From a virus (lineage: Duplodnaviria > Caudoviricetes): a stretch of DNA of 43,507 bases. The stretch lies in IMG/VR virus record IMGVR_UViG_3300037483_000513, positions 1 through 43,507 of that record. One strand, given 5' to 3'. A model generated the notes under the pieces. It did not search any database, was not told the origin of the DNA, and worked only from the letters and a program-made list of their open reading frames with translations. A program made the position numbers and the translations under genes. Below, piece by piece: positions 1-43,507 of the stretch; within the stretch, counting starts at the first letter, position 1, and every line of letters starts with the position of its first letter.

Positions 1-60
1 GTGGCGGATCGGCTGGTGTTTGGGAAAAACGGACATGCTGGCCCGTTCTGGATTTTCAAT

Positions 61-328
61 GTCACGTTGTGTGTACCATGTTGCGTGTTTCGTTACGTTG
101 CGTGCTGTGTTGAGGTGTTTGCTCGTGCCCTGTGCCCTGCGCTTGGTTACTGTGTGTGTCATTCGTGGGGTACTGGTAGGTAGGTACCCGTGGGTAGGGG
201 TACTGCACCCCTCCTGCTCACGTTGTGTAACCCCACTGATGTCACGTTGTGTTATGCCCATGGGGTGGGCCTCCTGCCCTGTGGTTGTCACTCTGTGTAT
301 CGCCTACCAGGTGGTTACCTTGTGTGGT
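61..328. repeat. Array of degenerate GTNAC-N5-GTNNN motifs in the terminal non-coding region
   Basis: GTCACGTTGTGTGTA (61), GTTACGTTGCGTGCT (92), GTTACTGTGTGTGTC (146), CTCACGTTGTGTAAC (217), GTCACGTTGTGTTAT (241), GTCACTCTGTGTATC (287), GTTACCTTGTGTGGT (314). Confidence 0.75.
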
Positions 329-555
329 GGGTCGCTGTTCGGCTGGCCGATCTTCAGGTTGCAGGCCTGGCAGGATGCGACGAGGTCGGCGTCGAGTTCG
401 CTGATGCCCTTGCCGATTACGTGGTGGACTTGGTCCGCTACTTCGGTGCAGACGCCGGGGATGCGTAGTTGGCAGGTGTGGCCGTCGCGGAGCATGATCC
501 GGGCGCGTTGCTTCCGGGATGCGGTGGTGGACCCCCCTGCCCAGCCTTTACTGAT
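304..555 (-). CDS. Terminase-associated HNH endonuclease (start uncertain: ATC at 555 after AGGAGG, or an upstream ATG)
   Basis: RDGHTCQ...C...DQVHH...LVASCQACN HNH/Zn motif; last gene before the packaging region. Confidence 0.8.
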   Translation of the reverse strand: MSKGWAGGSTTASRKQRARIMLRDGHTCQLRIPGVCTEVADQVHHVIGKGISELDADLVASCQACNLKIGQPNSDPPHKVTTW

Positions 556-569
556 GGCGGCCTCCTGGC

Positions 570-821
570 CTATGGGGCGGTGGTGGCGTCGATGGTCGGG
601 CATGGCCACCGCATGCTCTCGACTCCGGCGCAGCCGCCGTCGACGACGCATTCGGAGCAGATCTCGTTGCCGTGGGACGCTATCGGGCTGTGGAGGCGGA
701 TGACGGCGGTGAGTGAGCGGACCCAGGTGCCTGCGTCGGCTGCGTGGACTGCGTCTAGTAGTTGCTGGTGGGCGGCGTCTAGTCGTTGCTGATGTTGCTC
801 ATGGAGTTCTTGCGCGGTCAT
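570..821 (-). CDS. Hypothetical Zn-binding protein (HxP...CxxC...WPCPT)
   Basis: ATGA overlap with upstream ORF; motif common in actinophage small proteins. Confidence 0.6.
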   Translation of the reverse strand: MTAQELHEQHQQRLDAAHQQLLDAVHAADAGTWVRSLTAVIRLHSPIASHGNEICSECVVDGGCAGVESMRWPCPTIDATTAP

Positions 822-1099
822 GGCATGTCGGCGCGTTGGCCGTCGGGTGTGACTTCGGCGCGGCCTCCGTGGCGTGCTGGTGCGGTGGTGATTTCGGTGA
901 TGCGGAAGGTTCGCGGGTGGGTGGGGCGGTCGATCCCGCGTGCGCCTTCGTCGAGTTCCTGGAAGGTGATGAGCCCGAGGGCGGCGGTCGCTCCGACCAT
1001 GATGCGGTTCTTGTCGAGGCCGGTCGCGGTCATGACGACGTCGGTGAAGTCGTCGCTGGGGACGGAGGCTGGTGTGGTGGTGGTCTTCCTGGTGGTCAT
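818..1099 (-). CDS. Hypothetical protein
   Basis: AAGGAG RBS before ATG; coupled to the next gene. Confidence 0.65.
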   Translation of the reverse strand: MTTRKTTTTPASVPSDDFTDVVMTATGLDKNRIMVGATAALGLITFQELDEGARGIDRPTHPRTFRITEITTAPARHGGRAEVTPDGQRADMP

Positions 1100-1140
1100 C
1101 GGTGGCTCCTTGGCGGGCCTGGTGAGCGGAGTGGCTACGT

Positions 1141-1343
1141 GAGATCAATTTACGGGACCGGAACCGTTGAGTAGGCAAAGGAAACCCCCCGGCGGGGGGC
1201 AGGGGGTTGGGCTGGCCGGCCGCCGATGGTCGTCCCTATGGGGGGCGCCCATCCCATTGGCGGGATCCGCATCTGTGGCTCTCGGCCGGTCAGCCGTGGA
1301 AACGGGCGTTAGGGTCTCGCCTTCCCGGTCCCCCGTTGATCCT
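1141..1343. ncRNA. Candidate structured RNA / multi-hairpin intergenic element
   Basis: Nested inverted repeats: 1141-1163 with 1322-1343, 1210-1222 with 1283-1295, and hairpins at 1183-1208, 1231-1247, 1251-1266. Confidence 0.45.
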
Positions 1344-1344
1344 C

Positions 1345-1605
1345 TCAGTGAGTTACCGCCGGGTCGAGGGCGGCGCAGCTGTCGTCGGGGAGTTGGTCGC
1401 CGGCGTGGATGCTGCTGGCCGGTCCGTCGACGTGGACCTGCGCGCCGGGGGGCCACGTCCCGATGGTCTTGCTCGGGTCGTCGACCTCGAACGCGATCAT
1501 GGTGAGGTCGGCGTCGACCAGGACGGCGCCGCACCAGGCGCAGCGCTGCCGGACCAGGGGCCCGGTTTCGATTCTCAAGCCCGCGATGTGGGTGATCCCG
1601 CTCAT
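1345..1605 (-). CDS. Hypothetical protein (CxxC)
   Basis: ATGA overlap with upstream gene. Confidence 0.6.
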   Translation of the reverse strand: MSGITHIAGLRIETGPLVRQRCAWCGAVLVDADLTMIAFEVDDPSKTIGTWPPGAQVHVDGPASSIHAGDQLPDDSCAALDPAVTH

Positions 1606-1877
1606 GCTGGTGCGGTGAGGGTGATTTCGCGGAGGCCGAGCCCGCGGGGTTGGTCGGGGTCGGGGACGATCGCGAGAGTCAGGTGTCCGGTGCGGATGAG
1701 CTCGGCGACGGCTTCGGGGATTTCGATGGTGACGGGGGCGTTTCCCTGACCGGACAGGTCAGCGACCACGCTGTAGTGCTGCTCGGGCTTGTGCCCGAAC
1801 GCGGCCACGTGGTTGGGGTGTTCGGGGCCGTCGTTGCCGTCGAAACTGTTGTTGCACTTCGTGCAGGTCGCGATCAT
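1602..1877 (-). CDS. Hypothetical protein (CxxC...H)
   Basis: ATGA-coupled ORF in the operon. Confidence 0.55.
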   Translation of the reverse strand: MIATCTKCNNSFDGNDGPEHPNHVAAFGHKPEQHYSVVADLSGQGNAPVTIEIPEAVAELIRTGHLTLAIVPDPDQPRGLGLREITLTAPA

Positions 1878-2224
1878 TCGATGCTCCATATTCGTGTCGG
1901 TCGTTCGGTGATTCTCACTACGCCTTCAGGGACATCGGGGTCATCGATCACCTCGGTACCCAGAACCGGGCTGCCGGGCTGCAGCGGCGGTCGATTGCCT
2001 GTCGCCCAGGAGGCTCGCAGCATCCGGGCGTATTCGGCGGGATGCAGTCGCATGGGGCTGTTGTGTTGGCGGGCCAGGCCCTCGGTTTCGTATAGCCAGT
2101 CGGGGGCTGGTGCGATGGCCCCGATGAGCGAATCGACGGCCCATTCCCGGGTGTCGGGCGTCATGTCGGGGTCAATGGCTGCCCTCTCCCACCCTGTTGC
2201 CGGGATCGGTATATCAATCGTCAT
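1874..2224 (-). CDS. Hypothetical protein
   Basis: ATGA-coupled ORF. Confidence 0.55.
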   Translation of the reverse strand: MTIDIPIPATGWERAAIDPDMTPDTREWAVDSLIGAIAPAPDWLYETEGLARQHNSPMRLHPAEYARMLRASWATGNRPPLQPGSPVLGTEVIDDPDVPEGVVRITERPTRIWSIE

Positions 2225-2679
2225 TCGGTCACGCTCCATTCGGGTTGCCAGCCGGGCCGGTCGGCGTACGGCTGGGCGAGGATTCGGATCTCGGGGCACT
2301 CGTCGGCTCTGGCCGGGCTCCATTCGCCGAAGCGACCGGAACACATCAGGTCAAGCGGTGGGCCGGTAGGCGACGGGTACGGCACCCCAGCGTGACGGTC
2401 AATGATCGCCCGCTTGGCTTTCACCTCGGCCAGCTGGTGCCGCGCCCGTTCAGCGATCTGTTGAGGCTTGAATCGTCCGAGGTAGTCAGCGGTGGAGTCA
2501 TCGACTTCCGGGATCAGGGTTTCGCCGTCGCGGCGAACGAGGCCGGGCATGTTGACGCCTGGCCAGACCTCCCATTGGCCTGCGGCGTCCGCGAAGAGTA
2601 GGTCTTTCTCGGCGTGCGCTTGGTCTAGGTCGATTTGTGCGCGGAGCCAGGTGGTTAGGGCGCTCATGTCGGCGGTCAT
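2221..2679 (-). CDS. DUF6221-like protein
   Basis: WLRAQIDxD...LAEVxAKRAII...CPEIRILAQPYADRPGWQPEW signature. Confidence 0.75.
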   Translation of the reverse strand: MTADMSALTTWLRAQIDLDQAHAEKDLLFADAAGQWEVWPGVNMPGLVRRDGETLIPEVDDSTADYLGRFKPQQIAERARHQLAEVKAKRAIIDRHAGVPYPSPTGPPLDLMCSGRFGEWSPARADECPEIRILAQPYADRPGWQPEWSVTE

Positions 2680-3002
2680 CAGTCGGTCTCTTCCTGGGTG
2701 TGCGTGATGATGTCGCCAGGTTGGACGACGCGGTGACGGATGTTTCCAGCGCCGTCGGTTAGGGCGATGACTTCTGTTTCGGTCACGACTCTGGTTTCGG
2801 TGGTTTTGGGTCGGGCTCGTTTTTCCGCAGCGAGGATCTTGGCTCGGCTCCAGTCGGCTGGTTTCGCTCCTGCTGCTTTGGCTGTTGCTTGGATGCTGGC
2901 TAGTTCGGTTTTGGTGAGCCGGATTGTGAGGAATTCGGTTCGGGGGTCGTTGGAGGGTGGGCGGCCTGGTCCTCGTTTGGCCGGTGGTTCCTCTGTGCTC
3001 AT
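2679..3002 (-). CDS. AT-hook plus ribbon-helix-helix (MobC/CopG-like) DNA-binding protein
   Basis: KRGPGRPP followed by FLTIRLTKTELASIQATAKAAG...WSRAKIL. Confidence 0.65.
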   Translation of the reverse strand: MSTEEPPAKRGPGRPPSNDPRTEFLTIRLTKTELASIQATAKAAGAKPADWSRAKILAAEKRARPKTTETRVVTETEVIALTDGAGNIRHRVVQPGDIITHTQEETD

Positions 3003-3099
3003 GTCTTGAATATAGGGGTCACATCAATTCTGTGCAAGACCGAGTAGTTGTGACACGAATATCTAGACACGACTCTGATTTATGTGACACAGTAAAGGC
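3003..3099. promoter_or_regulatory. Back-to-back leaderless sigma70-type promoters with three TGTGAC boxes
   Basis: Leftward TTGCAC-17-TATATT-6-ATG(3002); rightward TAGACA-18-CACAGT-6-ATG(3100); TGTGAC(AC) at 3018-3023 (minus), 3049 and 3083. Confidence 0.7.
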
Positions 3100-3726
3100 A
3101 TGACGACAACGCAGATCACCCGCCGGATCCTCACCAGCGCCCTGACCGCGGTGGCCTTCTGGAACTCCTACACCCACACCGCCGCCTGGTTCACCGAGCA
3201 CGGGCAGGCAGCCCAGGCCCCGCTCCTAGCGCTGATCCCCGAGGCCGGCGTCATCCTCGTGGTCCTGACGCTGGCCGGCGGCGGCCTGACCACCGTGGTC
3301 CGCTGGCTGATCGGGGCCATCGGGATCGGTGCCGTCGCCATCACGTTCACTGCCAACCTGGCGGGTGCCTCGGCCGGGGCGATGGGCATCGCGGCTGCCC
3401 TGGTCGCGCCGGTGTTCGCCATCCTCGGGTTCGCGCTGGAGGTCGTCTCTATCGAGGCACCTGCCGAAGCTCCGAGCGAGGCGCCCGCTGAATCTCCCGC
3501 AGCCGCATCGGCTGAGGCACCCGCCCCGGCGGCCAAGCCCGCCCGCAAGGTCACACCGGCTCGCCGCGGTAACCGCGGCTTGACCGACACCGGGATCCTC
3601 TGGGCTACCCAGGTGCACGCCACGGGCGCCGAGTGGCCGACGACCGCGCAGATCCTGGCGCAGTTCCCGACGATCAGCCGGACGACCGCTGGGCGGATCC
3701 GGGGCGCCAAGCCGGTGGCCGTCTGA
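3100..3726 (+). CDS. DUF2637/SpdA-like membrane protein with a C-terminal HTH-like segment
   Basis: About 4 TM helices, AFWNSYTH motif, Ala/Pro/Glu linker; has its own promoter and terminator. Confidence 0.65.
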   Translation: MTTTQITRRILTSALTAVAFWNSYTHTAAWFTEHGQAAQAPLLALIPEAGVILVVLTLAGGGLTTVVRWLIGAIGIGAVAITFTANLAGASAGAMGIAAALVAPVFAILGFALEVVSIEAPAEAPSEAPAESPAAASAEAPAPAAKPARKVTPARRGNRGLTDTGILWATQVHATGAEWPTTAQILAQFPTISRTTAGRIRGAKPVAV

Positions 3727-3737
3727 CCTACCCCCCG

Positions 3738-3768
3738 GCCCCTGCCCTCGGGCGGGGGCGCTCCTTTG
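3738..3768 (+). terminator. Intrinsic terminator
   Basis: GCCCCTGCC-CTCG-GGCGGGGGC hairpin followed by CTCCTTT, just after the stop at 3726. Confidence 0.55.
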
Positions 3769-3858
3769 CCCTTCCGCCGGGGCCAGGCCCCGCAGTTGCA
3801 CCAGTACGCGGCGCGCTGCACCTGCAGGCTGGTGGCGGCCCCGCAGGTGACGACGGGG

Positions 3859-4191
3859 TCACTCATCAAGCTGACCGCCAACCAGCAGGCGCAGCGCACC
3901 AACGGCGGCCTCGGACGCGCGCAGTGCCGCAACGGTGCGCCGGACGTCGTCCACCAACGGTGTTGCGATGTCGCGGGTTCGGACGATGAACGCATCGACA
4001 GGTAGCTGTGCCCAGTCGGCGAGGGCGGCGAGGTTGTCGACGTCCGGGTTGTGGCCTTGCCGGATCCTCGTGAGCGTCGAGGGTGAGAGTCCGGCTTGTA
4101 GGGCTGCTTGCCTGTCGGTGAGGCCGCGGGCGTGGATGACGGCGGCGATGGCTGCGGCGAACGCGGGCTGATCGAACGAGGGGCCGGTCAT
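3859..4191 (-). CDS. XRE-family HTH DNA-binding protein
   Basis: RGLTDRQAALQAGLSPSTLTRIRQGHNPDVDNLAALADW. Confidence 0.85.
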   Translation of the reverse strand: MTGPSFDQPAFAAAIAAVIHARGLTDRQAALQAGLSPSTLTRIRQGHNPDVDNLAALADWAQLPVDAFIVRTRDIATPLVDDVRRTVAALRASEAAVGALRLLVGGQLDE

Positions 4192-4502
4192 GGGCCTTCC
4201 ATCTGGTTGAGGTCACGTTGAGTGGGGTGCATGGGCGGTGGTTTCACCACGGCCAGCTGATCGGCGCCGAAGATGACCAGCACTCGACTGCTCAGGCCAT
4301 TCTCATTCGCCCAGGATTTCGTGTGTGCCATGGAGTTTTCCTGTTCCTCTTCCGTCATGCCGCCCGGCATGGAGATCACGAGGCACGCGCCTGGTTCGAC
4401 GATCAGCGCCCGGTTCGGCCAGCGGTCAGGGGGAGCGCATACAGCACACTCCAGCTCGTCACCATGTACCTCTAAGCATTTCCTGATTTGCGTCTTGCTC
4501 AT
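4188..4502 (-). CDS. Hypothetical protein
   Basis: ATGA-coupled ORF. Confidence 0.55.
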   Translation of the reverse strand: MSKTQIRKCLEVHGDELECAVCAPPDRWPNRALIVEPGACLVISMPGGMTEEEQENSMAHTKSWANENGLSSRVLVIFGADQLAVVKPPPMHPTQRDLNQMEGP

Positions 4503-4804
4503 GCGTTGCTCACGATCAGTCGGTGTCCGAGGTCGCGGATGATGCCTGCGGCTTTGGAGGGTTTGCCGTGGCGGGGTGGTCGTCGTTTCCAGGCGTGGTA
4601 GGTGCACCAGGCGGCGAATGCGCCGGCGGTGAGGGTGTTGGTGCTGAGGCCCCCGGCGATCGTGAAAACGACCGCGAAAGCGCCGTAGAAGCCCGCATAG
4701 GCGGCCAAGAATCGGACGGTGTACGGGCGTCTCTGGTCAACGATCCAGATGCCTGCCCAGGCGAGGAGGGTGAGTGCGGTGCCTATCAGCTCCCAGGTGA
4801 TCAT
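4499..4804 (-). CDS. Small membrane protein (3 TM)
   Basis: Hydrophobic helices, basic C-terminus, AGGAGG RBS. Confidence 0.65.
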   Translation of the reverse strand: MITWELIGTALTLLAWAGIWIVDQRRPYTVRFLAAYAGFYGAFAVVFTIAGGLSTNTLTAGAFAAWCTYHAWKRRPPRHGKPSKAAGIIRDLGHRLIVSNA

Positions 4805-5022
4805 CGGGTTGCCTCCTGCTCAGCTCTGGTGATCATTTCGTCCAGGTAATGGCGGGCTTTCTTCAGCTCTTCGACGACGTCCGTGCCTGGTTTCCGGCCG
4901 GCGCGGAGGAGGTATTTGAGGGCGTTGCCGCCGTAGAAGTCGAGGTTGAATGCGTCGATGATCTGGAAGGGCATGATCGGCATCTGCTCGTAGTGGTCAC
5001 CGCCGACTTGCTTTTCACTCAT
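4801..5022 (-). CDS. DUF3310 (SaV-like) protein
   Basis: QVGGDHY...FYGGNALKYLLRAGRK...LKKARHYL. Confidence 0.85.
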   Translation of the reverse strand: MSEKQVGGDHYEQMPIMPFQIIDAFNLDFYGGNALKYLLRAGRKPGTDVVEELKKARHYLDEMITRAEQEATR

Positions 5023-5219
5023 GAGCCACCGCGCGCTTCGTCGATGCTGCGGCTGGTGAGGTCTTCGGCGAGGGTGGGCTCGGCCTCGTTCGGCCACGTG
5101 CTGCAGGTGACGTCGGAGGGGTTCAAGGTCATCCGGTCAGCGCGCCGTTCCAATGGTGGCTTGCCGCAGCACGGCATGGTGTTCGAGCCATCCGGCGGAC
5201 ACATGTGGACGGTGGTCAT
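5019..5219 (-). CDS. Hypothetical Cys-rich protein
   Basis: ATGA-coupled; HMCPP...MPCCG. Confidence 0.55.
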   Translation of the reverse strand: MTTVHMCPPDGSNTMPCCGKPPLERRADRMTLNPSDVTCSTWPNEAEPTLAEDLTSRSIDEARGGS

Positions 5220-5422
5220 GTGGTGCGCTCCAGGGCTTGGCGGATGATGTCGAGGGTCGCCGCCAGGACGCTCAGCGCCACGCTCGCGGCTGCGATCAGC
5301 ACGGCTGTGGCCAGGGCGGCACAGAGGGCGGCGAGGACGCAGGCTCGGCAGGTGCGGGCCCCGTCGGCGCGGATCCAGACCCAGAGCTGGCGCCAGTCGC
5401 CGGGGGGCGGGACGGCGGTCAT
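5216..5422 (-). CDS. Hypothetical membrane protein
   Basis: ATGA-coupled; one long hydrophobic helix. Confidence 0.5.
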   Translation of the reverse strand: MTAVPPPGDWRQLWVWIRADGARTCRACVLAALCAALATAVLIAAASVALSVLAATLDIIRQALERTT

Positions 5423-6300
5423 GACGTCTCCACGGCTCGAAGGTGCGGGCGGCAGGCGGTGCAGCGGTGCTCGGAGGGCTGCCCGAATTCGTCGGGCGTC
5501 CAGCCTCGGATGCACTGATCGCAGCCAAGGTTTGTCGCCGAATCGCGGCCAAGGTTTGGCGGTGATTCGGCTACGATTTTGCTACGGGCTGGCCACATCG
5601 CGGCTCGTTTCGCAGCGGACTGGAGCCAGCCGAGGAGGGCAGCGCCGGGATTGTGCAAGTCGGTGGCGGTGTTGTGGATCAACCATTTTCGGAGTTCTGC
5701 TTCGAGATCAACGCTCTGACCTGCGGTTTCATCCCAAAGTTGCCACAAATCTGTTCGGTCGTCGTCGCTCAGAGCTCTCGCGTCACCAAACAGACGACGA
5801 CAGACAAGGTCTTGGATAGGTTTTGAAGTTTGGGTTTGGTCTTGGCTTGGCATGGCATGGGGTTCAACGATTGTCGAAGCATTTGCTTCAGCATTTGCTT
5901 CGTTTTTGCTTCGCCTGGATTGACCGGACGCCTTGCCGCCCCGGGCTCCTGCGGCGGCTCTGACGGCGCGTTTCGCCTTGACCTGAGCGGCCGTCGGATT
6001 CCCGTTCTTCACCCACTGGTGGAAGACAAACCCCTTCGGGTCCAGCGGCTGCGGGCACGCCGGACAGCCATGGCCAGTGGCGTGCCACATGCCCGAGGCG
6101 AGCAAGTGGCGAACGGCTGCCTGCGTGCACCCCAACTCGGCGATCTGCTCATGCGGGATCTGGCCCTCGGTCAAATATTTCGCCGACCAGGATCCAGCGA
6201 GCGTCCACAGTCCCATGGCGCGCTCGCGGATCTCACCGCGCTTCATGCGAGTCACCTTCGGGTGCGCACTGAGGCCGTCGTCGACCAAGAACCACGGCAT
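5419..6300 (-). CDS. Replication initiator (RepA/replisome-organiser-like) with C-terminal Zn finger
   Basis: MPWFLVDDGLSAHPKV...AMGLWTLAGSWS N-terminus typical of actinophage initiators; GAAAGAGG RBS; internal iterons; CxxC...CxxC tail. Confidence 0.7.
   Translation of the reverse strand: MPWFLVDDGLSAHPKVTRMKRGEIRERAMGLWTLAGSWSAKYLTEGQIPHEQIAELGCTQAAVRHLLASGMWHATGHGCPACPQPLDPKGFVFHQWVKNGNPTAAQVKAKRAVRAAAGARGGKASGQSRRSKNEANAEANASTIVEPHAMPSQDQTQTSKPIQDLVCRRLFGDARALSDDDRTDLWQLWDETAGQSVDLEAELRKWLIHNTATDLHNPGAALLGWLQSAAKRAAMWPARSKIVAESPPNLGRDSATNLGCDQCIRGWTPDEFGQPSEHRCTACRPHLRAVETS
5810..5913. repeat. Iteron-like repeats (candidate replication origin) inside the initiator gene
   Basis: AGCATTTGCTTC twice (5878, 5890) plus GTTTTTGCTTC, next to a T-rich TTGG-repeat tract. 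Confidence 0.55.
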
Positions 6301-6353
6301 GTACTGGCCTCTTTCGCCAAAGTGGAATGAATAATGTTTCCAAGTCACTGTTT

Positions 6354-6767
6354 TCAGGACTTCCACAGCTCCCCCTCGTTGTGTGATTGTTTTCGGTCGA
6401 CCTTGATTCTCAGGAGTGATTCAGCGCTCTTGCGGCGCATCCGGCGGACATCGGGATCCAGCACCCGGCGCACGGTTCGCGGGTTCAGATGTGCGCGCTC
6501 TGCGATGCTCTGGACGCTCATCCCCGCGTTCAGGAGGTCGGCCAGGTGGGCGCGGACCGGGCGGACATCGGCGTACGCGGACCACCGCCCGTACTCCTCG
6601 GCCCGGGCTGCCACCCGTTCGCGCTCGTAGGCGGCATTCGCTTCCCGGCATGCCAGGCACCGGCACCGGTCCCGCTTGTACGCCTGGAGAGTGCCATGCA
6701 GGTGCGCCCCCCTGTGCGGGCACGGGCGCGCAGCGGGGGTGTCGAGCAGCAACCCGGCGGCGGTCAT
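6354..6767 (-). CDS. Zn-binding plus HTH DNA-binding protein
   Basis: HGTLQAYKRDRCRCLACREAN and GMSVQSIAERAHLNPRTVRRVL. Confidence 0.75.
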   Translation of the reverse strand: MTAAGLLLDTPAARPCPHRGAHLHGTLQAYKRDRCRCLACREANAAYERERVAARAEEYGRWSAYADVRPVRAHLADLLNAGMSVQSIAERAHLNPRTVRRVLDPDVRRMRRKSAESLLRIKVDRKQSHNEGELWKS

Positions 6768-7090
6768 CGGCAGCACCGGACCCGCGCCAACGGGGCGCGG
6801 TCACACCACTCGGCCAGGGTGGCCAGCAGCCGAACGGCGTGTGCCCAGTGCACACCGTCCTCTTCGGGCCCGGGCATGACCACGCCGGTGTCGAGGAGCT
6901 CCAGGGCAACGCGCAGCAGAACGTCGAGATCCCTCGCGACCGGCCGGGAGTCGATGGCCGGACCGAGGGGCTCGCCCAGAGCTCGAGCGAGCAGGCCCAG
7001 GCCGGGCCCAAAGATGTTCATCGTGGGGTGATCGATGCCGACCAGCTCCGGGCCGCCGAGGTCAGCTTCCAGGTAGATGTCATGGCTCAT
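6764..7090 (-). CDS. Hypothetical protein
   Basis: GGAGG RBS; ATGA coupling. Confidence 0.6.
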   Translation of the reverse strand: MSHDIYLEADLGGPELVGIDHPTMNIFGPGLGLLARALGEPLGPAIDSRPVARDLDVLLRVALELLDTGVVMPGPEEDGVHWAHAVRLLATLAEWCDRAPLARVRCCR

Positions 7091-7515
7091 CCGGTCACCT
7101 CCGTGAAAAGTGGGTCCATTTGGTCGGCCAGCTCCGATCGCCGTGCGGCGGCACGGGTTTCGGCGTGATGGTCGGCGTCGTACGCCAGGTGGCACCTGTT
7201 GCACATCGCCAGCAAGTTCTCGTCGGCGCAGTTCTCCGGCTGGTGGTCGAGGTGAGCGGTCGTCAGGACCACGATCGAGCCGGTGATCGGCGCGGGTTGG
7301 CTGTGCAGCGCGACGCACCGGGTGAGGTCCGAGTCTGGGTCTGCCCATGCTTCGATGTGGGACAGCGGGTTTTCGGCAGCCTCGGCGGCATGGTCGTGCC
7401 CGCACTGGCCGGTGCACTCGCAACGGCGATTGGCCCGGACGAACCGGATCCGTGAGCTGATCCGCGCCCAGTCGGCCGGGTACCTGGCGCGCTCGGACGC
7501 GCGGATGGGGCTCAC
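7087..7515 (-). CDS. HNH endonuclease-like protein
   Basis: RYPADW...RCEC...VLTTAHLDHQPENC...NLLAMCNRCHLAYD. Confidence 0.8.
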   Translation of the reverse strand: MSPIRASERARYPADWARISSRIRFVRANRRCECTGQCGHDHAAEAAENPLSHIEAWADPDSDLTRCVALHSQPAPITGSIVVLTTAHLDHQPENCADENLLAMCNRCHLAYDADHHAETRAAARRSELADQMDPLFTEVTG

Positions 7516-7883
7516 GGTGCCTCCTTGATTCCGGCTTGGATCCGGGCTGTTTCGGCGCCGTGGGACGGGTCGCAGCCGGGGTGCACGGTCCGTCCGGTGC
7601 GGCGGAAGAACTCGGCGGGCAGCATCGCCCGTCCGCAGACCTGGCACCGGGGTGGCCTGCTGGGTTTCGTGCATTTGTGCTGGGTGAACGCTTCCTGCTG
7701 CGCGGGCATCTCCGCACCGGTGAGCACGCGTGCGCGGTCCTTCCCGTCGACCTGGGTGAGGACCACGTTCCCTCCCGGGTCGGGGACGGTATCGAGACGC
7801 AGACGTGTGCCCTCGACGGACAGCCGCCAAAAGGTGACGGCCCCGCACTTCGGGCACAGATCCTGCGTCTCGATCCCGGTCAC
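7512..7883 (-). CDS. Zn-finger hypothetical protein
   Basis: CPKC...HKC...CQVC...HPGC. Confidence 0.6.
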   Translation of the reverse strand: MTGIETQDLCPKCGAVTFWRLSVEGTRLRLDTVPDPGGNVVLTQVDGKDRARVLTGAEMPAQQEAFTQHKCTKPSRPPRCQVCGRAMLPAEFFRRTGRTVHPGCDPSHGAETARIQAGIKEAP

Positions 7884-7884
7884 G

Positions 7885-8106
7885 TCAGTCGCCGTTCAGC
7901 ATGCTGTCGTCGAAGTCAACCCACTTGCCGTCGACCTTGACCCGGCCGCCGAGCGGGATACCGAGGGCTTCGCGGGCGATCTTCCGGGCAGGGGTGATGT
8001 TCTCCCACGCCTGAAGCCCCAACCGGACTCGGACGTCACCGGGGTCGGTCACCCGCATGATCGCGTGCAACGCGGCCTCCAGCTCAGCCACCCGGGCCTT
8101 AGACAT
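7885..8106 (-). CDS. Hypothetical protein
   Basis: GGAGG RBS; lies in the operon. Confidence 0.6.
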   Translation of the reverse strand: MSKARVAELEAALHAIMRVTDPGDVRVRLGLQAWENITPARKIAREALGIPLGGRVKVDGKWVDFDDSMLNGD

Positions 8107-9034
8107 CGGGGGTCACCTCCGGCACGGCGTCTACCTGCTCGGCGATCCGCTGCTGGCAGGCGGGGCAGGGCCCGTTGGGTCGGCAGGCCCCGATTGTTTC
8201 CCGCACGTCGTGCCCGGGGTAGGTCATGGTCGGGCACCCGTCTGGGTGGCCACCGGGGGGCGCACCGCAGCGCACGCAGTCGATCTCGTCCTCTTCGTCA
8301 TCGTCCTCGACCGGCGCGGTGAAGCTGAGGACATCGTCCGGGGCGAAGTCGTCAACCGAGTCATCATCGATGCGGGCCCCGGTACGCCGGAGAGTTCCGA
8401 CCAGCTTGCGGGCGACGTAGACGACTTCGTCGGTGTCGCCCCTCACCTCAACGGTCTGGGCTGCGATGAGGAGGGCGTCGCGCCACACTTCGTAGTCGGA
8501 CGGCCCGCCCTCGCCGTGGGCGCGGGCCACCTCCATGCCCATCTTCTGGCCGCGCATGTAGGCGGCGTCCACCCGGACGTCAACGCTGTCGGTGCGGGCC
8601 AGTGCCGCAGCGTCTCGCGCCGCCTGCATGGCTTCCTTCCATCCGAGGTCGTACCCGGCACGGTGGCCGCGCATGATGTCGCGTTCCTCGGCCTCCACCG
8701 GTTTACCAGCGACGGCGATGGTCTTGCCCTCGATATCGACCCCGAAATGCGTGAGCAACCCACGGATTCCACCGACGGCACGGGATTCGATCTCATCTCG
8801 GGAGTCGACGAACAGGGCCTCGAGTTTGTCGAGACGGTCTGACAACCACTGCCCGTCGATCCCGTCCGCAATCGGGCCGGGGAAGTGCTCGGCGCCGGCC
8901 ACCAGAGCGGTGGCCAGGACCCGCCGGACGCGTGTGGAGGACGGCGGGTTGCTGTCACCCGGTAGGTACAGCTGGGCGCCGTAGGCTTGGAGGGCGAGGG
9001 CCATGGCGTCGATGGCTTCGTCGGTGGGGATCAT
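8099..9034 (-). CDS. Hypothetical protein with acidic tract and Cys-rich C-terminus
   Basis: GGAGG RBS; ATGA coupling. Confidence 0.6.
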   Translation of the reverse strand: MIPTDEAIDAMALALQAYGAQLYLPGDSNPPSSTRVRRVLATALVAGAEHFPGPIADGIDGQWLSDRLDKLEALFVDSRDEIESRAVGGIRGLLTHFGVDIEGKTIAVAGKPVEAEERDIMRGHRAGYDLGWKEAMQAARDAAALARTDSVDVRVDAAYMRGQKMGMEVARAHGEGGPSDYEVWRDALLIAAQTVEVRGDTDEVVYVARKLVGTLRRTGARIDDDSVDDFAPDDVLSFTAPVEDDDEEDEIDCVRCGAPPGGHPDGCPTMTYPGHDVRETIGACRPNGPCPACQQRIAEQVDAVPEVTPDV

Positions 9035-9288
9035 GCGGTTTCCTCCGTGACCTGGATGAGCAGCTTCCTGCCGGTGAGAGTGACGATCCGAGCGGAGGCC
9101 GGCGAGTCCCTGATCGGCTCGATTGCGGCGACACCGCCGGGTGATTCGCGCAGGGCCAGGCCGATGAGCCATCCGGCGGTGAACACCGCGAAATCGGTGG
9201 GCTCGGGTGCTATCAGTGGCGGTGGCGTGCGCTCGGCCGCTTGGTACTGCTCGTACAGGTCTCGGCTGCCACAGTCGTCGAGGCTCAT
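9031..9288 (-). CDS. Hypothetical protein
   Basis: ATGA-coupled ORF. Confidence 0.55.
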   Translation of the reverse strand: MSLDDCGSRDLYEQYQAAERTPPPLIAPEPTDFAVFTAGWLIGLALRESPGGVAAIEPIRDSPASARIVTLTGRKLLIQVTEETA

Positions 9289-9647
9289 CGGCCGCTCACC
9301 TCCGCAGGTTTGGAGGGCGTGAGATCGATCGGTGCCCAGATGGCCGCAATGGTCTTCGCCCGCTCGGTCAGCCACTCGCGAATGGCCGGCGCGTCATCCC
9401 GGGTGACCTCCACCGCGTACGACCAGGCCCGCGCTTTCCGCTGGCCCATGAAGAACAGCAGAAGCTCGTCTCCGCCGTGGCCCGAGGTCTGCCAGTCCCA
9501 GCGATAGAGCAGGTCCAGGTCGTGATCCGAGTCCTTCATGTTCTCCCAGAACTCAGCCCAGGACTCAGCGAGGAAGTGCTCACCGCGCTTGTAGAAGTTT
9601 CCTTCCATGGCGTAGTACGGGTGGTCGACGTCCCACAGCTCGGTCAC
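9285..9647 (-). CDS. Hypothetical phage protein (Trp/acidic-rich)
   Basis: AGGAGG RBS; LWDVDHPYY...LLYRWDW. Confidence 0.7.
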   Translation of the reverse strand: MTELWDVDHPYYAMEGNFYKRGEHFLAESWAEFWENMKDSDHDLDLLYRWDWQTSGHGGDELLLFFMGQRKARAWSYAVEVTRDDAPAIREWLTERAKTIAAIWAPIDLTPSKPAEVSGR

Positions 9648-10153
9648 GATTCCTCCTGGTCGGCGGTCCCGAGGACGGCGGCGAGCCCGTCGGCGATGGT
9701 CCGGAGTTCGTGGATGATCTCGGACTCGAGGAGCCTCCCGGACGTCGCGACGACCCGGCGGGCCTGCTCAGCCCAGTGCGCGAGACCAACACGGAGGCGG
9801 GCTGTTTCGATGGACATGAGGAGCCCGGCGCACTGCTTGAGGGTGTCCTCGTCGAGTTCGACCAGGCCTTCCTCGTCGAGGGTGCCCCGGGCGGTGCGGG
9901 CGAGGAACAGGGCTCGCTGGGCTTCGCGGATCGCGCCTTCCTGGTCCTGGTTGGGTACCTCGCAGGACGTGACTTTCATGCGTACCGTGGGTTTGCTGTC
10001 GGCGCCCGGCGCGGGCTGTACTCGCTCTACGTGAGTGAGTTCGATGATGGCCATGACCCGGACACCGGGGATGTTGTACATCCGGGCCACGTGCGGCTCC
10101 AGGGCTTGCATGGCTCCGGACGCTGGGTTGCCAATTATCTTGAGCGTGGTCAC
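9644..10153 (-). CDS. Hypothetical protein
   Basis: GTGA-coupled to the rusA-like gene. Confidence 0.65.
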   Translation of the reverse strand: MTTLKIIGNPASGAMQALEPHVARMYNIPGVRVMAIIELTHVERVQPAPGADSKPTVRMKVTSCEVPNQDQEGAIREAQRALFLARTARGTLDEEGLVELDEDTLKQCAGLLMSIETARLRVGLAHWAEQARRVVATSGRLLESEIIHELRTIADGLAAVLGTADQEES

Positions 10154-10536
10154 TTCTCGGTGCCTTCCTTGCCGGTGAGGTCGATGACGACCAGCCAGAG
10201 CCGGTTCGGCTCTTTCGTGGCCGGGTGCACAACGGGGTTCGTCGGGGTGTAGTGCTCCTTGTCGTCCTTGCATCCGGTCGCGTCCCGGACGCCATCGGCG
10301 CAGGCCTTGAGGGTGGGCGCGAGGTTGTCGAGGTCGCGCTCACGGTGGACGCGGGGGGCGATGTGCAGGACCACGGTCCAGCGGTCCATGCGCGGGATCC
10401 GTTCGCGGCGGGCCAGGACGTGAACGGCGTCGCGCCACACCTTGTTCAACCGGGCCTGCTTCCGGCGTCCATGCCGGTCATTGAGGCTCAGGGGGGTCAC
10501 GAACGGCAGCGGGAACGACCACTCGCGGGCGGTCAT
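10150..10536 (-). CDS. rusA: RusA-like Holliday junction resolvase
   Basis: PLSLNDR...RDLDNLAPTLKACADG...DD motif. Confidence 0.8.
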   Translation of the reverse strand: MTAREWSFPLPFVTPLSLNDRHGRRKQARLNKVWRDAVHVLARRERIPRMDRWTVVLHIAPRVHRERDLDNLAPTLKACADGVRDATGCKDDKEHYTPTNPVVHPATKEPNRLWLVVIDLTGKEGTEK

Positions 10537-10733
10537 GGTTTGATCGCCTTTCGTGCGGCCGGGCAGTAGTCCTTGCCCCCGACGCGCACCCATCCGGCAC
10601 TGCGGGCTTGCTCGCGGGCTTCGGCCAGATTGATCCCGTCGCCGACTCCGCCGGGGCAGGTCCCGGCATCGTCGGCCGGGTGATCCTTCTGGGGTAGGTC
10701 GCAGAGGATGCTGTAGATCTTCAGCGAGCTCAT
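10533..10733 (-). CDS. Small Zn-binding hypothetical protein
   Basis: ILCD...C...ARSAGW...DYCP. Confidence 0.6.
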   Translation of the reverse strand: MSSLKIYSILCDLPQKDHPADDAGTCPGGVGDGINLAEAREQARSAGWVRVGGKDYCPAARKAIKP

Positions 10734-11011
10734 GGTGACCACTCCCAGCGTTCGGTCCGGTGCGCCGCTTTCTGGTGGCCGGCGAATGCGAACAGCGCGT
10801 ACCCAACGGAAGCGAACGCGGCCAGGGCGAATAGGGCGGCGATCCACCATCGTCCGGCGGCGGCATGACGTGCGGTGGAGTCAGCGTTCAAAGCGATCAT
10901 GACCAGCCACCACCATGGTGCGTTCATCCACATCAGCCGTGGGACGAAGATGCCGATCCAGACGACACCGCAGCCAGCAACCTGCGCGAGGAACCACAGG
11001 GCGCCGATCAT
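10730..11011 (-). CDS. Small membrane protein
   Basis: 3 hydrophobic segments; ATGA coupling. Confidence 0.55.
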   Translation of the reverse strand: MIGALWFLAQVAGCGVVWIGIFVPRLMWMNAPWWWLVMIALNADSTARHAAAGRWWIAALFALAAFASVGYALFAFAGHQKAAHRTERWEWSP

Positions 11012-11709
11012 GAGCGCACCCCTAAGGCCTGCGCGGTCGGGCACGGGTAGCGGAGGGGGGTCTCGGCACTGCCGATGCAGGACTGGCAATCCTGGCCGTA
11101 GCCGTGGTTCTCGGTCGGCTTGTGGATGGCCAGGACGGCCAGCCGCATCTCTGCTAACTCGGTGTACGCCTCGGTGTAGTCGATTTCGGCGTCGACCACA
11201 TCGCCTTCAGCTGGCGCGGGTGTGGCGAGCAACCGTTCACGCTGGGCGTCTGCAGCGGCGAGCCACATCGCGTTGGCGGCGTCTCGCACCGACGTACCGG
11301 CTGGGACGAAGATGACCTCCATGGACATGCCGTTCGCGTGCCGCAGCGCCGCGAGCTCGCCGTCGTTCCCGAACACCACGACGTCCGAGTAGTCCGCGTA
11401 GTAGGCGATCCAGGCCCCGTTGGCGAACGGTCCGGCGTCGGTGCGGAACGGCACCCGGTGCACCGTGGCCCGCTCGGCGGCCATCAACGCGAACAAGTTG
11501 CCCAGCGTGCCGCCCGGCAATGATGCGATCAGCGCGCCGTGGATCAGCTCGGCCTGCCGCAGGTGGAACGCCCGAGCCTCACCGATGTACGAGTCTCTGC
11601 TGAAAGTAGGCATCGACTCAGTGATGTCGATGCACCGGCCCTGTACCTCATCCCCGGCGTGGATGGGTTCGGCCTTGCACACCGTGACCACCTGGTCTGC
11701 GCTAGCCAC
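11008..11709 (-). CDS. Hypothetical protein with C-terminal HxP...CxxC...YPCPT module
   Basis: Coupled ORF downstream of the recT-like gene. Confidence 0.6.
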   Translation of the reverse strand: MASADQVVTVCKAEPIHAGDEVQGRCIDITESMPTFSRDSYIGEARAFHLRQAELIHGALIASLPGGTLGNLFALMAAERATVHRVPFRTDAGPFANGAWIAYYADYSDVVVFGNDGELAALRHANGMSMEVIFVPAGTSVRDAANAMWLAAADAQRERLLATPAPAEGDVVDAEIDYTEAYTELAEMRLAVLAIHKPTENHGYGQDCQSCIGSAETPLRYPCPTAQALGVRS

Positions 11710-12901
11710 GGTCGCTGCCCTCGGTCGTCGCGATCTGCTCGGCGCCCTCGGCCGGGATCCCCCCGGCGGCCATGAACCGGATCTCCGCGCGCCACTTGCT
11801 CTCCTCGCGGCGGGTCAGCTCGTCGAGGCGGGCGTTCACGACGGTCGCCTCAGCGGCCGTCAGGCGCTTCGTCGACTCCACCGGCCGCTCGGCGATGAAC
11901 GACACCACGGCCAGCGCGGCGGCCTTGTCGTCCGCCGACCCAAGGTCCAGCTTGCGAAGCAGGGTGCCCAGGCGCTTCGACTGCGGCAGGGTGATCAGCT
12001 CACCGCTCTCGGTGCCCGGGTCCGGCTCGGGCTCGGCCGGTGGCTCCTGAGCGGGCGTGGCCGGCGGTTCTGCGGGTGCCACGGTCGCGGCGGAACTGGA
12101 GGCGATGAGTGCGGCCCGCGCTTTGATGTCCGAGGCGGTGACGGTGGTGACCGCCGGTGGCCGGTCGTCGTCCTGCGGGCGCTCGTCCTGCAGCTCCTCC
12201 CGGCTGACCATGCCCCGCAGAACGTCGGGAAACACCGTCTTGCACGCGATCGACGACGCGCGGGCGTAGAGCATCCCGGCGGGGTCGGTGTTGTACTTGT
12301 CGTTGCCGCCCGTCTTGTCTTTGCCGTAGTCGTTCTTTCCCGCGTTCGGGCCCTTGCCCTTCACGTACCCGGCGTTGATGGCCTGCTCGATCGTGAACTC
12401 GAACCTTTGCCAGGCGTTTTCGCCGAGCCTCGCGACCTCGACCACGCACCGCTCGGCGGTCCGCTCCACGACGCGGTGGCCGTGCCCGCGATCCTTGACC
12501 AACGCGACCATCTGCTCCGCGTACATGCTGTACCGGCCACCGATGACGAAGATCCCGTTTAGGCTGACCTCGGGCGACAGGCCGATCTGGATGCCATAGC
12601 GGGCAACGGATCCGGTGGTCTGCACCGCGATCGTCCGGCGCGCCTGGAACGACTCCTCGGACTCGCCAGGCAGCCTCAGTTTCGGGTTCTTCCCGGGAAT
12701 GTCCCAGACCTTCTTGTCCGGCGGCAGGGGCCAGAAGCTGTCAGGTACCGCCGGGGTGTCGACGAGGTAGTTAGCCGCCTTCATGGCCGCTTCCATCCCG
12801 GCGACCCATTCGAACAATGCCACGTTGACGGCCGGGATCGGGGTCAGTACCCCGGGGTCATGCTGCGCGAGCTGGCTCACGGTGGTCGTTTCGATGGTCA
12901 C
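11702..12901 (-). CDS. RecT-like single-strand annealing protein
   Basis: YGIQIGLSPEVSLNGIFVIGGR...ALVKDRGH...KYNTDPAGMLYARA...FPDVLRG; adjacent to the exonuclease. Confidence 0.75.
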   Translation of the reverse strand: MTIETTTVSQLAQHDPGVLTPIPAVNVALFEWVAGMEAAMKAANYLVDTPAVPDSFWPLPPDKKVWDIPGKNPKLRLPGESEESFQARRTIAVQTTGSVARYGIQIGLSPEVSLNGIFVIGGRYSMYAEQMVALVKDRGHGHRVVERTAERCVVEVARLGENAWQRFEFTIEQAINAGYVKGKGPNAGKNDYGKDKTGGNDKYNTDPAGMLYARASSIACKTVFPDVLRGMVSREELQDERPQDDDRPPAVTTVTASDIKARAALIASSSAATVAPAEPPATPAQEPPAEPEPDPGTESGELITLPQSKRLGTLLRKLDLGSADDKAAALAVVSFIAERPVESTKRLTAAEATVVNARLDELTRREESKWRAEIRFMAAGGIPAEGAEQIATTEGSDRG

Positions 12902-12915
12902 GGTGGTGAATCTCC

Positions 12916-13827
12916 TTAGTGCCTAAGGGCGTACGGGGGAATCTTGCCGGTCTGGATCTCTTCCGAATACCCGGGCCACACACCGGATTCGGTGCACGCG
13001 AGCCACAGGTCGAAGGCCTCACGGTTCCGTTCCCGACCCTCGATCAGGTCCTCGACGTCCAGGCGGAACAGGGTGATCAGGTGCGGCGGCTTGGTCCCGA
13101 CAAAGCAGAAGACGAAGTCGATGTCCTCGACGTCGTACCCGAGGGAGGCCACGGCATCCCGGTACCAGGGGTCCTGCATGTAGTACCCGTACTCGCCCAT
13201 CGACTTCAAAACTGATCGCAGGCTGGGTTTTTCGGTTGACTTCAGGTCGACGATCATCGGTGGGAGGCCGGGTGGGATCGACAGCCAGTCGATCATCGCC
13301 CGGCACGCCGCCCCGGTCCGCCCGTCGCTCCAGAAGATCGACCGTTCCGGCAGACCGGTCCCAGGGGCGAACAGCGGCCCGGCGGTCGGGTGGTCGCGGA
13401 CGGCCCGCGCCATGGCCTCGGCCTGGGCCAGCTCGGCCCGCTTCAGCGGGACGTGACCGGCTGCCCGGACGGCCTCAACCTCAGCCTTGACGGCGTTCGT
13501 GTCCCAGGCTGTTTTGCCGTCTTCTCGTTCGACGACCTTCAGCACCGAGCCGCGGCCGAGGACAAGTTTGTGGAACGCATGGCCCAGGTCGAAAGCGGCC
13601 TTCGGGGGCCGCCCGTGGTCCTTCTCGTACTTCACGATCGCGGGGGCCGTCGGGGGCAGCAACAGGCGCAGCGTGCTCGAGGATGCACTACCACCCGGGA
13701 CGGGATCGCCGTGGTACTCCTCGTCGCTGAGGTCGTACAGCCCAGGTCGGGTGATGACGACCCGTTCGGCCGGCGCTCCCTCCGCGACCTCGGCGGCGGG
13801 TAGTAGTTCGTCCTGGGTTGTGGTCAT
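12916..13827 (-). CDS. RecE/exonuclease VIII-like PD-(D/E)XK nuclease (DUF3799)
   Basis: YHGDP...SSSTLR...FDLGHAFH...ERSIFW...CRAMIDWL...IVDLKST...GYYMQ. Confidence 0.85.
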   Translation of the reverse strand: MTTTQDELLPAAEVAEGAPAERVVITRPGLYDLSDEEYHGDPVPGGSASSSTLRLLLPPTAPAIVKYEKDHGRPPKAAFDLGHAFHKLVLGRGSVLKVVEREDGKTAWDTNAVKAEVEAVRAAGHVPLKRAELAQAEAMARAVRDHPTAGPLFAPGTGLPERSIFWSDGRTGAACRAMIDWLSIPPGLPPMIVDLKSTEKPSLRSVLKSMGEYGYYMQDPWYRDAVASLGYDVEDIDFVFCFVGTKPPHLITLFRLDVEDLIEGRERNREAFDLWLACTESGVWPGYSEEIQTGKIPPYALRH

Positions 13828-14372
13828 CCGGCGTTCACTAGCCCGGACATCGCACGCGCAGTCTCCTCTATTGCTGCGGAGATGCGGGTGCGGGTTCCGG
13901 CCACGACCTCTTTGCATGTCGAGTCCGACGTGCCGAGGCGTCGGCCGATCTCTTTCCAGGGGACTCCGGCGGTCCGGTACACACCGATCATGTATCGGGT
14001 GTCTTCCGGGGGGACCAGGGCCGCTCGGGTCGGGCGGGGGACCGCCTGGTTTTCGGAGGCCCGCGGCATGCGTCGTTCGGTTTCGCGGCGCTGGCGGCTG
14101 GTGCGCCGCTTGTACGAGCTGCGTTCGTCTTCGCCCATCCCGCCCCACACGCCTTCGGGGATGTGGTTGTCCACGGCGAACCGGAGGCATTCGAGGCGGA
14201 CCGGGCACGAGAGGCAGATGCTGATGGCGGTCTCCATCTGCTGGACGGCGGGCCCGCTGGTCCCGATTGGCCACCACAGCTCGGGGTCGTACTGGAGGCA
14301 GTTCGCCTGGTTGCGCCAGTCGTCCACGGCGGCGTCCGGGGTGGCCGGTGCGTGCCGGTTGCTGCGGCTCAT
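13824..14372 (-). CDS. whiB: WhiB-family Fe-S transcription factor with extra C-terminal HTH
   Basis: WRNQANC...DPELWWP...ICLSCPVRLECL...GVWGG; C-terminal GVPWKEIGRRLGTSDSTCKEV. Confidence 0.9.
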   Translation of the reverse strand: MSRSNRHAPATPDAAVDDWRNQANCLQYDPELWWPIGTSGPAVQQMETAISICLSCPVRLECLRFAVDNHIPEGVWGGMGEDERSSYKRRTSRQRRETERRMPRASENQAVPRPTRAALVPPEDTRYMIGVYRTAGVPWKEIGRRLGTSDSTCKEVVAGTRTRISAAIEETARAMSGLVNAG

Positions 14373-15688
14373 CTGCTCGCCCCCAGGAGGGTGTCCAGGG
14401 ATGCCAGGGCGGCCGGTGGTGGCGCACCGATTTCCACGTTGGCTCTGGTGCCCCAGGTGGTGCGGTTGAGGGTGAGCAGGGACCAGACCCTGACCGGCAT
14501 GACCACCAGCAGGTTGAGGAGCCCGTACAGGGGTGCGGCGGCGAACCCGATCACGGCGTCGACCCACCACCGGTCACCGCGGTGCACCGCGAACGCGTGA
14601 ACGCTGCGGGCCCAGGCGCCGATGCAGATCCATTCCAGGTAGGACCCGAGCGACAGGGTGCCGGTGAGGATCGGGTCGACGACCAGGGCGACAAGGAGGC
14701 CGCTGCCGAACCCGGCAGTGGCGACCATCTCCAGCCCGGACAGCCACCACGCGCCCTGGCGTGGCGACAGATGCTGGAGGGCCCATAGGCTTTCGCGCCA
14801 GAACGAGCGACCCCACCGGGCTTGCTGGCGCAGGAAGTGACCGATCCGCTCGGGGACCACGGTCACCGCGACCGCGGTGCGGGCCAGAACGACCCGCCCG
14901 TGAGCCTGGTGGAGGTTCGTCAGGTGCCGGTCGTCGCCGGTGGTCTGCTTCTCGCCGAGGAACTCCTGCTCGAGGAATTCCTCGAGGTGCTGGTGGACGA
15001 CATGAGCGGACCAGAACGCGATCGCCCCGCTGACGCACAGGACCGACCCGAGGCGTGAATAGGCGGCCCGCTCACCCAGGAATGAGTTTACGTACCGAAG
15101 GTCGACCAGGCGGGTAAACAGGCTCTTCCGGTAGTTCGCGGCCAGCGCCACACCCGTGACGGCGACAACGTTTTCACCGGCGAAAGCCCGCACCCCCTGA
15201 CGCAACGCGTCGGGGTCGAGGATGACGTCGGAGTCGACACACAGGTACACGTCGACGTCCCGCATCGACCGGAATCCGGCGGCGAGGGCCTGGCGTTTCC
15301 CCCGGTTGGTGGGGGCGGTCAGCAGGGTGAAGGTTGCCGGCCAGCCCGACCAGGACTCGAGGACCGGGGTGCTGCTGGCGTCGTCGACGACGGTCACCCG
15401 GTACGGCCTCCGCGTTTGCGACCGGATCGACTCCAGGCACCGGCGGAGGGTTTCGGGGTCCTCGTTGTACACGGTGACGATGACCCCGACCCGCAGGTCG
15501 GGGGTCGCACCGTGCGTGGCAGGTGTGGGTAGCACCGACAGAAGGACTTTCGCGGCAAGGTAGGCCATCAGGGCGCCCCCGTAGAGCGCGATCGTCCCGG
15601 ACAGCCGCCAGGCGGCGAGAGCGGTGACAGCGGCGAACAGGGCCAGCGGGAGCCAGGTGGTCTGCTGGATTTTCACTCGGGGATTCAT
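14369..15688 (-). CDS. Processive GT2 glycosyltransferase, hyaluronan synthase/NodC-like
   Basis: VYNED, VVDDAS, NRGKRQAL, VDSD, CVSG, GDDRHLTN, QQARW motifs; N- and C-terminal TM helices; GGAGAGG RBS. Confidence 0.9.
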   Translation of the reverse strand: MNPRVKIQQTTWLPLALFAAVTALAAWRLSGTIALYGGALMAYLAAKVLLSVLPTPATHGATPDLRVGVIVTVYNEDPETLRRCLESIRSQTRRPYRVTVVDDASSTPVLESWSGWPATFTLLTAPTNRGKRQALAAGFRSMRDVDVYLCVDSDVILDPDALRQGVRAFAGENVVAVTGVALAANYRKSLFTRLVDLRYVNSFLGERAAYSRLGSVLCVSGAIAFWSAHVVHQHLEEFLEQEFLGEKQTTGDDRHLTNLHQAHGRVVLARTAVAVTVVPERIGHFLRQQARWGRSFWRESLWALQHLSPRQGAWWLSGLEMVATAGFGSGLLVALVVDPILTGTLSLGSYLEWICIGAWARSVHAFAVHRGDRWWVDAVIGFAAAPLYGLLNLLVVMPVRVWSLLTLNRTTWGTRANVEIGAPPPAALASLDTLLGASR

Positions 15689-16011
15689 GACCTCTCCGGC
15701 GGGCGGGGTTTGGGGTGCTCGGGCAGTGGTGGCCGTGCCGCCTGCTGTTCCTGCTGCGTCATCCGTCCGGCGTCCGCCGCCCATTGCGCGGCCGTGGCGT
15801 CGCGGTTCGCCTGGTCGATGACGGCCTGCTCGACCCCGGGCCCGGCGGCGGCCAGGGTCGCGTGGATTAGGGCGGCGGCCAGGTATAGGGCGGCGTCCGT
15901 GCGGCCGGCCTCCCGCAGCGCCGGGAAGTTGTCGGCCGCGCACCGGGCGATCTCCTCGACCGCCCGCTCGGTCAGGCGCTCCGCCTCCATGTAGTGACCC
16001 GCCCGGTTCAT
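15685..16011 (-). CDS. Hypothetical protein
   Basis: HYMEAERL...AALIHATLA; ATGA coupling. Confidence 0.65.
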   Translation of the reverse strand: MNRAGHYMEAERLTERAVEEIARCAADNFPALREAGRTDAALYLAAALIHATLAAAGPGVEQAVIDQANRDATAAQWAADAGRMTQQEQQAARPPLPEHPKPRPPERS

Positions 16012-16271
16012 GCGCTCACCCAGACGCTGGCGGGGTCGAGTGACACCGAGCGGCCCGGCCCCATGTCGAGGGTGAGTGACCCGGTGGGGGTGGCGCTGAT
16101 CACCCGGGCGTGGGTGATCACCCGGGGTGGGGTGGGGTCGTGGATGGCATCCGGGGTTAGTGGCCCGGGTGGAAGCTCGCGGTCGCCGAGGCCGAAAACC
16201 TCACGGACGTGTGAGTTCTCCGGTTCCCAGGCGATCAGGGTGTCGAGGATCGGGTGCGGGCCGAGGGCCAT
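16008..16271 (-). CDS. Hypothetical protein
   Basis: AAGGAG RBS before ATG at 16271. Confidence 0.55.
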   Translation of the reverse strand: MALGPHPILDTLIAWEPENSHVREVFGLGDRELPPGPLTPDAIHDPTPPRVITHARVISATPTGSLTLDMGPGRSVSLDPASVWVSA

Positions 16272-16424
16272 CAGTCGTGCTCCTTCGGAGTCAGGAGATG
16301 GGATCTGGGAGGATGGGCGATCGTGCGGCCGGTGATTCGGAGTCCCGGCCGCACGCCAGGTGGAGGGCGGGCGGCGCCGAGGCACGCGAGCCGAGTCGGT
16401 TCGCCGCCCGCCAGTCGGGGGGTG

Positions 16425-17015
16425 TCACCCGGTGGTCTTCCGGGCGCGCTGCTCAGCGATGACCGCGCGGGCGACCGCGCCACACGTGGCGTCGTCGGCG
16501 TCGCGCGACCAGGATTCGATGGCCGCGACAGCGACGACGGCCGCATGGTCGCCGGGGCTGCCAGCGGGAGCGAGGTCGCGATAGATCCGCACCGCTGACG
16601 CAACCCGCTCGGCGGCCTTGTCGCGTTTCGTAGCGGGCTCAGACGTGACACCTGCCCGGTTGTTTGGCGGGCGTAGCTCGGCGATCAGTTCAGACTCGCG
16701 GGCCAGTGCGGCTTCGCGGTTCGGTAGGTGCTCGATGCGGATGGTGGAGACCAGTTGCCACCATCCGGAGTTCGCGCGGTGGGAGCTGGTGCGGTTGGCG
16801 AGGGTCAGCGAGATGCCGACGTAGAGCACGGCATCGTCCGCGTCGAGGTGGATGTAGACGTCGTGCGGGCGCTGGTCTCGCTTGGTGATGCCATGCCGTA
16901 CTGGCCTGGCGATCCCGGGTGGGCCGAGACTTCTGGCGATGATCGCTTCGTACTTGGCGAGCTTGGCCAGGCCCTCGGCGGTCGGCACCACTTTCGGCCT
17001 GCGAGGTGTGCTCAT
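16425..17015 (-). CDS. GIY-YIG nuclease family protein
   Basis: DVYIHLD...LYVGIS...R..SH...WW...ALARESELIAELRPPNN. Confidence 0.8.
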   Translation of the reverse strand: MSTPRRPKVVPTAEGLAKLAKYEAIIARSLGPPGIARPVRHGITKRDQRPHDVYIHLDADDAVLYVGISLTLANRTSSHRANSGWWQLVSTIRIEHLPNREAALARESELIAELRPPNNRAGVTSEPATKRDKAAERVASAVRIYRDLAPAGSPGDHAAVVAVAAIESWSRDADDATCGAVARAVIAEQRARKTTG

Positions 17016-17323
17016 TGCTGACCTCCGGTGAGATGGTCGATCAGCGCCGCGAACCCGGGTTTCAGTGCGCGCCACATCTTTTCGCGCCGGTCGGCGATCA
17101 GTGCGGCGGGGGTTCCGGGTTCGGCGAGGCACGCGTATTCACTGCGGGCCCGGTCGCGATCGGCGAGCGCGTCGGCCAGGACCATGGCGAGCAGCCGGGC
17201 GGAGTCCGCTGGACTGAGCTGCGCTGGGTCGGGGGTGACGGCTGGACGAAACCAGTCGCTCGCTTCGGCGACCGGCTCGGGGTCACCGTCCCAGGTCCGG
17301 GGTGTCGCGTCCCAGGCCCTCAC
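17012..17323 (-). CDS. Hypothetical protein
   Basis: GTGA-coupled ORF. Confidence 0.5.
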   Translation of the reverse strand: MRAWDATPRTWDGDPEPVAEASDWFRPAVTPDPAQLSPADSARLLAMVLADALADRDRARSEYACLAEPGTPAALIADRREKMWRALKPGFAALIDHLTGGQQ

Positions 17324-17538
17324 CAGGCACCTACGGTGACCGCGACGAGGGCGATCAGGCCGATCAGCCCGATGACCAGGAACACGCCGATCAGGAGGAC
17401 ACAGGCGGTGATCTGCCGGATCTCCGTCCACGTGAGAATCGGTGCCTGCACGAATTTTTGGGGGTAGGCCCCGTTGTAGACGCGTGCGGGTTGCTCGTGG
17501 ATGAGGCGAGGTCCGCGGCGTGCGTGACGGGCCCTCAC
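17320..17538 (-). CDS. Small membrane protein
   Basis: C-terminal TM helix; GTGA coupling. Confidence 0.55.
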   Translation of the reverse strand: MRARHARRGPRLIHEQPARVYNGAYPQKFVQAPILTWTEIRQITACVLLIGVFLVIGLIGLIALVAVTVGAW

Positions 17539-18500
17539 CGCTTTGCCCTGGGTTCGGGTTTGGCGAGGTCATGGAACTCGGCCAGGCGGGGGTTCTGTGT
17601 CCGGAACGCGGCCTCCGCCCGGTCGGCGAGGGCGTGGCGGTCGCCCACTGGGTGGGCGCAGACCTGCGCGGCGGTCCGTTCCCGGGTGATCATCCGGGCG
17701 ATCTCGGCGCGCATCGCCGCGGCCCGGCGGTCGGCCCTGGTGCTCATGAGTTCGCCCCGTCCTCGTCGAGGTCGAATGGGGCTGTTCCGAACCTGGGGTT
17801 GACGCCCCGGGTCGTCCAGGCACAGGGGGTCGTCGAGGTCGAGGAGCACGTCGAGTTCGTGTGGGGCGTCTGGGATCCGGGTCAGCCTCCACCACCACCC
17901 GACCGTCAGGGCGGTCAGGGCCAGCAGGGTGAACCCGTTCGGGGTCGGGGTCAGGGGCAGGTGATGCCACAGGTAGCCGAGGTTCCCGGACACCCCGGCC
18001 AGCGCCACGAGCGCGGACCCGAAGATCGCGACCGGGACGACCAGGGACAGCCCGGCGTGCCCAGCCTCGGCGGTGGTGGGTACGCATTGGCAGCGGTCCC
18101 CGGGGACCGAGTCCGGCGTGACAGCAGTGAGTTTCGCGCAGTCCAGGCAGATGAACTGGAAGCACTCCCGGCAGAGGTACCCGGTGATCGACCCGTCCGT
18201 GTAGGCGGCCCGGGCGAAGGGGTGGGCGCAGGCCACGGGCTGGACGATCGTGGTTTTGTCGGCGCGGCCTGCGCAGTTCGCGCAGAGCCGCCACCGGCGG
18301 TCACCGAGGTTGATGGTGACCTTGACAGTGCCGGACCGGCGGCATCGCGAGCACATCTGCTCAGAAGAGGAAGAGCGGCCGGGTGAGGCCACGGGGGGAG
18401 CCTCACCCGGCCCTCCTCCGGTGCGGTGGATGGCCGCACCGTCCCCGACCACGGCACGGGGGGAAACCGTGGTCGGGGGGTTCTGGGTGGGGGTTGTCAT
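17535..18500 (-). CDS. Cys-rich membrane protein, possibly a fusion with an internal start at 17747
   Basis: Multiple CxxC pairs and 2 TM helices. Confidence 0.55.
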   Translation of the reverse strand: MTTPTQNPPTTVSPRAVVGDGAAIHRTGGGPGEAPPVASPGRSSSSEQMCSRCRRSGTVKVTINLGDRRWRLCANCAGRADKTTIVQPVACAHPFARAAYTDGSITGYLCRECFQFICLDCAKLTAVTPDSVPGDRCQCVPTTAEAGHAGLSLVVPVAIFGSALVALAGVSGNLGYLWHHLPLTPTPNGFTLLALTALTVGWWWRLTRIPDAPHELDVLLDLDDPLCLDDPGRQPQVRNSPIRPRRGRGELMSTRADRRAAAMRAEIARMITRERTAAQVCAHPVGDRHALADRAEAAFRTQNPRLAEFHDLAKPEPRAKR

Positions 18501-18988
18501 GCCGTCACCGCCGGAGCGGCGAGCTCGTACCCGGCGGGCATGTGACCGTTGTGCCCTGGATGCATCTGGCCGACCGGATGTCCCGTCTTAAGGTCGCACG
18601 GGCCGCCCGGAGTCGGCTCGCCGCATGGGATGAAGTCCTTCGCAGCGGCCACCGGCGTGCTGTTGGCGAGCAGCTCGTCACGGGCGGCCGTGAGGACGCT
18701 GGCGAGCGTCGGGGGCACCTCGGTGCCGTGGACCTCGGCCGCGACCGCCACGGCCTGCGCGACATCGAGGGCGATCGCCTCGGCGGGCACCGGATCGATC
18801 TCGGCGGCAGCGTCCATCAGGGCGCGTGCCAAGTCGAGGGCTTCGTCGCGGGTCAGGTACAGCAGGGTCGATTCCTCGTGGCCCCGCTCGTACGCATCGA
18901 CGATCACGTACGGCTGACCGAGCACGCGGTCAGCCTTGACGGAGACCGTGGCGCCGTCGTAGGACTCGGTGATCACGCGGGTAGTCAC
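18497..18988 (-). CDS. Hypothetical protein
   Basis: GTGA-coupled to the cro-like gene; LTRDEALDLARALMDAA. Confidence 0.65.
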   Translation of the reverse strand: MTTRVITESYDGATVSVKADRVLGQPYVIVDAYERGHEESTLLYLTRDEALDLARALMDAAAEIDPVPAEAIALDVAQAVAVAAEVHGTEVPPTLASVLTAARDELLANSTPVAAAKDFIPCGEPTPGGPCDLKTGHPVGQMHPGHNGHMPAGYELAAPAVTA

Positions 18989-19227
18989 GCCGACACCGCC
19001 GATCCGGACTCGTCCAGCGGCGTGTCGGTGATGGTCGGCATCTGCTCGCGCAGCCGCTCAACGTCGGCCCGGGAGTAGCCGACGCGCTTCGTGACGGGCG
19101 ACCGGTGCCCGGTGATCAGTCCGTTGCTCTCGTACCGCTGGACGGTGCGTGGACTCACCCCGAGCGACTCGGCCACGGCCTGTAGCGACAGCAAGTCGCC
19201 GGGGGCTTGGCTAGTAGTGGGAGGCAT
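18985..19227 (-). CDS. Cro/excisionase-like MerR-type HTH protein
   Basis: LLSLQAVAESLGVSPRTVQRYESNGLI...YSRADVERL; divergent from the repressor. Confidence 0.8.
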   Translation of the reverse strand: MPPTTSQAPGDLLSLQAVAESLGVSPRTVQRYESNGLITGHRSPVTKRVGYSRADVERLREQMPTITDTPLDESGSAVSA

Positions 19228-19333
19228 AACCAGAGTTGTAGTCCTGACGAACGCTGACGTCAAGTCATGTCAGGCATACTTAACCTCGGACAGCAGTTGA
19301 CAGGACGACAGGGCATGACAGAGCATGACTGTC
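19228..19333. promoter_or_regulatory. Lysis-lysogeny divergent promoter/operator region
   Basis: Leftward TTGACG-17-TACAAC-7-ATG; TTGACA at 19297; repeated TGAC/GTCA and CATGAC boxes. Confidence 0.55.
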
Positions 19334-19795
19334 ATGTCTACGAACCCTGAGGTTGTCCGCGCCCCTGACGTGAACTCAGAAGTGGGCGCTCGGATACATC
19401 AGATGATGTTCCGGAAGCGGGTCAGTCAGACGAAGTTCGCGCCCAGCGTGGGGATGAGCCAGAGTCTGCTGAGCAAGAAGCTGCGCGGCGTCGTGCCGTG
19501 GTCCGTTGTCGAACTGCTGCTGGTCGCAAACGCACTTGGGGTCGACCCCGGCGAATTGCTACCGAAAGTCGACCCCAAGGTGGAAGAACCACCTATCCCT
19601 GGGCTCCCCCGGATGGACTCGAACCATCAACCCTTCGCGTACGTGTCATCGCAGGTCGCAGGGGGGTCGGTTGTTCCCCTGTTCGCCCCAGGTGACCCGC
19701 GCTGGACGCACGACCCCCAGCGAGCGACACGGCCGAGAACCGGTCGTCCGTTCGGTCCCGTTCGGGTGCGTTCGGGACATTTGGTGGCGGTGTGA
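19325..19795 (+). CDS. Immunity repressor (XRE HTH), long viral form containing attP
   Basis: VSQTKFAPSVGMSQSLLSKKLRGVVPWSVVELLLVANALGV HTH; LPRMDSNHQP is the translation of a tRNA antisense strand. Confidence 0.88.
   Translation: MTVMSTNPEVVRAPDVNSEVGARIHQMMFRKRVSQTKFAPSVGMSQSLLSKKLRGVVPWSVVELLLVANALGVDPGELLPKVDPKVEEPPIPGLPRMDSNHQPFAYVSSQVAGGSVVPLFAPGDPRWTHDPQRATRPRTGRPFGPVRVRSGHLVAV
19603..19637 (-). other. attP common core matching the 3' half of a tRNA (Asn-like)
   Basis: Minus strand reads CGAAGGGTT-GATGG-TTCGAGT-CCATC-CGGGGGAGC: intact T-arm plus acceptor strand. Confidence 0.85.
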
Positions 19796-20634
19796 GCACA
19801 AGATCAAGCATGACCATGACATGGAGTGATGCACTAATCGCATGGCGTCGCGAGATGCAGGCGGCGGGCCGGTCTTCCGAGACCATCCGCCTGCGGATGT
19901 ACTACCTGACCCGGTGGCAACGGGTGTGCCGAAGACCCCAGGCAGCCACCCGCGCGGCGATCATCGCGTGGCTAGCGCACCCCAGCTGGAGCCAGGAAAC
20001 CCGCCGATCGGCTCGCACCGCGATGGTCACCTTCTACCGGTGGATGCTCGAGGAAGACCACCTTCCCCCGGACCCGGCCGGCAAGGTCGTCAACCCGGCC
20101 GGGCGGCTACCGAGGATCACCGTCCCGAAAGGCGTCGCCCGGCCCGCCACCGACCAGGCCATCCAAAGAGGCCTCGACGCCGCCACCCTGCGCGTCAAGC
20201 GGATGATCCTGCTCGGCTCCCTCGGAGGTCTGCGGCGCGGGGAGATCAGCCGGGTCCACACCCGCGATCTGAGCGGGCGGGACCTGATCGTGCACGGCAA
20301 AGGCGGCAAGCAGCGCGTCATCCGCCTCGACCCGTCGCTGGCCGCCTCGATCGCCTCCGCCCCGGACGGCTGGCTCTTTCCCGCCCCCGACGGGCACCAG
20401 ATGACACCGGCGCACATCGGCGTCCTGATCAGCCGGGCACTACCCAAAGGGACCACACCGCACATGCTCCGGCACGCGTGCGGAACCTGGCTGAACGACA
20501 ACGGGGTGCCGCTGACGGACATCCGCGACTGGCTCGGTCACGCGGACGTGTCAACGACGCAACGGTACGTCCAGGTCAGGATCGAGCGCGCCGCGGCGGC
20601 CACGGAGGAAGCCGCGCGCCGGTTCGTGGCCTGA
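19792..20634 (+). CDS. int: Tyrosine integrase (short, lacking the arm-binding domain)
   Basis: LRRGEI, HGKGGKQR, HMLRH, LGHADVSTTQRY catalytic R-K-H-R-H-Y set. Confidence 0.93.
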   Translation: MSTRSSMTMTWSDALIAWRREMQAAGRSSETIRLRMYYLTRWQRVCRRPQAATRAAIIAWLAHPSWSQETRRSARTAMVTFYRWMLEEDHLPPDPAGKVVNPAGRLPRITVPKGVARPATDQAIQRGLDAATLRVKRMILLGSLGGLRRGEISRVHTRDLSGRDLIVHGKGGKQRVIRLDPSLAASIASAPDGWLFPAPDGHQMTPAHIGVLISRALPKGTTPHMLRHACGTWLNDNGVPLTDIRDWLGHADVSTTQRYVQVRIERAAAATEEAARRFVA

Positions 20635-20729
20635 CCGTTCAGCGCACAACCCACCGAATGTCCTGGTTCGCCGGACACACCGTGTCTGGCGGGCACATCA
20701 TCGGCACACCACACCAAACGGAGACAAAC

Positions 20730-21449
20730 ATGGATGACCCACGCCACGGCAACCAGCCCTGGCAACAGCAGTACGCGCCGCCAGCACCGAAGGCGCGCCC
20801 GAACCACGTCCTACACCTGATCCTCACGATCGTGACCTGCCTCGCCTGGTCGCCCGTGTGGATCACCCTCACCGCTCGGTACTGGAACGTGGTCGACTGG
20901 CGCAACCCGGCCGAGCGGCCAGGCATGGACCGGCGGACCTGGATCACCATCGGTGTCATCGCCGTCCTGAGCATCGGTGGGGGCGTCATCGGGAGCATGG
21001 CCCCGACCAGCAGCACGACCGCCACGACCGTTGCTGAGGAGAGCACCACGGCGGCTCCGGCGGCGACGACCGCCGCCAAGGACACGAAGACCACGAAGGC
21101 CGCCGCGCCCGCTGAGCCGGCTGCTGAGGCAGAGCCGAAGATCAAAGCCCCGAAAGGTGTGACCGTGTCCGGGGATTACGCCGAGACACTCCAGGTCCGC
21201 TCCCTCAAGGCCACCCGCAGCGCCATCGATCTCATGGACGCTGACCTGCGCGTGAAAAACATCTCCGACGACGACGTGTCGTTCGTGTCGATCAAACTCA
21301 CCGCCCTGCGCGGGGAAGAAGTGATCGCCACAGCCGACGGGATCATCGAATCGATCGACGCCGGACAAACAATCACGACAAGTCTCCTGTCCGGAGACGA
21401 CTTCCCCAGCAACCGCAAGGGCATCACCTACGAACTAGAGATGGAGTAA
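20730..21449 (+). CDS. Membrane-anchored extracytoplasmic protein (lysogeny-expressed; possible superinfection exclusion)
   Basis: GGAG RBS; HVLHLILTIVTC..W.PVW hairpin, a TM helix, Thr/Ala linker and Ig-like C-terminal domain. Confidence 0.7.
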   Translation: MDDPRHGNQPWQQQYAPPAPKARPNHVLHLILTIVTCLAWSPVWITLTARYWNVVDWRNPAERPGMDRRTWITIGVIAVLSIGGGVIGSMAPTSSTTATTVAEESTTAAPAATTAAKDTKTTKAAAPAEPAAEAEPKIKAPKGVTVSGDYAETLQVRSLKATRSAIDLMDADLRVKNISDDDVSFVSIKLTALRGEEVIATADGIIESIDAGQTITTSLLSGDDFPSNRKGITYELEME

Positions 21450-21459
21450 CCCGATCATC

Positions 21460-21501
21460 GGGCGCCCCACCAGGTTTCGCCTGGTGGGGCGCCCAGTATT
21501 T
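21460..21501 (+). terminator. Intrinsic terminator
   Basis: 15-bp stem GGGCGCCCCACCAGG / CCTGGTGGGGCGCCC followed by AGTATTTT. Confidence 0.8.
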
Positions 21502-21504
21502 TGC

Positions 21505-21555
21505 CCCCAAACGCACCGCACCCCCCTTGGCGACTGCTTCCCAAGGGGGGTGCGG
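21505..21555 (-). terminator. Terminator for the leftward transcript
   Basis: CCGCACCCCCCTTGG / CCAAGGGGGGTGCGG stem. Confidence 0.65.
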
Positions 21556-21605
21556 CGGCCCCGGCGGTTACTCCCCCCGCGTGCACAGCGGGGACCACCG
21601 GGCGT

Positions 21606-21893
21606 CTATAGGGGTGGATCTTTGATCCACTGGTACGCCGGTGCGTCCCGGTGGGTGACCCGGCGGTATTTCAACCAGGCGCCGCCACCGCGGCGCACCC
21701 GCAGAAGGAGATCCCCGGCGGCCTGGTCGTGCCGGTCAGGCAGGACCCGGACGACACCGCCGAGGACCGCGACCCAGATCTCCACCCGCCCGTCCTCGAC
21801 CGTGTGACCACCGGCCGGGCCATCCAGGAACCGGACCTTCGCCGGCGTGGTCGCCGCAGCGGTGGTGGGAGCCGGCTCGGCCTCGGGCCTCAC
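21606..21893 (-). CDS. Hypothetical protein
   Basis: GTGA-coupled; VRFLDGPAGG motif. Confidence 0.55.
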   Translation of the reverse strand: MRPEAEPAPTTAAATTPAKVRFLDGPAGGHTVEDGRVEIWVAVLGGVVRVLPDRHDQAAGDLLLRVRRGGGAWLKYRRVTHRDAPAYQWIKDPPL

Positions 21894-22201
21894 AGGTGGA
21901 GCCTGACGCGCTCGATGACGTGCCGGCGCAGGAAGCAGGTCGGGACGAATCCGCGGACGTACAGGGCGACGCTTTCCCCGTCCCACGTCGACCAGGTCGT
22001 ATCGTCGCAACTGAGGACGCCGTCAGGGTGTGACAGCCAGGCCCGCAGGGCGTCGCGGTCCTGGACGGCGACCAGCCGATCTCGGCCGCCATCTCGGCCG
22101 CCATCTCGGCAACGAATCTCCACCGTGTCGCGCCTGATATCCAGCTCAGCCACCACGGGCCGCTGGTCGGCGTCGTGCAGATCGATCCTCACTTGCGTCA
22201 T
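21890..22201 (-). CDS. Hypothetical protein divergent from the XRE-DUF397 pair
   Basis: Clean ORF; contains a 12-bp tandem repeat at 22079-22110 (RDGG). Confidence 0.6.
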   Translation of the reverse strand: MTQVRIDLHDADQRPVVAELDIRRDTVEIRCRDGGRDGGRDRLVAVQDRDALRAWLSHPDGVLSCDDTTWSTWDGESVALYVRGFVPTCFLRRHVIERVRLHL

Positions 22202-22414
22202 CTGACGTCCCCACGTCGCGACAAGTCACCCTCGGAGGGCAGGATCGGCGACCGCGAAACAGGCCGCCGACCCCACCTGTCCGTAACTGTGATGTGACAC
22301 ACCGTTTGCTTCAACGTCTCATTTTGAGCCGCGCGTCGTGAGACCGCTCGTGCGAGACACGCCCCCCGTGAGAAACCTCTGTGACGAGACGTCACGAGAT
22401 GCGACACTCAGCAC

Positions 22415-23236
22415 ATGGCTACGGGGTCAACCACAGTCCGCCGGTCACTCGGACGCCGACTAAAGCAACTGCGAGAGCAGGCCGGCAAGACATACGCCGA
22501 TGTCGTCGACTCGACGATCGCGAGCAAGGCGAAACTGGCCAGAATCGAGGCCGGACAGCAATCGGTCAAGGTGGCCGATGTTCGAGCCCTCTGCTGGCTC
22601 TACGAGGTCGACCAGAACCTCACCGACCAACTCGCCGACCTGTCCCTGCAAACCGCGAGGAAGGGATGGTGGGAGGCACACGGTGACGCGGTCCCGAGTT
22701 GGTTCACGACCTACGTCGAACGCGAGTCAGCGGCCCTGGAAGCCAGGACCTACCAGTCGGATCTCATCCCCGGACTGCTGCAGACGCCCGACTACCATCG
22801 CAGCGTTTTCGAAGCCGCCAGACTCCAGCCGCCCGACTCCGCCGAACGCCAGGTTCAATTGCGCGTCGACCGACAGCACGCCGCCTTCGATCGGCTGGCG
22901 CCTCTCGCCCTTACCGCGGTACTCAGCGAAGCCGTCCTCGCCCGCGAGATCGGCGGGACGGAGATCATGGCCGAGCAGCGGAAGCATCTGCTGGAGCTGA
23001 GCCGGCGAGTGAATATCGCTGTCTACATCCTGCCCTTCGGCGCCGGCGCGCACCCGGCGCTAAAGGGCGCCTTCACTGTCCTGGGCTTCGACAGCCCGGA
23101 CGACCCCGACCTCGTCTACTTGGAGACGAGCGCCGGGGGTCGGTACATCGAGGAGCCCACAATGCTCCTGCAGTACCGCGAGGACTTCACCAGAGTCCGC
23201 AACCAATCCGTACCCATCGAGGAGTACCTGAAATGA
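22415..23236 (+). CDS. XRE HTH plus DUF5753 regulator (WhiJ/Scr1-like)
   Basis: LGRRLKQLREQAG...KLARIEAG...GWW...IPGLLQTPDY...LSEAVL...F.VLGF...LVYLE. Confidence 0.92.
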   Translation: MATGSTTVRRSLGRRLKQLREQAGKTYADVVDSTIASKAKLARIEAGQQSVKVADVRALCWLYEVDQNLTDQLADLSLQTARKGWWEAHGDAVPSWFTTYVERESAALEARTYQSDLIPGLLQTPDYHRSVFEAARLQPPDSAERQVQLRVDRQHAAFDRLAPLALTAVLSEAVLAREIGGTEIMAEQRKHLLELSRRVNIAVYILPFGAGAHPALKGAFTVLGFDSPDDPDLVYLETSAGGRYIEEPTMLLQYREDFTRVRNQSVPIEEYLK

Positions 23237-23439
23237 GCACCAACGACCCAACTCAGTGGATTAAGGCTAGCGCCTCGGGCGCTAATGGGGACTGCGTAGA
23301 AATGCGTGAGCACGCCGGGCAGGTCCAGGTCCGCGACACCAAGGACACCGGCACCGGCCCGATGCTCGGCTTCACGAAGGCCGAGTTTTCCGCCTGGCTT
23401 GATGGCGCGAAGAAGGGCGAGTTCGACCACCTGATCTAG
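23233..23439 (+). CDS. DUF397 protein (BldB/Scr2-like)
   Basis: WIKASAS..NGDCVE...VRDTK..GP.L.FT.AEFSAWLDGAKKGEFD; ATGA-coupled to the XRE gene. Confidence 0.92.
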   Translation: MSTNDPTQWIKASASGANGDCVEMREHAGQVQVRDTKDTGTGPMLGFTKAEFSAWLDGAKKGEFDHLI

Positions 23440-23450
23440 CCCCGCGAACG

Positions 23451-23501
23451 ACGACGAGAAGGTCCACCCCACGCGAATCGTGGGGTGGACCTTCTCGTCG
23501 T
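23451..23501. terminator. Perfect 23-bp hairpin, probable bidirectional terminator
   Basis: ACGACGAGAAGGTCCACCCCACG-CGAAT-CGTGGGGTGGACCTTCTCGTCGT between convergent genes. Confidence 0.8.
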
Positions 23502-23573
23502 TCTGGTACAGCCTTCCGGAGCCTCCGGAGCCGCCGCGTTTGGAGACGCGGCGCCGAGGCTACCGCCAGATGG

Positions 23574-23822
23574 CTACTCAGTGACCGGTTTCGTGTCGCA
23601 GGCAATCGCAGCGTTCGCCCACATCATCGCTTCCTGCAGTGCGGTGAGCGCAAGAGACGCGTGACGGCCCGGCGGTATCTGACCGGCCACAAAGTGCGCG
23701 GTCGTCTTGATCGCGCTGCGGATCGCCTCGTGCTTGGCCACCGTCTCTGGCGTCGGCGGATGATAGCGGAACCGGTTCTCGATGTCGTTGGTGCGGGCGG
23801 TGTGGTCGGGCTGGGCGCTCAT
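23574..23822 (-). CDS. Acb2/Tad1-like helical-hairpin protein (candidate immune-signal sponge)
   Basis: DIENRFRYHPP...HEAIR...PPGRHASLALTALQEAMMWANAAIA; ATGA-coupled to the holin. Confidence 0.75.
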   Translation of the reverse strand: MSAQPDHTARTNDIENRFRYHPPTPETVAKHEAIRSAIKTTAHFVAGQIPPGRHASLALTALQEAMMWANAAIACDTKPVTE

Positions 23823-24001
23823 TGCGCTCCGTCCTGGGGCTCGTTGCGGATCTGGAAGACGGCCAGTCCGGCGATGATCGCGGCGGACGCGATCGCGCTG
23901 ATCTCGACGTCGGTGAACCCGTTCGGGTACGCGGTGGCCGCTGCGGCACCGGCGGCGGTGACGGCTGCCACCAGGGCTTTTCGGATGTGGGCGAGTTTCA
24001 T
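23819..24001 (-). CDS. Holin-like protein (2 TM)
   Basis: RKALVAAV...AGLAVFQIRN; in the lysis cassette. Confidence 0.75.
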   Translation of the reverse strand: MKLAHIRKALVAAVTAAGAAAATAYPNGFTDVEISAIASAAIIAGLAVFQIRNEPQDGAQ

Positions 24002-24390
24002 GGTGGGGGTCCTTCCGGAGCAGGGTTGAGGCTGGGCCGGGCGGTGAGGCCGTTGAGTTGCCGCTCGATGCGTTCCTGCCCTGCGCGCAGGGCATCGATC
24101 TGGTCGCGGGTCGAGTGCCCGCCGTTGGGATGCAGCTGGATCGCGGCCGACCCGGCAGCGTCGGCGACGTGACCGAGCCGCCGTTCGACGGCCGCGAGAC
24201 GATCCATCACTCCCGGGCGGCCGTCCCCGCGACCCGGCTCAGACTCGGCGACCCCGACGACGTCATCGATCAGCCGAGATGCCTTGCGCAATGCGGGGAT
24301 CACCTTCCGCAGGAAAGCGACGATGACGGCCAGGAGCGCGGCCAGGGCTGCCGCCTCGCCGAGAGTGATGGCCTCGATCCACTCCTGCAT
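23998..24390 (-). CDS. Lysis-cassette membrane protein (N-terminal TM plus coiled coil)
   Basis: TM helix; RPGVMDRL...PNGGHSTRD motif. Confidence 0.7.
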   Translation of the reverse strand: MQEWIEAITLGEAAALAALLAVIVAFLRKVIPALRKASRLIDDVVGVAESEPGRGDGRPGVMDRLAAVERRLGHVADAAGSAAIQLHPNGGHSTRDQIDALRAGQERIERQLNGLTARPSLNPAPEGPPP

Positions 24391-25196
24391 CAGTGCGCCG
24401 GGTCGCCCGGGAGGCGCTCAAGGATCTGGGCCAGCAGCGCGCCCTGTGCGGCGATCTCGGCCCTGAGCGCCTTCGTCTGCTCGACCTGCTCATCGCGTAC
24501 CCGCTCGATCTCGTCGCGGGCGGCACGCACACCAGGTGGCCACTGGAGAAGCTCCCGGACTGTCGCGGTCTTCTGTCCGAGCAGCTTCTCTGCCTGAGGG
24601 GTGAGGTCCACCTCGTCGGTCAGCTTCATGTCTGAATCCTCCTGCGCTGGCTTGATCTTCAGATTTACCGCTGCAATCCGGCGGCGGTGCGCGTCCATCG
24701 CGAAGCTCGGGTCGGACTTCCTGCCGACCGGTGCGCAGGTCTCCTTGTGCCCGCGCACATCAGCGGCAGTCAGGCCGAGTTCATCGACCAGGGCGGCGCA
24801 CAGGCGTGCATAGGCGTCCATCTGCGCTGGCGGCCAATCGCCCTTGGTCCCGGGTATCCCGACGGCTTCGGCCTCGATGCCGACGGCGTGGCTGTTGAGG
24901 TAATCGACGGATCGGGAGGTGCCGGCGTGGTTGCTTTTCCCCGCGGCGATCACATAGATAGTCCCGGCGATGCCGAGCCCGTACTGGGCGAGCGGGCCTG
25001 GCAGCCCGGGGCGCCCGTCCCGGACCACGCGCAGGGACGGGTAGTTGCCTCGCGCCCCACCGTTGGCCGTGTGATGACAGGTGATCGTACGGACGTCACT
25101 CATACCACCAGGGCGGCCGCGAGTCTTCCACCCCTTGACCTCGACCACCGGAAACCCGGTGCGCCGGGCGATCGCGGCGAGCTGGGTGAGCATCAC
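24390..25196 (-). CDS. Endolysin, N-acetylmuramoyl-L-alanine amidase (Amidase_2)
   Basis: CHHTA, GPLAQ, NHAG, GIEAE, GHKE, KSDP motifs. Confidence 0.92.
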   Translation of the reverse strand: MMLTQLAAIARRTGFPVVEVKGWKTRGRPGGMSDVRTITCHHTANGGARGNYPSLRVVRDGRPGLPGPLAQYGLGIAGTIYVIAAGKSNHAGTSRSVDYLNSHAVGIEAEAVGIPGTKGDWPPAQMDAYARLCAALVDELGLTAADVRGHKETCAPVGRKSDPSFAMDAHRRRIAAVNLKIKPAQEDSDMKLTDEVDLTPQAEKLLGQKTATVRELLQWPPGVRAARDEIERVRDEQVEQTKALRAEIAAQGALLAQILERLPGDPAH

Positions 25197-25357
25197 TCCG
25201 GCAGCACCTCCTCCGAGGCCTCGTTGTAGACGTAGGCCCGATCCGGCCCAAGCGGCGCGTCCGGGTCGATGAGCTCCCCGTCGGGTTCCCCGTCGGGGGT
25301 TTGGATCGCGGCGACCTCTGCCGGGTCGCTCGGGTCGTGCGCGATGGTGCCGGTCAT
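25193..25357 (-). CDS. Small acidic protein (54 aa, not in the ORF track)
   Basis: GGAG RBS; MTGTIAHDPSDPAEV...EEVLPE; overlaps the lysin start. Confidence 0.6.
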   Translation of the reverse strand: MTGTIAHDPSDPAEVAAIQTPDGEPDGELIDPDAPLGPDRAYVYNEASEEVLPE

Positions 25358-25373
25358 GGTGGCTCCAATCCGT

Positions 25374-25523
25374 TTAGGGGCAGGTGCAGTCGGTCCAGTC
25401 CGGCAGTCCCGCCAGGTCCTGCGGGGCCGGGCGGCCGGTCGGGAGCGGGCAGTCCGGGGTGTGCATCCCGAATGAGGTCATGTACCGGACTTGTTCTTCG
25501 CGGTTATCGAATTTCCCGGTCAC
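25374..25523 (-). CDS. Small hypothetical protein
   Basis: GTGA-coupled; H..DC...CTC. Confidence 0.5.
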   Translation of the reverse strand: MTGKFDNREEQVRYMTSFGMHTPDCPLPTGRPAPQDLAGLPDWTDCTCP

Positions 25524-26206
25524 AGTGTGGCCACCCGTTCGATCCGCAGGTGCGAGGCACTGGATAGCTGGGTCGCGGTACCGCTGCTGGTCTCCTGCGC
25601 CCACTGCATTTTGAGGAGTCCCCCGGCAGTGACCTTAAGGGACAGGTGTTCCCAGATCCCGGAGTTGTTGGACCCGTCGAGGCCGTAGGGAACAGCGGTG
25701 GTGATCGCGTGAGTCGACATCCGGTTGACACCAACGGTCGTGGCCGCGGTGACCGGTGACGCCGCGGTCCCACCTTCGGTGCTGGTCGTCGCCCTGGTCG
25801 GCCCGTGGCACATGCGTCCGGCCTCGGACAGGGTGCCCCCGAAATCCCAGCGGACCTGGATGTCACCGGTCGTTGACCCAGACGCATGGAGCCAGGCATC
25901 GACGAAATACTCGCCGGGGACGAGAGTCACCTGCAGGTGGGTGTCGTCCACGAAAGTCGTTGAAGGGGCGGTTTGGTTCGCGGCCTTCTTCTTCCGCTGG
26001 AGCACTGGCTCCCAGGTGGTCCCGCCGAACACGTACTCGAGTCCGGTGTCGGCCAGGTAGGAGCGCATCCCCGCGACCGGGGTGGTCAGCGCTGCTGTCC
26101 GGGCCGCATCGCTGGCGAACCGCATCAGGGTCTGGCCCATCAGGAAGTCATCAAGCTCCGACGGCAGGAGCGCATCACCGTCGGCCCACTGGCGGTATCC
26201 AGGCAT
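25520..26206 (-). CDS. Minor tail protein
   Basis: WADGDALLPSELD...MRFASDAARTAALTTPVAGM tail-fibre-type N-terminus. Confidence 0.8.
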   Translation of the reverse strand: MPGYRQWADGDALLPSELDDFLMGQTLMRFASDAARTAALTTPVAGMRSYLADTGLEYVFGGTTWEPVLQRKKKAANQTAPSTTFVDDTHLQVTLVPGEYFVDAWLHASGSTTGDIQVRWDFGGTLSEAGRMCHGPTRATTSTEGGTAASPVTAATTVGVNRMSTHAITTAVPYGLDGSNNSGIWEHLSLKVTAGGLLKMQWAQETSSGTATQLSSASHLRIERVATL

Positions 26207-29136
26207 TAGAGCCCACCCCATCTTGTGCTGTCGCTGTAAACCGCGAAACTATTGGGGTTCCACGGGTCGAACGTGTGATGCAAGGTATCCGGTGCTCCGT
26301 CATGGTTGTACGTGGTGTGCCACGCCGCGTACGGCACGTTCAGGGGGTCGGTGAAGAACTCCCACATCTTCTCCCAGTAGAACGGGTTGTCCCCGCCGTG
26401 GTTGCCGTCTGCCGGGTGTGCGTTCCCGCCCTCGTCGAGGGCAAACTGAATTCCCTGGGCCACAGCGAAGTTCCGGACCGTCTGCAACCCCGGGGTCCGG
26501 TTGATCTCGGTCGTCCAGTTCCCGTCCGTGAACGTCGGCTGCCACTGGTCATACGCGTCGACCGCGATGATGTCGATGTACTCGGCACCAGGGAACGCGG
26601 CGAAGTCCGCACCGGCCTGTGAAGGGCCTTTGTTGAAACACAGGTCGAATTTCACGTTCGTGGCGCCGCCGGCGCGGACGTTCGTCACGAAGTTGATCAG
26701 GGCCAGCTTGAGGGCACCGGACCCGCCGTTCTGGATGGACCAGTTGTACCAGTTCCCGTTGCATTCCCAGTCGACCCGGATCGCGTGCAGAGCGTGATTC
26801 AAACCCTGCGACACCAGGGACGCACCCAAAGCCCGTTGCTGCGAGACGAAAGCATTGTTCGCGCCCTGGGTGTTCATGGATGACCCGACCGCGTTCGGGG
26901 CGTGCGGGATGGACGTCACCAGGATGTGCCCCGACTGCAGCCACTGCGCATGGTCGGAGGAGTGGGAATTCAGGTCCGCCCACGTCTGGCGCGGCGGGAA
27001 GAACATGAGCCCGTCCATCGGGCGGGCGCGGGAGTTCCCGAAGCTGTTCGCGCTGGCCACCGACCCGCCGCCGGTGAACACGATGCTGTTGTGCCCCAGT
27101 CCGCTGATCCCGACCAGGGGGATGACCGCACCCGGATTCCCGGGATCCGGGGGGCCGACAACAACCGTGTCCGTGGTGATCTCAGCGGTGACCCGCTCGA
27201 CCTCGACGGTACCGACCATCGCCGCGACGAACACGTGATAGGTCGTGGTGCCCAGAAGTTTATCGAACGTGAGATCGAGATCAGCTGGATCGAGGATCGT
27301 TTCGTAAGCACCGAACCCCGTGGAGTCAACCCCGTCGCGGCCGACCTTGAACCCGGTCAGGGTTGCTCCGGTCCACGTCCAATCGAGATCGACGGTGGAC
27401 GCGGTGACGTTGGAGGTGATGAGCTCCAGGCCCTCCGCTGCGACTGTGGACGTCGAAACCCAATCCGAGGGCGCGGACCGGATGTTCGGCTCGGCACCGA
27501 AAGCGTAAACCGTGAAACGGTAATCGACACCGGAGGTGAGACCGGTGATCGCGGCGACCGGCTCATACACAACCTTCGATTGCGGGGCGAACCCGGTGCT
27601 GTTCGGGCTGATCGCCCGGTTGTCGAACCCTGCGAGGATCCGCTGATACCAGACCACCCACCCGATCGGGACCGGCCCGTGATGCGCGTATTTGATGACG
27701 TCGTTCTGGACGATCTTCACGACCGGGGCAGGAGACACGGTGATATTGATGAATCCGAAAGCTGGTGCACTGATGGCGGTTACCGCAAAAACGGTGTCTT
27801 CTTTCTCCGTCACCCCATCATCCTCGTACACCCGTAACTCGTCCCCGACCGTGACATCCGGGACAGCCGACGAGGCCACCGTGAAATACGAGGCCAGCAG
27901 AGGGGTGCCCTGCGCCACCCCCAGCGTGTCATCTGACCATGCCAGGGTCGCCGTACCAGCATTCAGCGATATGCGCACGTGATCGGGCGCTGAGGGGTTC
28001 AACTGCGATTCGCGGGTCACGAGCTGGCCCGGCTCGCAGGTGAGGTCGATCATCCACCGGTCTTTCCCAATGCTGTGAGTCATCCCCACCACAGCACCCT
28101 CGTAGGTGGCCCCCCCGTGCCGGTACGACGCCAGGATCGGCAGCCTGGATGGCAGGGCCAGGTCATCCGAACGGGGCACCCTGGCGCTAGCCAGGTAGGC
28201 GCGCGGGCGAGCCACCAACGGCGTGTACGCCGGGACCGACGACATGTCCCACTCATTGGGTGCCACCGTCGAGATCTCCCGCGTAGCGGTGACCCGCTGC
28301 CCACCGGCCCGGTAGGAGCGGACGAAGCCCTCGTCCTCCTTGCGGGTCACCACTACCGCGGACGTCGACTGCCGGTCGACAGCGATCTGGTACCCGGACA
28401 CGACGTGCTCGTCCTCCAGGGCCCACCGGGGCGCACCCTGATACGAACGGAACGTGACCGCTGTCCCGGACGACTGATCGAGCAGCAGCCCGGCCCGGAT
28501 CGCGAGATCAGCCAGCAGCTCCCCCTGCGTCCCGGTGACGTCGGACTCGACGCCGACGCGTTCCTCGAGCTGGATGTCGGCGCGGTCGTCCTCGACCAGG
28601 ACCGCGCGCCCGGTGACGTCTGCGGCCCGGTCGCGGACCTTCCCTGCGTCCCACTGGATGACAGGCCCACCACCACCGCCCAGAGACCACAAGGTGGTGA
28701 CGGTGCCGATCGCGGGCTGCCCATTCTTGATGCCCTCATAGCCGCGGGCTTGGAGAACGACGGTGAACTCCTCTTTCCCGTCCTCATCCAGCTCACTGGT
28801 CAGAGTGGACTCCGCGACGTAGCCCTCGAAAACAGTTGCTGAGTCGTAGATCAGATGCAGTTCATCACCGTCGGTGACCGCGAAAACGTCCCGGTCACGG
28901 GTCGCCAGAGACAGTGTCGAGACCTCGGGCTCGACCCAGGCCCCGTCCACGACCCGGCACGCCAAACGCACCGCAATACTCGTGTAACCGCCGAGGACAT
29001 CCACCCACACGCCTAGGCTGCTGCGGAGTTTCGTGATCCCCAGCCGGGACTGACCGACGATGAAGCCCCGCCGATCCGCCTCCAGCTCCAGCAGGGCCGG
29101 GTCAAAGTTCTTCCCGAACTCACGGTGCGTTGGCAT
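26206..29136 (-). CDS. Tail-tip/baseplate protein with FN3 repeats and C-terminal GH26 glycoside hydrolase
   Basis: Follows the tape measure; FN3-like ITGLTSGVDYRFTVYA; GH26 motifs IRVDWECNGNWYNW, FPGAEYIDIIAVDAYD, FALDEGG, DNPFY. Confidence 0.82.
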   Translation of the reverse strand: MPTHREFGKNFDPALLELEADRRGFIVGQSRLGITKLRSSLGVWVDVLGGYTSIAVRLACRVVDGAWVEPEVSTLSLATRDRDVFAVTDGDELHLIYDSATVFEGYVAESTLTSELDEDGKEEFTVVLQARGYEGIKNGQPAIGTVTTLWSLGGGGGPVIQWDAGKVRDRAADVTGRAVLVEDDRADIQLEERVGVESDVTGTQGELLADLAIRAGLLLDQSSGTAVTFRSYQGAPRWALEDEHVVSGYQIAVDRQSTSAVVVTRKEDEGFVRSYRAGGQRVTATREISTVAPNEWDMSSVPAYTPLVARPRAYLASARVPRSDDLALPSRLPILASYRHGGATYEGAVVGMTHSIGKDRWMIDLTCEPGQLVTRESQLNPSAPDHVRISLNAGTATLAWSDDTLGVAQGTPLLASYFTVASSAVPDVTVGDELRVYEDDGVTEKEDTVFAVTAISAPAFGFINITVSPAPVVKIVQNDVIKYAHHGPVPIGWVVWYQRILAGFDNRAISPNSTGFAPQSKVVYEPVAAITGLTSGVDYRFTVYAFGAEPNIRSAPSDWVSTSTVAAEGLELITSNVTASTVDLDWTWTGATLTGFKVGRDGVDSTGFGAYETILDPADLDLTFDKLLGTTTYHVFVAAMVGTVEVERVTAEITTDTVVVGPPDPGNPGAVIPLVGISGLGHNSIVFTGGGSVASANSFGNSRARPMDGLMFFPPRQTWADLNSHSSDHAQWLQSGHILVTSIPHAPNAVGSSMNTQGANNAFVSQQRALGASLVSQGLNHALHAIRVDWECNGNWYNWSIQNGGSGALKLALINFVTNVRAGGATNVKFDLCFNKGPSQAGADFAAFPGAEYIDIIAVDAYDQWQPTFTDGNWTTEINRTPGLQTVRNFAVAQGIQFALDEGGNAHPADGNHGGDNPFYWEKMWEFFTDPLNVPYAAWHTTYNHDGAPDTLHHTFDPWNPNSFAVYSDSTRWGGL

Positions 29137-31235
29137 CAGGCGGCACGTCCCTGCGTCTTGTAATACTTCGACAGGACCTTGTCGACCTGGCGGCCGGCCT
29201 CGACCGGGTCACCCACCACCCCGGTGAAGATCACCTGCACGCTGCCGGCGTACAGGCGGGGAGTGCCCGTCAGAGGGCGCGGCGAGGGCATCGAGTTGAA
29301 CCGGGTAGCCACTGCACTAGCGACCGCCGCGGATGCGAGTCCTGCGCTGCTTTCCCGGGATCGGATACCCCCGATCAGCAGATCCATCAACTGCTTACCG
29401 GCGCCGCCCCGGTTCCACGACTTCAGCGGTCCGCGTTTGATCGGTGAACCGGGGAAGACACCCTTGATGACCCCCGCGACCTTGTCTGCGGCACCCCTCA
29501 GCGGCCCAATCATCTTGTTGATCCCGTTGATGAGGCCCTGGATCAGAGCCCGCCCGGCCGCCGCCAGGTCTATCGACGTGATCGCATCCCTGGCGCGGCC
29601 GATGGCTGATTTGACGTCGGCAACGAGGTTTGCCATTTTCTCCTTCGCGGCGGCTTTCGCGTCGTTGAATTTATTCCTGACCCCGGTGACGAGCGCGGCG
29701 AGCTGGGCGATGACCGCGTTTTTCGCTGAGGACGCAGCGGATTTCACGAGCGCCCACAGCCCGTTCCAGATCCCCACGATGACGGCTTTCCCGGCGCTGA
29801 ATGCTGCTTTAATTCCGTTGAACGCCCCGGTGACGAGGCCCTTGATGATGGTCCAGGCGCCTCTGACGATCTGCTTGATGCCCGCCCATGTGGTTGACCA
29901 GTCACCGGTGAGGATTCCGGTGAAGACTTTGACGATCCCGATGATGATGTCGAGGGCACCCTTGATGACCGTGACAATGGTGCGGATCGAATTCACGACG
30001 ATCGGGGTGAGGACCTGCACGAAGAATGTGACAACGGGGGTGACCGCGATGATGAAATCCAGGAATGCCGGGACCAGGTCATTGACGATCTTGTCTCTGA
30101 TCTGCTGCAAGGTCGGCAGGACCGCTGCTTTGATCTGGTTGAAAGCCCCGACCAGGGCGTCCTTCAGCGGTCCAGCGACGTTCATGAACCGTTCCATGAA
30201 CGTCGCCCCGGTGGGGTTCGTGAACGCGGCCTTGACGTTCGTGACCGCTTCTTTGATCTGATCGAAATGGCGGATCACCAACCCCACCGCTGCGACGATC
30301 GCGACGACCGGGCCACCGAACACAATCGAGAAGACCGCGAAAGCATCCGATAGGAGGTTGATTTGAGTCTGGTATTTCTTGTAGAAATCGATGACCTTGC
30401 TGATCGCGGCACCGACCGTGATGACCGCATCCTTGATCGACGTGAACGCGTCCTTGAGGTCGTCGAACCCGTCCTGCACCGACTGTGCGGTGATGCCCTC
30501 GATCTTCTCCGTGACCTTGTCCAGAACCTTCGTCAGCCCGGACGATCCTGCGGCCAGGGATACCCCGGCGATCCGGCCGATCATCTCCCCCAACGCCGTC
30601 CCCAGCTTCAGGACGTGCGGGGAAACCTTCTCGAAAGCCGTTGCAGTGGCGGTAGTGATGTTCCGCAGCGCGCTGAGGCCCGGTGTCGACTTCGCCCAAT
30701 TCAGGAACCCCTTCACCACCCCATTCGACGCGACAGCGATCCGGTTCATCTGCGCCGAAATAATCGGCATACCCAGCCGGTTGAACTCCGCCGCCAAGGG
30801 TTTCACGCCCTTGGCCGCGAGCTTGCCCGCCTCGACACCGGCAGCCTTGAAACCCTCCGTGATCGGTGACAGCGACGCAACCACGGCCGGACCGATCGCG
30901 ACCATCGTCAACTTGATGAACACCGCCGCAGCAGCAAATGCCGCTAAGGCAGGCGCAGCGTTCCCGAAGGCCTTCCCGACTTTTAGTATCGCGGCCCCCG
31001 CCTGAGTAAACACCGGGGCTAGGGCGGCGGCCGTGCTGGCGACCTGAGCGAGCGCCCCGACACCCTTCAGCAGGCCGGCCGCAAGCCCAGCGATCCGACC
31101 GCGGACCGCCGAAGCAACCCGCCCGACGCCTTCCAGGGCGCGGCCCATCGTGCGGCTTTCCCGGGCGGTCTGGCGAAGCTCCCGGATCGCCTGAATGGCA
31201 TTCGCGAGTATCGCGATGCGGACCGGTCCTGCCAT
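29136..31235 (-). CDS. Tape measure protein
   Basis: Ala/Gly/Ile-rich amphipathic helices; TGDWSTTWAGIKQI; follows the chaperone genes. Confidence 0.92.
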   Translation of the reverse strand: MAGPVRIAILANAIQAIRELRQTARESRTMGRALEGVGRVASAVRGRIAGLAAGLLKGVGALAQVASTAAALAPVFTQAGAAILKVGKAFGNAAPALAAFAAAAVFIKLTMVAIGPAVVASLSPITEGFKAAGVEAGKLAAKGVKPLAAEFNRLGMPIISAQMNRIAVASNGVVKGFLNWAKSTPGLSALRNITTATATAFEKVSPHVLKLGTALGEMIGRIAGVSLAAGSSGLTKVLDKVTEKIEGITAQSVQDGFDDLKDAFTSIKDAVITVGAAISKVIDFYKKYQTQINLLSDAFAVFSIVFGGPVVAIVAAVGLVIRHFDQIKEAVTNVKAAFTNPTGATFMERFMNVAGPLKDALVGAFNQIKAAVLPTLQQIRDKIVNDLVPAFLDFIIAVTPVVTFFVQVLTPIVVNSIRTIVTVIKGALDIIIGIVKVFTGILTGDWSTTWAGIKQIVRGAWTIIKGLVTGAFNGIKAAFSAGKAVIVGIWNGLWALVKSAASSAKNAVIAQLAALVTGVRNKFNDAKAAAKEKMANLVADVKSAIGRARDAITSIDLAAAGRALIQGLINGINKMIGPLRGAADKVAGVIKGVFPGSPIKRGPLKSWNRGGAGKQLMDLLIGGIRSRESSAGLASAAVASAVATRFNSMPSPRPLTGTPRLYAGSVQVIFTGVVGDPVEAGRQVDKVLSKYYKTQGRAA

Positions 31236-31236
31236 G

Positions 31237-31736
31237 TCAGATGCCCCTTTCCATTTTCTGCCGGATCACGGCGGTGAACTCCTGGAACTCGGCCATGCTC
31301 AGCGCGTCGTACTCGGCCTCGGTGGGTAGCCAGCCCAGCCAGGCCCCGAACATCGCCCGGTTGCGGGCTCTCAGCCGTCGGGCGTGTCGTCTTTTCCCGA
31401 ATCGGTCTCCGGGTTATCGGGGTCCAACTCGATCGGTTCCGGAGCGAAGTAGTCCTGAGCCGTCTTCACGGTCATTTTGTCGATGTCGGGCCACGCGAAC
31501 TTGTGGCCTGGTATCCGTCGTTCCATCGCCCAAATCGTCCCGGCCATCGTCGAGAACGGGCTCATGTCATCGAAATTCGCGCCGTAATGCTTTTCGATGG
31601 TTCCGATCTCACCGAACGTCAGCATTTCGGCGGCCTCGGACATCGGGATCTTGCCCGCGGCTAGCGCCGCGTCACGTTTCTCCAGGTACTCGGCGCGCTC
31701 TTTCTCGGACATCTCACCCGCGTCAGGTGTCTTCAT
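31237..31736 (-). CDS. Tail assembly chaperone G (31371-31736) and frameshifted GT (to 31237)
   Basis: Slippery GGGAAAA at 31398-31392; the -1 frame stays open to TGA at 31237 (AWLGWLPTEAEYDALS). Confidence 0.85.
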
Positions 31737-32116
31737 CCCAGGCCTCTTCTCCGGATCGCCGCTTGCGCGTCCCGCTCGATCAGTTGCAGCGCGTACGGCA
31801 ACAGCGCGGCGTCCGCGCGTTGCATGAACTCGGCGGCTTTAATGTTCCGTTTCGGCCACCCCCAGTTGATGACCCCTGCGTACTCGGTCGCGGACTTCAG
31901 GGTGACCCGGACAACAGCCTTGTTCTTCTTCGTCGTCGTGCCCTGGATTGCCCTAGCCAGGCGACCGGTCCTGACCGGCGCGAACTCGCTGGCCAGCCGG
32001 GCGCCCTGGCGGGCGATCGTGTTGAACGCGTCATCGAGGTCACCGAACTTCACACCGAGCGCGCGCATCGCGCGCGCCAGTTCGTTGATTCCGGTGACCT
32101 TCACGACCCCAGCCAT
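31733..32116 (-). CDS. HK97 gp10-like tail completion protein
   Basis: VKVTGINELARAMRAL...APVRTGRLARAI...YAGVINWG. Confidence 0.8.
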   Translation of the reverse strand: MAGVVKVTGINELARAMRALGVKFGDLDDAFNTIARQGARLASEFAPVRTGRLARAIQGTTTKKNKAVVRVTLKSATEYAGVINWGWPKRNIKAAEFMQRADAALLPYALQLIERDAQAAIRRRGLG

Positions 32117-32535
32117 CAGGCGGTCACGCGGGTCGGTTTCGTGGTGAGGGGCCAGAGGACCTCCACCTGCTGGCGCGCCGACGGGCTGATGTCGGCGGTG
32201 CCACCGATGAACGTCCCATCCGGTTCGCGGATGTTCGCGGTCATCGTGAAATGCGGCTGCGACGCCGACGCCGATGCGTTCCCGTAGGGGCGTAGCAGCA
32301 CGGCGACATCGTCACCGGCGTCATCGAAAATCATCGTCCACAAAGTGCTGGTGGCCATGTCCTGGGTCAGGACGATCTTCAGGTTGTACTGCCGACCACC
32401 ACCCGAGGCGGCCTCAGCGTAGGTGACGTCGTCGCTGTCAGCGGCGTCCGCTTCGACGGTGGCATCGAAGACCTGCGCGGCGTACTCCGTTCCACCGATC
32501 GTCAGGGTCAGGTTACGTGTTCCAAGGGCTGCCAT
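32116..32535 (-). CDS. Major tail protein
   Basis: Position; beta-rich 139 aa; LTLTIGGTEYAAQV. Confidence 0.75.
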   Translation of the reverse strand: MAALGTRNLTLTIGGTEYAAQVFDATVEADAADSDDVTYAEAASGGGRQYNLKIVLTQDMATSTLWTMIFDDAGDDVAVLLRPYGNASASASQPHFTMTANIREPDGTFIGGTADISPSARQQVEVLWPLTTKPTRVTA

Positions 32536-32900
32536 TAGCTGGACTCCACTTCTGTCATGAGCGTTGCGGTAAGGACGTAGAAATCGGCCCCACCGATGGT
32601 GATGGTGTCCAAGGTCGCGACGATGCCCCAGCATTCGGTCGCCATACACGCGTCATGGAACGCCACAATCAGGAGGTCGCCCTGGGTTTGCGCGTGCTTC
32701 AGGTCAGTCCCGAGCGCGAGGACCGCATTGAACGTGGCCCGCAACGCCTGGAACGGCATGCCCTCGGAGCTGATCTCGGTCAAAACCAGCCACCCGGACC
32801 CCGATTTCAGCCCAGAAGGCAAGAACGGAAACCACTTCGTGGTCGGCAGTTGCAGTTGCAGCACATCAATAATCGCTGTGCGCTTGTCAGTGAGGTTCAT
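32535..32900 (-). CDS. Tail terminator / head-tail joining protein
   Basis: Between adaptor and major tail; ATGA coupling. Confidence 0.6.
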   Translation of the reverse strand: MNLTDKRTAIIDVLQLQLPTTKWFPFLPSGLKSGSGWLVLTEISSEGMPFQALRATFNAVLALGTDLKHAQTQGDLLIVAFHDACMATECWGIVATLDTITIGGADFYVLTATLMTEVESS

Positions 32901-34387
32901 CCGACACTTACCCGCCGGTAGTTTCCCTCTAGCCTGCGGACTTCGGGATCGCGGCCCCCGATTCTGGTCGCATCGACCTCGGACACCGACACCCCCAACG
33001 GGACCTTCCTCATCGCCAGATTGCGGGCCACCCGACGCTTCAGGGCCTCCAGGAGGTCCAGCGAATACGGGTCGATCCGGCACGCACGCGCCTGCGACGA
33101 CTGCTCGGCGGCCAGGGTGGTCGTCAGTTCATCGTCATCCCACTGCGCCGCCCCGTCGCCGAGGTAAGTCCGCAGCTGGGTCAGAGTGACCATCGCAGCG
33201 GCCGCCGGGGCGACGTCGAAGGTGTCCTCGACGGCATCTGACACCGCACCTGTGGCGACGAACGTGGCGACGAAACGACCGAAAACGGTGGGATAGTAGT
33301 CGTGTCGCCAGTCACCGACCTCCGGATTGGTGGCGACCAGGGCCTCGGTCGTGCCGTCCGGGAGCCGCATGGTCAGTGAATAGCTGGTTGGGTCAGCTGG
33401 TTCGCCGTCCGCATCGAACATCAAAAACCGAAGCGGCACAGCCTGACCCACGAAAAACGCGTCCATCGTTCTGCTCCCTCCTCTAATCCGTCGAACGGTG
33501 ATCACCGTGATAAGCGGTGTCGTATCCGGTGCGTCGGTAGTCAACGTCGCGGACCCTGCGAACTCGGCGACAGCGCCGACGACCCCGGGGATCCCGATGA
33601 TGGTGAGCGACCCTGTGCCAGGCAGGCCGGCGGGCGCGGTGATGTCCGGTGTCCCGGTGGCGGTCAGTGACCCGGACCCTGCGAGCCCTGGCGAGACAAC
33701 CGGTTCCGGGGCCCCGCCGGCCGTGAGTGTCCCGGACCCGGTCACGGTGGCGGTACCGGAGAACGCCCCACCGGTAACCGGGGTGTCCATTGCCGTCTCT
33801 ATCGCGGCCTGGTCCAGGGCCTCGTCATAAATCCGCAGGTCGTCGCAGGTGAAGGGCTCACCATCCGCCGACCCGAGAATCAGGGTGTCCGCGTCCGTGC
33901 GCAACGGCCCGGTCAGCGCGGTCGTGTCGACGGATACCCCGTCCACGAAAAGTTCGATGGTGCTGGTCGACTCGGTGTACGTGCCGGCGATGTGGTGCCA
34001 TGCCTCATCCGTGGGTGCCGTACCCGTGGCTCGGGCGAATTCGGTGCTTGAGCGGGCCTGGATGTGGATGTTCCCACTGAGCAGCAGGATTCCCCATGCA
34101 CCACTGTCGATGCTGCTCACGTACCAGATGATCGGCCAGCGGACCCCCGGGGTGGAGTCCAGTTTCAGCCACATCATCACGGTGCGGTCGGTGGATTCCC
34201 CGATGGCCGGAGCGACGATGGTCGGGCCGGCACCGCCTGCCCCGGAGAACGCCAGGCCACCGTCGGTGTGCCCGGCCCCGGTGCGGGAAGCGTCGCCATC
34301 GGTGGGAGTGAAGTCGTGGCCGTTGCCGGTGACGTCGAGCGCGTCCCCGGCCGCCTCATCGAAATTCCATGCCGCGATCAGGGCCAT
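32897..34387 (-). CDS. LamG/ConA-like lectin plus Gly repeats fused to Ig-like domain and head-tail adaptor
   Basis: LIAAWNFDE...WHHIAGTY...LFVDG...DDLRIYDEAL; C-terminal VTLTQLRTYLG...EALKRRVARNLAMR; internal RBS-ATG at 33466. Confidence 0.75.
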   Translation of the reverse strand: MALIAAWNFDEAAGDALDVTGNGHDFTPTDGDASRTGAGHTDGGLAFSGAGGAGPTIVAPAIGESTDRTVMMWLKLDSTPGVRWPIIWYVSSIDSGAWGILLLSGNIHIQARSSTEFARATGTAPTDEAWHHIAGTYTESTSTIELFVDGVSVDTTALTGPLRTDADTLILGSADGEPFTCDDLRIYDEALDQAAIETAMDTPVTGGAFSGTATVTGSGTLTAGGAPEPVVSPGLAGSGSLTATGTPDITAPAGLPGTGSLTIIGIPGVVGAVAEFAGSATLTTDAPDTTPLITVITVRRIRGGSRTMDAFFVGQAVPLRFLMFDADGEPADPTSYSLTMRLPDGTTEALVATNPEVGDWRHDYYPTVFGRFVATFVATGAVSDAVEDTFDVAPAAAAMVTLTQLRTYLGDGAAQWDDDELTTTLAAEQSSQARACRIDPYSLDLLEALKRRVARNLAMRKVPLGVSVSEVDATRIGGRDPEVRRLEGNYRRVSVG

Positions 34388-34389
34388 GG

Positions 34390-36723
34390 CTACACCGGAT
34401 CCCCGAGCCGGATCCGGGCAACCGTGGCCGCGAGCCGGGCTTCGCCCCGCTCGCCCCGGTCCCCGGACAAGGCCACCAGCAGCACCCCGACCGCCGATAG
34501 CGCAGCGGTGCCCGGGATCGCTGGTGTGCGGGCCAGGGTGAGCGTCCCTGTACCTCCCAGGGCGGCCACAGCGCCCGGGTTCGGTACCCCCGTCACGCTC
34601 AGACCACCACTACCGGCCGCTGCAGCCACACCCGGGACACGCGGTGCCATGAGCATGGACAGGGCCCCGATGCCGGCGAGCGCACCAGTCCCGACCGGAT
34701 GAGGGATGACCGTCCTCGATAGCGACCCAGCCCCGGCTAGGACAGCCGACCCTGAGAGCCCAATGACACCCGCGGCCGCGAGCTGACCAGTCCCGGACGA
34801 CCCGCTTACCGCACCGGACAACGCAGGCGTGCCAGCAGCGGCCAGGACACCAGCACCGGCCAGGATCGGGACGACGCCTGGGGTCGGAACACCTTCGGCG
34901 GTCGCCGTCCCAGCCCCGGCCAGAGTCGCCGACCCGGGAATCTGCGGGATCACCCCAACGGCCAAGACCCCCGCACCAGTCTGCGCTGCCTCCCCCGGAA
35001 GGGCTGGGGTCCGGGCCACCGACAGGACCCCAGCACCAGCCACAGCGACCGCGACGACCGGTTCGGGGACACCGGTCGCGGTCAGCGTCCCGGACCCGGT
35101 CCGCGCCGCCGTATCAAAAGCGACCTGACCACCAACCGCAGCCAGCACCCCTGCACCAGACAGAACCGCGGCAGCCTCGGTCGCCGGGGCGGTGGCCGCG
35201 CTCAACGTCCCCGCGCCGGCGAGGACAGCCGCCGCCCCGCCCACCGCGGGGGCACCTGTGACGCTCAGGGTTCCGGCGCCGGCCAGGGTCGCGGTACCGG
35301 GGATCGCTGGTGTGCGGGCCAGGGTGAGCGTCCCTGTACCTCCCAGGGCGGGCCCACCGGTCGGTTCTGGCACCCCGGAGGCGCTTAGGGCACCGGAGGC
35401 GGTGAACGACGGGGCGCCCGTCGGAGTCGGGACACCCGACGCGGTCAGGGTTCCCGCACCGGTCAGGGCCGCGGTCCCGGCGGCCGACTCGTCAAAAGTG
35501 TCGTTGAGGGTGAAGTCGTCGATCTCGAACGTGACAGATCCGACGTTGCCGGGACCGCACCGCAACCCGACGCGACCTGCCGATGTGTACGTGGTGTCGG
35601 TGGTTTCGTACAGCCACGCGGCCGGCTCATCAACCCCATCGAGCCACAGCTTGAATTTCACTTCGTCATCGACGACACCGAAACGGACCCGATACCAGGT
35701 GTTCACGGAGAAACTGAAACTCCCCGTCCCACCTGTCAGATCCGAACGGGAGTACGCCGTGCTCGTCCCGACATGCCAATTCCCGCCCTGCCGGTTCATC
35801 TCGCAGTAGTACCCGGCCGCTCCATCGATCGCATCGATGGAGTGGCGCATCCAGATCTGCGGATACACCTCCCCGGCCGGCCACCGGAACCGCATCGACC
35901 ACACCGCGTCCGTCGGGTTGGTGATGTTGACCTTCTTACAGGTCTGCCCGGAGTACCCACCGGCTGATCCGAGGGTGAACCGGCCCGCGTTGCCCTGGAT
36001 AGCCGTCGCCGACCCGGTGCTGAGAGATCCGTTCGCCCATGTCGAGGACAACGCATCACCGTCCGTGCCGGTGAAATCGTCCTCGGCCAGTGACGCCGGG
36101 ATATTCAGCAGGATCAGCGCCGCGTACCCGTTAGTTGAGGTGTCCGAGTACGTGATCGTCGCTGTCCTGGCCGCAGCAGCAGACGCCGTGAACGTCCCCA
36201 CGAACGCCGACGAAACCGTGTTCGCCTGCTCGTTGAAATAATGCTCCGTGATCGTCTCGCTGCCCGAGGACGTCACACTGGACACCGTCGTCGGCGTCGC
36301 CGTGGTCCTCTCGGTGGCCACCATCAGCACCTGCTGACCCACCGCAGGTGTCACCGACCCTGACGTGGTCGACGTCGAGGTGGCCACCCGCACATCCGCA
36401 CCGACAGATCCCGGGAACAGGGACCACTCATCGGTGTAGACGTGCCACACGTTGCAGGACTTCGACACCGTTGAGCTCAGGGTGATCGTGTCAGCCGCGA
36501 CCAGGCCGGTGGCCCGCCACACGGTGACCCGGTGATTCGTCGCAGCCCGGTCGTCGACCAGGACGAACGTTGCGCCGCCCTTCGCCGGGACGGGATCCCA
36601 ATCGGCGCCGTCCGCGGTGGCGAAGATGATCAACGCGGTCATGGTGGCCGTGACCGCGGCCGGTACCGTCAGGCTGATACCAGGCGGTGTCCCGACCCCG
36701 GGAGTTCCCGCGATGACCGTCAT
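34390..36723 (-). CDS. Large virion fibre protein (beta-sandwich/lectin domains plus about 22-aa GxGxL repeats)
   Basis: Thr/Ser-rich domains; WYRVRFGV...KLWLDGVDEPAAW; repeated LxGxGxLxxxGxP units. Confidence 0.75.
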   Translation of the reverse strand: MTVIAGTPGVGTPPGISLTVPAAVTATMTALIIFATADGADWDPVPAKGGATFVLVDDRAATNHRVTVWRATGLVAADTITLSSTVSKSCNVWHVYTDEWSLFPGSVGADVRVATSTSTTSGSVTPAVGQQVLMVATERTTATPTTVSSVTSSGSETITEHYFNEQANTVSSAFVGTFTASAAAARTATITYSDTSTNGYAALILLNIPASLAEDDFTGTDGDALSSTWANGSLSTGSATAIQGNAGRFTLGSAGGYSGQTCKKVNITNPTDAVWSMRFRWPAGEVYPQIWMRHSIDAIDGAAGYYCEMNRQGGNWHVGTSTAYSRSDLTGGTGSFSFSVNTWYRVRFGVVDDEVKFKLWLDGVDEPAAWLYETTDTTYTSAGRVGLRCGPGNVGSVTFEIDDFTLNDTFDESAAGTAALTGAGTLTASGVPTPTGAPSFTASGALSASGVPEPTGGPALGGTGTLTLARTPAIPGTATLAGAGTLSVTGAPAVGGAAAVLAGAGTLSAATAPATEAAAVLSGAGVLAAVGGQVAFDTAARTGSGTLTATGVPEPVVAVAVAGAGVLSVARTPALPGEAAQTGAGVLAVGVIPQIPGSATLAGAGTATAEGVPTPGVVPILAGAGVLAAAGTPALSGAVSGSSGTGQLAAAGVIGLSGSAVLAGAGSLSRTVIPHPVGTGALAGIGALSMLMAPRVPGVAAAAGSGGLSVTGVPNPGAVAALGGTGTLTLARTPAIPGTAALSAVGVLLVALSGDRGERGEARLAATVARIRLGDPV
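34514..35351. repeat. Identical 52-bp direct repeat (34514-34565 and 35300-35351)
   Basis: GGGATCGCTGGTGTGCGGGCCAGGGTGAGCGTCCCTGTACCTCCCAGGGCGG occurs twice, 786 bp apart, in frame. Confidence 0.9.
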
Positions 36724-36808
36724 TTCATGGCCTCCACACGCACCGCATCGCACGCACCACCAGTGGTGGTGAGCGTGTCCGATGCGAGCGAGAAGACCAC
36801 GGGCTACC

Positions 36809-37153
36809 TCAGGAAATCGTGATGGTGAACGTGACCGAGTAGGTGCCCTGCGTCGCGAACGCCTGCGATGTCACGGCCACACCGTCCAGATAGGTGCCTG
36901 CCGTGACCGCGGTGTGGACACCAGCACCGACCACAGTCGTGCCAGCGGGCACATCGAACACCACCGTCACAGAGCTAGCGGACGCCGAAGCCGTCGACCA
37001 CGTCAGGGCTTTCCGCGCGTACGCGGGCGACCCTCCCGTGACCTCCGTACCCGCCGACGCGCCCGGAGCAGTCGTGTAGAGCGCCCCGTACAGGGCTTCG
37101 TCGCCGTACCGGTCCGCGAGATGCGTCCGCATCGTCGCTGTCTGAATAGCCAT
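36809..37153 (-). CDS. Small virion structural (fibre-base) protein
   Basis: LYTTAPG..GTEVTGGSPAYARKALTW...FDVPAGTTV. Confidence 0.75.
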   Translation of the reverse strand: MAIQTATMRTHLADRYGDEALYGALYTTAPGASAGTEVTGGSPAYARKALTWSTASASASSVTVVFDVPAGTTVVGAGVHTAVTAGTYLDGVAVTSQAFATQGTYSVTFTITIS

Positions 37154-37175
37154 CTACATGCCTTTCTTTTAGTTG

Positions 37176-37649
37176 TCAGACCGCGACTAGACGCGCGTCT
37201 GGATCGATAACGGCATAGCTTGCAACCCAATTCACCCGGGCCGTGGTACCGATCGCACCACCGCCGGTGACGCTCAATTTCAGATCGCCTGGATCCAGAG
37301 CGATCGGGACGGCCAAATTGAATCCATACGCGCGACCGGTAGCCGCCACCAGGGCCGAACCGGCGGCGGTGTTGAACCGTAGATACGTTCCAACACCAAG
37401 GTTCTGGACAGACGTTGCCGACGCAAGAACGACGTCGGCACCGCCGTCGTCGGGGTCCAGCGAGATAGCGAACGACAGCACCTCGTTGGGAATCGCGACC
37501 GTGACGCGGCCCAGAAACCCAGTGAGCACCACGGTTCCACCGTCGATGGTGAACAGGTCAACCGATGCTCCGGTGGCGGGCGGGAGAGCGGCGTCGCGGA
37601 GCACCGTTTTACCGAAGATCAGGTCACGTAAACGGGTCGCCTGCGACAT
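37176..37649 (-). CDS. Putative head decoration protein, paralogue 2
   Basis: 157 aa; colinear paralogue of the upstream gene. Confidence 0.65.
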   Translation of the reverse strand: MSQATRLRDLIFGKTVLRDAALPPATGASVDLFTIDGGTVVLTGFLGRVTVAIPNEVLSFAISLDPDDGGADVVLASATSVQNLGVGTYLRFNTAAGSALVAATGRAYGFNLAVPIALDPGDLKLSVTGGGAIGTTARVNWVASYAVIDPDARLVAV

Positions 37650-37664
37650 CGCCCAGCCCCCTTC

Positions 37665-38138
37665 TCAGACCGCGGCGACGGTCGCGGCGCTACCGAGGGG
37701 CACCCACGTCAGGCCCCACTTAACACGTGCTGTGGTACCGATCGCCCCGCCACCGGCAACGTTCAGCTTGATGTCGCCGACGTCGAGGGCGATCGGGGTG
37801 GCCAACTTGATGCCGTAGGAAACATCGGTTGAGGTCACCAGAGCACCACCGGCGGCGGTATTCAGGGTGAACCAGTTGCCGACCCCGATGTTGTCGACGA
37901 TCAGCAGCGATGCGAGCGCCACATCACTGCCCCCATCATCCGGATCAAAAGCGAGATCGAAATCCAGTGACACGTTCGGGATCGCGACGGTCACATACCC
38001 GTAAAACCCGGTGAGGAGGATCGCCCCACCATCGATGCTGAACAGATCGGCCGAAACCCCGGTGGCCGGGGGGAGAGCAGCGGCACGCTCGACCAGTTTC
38101 CCGACCGCCGTGTCCCTGATCCGCGTGGTACGCGACAT
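37665..38138 (-). CDS. Putative head decoration protein, paralogue 1
   Basis: 157 aa directly after the capsid gene; AAAGGAAGG RBS. Confidence 0.65.
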   Translation of the reverse strand: MSRTTRIRDTAVGKLVERAAALPPATGVSADLFSIDGGAILLTGFYGYVTVAIPNVSLDFDLAFDPDDGGSDVALASLLIVDNIGVGNWFTLNTAAGGALVTSTDVSYGIKLATPIALDVGDIKLNVAGGGAIGTTARVKWGLTWVPLGSAATVAAV

Positions 38139-38182
38139 CAGCTATGCCTTCCTTTCGTAGAAATGGTGCCCAGGGGAACGGA

Positions 38183-41143
38183 TTAGACGGCGGAGTAGGT
38201 GATTTCCCGAACACCGGCGAGGCGGGTGTTCGCGACCGCCTTGTACCCCCACACGGCCAGATCGATGTATTCGACCCGGTATTCGAAGTCCAGGCGCCGC
38301 GGTGGGGTCGCCCACCCGTGGACATCGCCCCGGTTGAACAGGTACGACGACCCGTCACCGCCGTTGCCGGCTTCCAGCGCCCACGAGGGCTTGGCCGGGA
38401 GCATCCCTACCATGACCTGCCCGAAGAAACCATCCGTGGACCCGGACGCGTTGGAGGGGGCGATGATCGGGTACAGCTTCCGGCCGACGTCATCGGTCGC
38501 GCCGGCCAGCGCGGTGAACAGGTTGCTGGCGACGTACAGGTCACGGAACCGGTTCCCGCCCCGGATGTACGCCAGCGCCGCGAGGTTCGCGGTGACGTCC
38601 GCGTCGAGGTCGGCATCGACCCCGTTCAATGCGATCGCGGTCGGGGTCAGAGCGTCGAGCATCGCGACAGCGGCGACCTCGAGCGCCTCGTAGTAGGCGC
38701 GGACGATCTCACGCCACAGGATCGTGGAGAACTGCGGGTTTCCGCCCTGGTCCCACACCTCGCGGGTGATCTCGACCCGCCCCGAGGTCGCGGTCGGGGT
38801 GATGGTCTGCCCGGTCGTGGTGAACACACCCGGGGTCGGGGCGGTGGCCTCGACATGGTCGGCGACCAGGCCGGACGCGCTGTTGAACTTCGGCAGCGTG
38901 AACGGTGTGCTGTCGGAGATCGTGCCCTTCTGGATCGCCAACCAGATCGGATACACAAATTCGAGGTTGTCGACGTACAGATCTGGGCGCTGGATGGTCG
39001 GGTTCAGCTCGTTGACGTCGGCCTGGTCGATATCGAACGCGACGCCCATGAACTTCTCGAGACGCTGCGTCGCCGCACCGTCCTTGTTCCGCATCGCGTT
39101 GATGATGTCCGTGCTGAAATCGTGCTCGCCCTTGGCGCCGTCGAATCGATACGGCAGGGGCTCTTTCACCTCGACGTGTGCGCCGCCGGGCGCGGCCGGG
39201 ATGACCTTCGGGCCCGCCCGAAGCGGCGGCTCGGCCTCCAGGTTGAGCGCCGGGGCCGGGGCCGGGGCCGGAGCGGGAGCAGGCGGGGCCGGCTGCGCTG
39301 CCACCATCGCGGCGGCGATCGCGGCGATGGTGTCCGCCGACAGGTTCAGAGGGGCGGCGGGCGGTGCCGCACACGGCGGTGCGCCCTCGGCGTGGGTGTG
39401 ACCGCAGATAGTGCACGGCATGGTGAGTTTCCCTTCATCTGCTGCTGCTGCAACGGAACTGACCCGCGCGTCGTCGAATGACGGGAACGGGAGAATCGAG
39501 ATCTCGGCCAACGGCGCCGAGACTGCGTGGTGCACACCGGCTCGAGCGGCGAACGTCGCCTCATTGGTGAGCCCGATGGACAACCCATCGAGTACGCCGT
39601 CGTCCGCGAGCTCCAGCACCTTGTCACCGTCGGCACCGCGAGCGACCTTGAAGCGCGCCCAGAGGCCTTCGGGGGTGTCTTGCAGTTCGATGGCCTGCCC
39701 AACGGCCTGCTTGCGGTCGTGGTCGCGTAGAAGCTTGACCCGACCGACCTGACCGAACTTCAGTGACCCTTTCGAGAACTGGTACTTCCGACCGCCTTTC
39801 GACGTGGTCACCCCGTAGGGGACGGCCAAGCCGAAGATCTCCCGCTTCGCGGTGTCGACCTCGAACGCCAGGCGGCCCTCGTCGGTGTCGAACCCGAAGA
39901 ATGCGTCGTCAGCGTCGAACGTGGGACCACCGATCGCGCGTGCAGCCAAGGTGCCCTCCTGAGTGGGTGAAGGCACCGCTTTCAACGATGCCGGGGGTGG
40001 TGCGGGAGCCTCATTCGGGGGCAATTCCTCACGCTTCTGCACCGTGTCGAGGCTGTAGAGGCCGAGCGCGACCCCCGCCGTGTACGTTTCGACCCGGGTT
40101 TTCTCGTCCGCACGGACCAATCCGCCGAGATCGAAGCGGGCCATGAACCCCTCAGCGGACACATCACCCATGCTCAACCTGTCCTGGATCGCCGAAATAT
40201 AAGGTGCGAGCGTGTAATTGACGAGTTCCTGCTGCTTCTGCACCGCGTTCAAGTACGTGCGGGACGTGGTGGACACCTCAAGGTCTTCCGCGCTGATCCC
40301 GACCAAGCGGGCGATGTCACGGACCGCGCCCTCACGTGACTCCACCAACTGCAGGCTCGCGGGATCCCACTGCAGCGGGTTGAACGTCACCGACCCGGAC
40401 ACGTACGCGGTCGCCCGAGCGCGGCGCTTGGCCTCCCACCCGTCCAGGAACTCCTCGATCTCCTCGCCCTGCAGGATGTCGTCGGAGTCGGCGCCCTCCA
40501 TCGGGGTGAACACACCCGACGGCATCGGGCTCTCGGCATACCGGGCGGCGGCGGCGTCCAGGCGCAGCAGCGTGCGGATTGCCCGGGCGCCGGCCACCAG
40601 CAGCGGGTCGCACGGTGACCAGAACCGGATCAGGTCCTCGTCCTTCACGTACTCCCACGCGGTGCCCTGGGCGCTGCCGTCACGGCGGACGTACACCTTC
40701 TGCTCGTCCCGCACATCCACGCTGCGGGCGTCGAGGCGGCGGACCTTTACCGGCCACCCATCGCCGTCCCGCTCGACCACCCGCCAGAACGCGCGGGCCT
40801 CGAACAGCAGATCGTCCAGGGTCATCGTCATCGTGACCGACCGAGGTACCGCTTCCTCGGGCTGGGCAAGCAACGCGTTCGGTGACGCCTCGAACGACGG
40901 GCTCAGGTAGTTCATCGGCAACGACCCGATCGAGCCGGCCACGATGTCGCGGGCCCGTTTCACCGCGGCGACCTGGATCGCCTCGCTGCGGTTCAGCCGG
41001 GCGACCGGGCCGATCGTCGACTCGTACGCAGGTAGCCCGAAGATCTCCGGGGGCACGCTCGAGGAATCGATCACGAACTGCGGACCGGCATCGGTGGTGA
41101 CCGCGACGTCGCGGGTGAACCGCAGCCGATCCCAGAAACCCAT
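38183..41143 (-). CDS. Portal-prohead protease-major capsid fusion polyprotein
   Basis: Residues 1-398 HK97 portal; 399-574 S78 protease (GLAVPYG, LLRDHD, GLSIG, EISILPFPSF); 575-986 HK97-fold capsid; no stop codons between modules. Confidence 0.88.
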   Translation of the reverse strand: MGFWDRLRFTRDVAVTTDAGPQFVIDSSSVPPEIFGLPAYESTIGPVARLNRSEAIQVAAVKRARDIVAGSIGSLPMNYLSPSFEASPNALLAQPEEAVPRSVTMTMTLDDLLFEARAFWRVVERDGDGWPVKVRRLDARSVDVRDEQKVYVRRDGSAQGTAWEYVKDEDLIRFWSPCDPLLVAGARAIRTLLRLDAAAARYAESPMPSGVFTPMEGADSDDILQGEEIEEFLDGWEAKRRARATAYVSGSVTFNPLQWDPASLQLVESREGAVRDIARLVGISAEDLEVSTTSRTYLNAVQKQQELVNYTLAPYISAIQDRLSMGDVSAEGFMARFDLGGLVRADEKTRVETYTAGVALGLYSLDTVQKREELPPNEAPAPPPASLKAVPSPTQEGTLAARAIGGPTFDADDAFFGFDTDEGRLAFEVDTAKREIFGLAVPYGVTTSKGGRKYQFSKGSLKFGQVGRVKLLRDHDRKQAVGQAIELQDTPEGLWARFKVARGADGDKVLELADDGVLDGLSIGLTNEATFAARAGVHHAVSAPLAEISILPFPSFDDARVSSVAAAADEGKLTMPCTICGHTHAEGAPPCAAPPAAPLNLSADTIAAIAAAMVAAQPAPPAPAPAPAPAPALNLEAEPPLRAGPKVIPAAPGGAHVEVKEPLPYRFDGAKGEHDFSTDIINAMRNKDGAATQRLEKFMGVAFDIDQADVNELNPTIQRPDLYVDNLEFVYPIWLAIQKGTISDSTPFTLPKFNSASGLVADHVEATAPTPGVFTTTGQTITPTATSGRVEITREVWDQGGNPQFSTILWREIVRAYYEALEVAAVAMLDALTPTAIALNGVDADLDADVTANLAALAYIRGGNRFRDLYVASNLFTALAGATDDVGRKLYPIIAPSNASGSTDGFFGQVMVGMLPAKPSWALEAGNGGDGSSYLFNRGDVHGWATPPRRLDFEYRVEYIDLAVWGYKAVANTRLAGVREITYSAV

Positions 41144-41183
41144 ACCCGCATGCTACGGCCCAGTTTGTAGGAAACCTACAAAG

Positions 41184-42800
41184 TCAAGCCGTCCTTGCCA
41201 CATGGACCTGCGGTTTCCCTAGACCTCTTGGCAGAGTCCTACAAAGATGCACCGCACCAGCGAGCGCATAGGCGGCGTCCACGGACGGCCCCCCCAGCCG
41301 GGTGAACCTCCACTTATCGCCCTGCGGCAGCTTCCCGGCCCCGGCCAACTGCGCGGTCAGCAATGGGTCACCGTTATGGACAATGCGGCGGCTGATGATC
41401 TGCTGCGCCAGGCCGAGGCACACCGCCGGAGCATCCTCACCGGTCAATGCGGTGGCTTTCTTGTCGTTCTTCAGGTCGGCCGCGAGCGCTGCCGCCGGGC
41501 CGCCGGGGAACCAGCCGAACGCCCGAGGTTTGATGCTCGCCCGCCATACCGGGATCGCCGCCCTGGCCTCCTGGACGGCGTTCGGGCCTGACCAGGAGTC
41601 GACGACCGCGGCCTGGACGCGCCCATCCGACAGCACGGCGGCACCGACCAGCGTGACGTGATTCCCGCCCGGGTCGACGTCCACACACAACGCGACCTTG
41701 CCCCGAAGCGACTCCATCGTCGCTGCCTCATCAAGGCCTCCCGCCCACGCATCCATGTCGATCGCGACGTCGAGCACGTCAACGCGCTGGCATAAGACCT
41801 CGGTCCGATACACCGCGGGCTCGTCGGTCCGCCGGTCGGAGGCGATCGTGGCCTCGCTGATCGTGTACCCCAGCGCCGGGTTCGCCTGAGCGATCTCGTC
41901 GATGTCGTCGAGCGCACACTTGTCCTCCGCGCTCCACTCGAACAGCCCCAGGGAATCATCACCGAGCGCGAGCTGCTCCGCGGCCTCATCCGGGTCGGTG
42001 TCCGCCTCGACCTGGACCTCGAGGCCGAGGCCGGTCATCGCAGCGGCCCGCAGGTGATTGAGAACGACGCTGGTGCGGTCACCCTGGTTGGTAATCGCCC
42101 ATTTCTGGCCGTCCGGGCGGGCATTCGTGGTCTTCGACGAGGCCGACCAGGCGTCCCATGTGGCATGTTCGCGCAGTTCATCGAGGATCAGCAGGTCAAC
42201 CGACAGCGACCGGCCACCCTTCCGGTTGGCCGCAGCGGTCTTGTATCGCGCCTTGTTCAGCGCGGTGAGCGTCGTCGAGCTGTTCTCCCGACGGACCGCA
42301 GCGCCCCGGCCCTCGAATTTGAACTCACCCGCGAGCGCTTCGGTGTCCTCTGCGAGGCTGACGCACTTCTCCCATGCCTCTTTCGCCAGGTCGACCGTCG
42401 TCGAGGTGCCGAGCACGAGCTTCGCGTCGTCGCAGAGCATCCGCCACAACGCCAGCACCGACAATGCTGTGGTCTTCCCGTTCTGGCGCGCCACCAAGAC
42501 CAACACGGTCCGGAACCGGTAGATGCCGAAGCAGTCGAGCTCCAGGGCGTGGATGAAAAGCCATCGCTGCCACGGCAATAGCGGCACACCGCATACGTCG
42601 TGGGCGAACTCGACGACCTCGAAGCCCTTGCTGGTCTCCGGTGTCAGGGCGCACCCGCACCCACACGGGCCGGGCTCCCCAGTGACCGCCGGGGGCGTGA
42701 AAATCCGGGGCGTCGTCGATCCCAGGCGGCTGCTACGCGCCCTGGGCAGCGCGGCGAGCGCGGATCCTGGCGAGGGCTGCAGCACCCGAACCACCTCCAT
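41184..42800 (-). CDS. terL: Terminase large subunit (start uncertain)
   Basis: LLPWQ, VARQNGKT Walker A, LILDELREH Walker B, ANPALG, VDAAYA nuclease motif. Confidence 0.92.
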   Translation of the reverse strand: MEVVRVLQPSPGSALAALPRARSSRLGSTTPRIFTPPAVTGEPGPCGCGCALTPETSKGFEVVEFAHDVCGVPLLPWQRWLFIHALELDCFGIYRFRTVLVLVARQNGKTTALSVLALWRMLCDDAKLVLGTSTTVDLAKEAWEKCVSLAEDTEALAGEFKFEGRGAAVRRENSSTTLTALNKARYKTAAANRKGGRSLSVDLLILDELREHATWDAWSASSKTTNARPDGQKWAITNQGDRTSVVLNHLRAAAMTGLGLEVQVEADTDPDEAAEQLALGDDSLGLFEWSAEDKCALDDIDEIAQANPALGYTISEATIASDRRTDEPAVYRTEVLCQRVDVLDVAIDMDAWAGGLDEAATMESLRGKVALCVDVDPGGNHVTLVGAAVLSDGRVQAAVVDSWSGPNAVQEARAAIPVWRASIKPRAFGWFPGGPAAALAADLKNDKKATALTGEDAPAVCLGLAQQIISRRIVHNGDPLLTAQLAGAGKLPQGDKWRFTRLGGPSVDAAYALAGAVHLCRTLPRGLGKPQVHVARTA

Positions 42801-43278
42801 CCCCAGCCACCGCCCCGACGGCGGCCCCATCCGCACCAGTCTGCGCCGCAGCCGGTCGGCGACCACCCGGCGTCAACCCCAACTGCGCCATGACCGCCAG
42901 CAACTTCGGCGCGTCCTGCATCCGCCCCTCATCCACGCTCTTCGCCAGGATCCGCGCCAGATTCACCGCCGCCCCATCCCGCGGATCGATCTCAACAGAG
43001 GCCGACAGCGCCAGATTCAGGGCCTTAACCATCGTCGTTGGATCAGGATCACCCGAGGCGGCGGCCGAGCGCCCAGCCGGGCGCCGTGAGCGCGGCACGA
43101 CCGGCACGACCGCGGGCACCGGAACGACCGCGGGCGCACGGGCAAGGTCAGTCGGGACAGGAGCGGGAGCTGGTGATTCGGCGGGAACCGGAGCGGCCAG
43201 AAAATCCGAGGCGCCCCCAAAATCCTTGGGCCCAGACCACCCCTCGACCCAGCCGAACTCCTCACCGGCAACCATCAA
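42733..43278 (-). CDS. terS: Terminase small subunit
   Basis: Upstream of terL; DGAAVNLARILAKSVD...LLAVMAQLGLTP. Confidence 0.75.
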   Translation of the reverse strand: MMVAGEEFGWVEGWSGPKDFGGASDFLAAPVPAESPAPAPVPTDLARAPAVVPVPAVVPVVPRSRRPAGRSAAASGDPDPTTMVKALNLALSASVEIDPRDGAAVNLARILAKSVDEGRMQDAPKLLAVMAQLGLTPGGRRPAAAQTGADGAAVGAVAGDGGGSGAAALARIRARRAAQGA

Positions 43279-43284
43279 ACCAAT

Positions 43285-43456
43285 GTCACTCTCAGTGAAC
43301 TAAGGAGAGTGAGCGGGAGGGTGGCGCGGCCACCGCCGGGGGCCTGAATCCCACCGATATCACTCACAGCTACCGGATCGATGTCACCGAACGTGACCAG
43401 GCTCGGGGGCCCGGGGGGCCGACCAAGATCACCAGATGGGCCGACCAAGATCACCA
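43285..43456. repeat. Right-end motif array and 19-bp direct repeat
   Basis: GTCAC-TCTCA-GTGAA (43285), ATCAC-TCACA-GCTAC (43359), GTCAC-CGAAC-GTGAC (43383); GGGCCGACCAAGATCACCA at 43416 and 43438. Confidence 0.75.
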
Positions 43457-43507
43457 TACAGGCCCCTGACCTGCAACGATGACACTCAGTGAGAGAGAGG
43501 AAGACAG

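Follow-up and report, generated by a model that had tools for sequence, protein, structure and literature searches.

Nested head genes with an internal start, a co-terminal shorter product and self-processing are known from the C/Nu3 genes of phage lambda and from the protease/scaffold genes of herpesviruses, and Gifsy-2 has a tripartite capsid gene. To our knowledge none of these genes includes a portal, and the proteases of lambda and Gifsy-2 are of a different class from S78. The closest described systems are the protease-scaffold-capsid fusion genes of the Microbacterium EE, Arthrobacter AN/AX/FE, Gordonia CW/DM and RRH1 phages (PMC7302621, PMC5513430), and a scaffold-protease fusion in lambda has also been mentioned (PMC5513430). 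As in the window (the whole 43,507-base stretch of DNA analyzed here), these small actinophages have a protease fused to a scaffold and an HK97-fold capsid protein, which corresponds to residues 427-986 of the window's open reading frame (ORF), and their portal and protease are homologous to those of the window at about 27-33% identity. They differ in that their portal is a separate gene, with a 4-nt overlap in Atraxa, Stem and Maggie, whereas the portal of the window is in frame with the rest, and in that their genomes are 14-18 kb rather than 43,507 bases. The available portions of the accounts of these fusions mention no internal start (PMC7302621, PMC5513430).

The head module of HK97 has the same three folds in the same order, with the scaffold fused to the capsid protein. 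In HK97, however, there are three genes and the portal-scaffold contacts are non-covalent, while in the window portal and scaffold would be linked covalently up to the point of cleavage. The HK97 portal is thought to nucleate assembly through its scaffold contacts, which is stated as a hypothesis (PMC10275583). Portals fused to MuF or to enzymes have been described as well (PMC5513430, PMC7302621, PMC5512222). Like the window's protein these are portals with extra domains, but their partners are minor proteins or enzymes that pose no copy-number conflict, whereas the partners in the window are a protease and the shell protein. Nested protease/scaffold starts are not new in themselves. The same holds for protease-scaffold-capsid and portal-MuF fusions (PMC7302621, PMC5513430); for a portal in the same gene we found no such account. 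An earlier note on this DNA had remarked that no characterised triple fusion was known, and our search of open-access papers, with subscription papers and supplements outside its scope, agreed with it in finding no portal-protease-capsid gene; none was present in the available portions of PMC10690885, PMC5831693, PMC12494034, PMC5512222 and PMC3185693.

Direct reading of the window confirmed an ORF of 986 codons, from 41143 to 38183 on the minus strand, free of internal stops. It lies between the terminase and the head-tail genes of a 43.5-kb phage contig of 67% GC that also carries tail, lysis, repressor, replication and recombination genes. The gene upstream, the ORF and its modules are:

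41184..42866, minus strand: terminase large subunit, a separate gene upstream (phrog_9, E 2e-63)
38183..41143, minus strand: portal-protease-scaffold-capsid ORF, 986 aa, 105.8 kDa (frame, Pfam and PHROG matches)
39950..41143, minus strand: HK97-family portal module, residues 1-398, with a Pro-rich tail (PF04860, E 3e-33; fold match to 3KDR and 8FQL)
39440..39865, minus strand: S78/HK97-type prohead protease, residues 427-568, with H475 and S522 (PF04586)
39035..39421, minus strand: scaffold/delta-like region, residues 575-703, with a variable Pro/Ala part, a conserved part at 661-702 and F703, a candidate cleavage site, at its end
38183..39034, minus strand: HK97-fold major capsid protein, residues 704-986, with a mass of 30.5 kDa if cleaved at F703 (PF25209; 1OHG)

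A Pfam profile search placed the PF04860 portal at residues 60-370 (115.7 bits, cut-off 39.1), the PF04586 S78 protease at residues 436-568 (36.1 bits, cut-off 21) and the PF25209 capsid on residues 704-986 (39.1 bits, cut-off 27), while PHROG 2263, a major head protein, spans residues 428-986. The claim that portal, protease and capsid share one frame without a stop is therefore borne out, each of the three modules being matched by a profile. Two further models scored under their cut-offs, TIGR01537 on the portal module (69.6, cut-off 112) and the NCBIfam protease/capsid fusion NF045541 (25.1 bits, cut-off 525). The portal is assumed from its family to be a dodecamer at one vertex. Residues H475 and S522, which we take to be catalytic from their role in the S78 family, are conserved in 132/135 and 135/135 loci, respectively. 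An AlphaFold model gave confident modules with low confidence at residues 15-24, 386-424, 561-660 (in part) and 703-707; with a pTM of 0.46 it is uninformative on how the modules pack. Using Foldseek, the modelled portal matched 3KDR (E 5e-19) and the modelled capsid matched the HK97 head 1OHG (E 1e-10) and also Oxtober96 8ECO. A sequence search of the PDB with the scaffold-capsid part returned no match, and its profile version returned portals only.

A single long frame in one contig could reflect a sequencing error or a defective prophage remnant, and the fusion was found in no cultured phage: a tblastn search of 50,697 cultured phage records gave 254 matches, none of which covered 80% of the 986-aa protein, and the nearest cultured phages were actinophages of 14-17 kb in which the portal has a gene to itself. 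The only sequencing run listed with this DNA yielded a single contig (depth 50.6) with 0 differences from the window; these data are contigs rather than reads and, since the run may be the source of the window, not independent support. No RNA dataset was listed with this DNA, which is uninformative on expression. Homologues of full length are common, however, with 117 of the best 120 of 469 protein matches being at least 900 aa long, at about 39-84% identity among those 120. We fetched 196 loci, which with the window gave 197 sequences, and of these 134 were triple-fused, 31 were split and 32 were partial. Fused loci were present in viral contigs, in metagenomes and in the genomes of isolates; Kribbella deserti and Micromonospora avicenniae are examples of isolates in which the frame is likewise unbroken. 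The named hosts are almost all actinobacteria. Because independent assemblies carry the fusion, and the catalytic residues are conserved, error or decay is effectively refuted as an explanation, with a probability that we regard as negligible. As far as the sequences tell, the triple fusion is a family trait of more than 100 uncultured relatives and actinobacterial prophages.

For all further counts, 39 of the 197 sequences without a fully covered junction were left out, followed by 23 that were redundant at 85% identity. The remaining 135 loci consisted of 109 that were triple-fused, 22 with a separate portal and four with a separate capsid, so that no stop separates portal from protease in 113/135 loci, down to about 31% identity; the loci are kin, and these counts do not represent independent events. 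In the four loci with a separate capsid (L025, L036, L090 and L099) portal and protease are fused and the capsid occupies a separate frame that begins at the same junction. One or more of them may be assembly errors, and the separate frame of L090 may be an assembly frameshift. One split relative (L069:1929-4805) encodes a portal whose fusion partner, in place of the protease, is a 570-aa tail that contains an ADP-ribosyltransferase domain (PF03496, E 7e-12).

The junction between protease and scaffold carries a putative start:

39419..39436, minus strand: GAAGGG and ATG, internal start at residue 575, scaffold-capsid product of 43.5 kDa (104/109 fused loci)

Direct reading confirmed the GAAGGG (39436-39431), the 9-nt spacer and the ATG at 39421, as well as the reported Pro/Ala stretch, which lies downstream of the start. 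The Shine-Dalgarno sequence (SD) is weak in the window (-5.6), barely past the threshold of -5.5 kcal/mol used for scoring; a locus was counted when an in-frame start that passed it stood 3-10 codons downstream of the protease. Since eight in-frame codons of the ORF pass this threshold, a lone SD-led start is weak evidence. Across the family the start is conserved in 104/109 fused loci, with ATG in 90, compared to a background in windows of the same width of 6.9% in the domains and 4.4% in the distal linker; the start windows for both junctions were picked after the locus data had been seen. When codons at this site were redrawn synonymously in 60 trials, the start was retained in 67 of the 109 loci on average and in 78 at most, versus the 104 real ones, and off-frame scores were 1/109 in the +1 frame and 25/109 in the +2 frame. 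The start is also present in 20 of the 22 portal-split loci, and an SD and ATG were found just past the protease in cultured Atraxa, Stem, RRH1 and Maggie (four of five genes checked, first 300 codons); in the fifth, that of Emperor, none was seen over the same span. A conserved in-frame SD and start with a co-terminal product, the mark of a nested gene, is thus present at this junction as a sequence signal. We consider that the start at residue 575 is very probably used, and that most of the capsid protein would be made from it. The N-terminus of the predicted scaffold-capsid product (39421-39395, minus strand) reads CxxCGxxH, a possible metal site found in 49/121 homologues.

These data bear on whether the gene is instead a pure polyprotein, in which only the first start is used, each capsid subunit comes with a portal and a protease, and surplus portal and protease are degraded. 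Such a reading would account for the single frame, the intact protease and a candidate cut site at every boundary, and annotations of the cultured small actinophages give protease, scaffold and capsid as a single gene (PMC7302621). It leaves unexplained why the SD and ATG at the capsid junction are retained in more loci than the protein sequence explains, why four loci have the capsid in a separate frame from that junction (some perhaps through assembly error) and why codon use differs among modules of one ORF. Rare codons are less frequent in the capsid module than in the portal in 99/109 fused ORFs and preferred codons more frequent in 93/109, while the protease module exceeds the portal in preferred codons in only 30/109; the list of preferred codons is a high-GC prior chosen for the analysis, and the contrast is small in the window's ORF (0.832 vs 0.822). 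We therefore regard a pure polyprotein as quite improbable.

A second putative start lies between portal and protease:

39947..39960, minus strand: AGGAGG and TTG, internal start at residue 399, protease-scaffold-capsid product of 62.1 kDa (43/109 fused loci)

Here too the reported elements were confirmed by direct reading, with AGGAGG (39960-39955), GCACC and TTG at 39949, and the Pro-rich stretch lies upstream of the SD. The site is unchanged in the relatives L001, L002 and L066. A 9-bp hairpin over this SD was considered as a control element and dropped, as it is absent from the same three relatives. In the family a protease start was scored in 43/109 fused loci in the chosen window, in 58 anywhere in the linker and in 66 at a loose threshold. 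The background in windows of the same width is 8-12%, and at a strict threshold of -8 kcal/mol the start was found in 30/109 loci versus about 2%; at the less strict threshold that gave the 43/109, or 39%, the best in-domain window reached 36%, and synonymous redraws gave up to 33/109. An equal number, 43/109, had no SD-led start in the first linker even at -4 kcal/mol, and in three fused loci this linker contains no start codon at all. The GxS motif is retained in all fused loci without a linker start. One large clade is mostly without a protease start and keeps the protease Ser motif in 66/66 loci. The simplest source of protease in this clade would be the long chain alone, an argument for the production and use of that chain.

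The earlier note had proposed that three co-terminal products set the stoichiometry by start strength. As a rule for the family, with portal below protease below capsid, this is unlikely. All three signals exist in the window phage and in its closest relatives, L001, L002 and L066, and the start codons differ, the protease start being GTG or TTG in 30/43 loci and the capsid start ATG in 90/104, with the capsid start A-rich and less structured, and the protease start less accessible. The protease start is nevertheless absent from 51 to 66 of the 109 fused loci, and the protease module is no more codon-optimized than the portal, so that the proposal fits the lineage of the window and not the family. 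Its second element, start strength, stands only in part: the capsid-junction start is nearly universal, but SD alone cannot rank the starts, the SD of the window being stronger at the protease site, which has a TTG codon, than at the capsid site. In the window phage itself we think the protease start is probably used, if with some reserve.

The same junction may offer a clue to the origin of the fusion. Among the 20 split loci for which a start was scored, 15 have a portal stop that overlaps the protease start, by 1-5 nt, and the split-locus portal tails, such as QEATA followed by the stop, resemble QEGT in the window's ORF. The stop/start overlap at the same junction in split relatives suggests that the TTG at residue 399 is probably the former start of a protease gene. 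A small indel at such an overlap could have fused the frames as a tolerated accident, the protease trimming off the tail and the fusion having no role in assembly. The fused/split state changes at least nine times on the tree versus 20.7 times when shuffled (FastTree, midpoint root), and the proteases of Emperor and RRH1 carry other in-frame N-terminal extensions, both of which agree with an accident. Less easily reconciled with it are the fusion in 113/135 loci across so wide a range of identity, an extra conserved Phe segment described below and the large clade that couples the fusion with loss of the protease start. An accident of this kind is a real possibility, if somewhat short of an even chance; its mechanics are those of the explanation that we prefer, and the two differ only on benefit.

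Upstream of the portal two features were found:

41150..41155, minus strand: TAGCAT, a -10-like box 6 nt before the ATG, with a putative leaderless start (TAnnnT in 60/99 fused loci)
41164..41182, no strand assigned: perfect inverted repeat of 8 bp, TTTGTAGG-TTT-CCTACAAA, downstream of the terminase stop and upstream of the -10 box

The portal ATG of the window has no SD (-1.5), and an SD precedes the portal start in 13/99 fused loci. A TAnnnT box precedes the portal start by 5-8 nt in 60/99 fused and 3/21 split loci, compared to a background of 2.4%, with portal starts picked by a heuristic. Boxes of this type have been read as marking leaderless genes in Actinobacteria (PMC3160421), and the portal start looks leaderless. 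A sigma-70 scan, which needs a -35 box, found no promoter before the long ORF. The inverted repeat, of which similar forms occur in L002, L038, L067 and L191, is a possible operator.

Two candidate cleavage sites lie in the N-terminal half of the long chain:

41075..41077, minus strand: F23, a conserved Phe after the N-terminal helix, candidate cleavage site (F in 109/114; pLDDT <50 at 15-24)
39917..39919, minus strand: F409 (PTF-DA), candidate portal/protease release site (Phe in the linker window in 92/109 fused loci)

Phe is conserved among homologues at F23 (109/114), F409 (111/121) and F703 (118/121). All three share the pattern [T/A/Q/R]-F-[D/A/S] and sit at module edges with pLDDT <50, although this loose pattern also fits F556 and F667, which are in folded or conserved parts. 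In the first linker a 12-residue window contains Phe in 92/109 fused loci versus 1/109 in the adjacent window, and a Phe of the F409 type was found in 1/22 split loci. Being nearly confined to fused forms, the F409 segment is a candidate self-cleavage site; the Phe is missing from split loci partly by construction, since the split protease gene starts downstream of it. The internal protease start lies about 13 codons further upstream in fused than in split loci (median -35 vs -22), which leaves room for the F409 segment. The position of these Phe residues at edges where cuts are needed predicts cleavage after Phe, and we lean slightly towards the view that the protease cuts at this motif. A programmed frameshift or pause in the linker that frees the portal, with little long chain made, would avoid tethered portals. 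Slippery heptamers, however, occur in only 1/109 first linkers and 1/109 second linkers, giving no frameshift signal, and on this reading little protease would be made in loci that lack a protease start. We judge this very unlikely.

The explanation that we favor, with reasonable confidence, is one of nested starts on a single unbroken frame followed by self-cleavage after Phe residues. The putatively leaderless first ATG would give a few full-length chains of 106 kDa, the SD and ATG at residue 575 many scaffold-capsid chains of 43.5 kDa and with them most of the capsid, and in the window phage the TTG at residue 399 some protease-scaffold-capsid chains of 62 kDa. In relatives without a protease start, the portal chain would be the sole source of protease. 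The encoded protease would then free the portal, the scaffold and a 30.5-kDa capsid protein after the conserved Phe residues. That the long chain is made and processed is likely. The idea that every portal is made tethered holds if the frame is read as written, in which case the long product would be the only source of portal.

Whether the tether helps to nucleate the head is a more tentative matter. In known phages the C-terminus of the portal points towards the inside of the head, as does the scaffold, which makes the tether geometrically plausible. Engineered C-terminal fusions of the T4 portal have been built into particles (PMC9026906). Each portal subunit of a self-processing chain would arrive with a protease and a capsid subunit attached, and the ring would seed the shell. 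Where a lineage has no protease start, the whole of the protease, about 12 copies, would enter the head tethered to the portal and would cut after Phe to release portal, scaffold and capsid. We offer this arrangement as a possibility that falls short of being probable, and the same applies to nucleation aided by the tether, about as likely as which is a tolerated fusion without benefit.

The placement of one portal per shell and the entry of the protease are unsettled points of tailed-phage assembly. Portal nucleation becomes directly testable with a natural covalent chain of portal, protease and capsid that also has split and start-less variants, and prophages in culture collections and cultured phages of the split form are ready systems. 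Database names for the fused proteins are 'portal' or 'prohead protease' only, so that the capsid gene is missed in annotation.

Several other features of the window and its relatives were observed. The window exceeds many related contigs about 2.5-fold in length, and L002 and L066 join sequence from both of its ends, suggesting that the window may represent a complete genome opened from a circle; no terminal repeat was found in the window, and scans of 39, 30 and 18 ORFs gave no credible integrase match. The protease-capsid genes of Emperor (gp10, L197:4063-4422) and RRH1 (orf7, L200:2440-2742) follow lysin genes and open with about 100-120 hydrophobic residues that had no family match and may come from an in-frame fusion with the gene of a membrane protein; Emperor gp10 has an SD and ATG at codon 121. 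A 787-aa ORF among the head-tail genes (34390-36753, minus strand) contains internal DNA repeats about 180-300 nt apart and had no family match, and a glycosyltransferase is encoded at 14369-15943. Between convergent gene blocks there is a perfect 23-bp inverted repeat with a 5-nt loop (23451-23501), possibly a terminator. Directly after the capsid lie two adjacent 157-aa paralogues that are 60% identical (37665-38138 and 37176-37649, minus strand) and had no Pfam or PHROG match; they are possibly decoration proteins, and the gene is apparently present in one copy in L001, L002 and L066.
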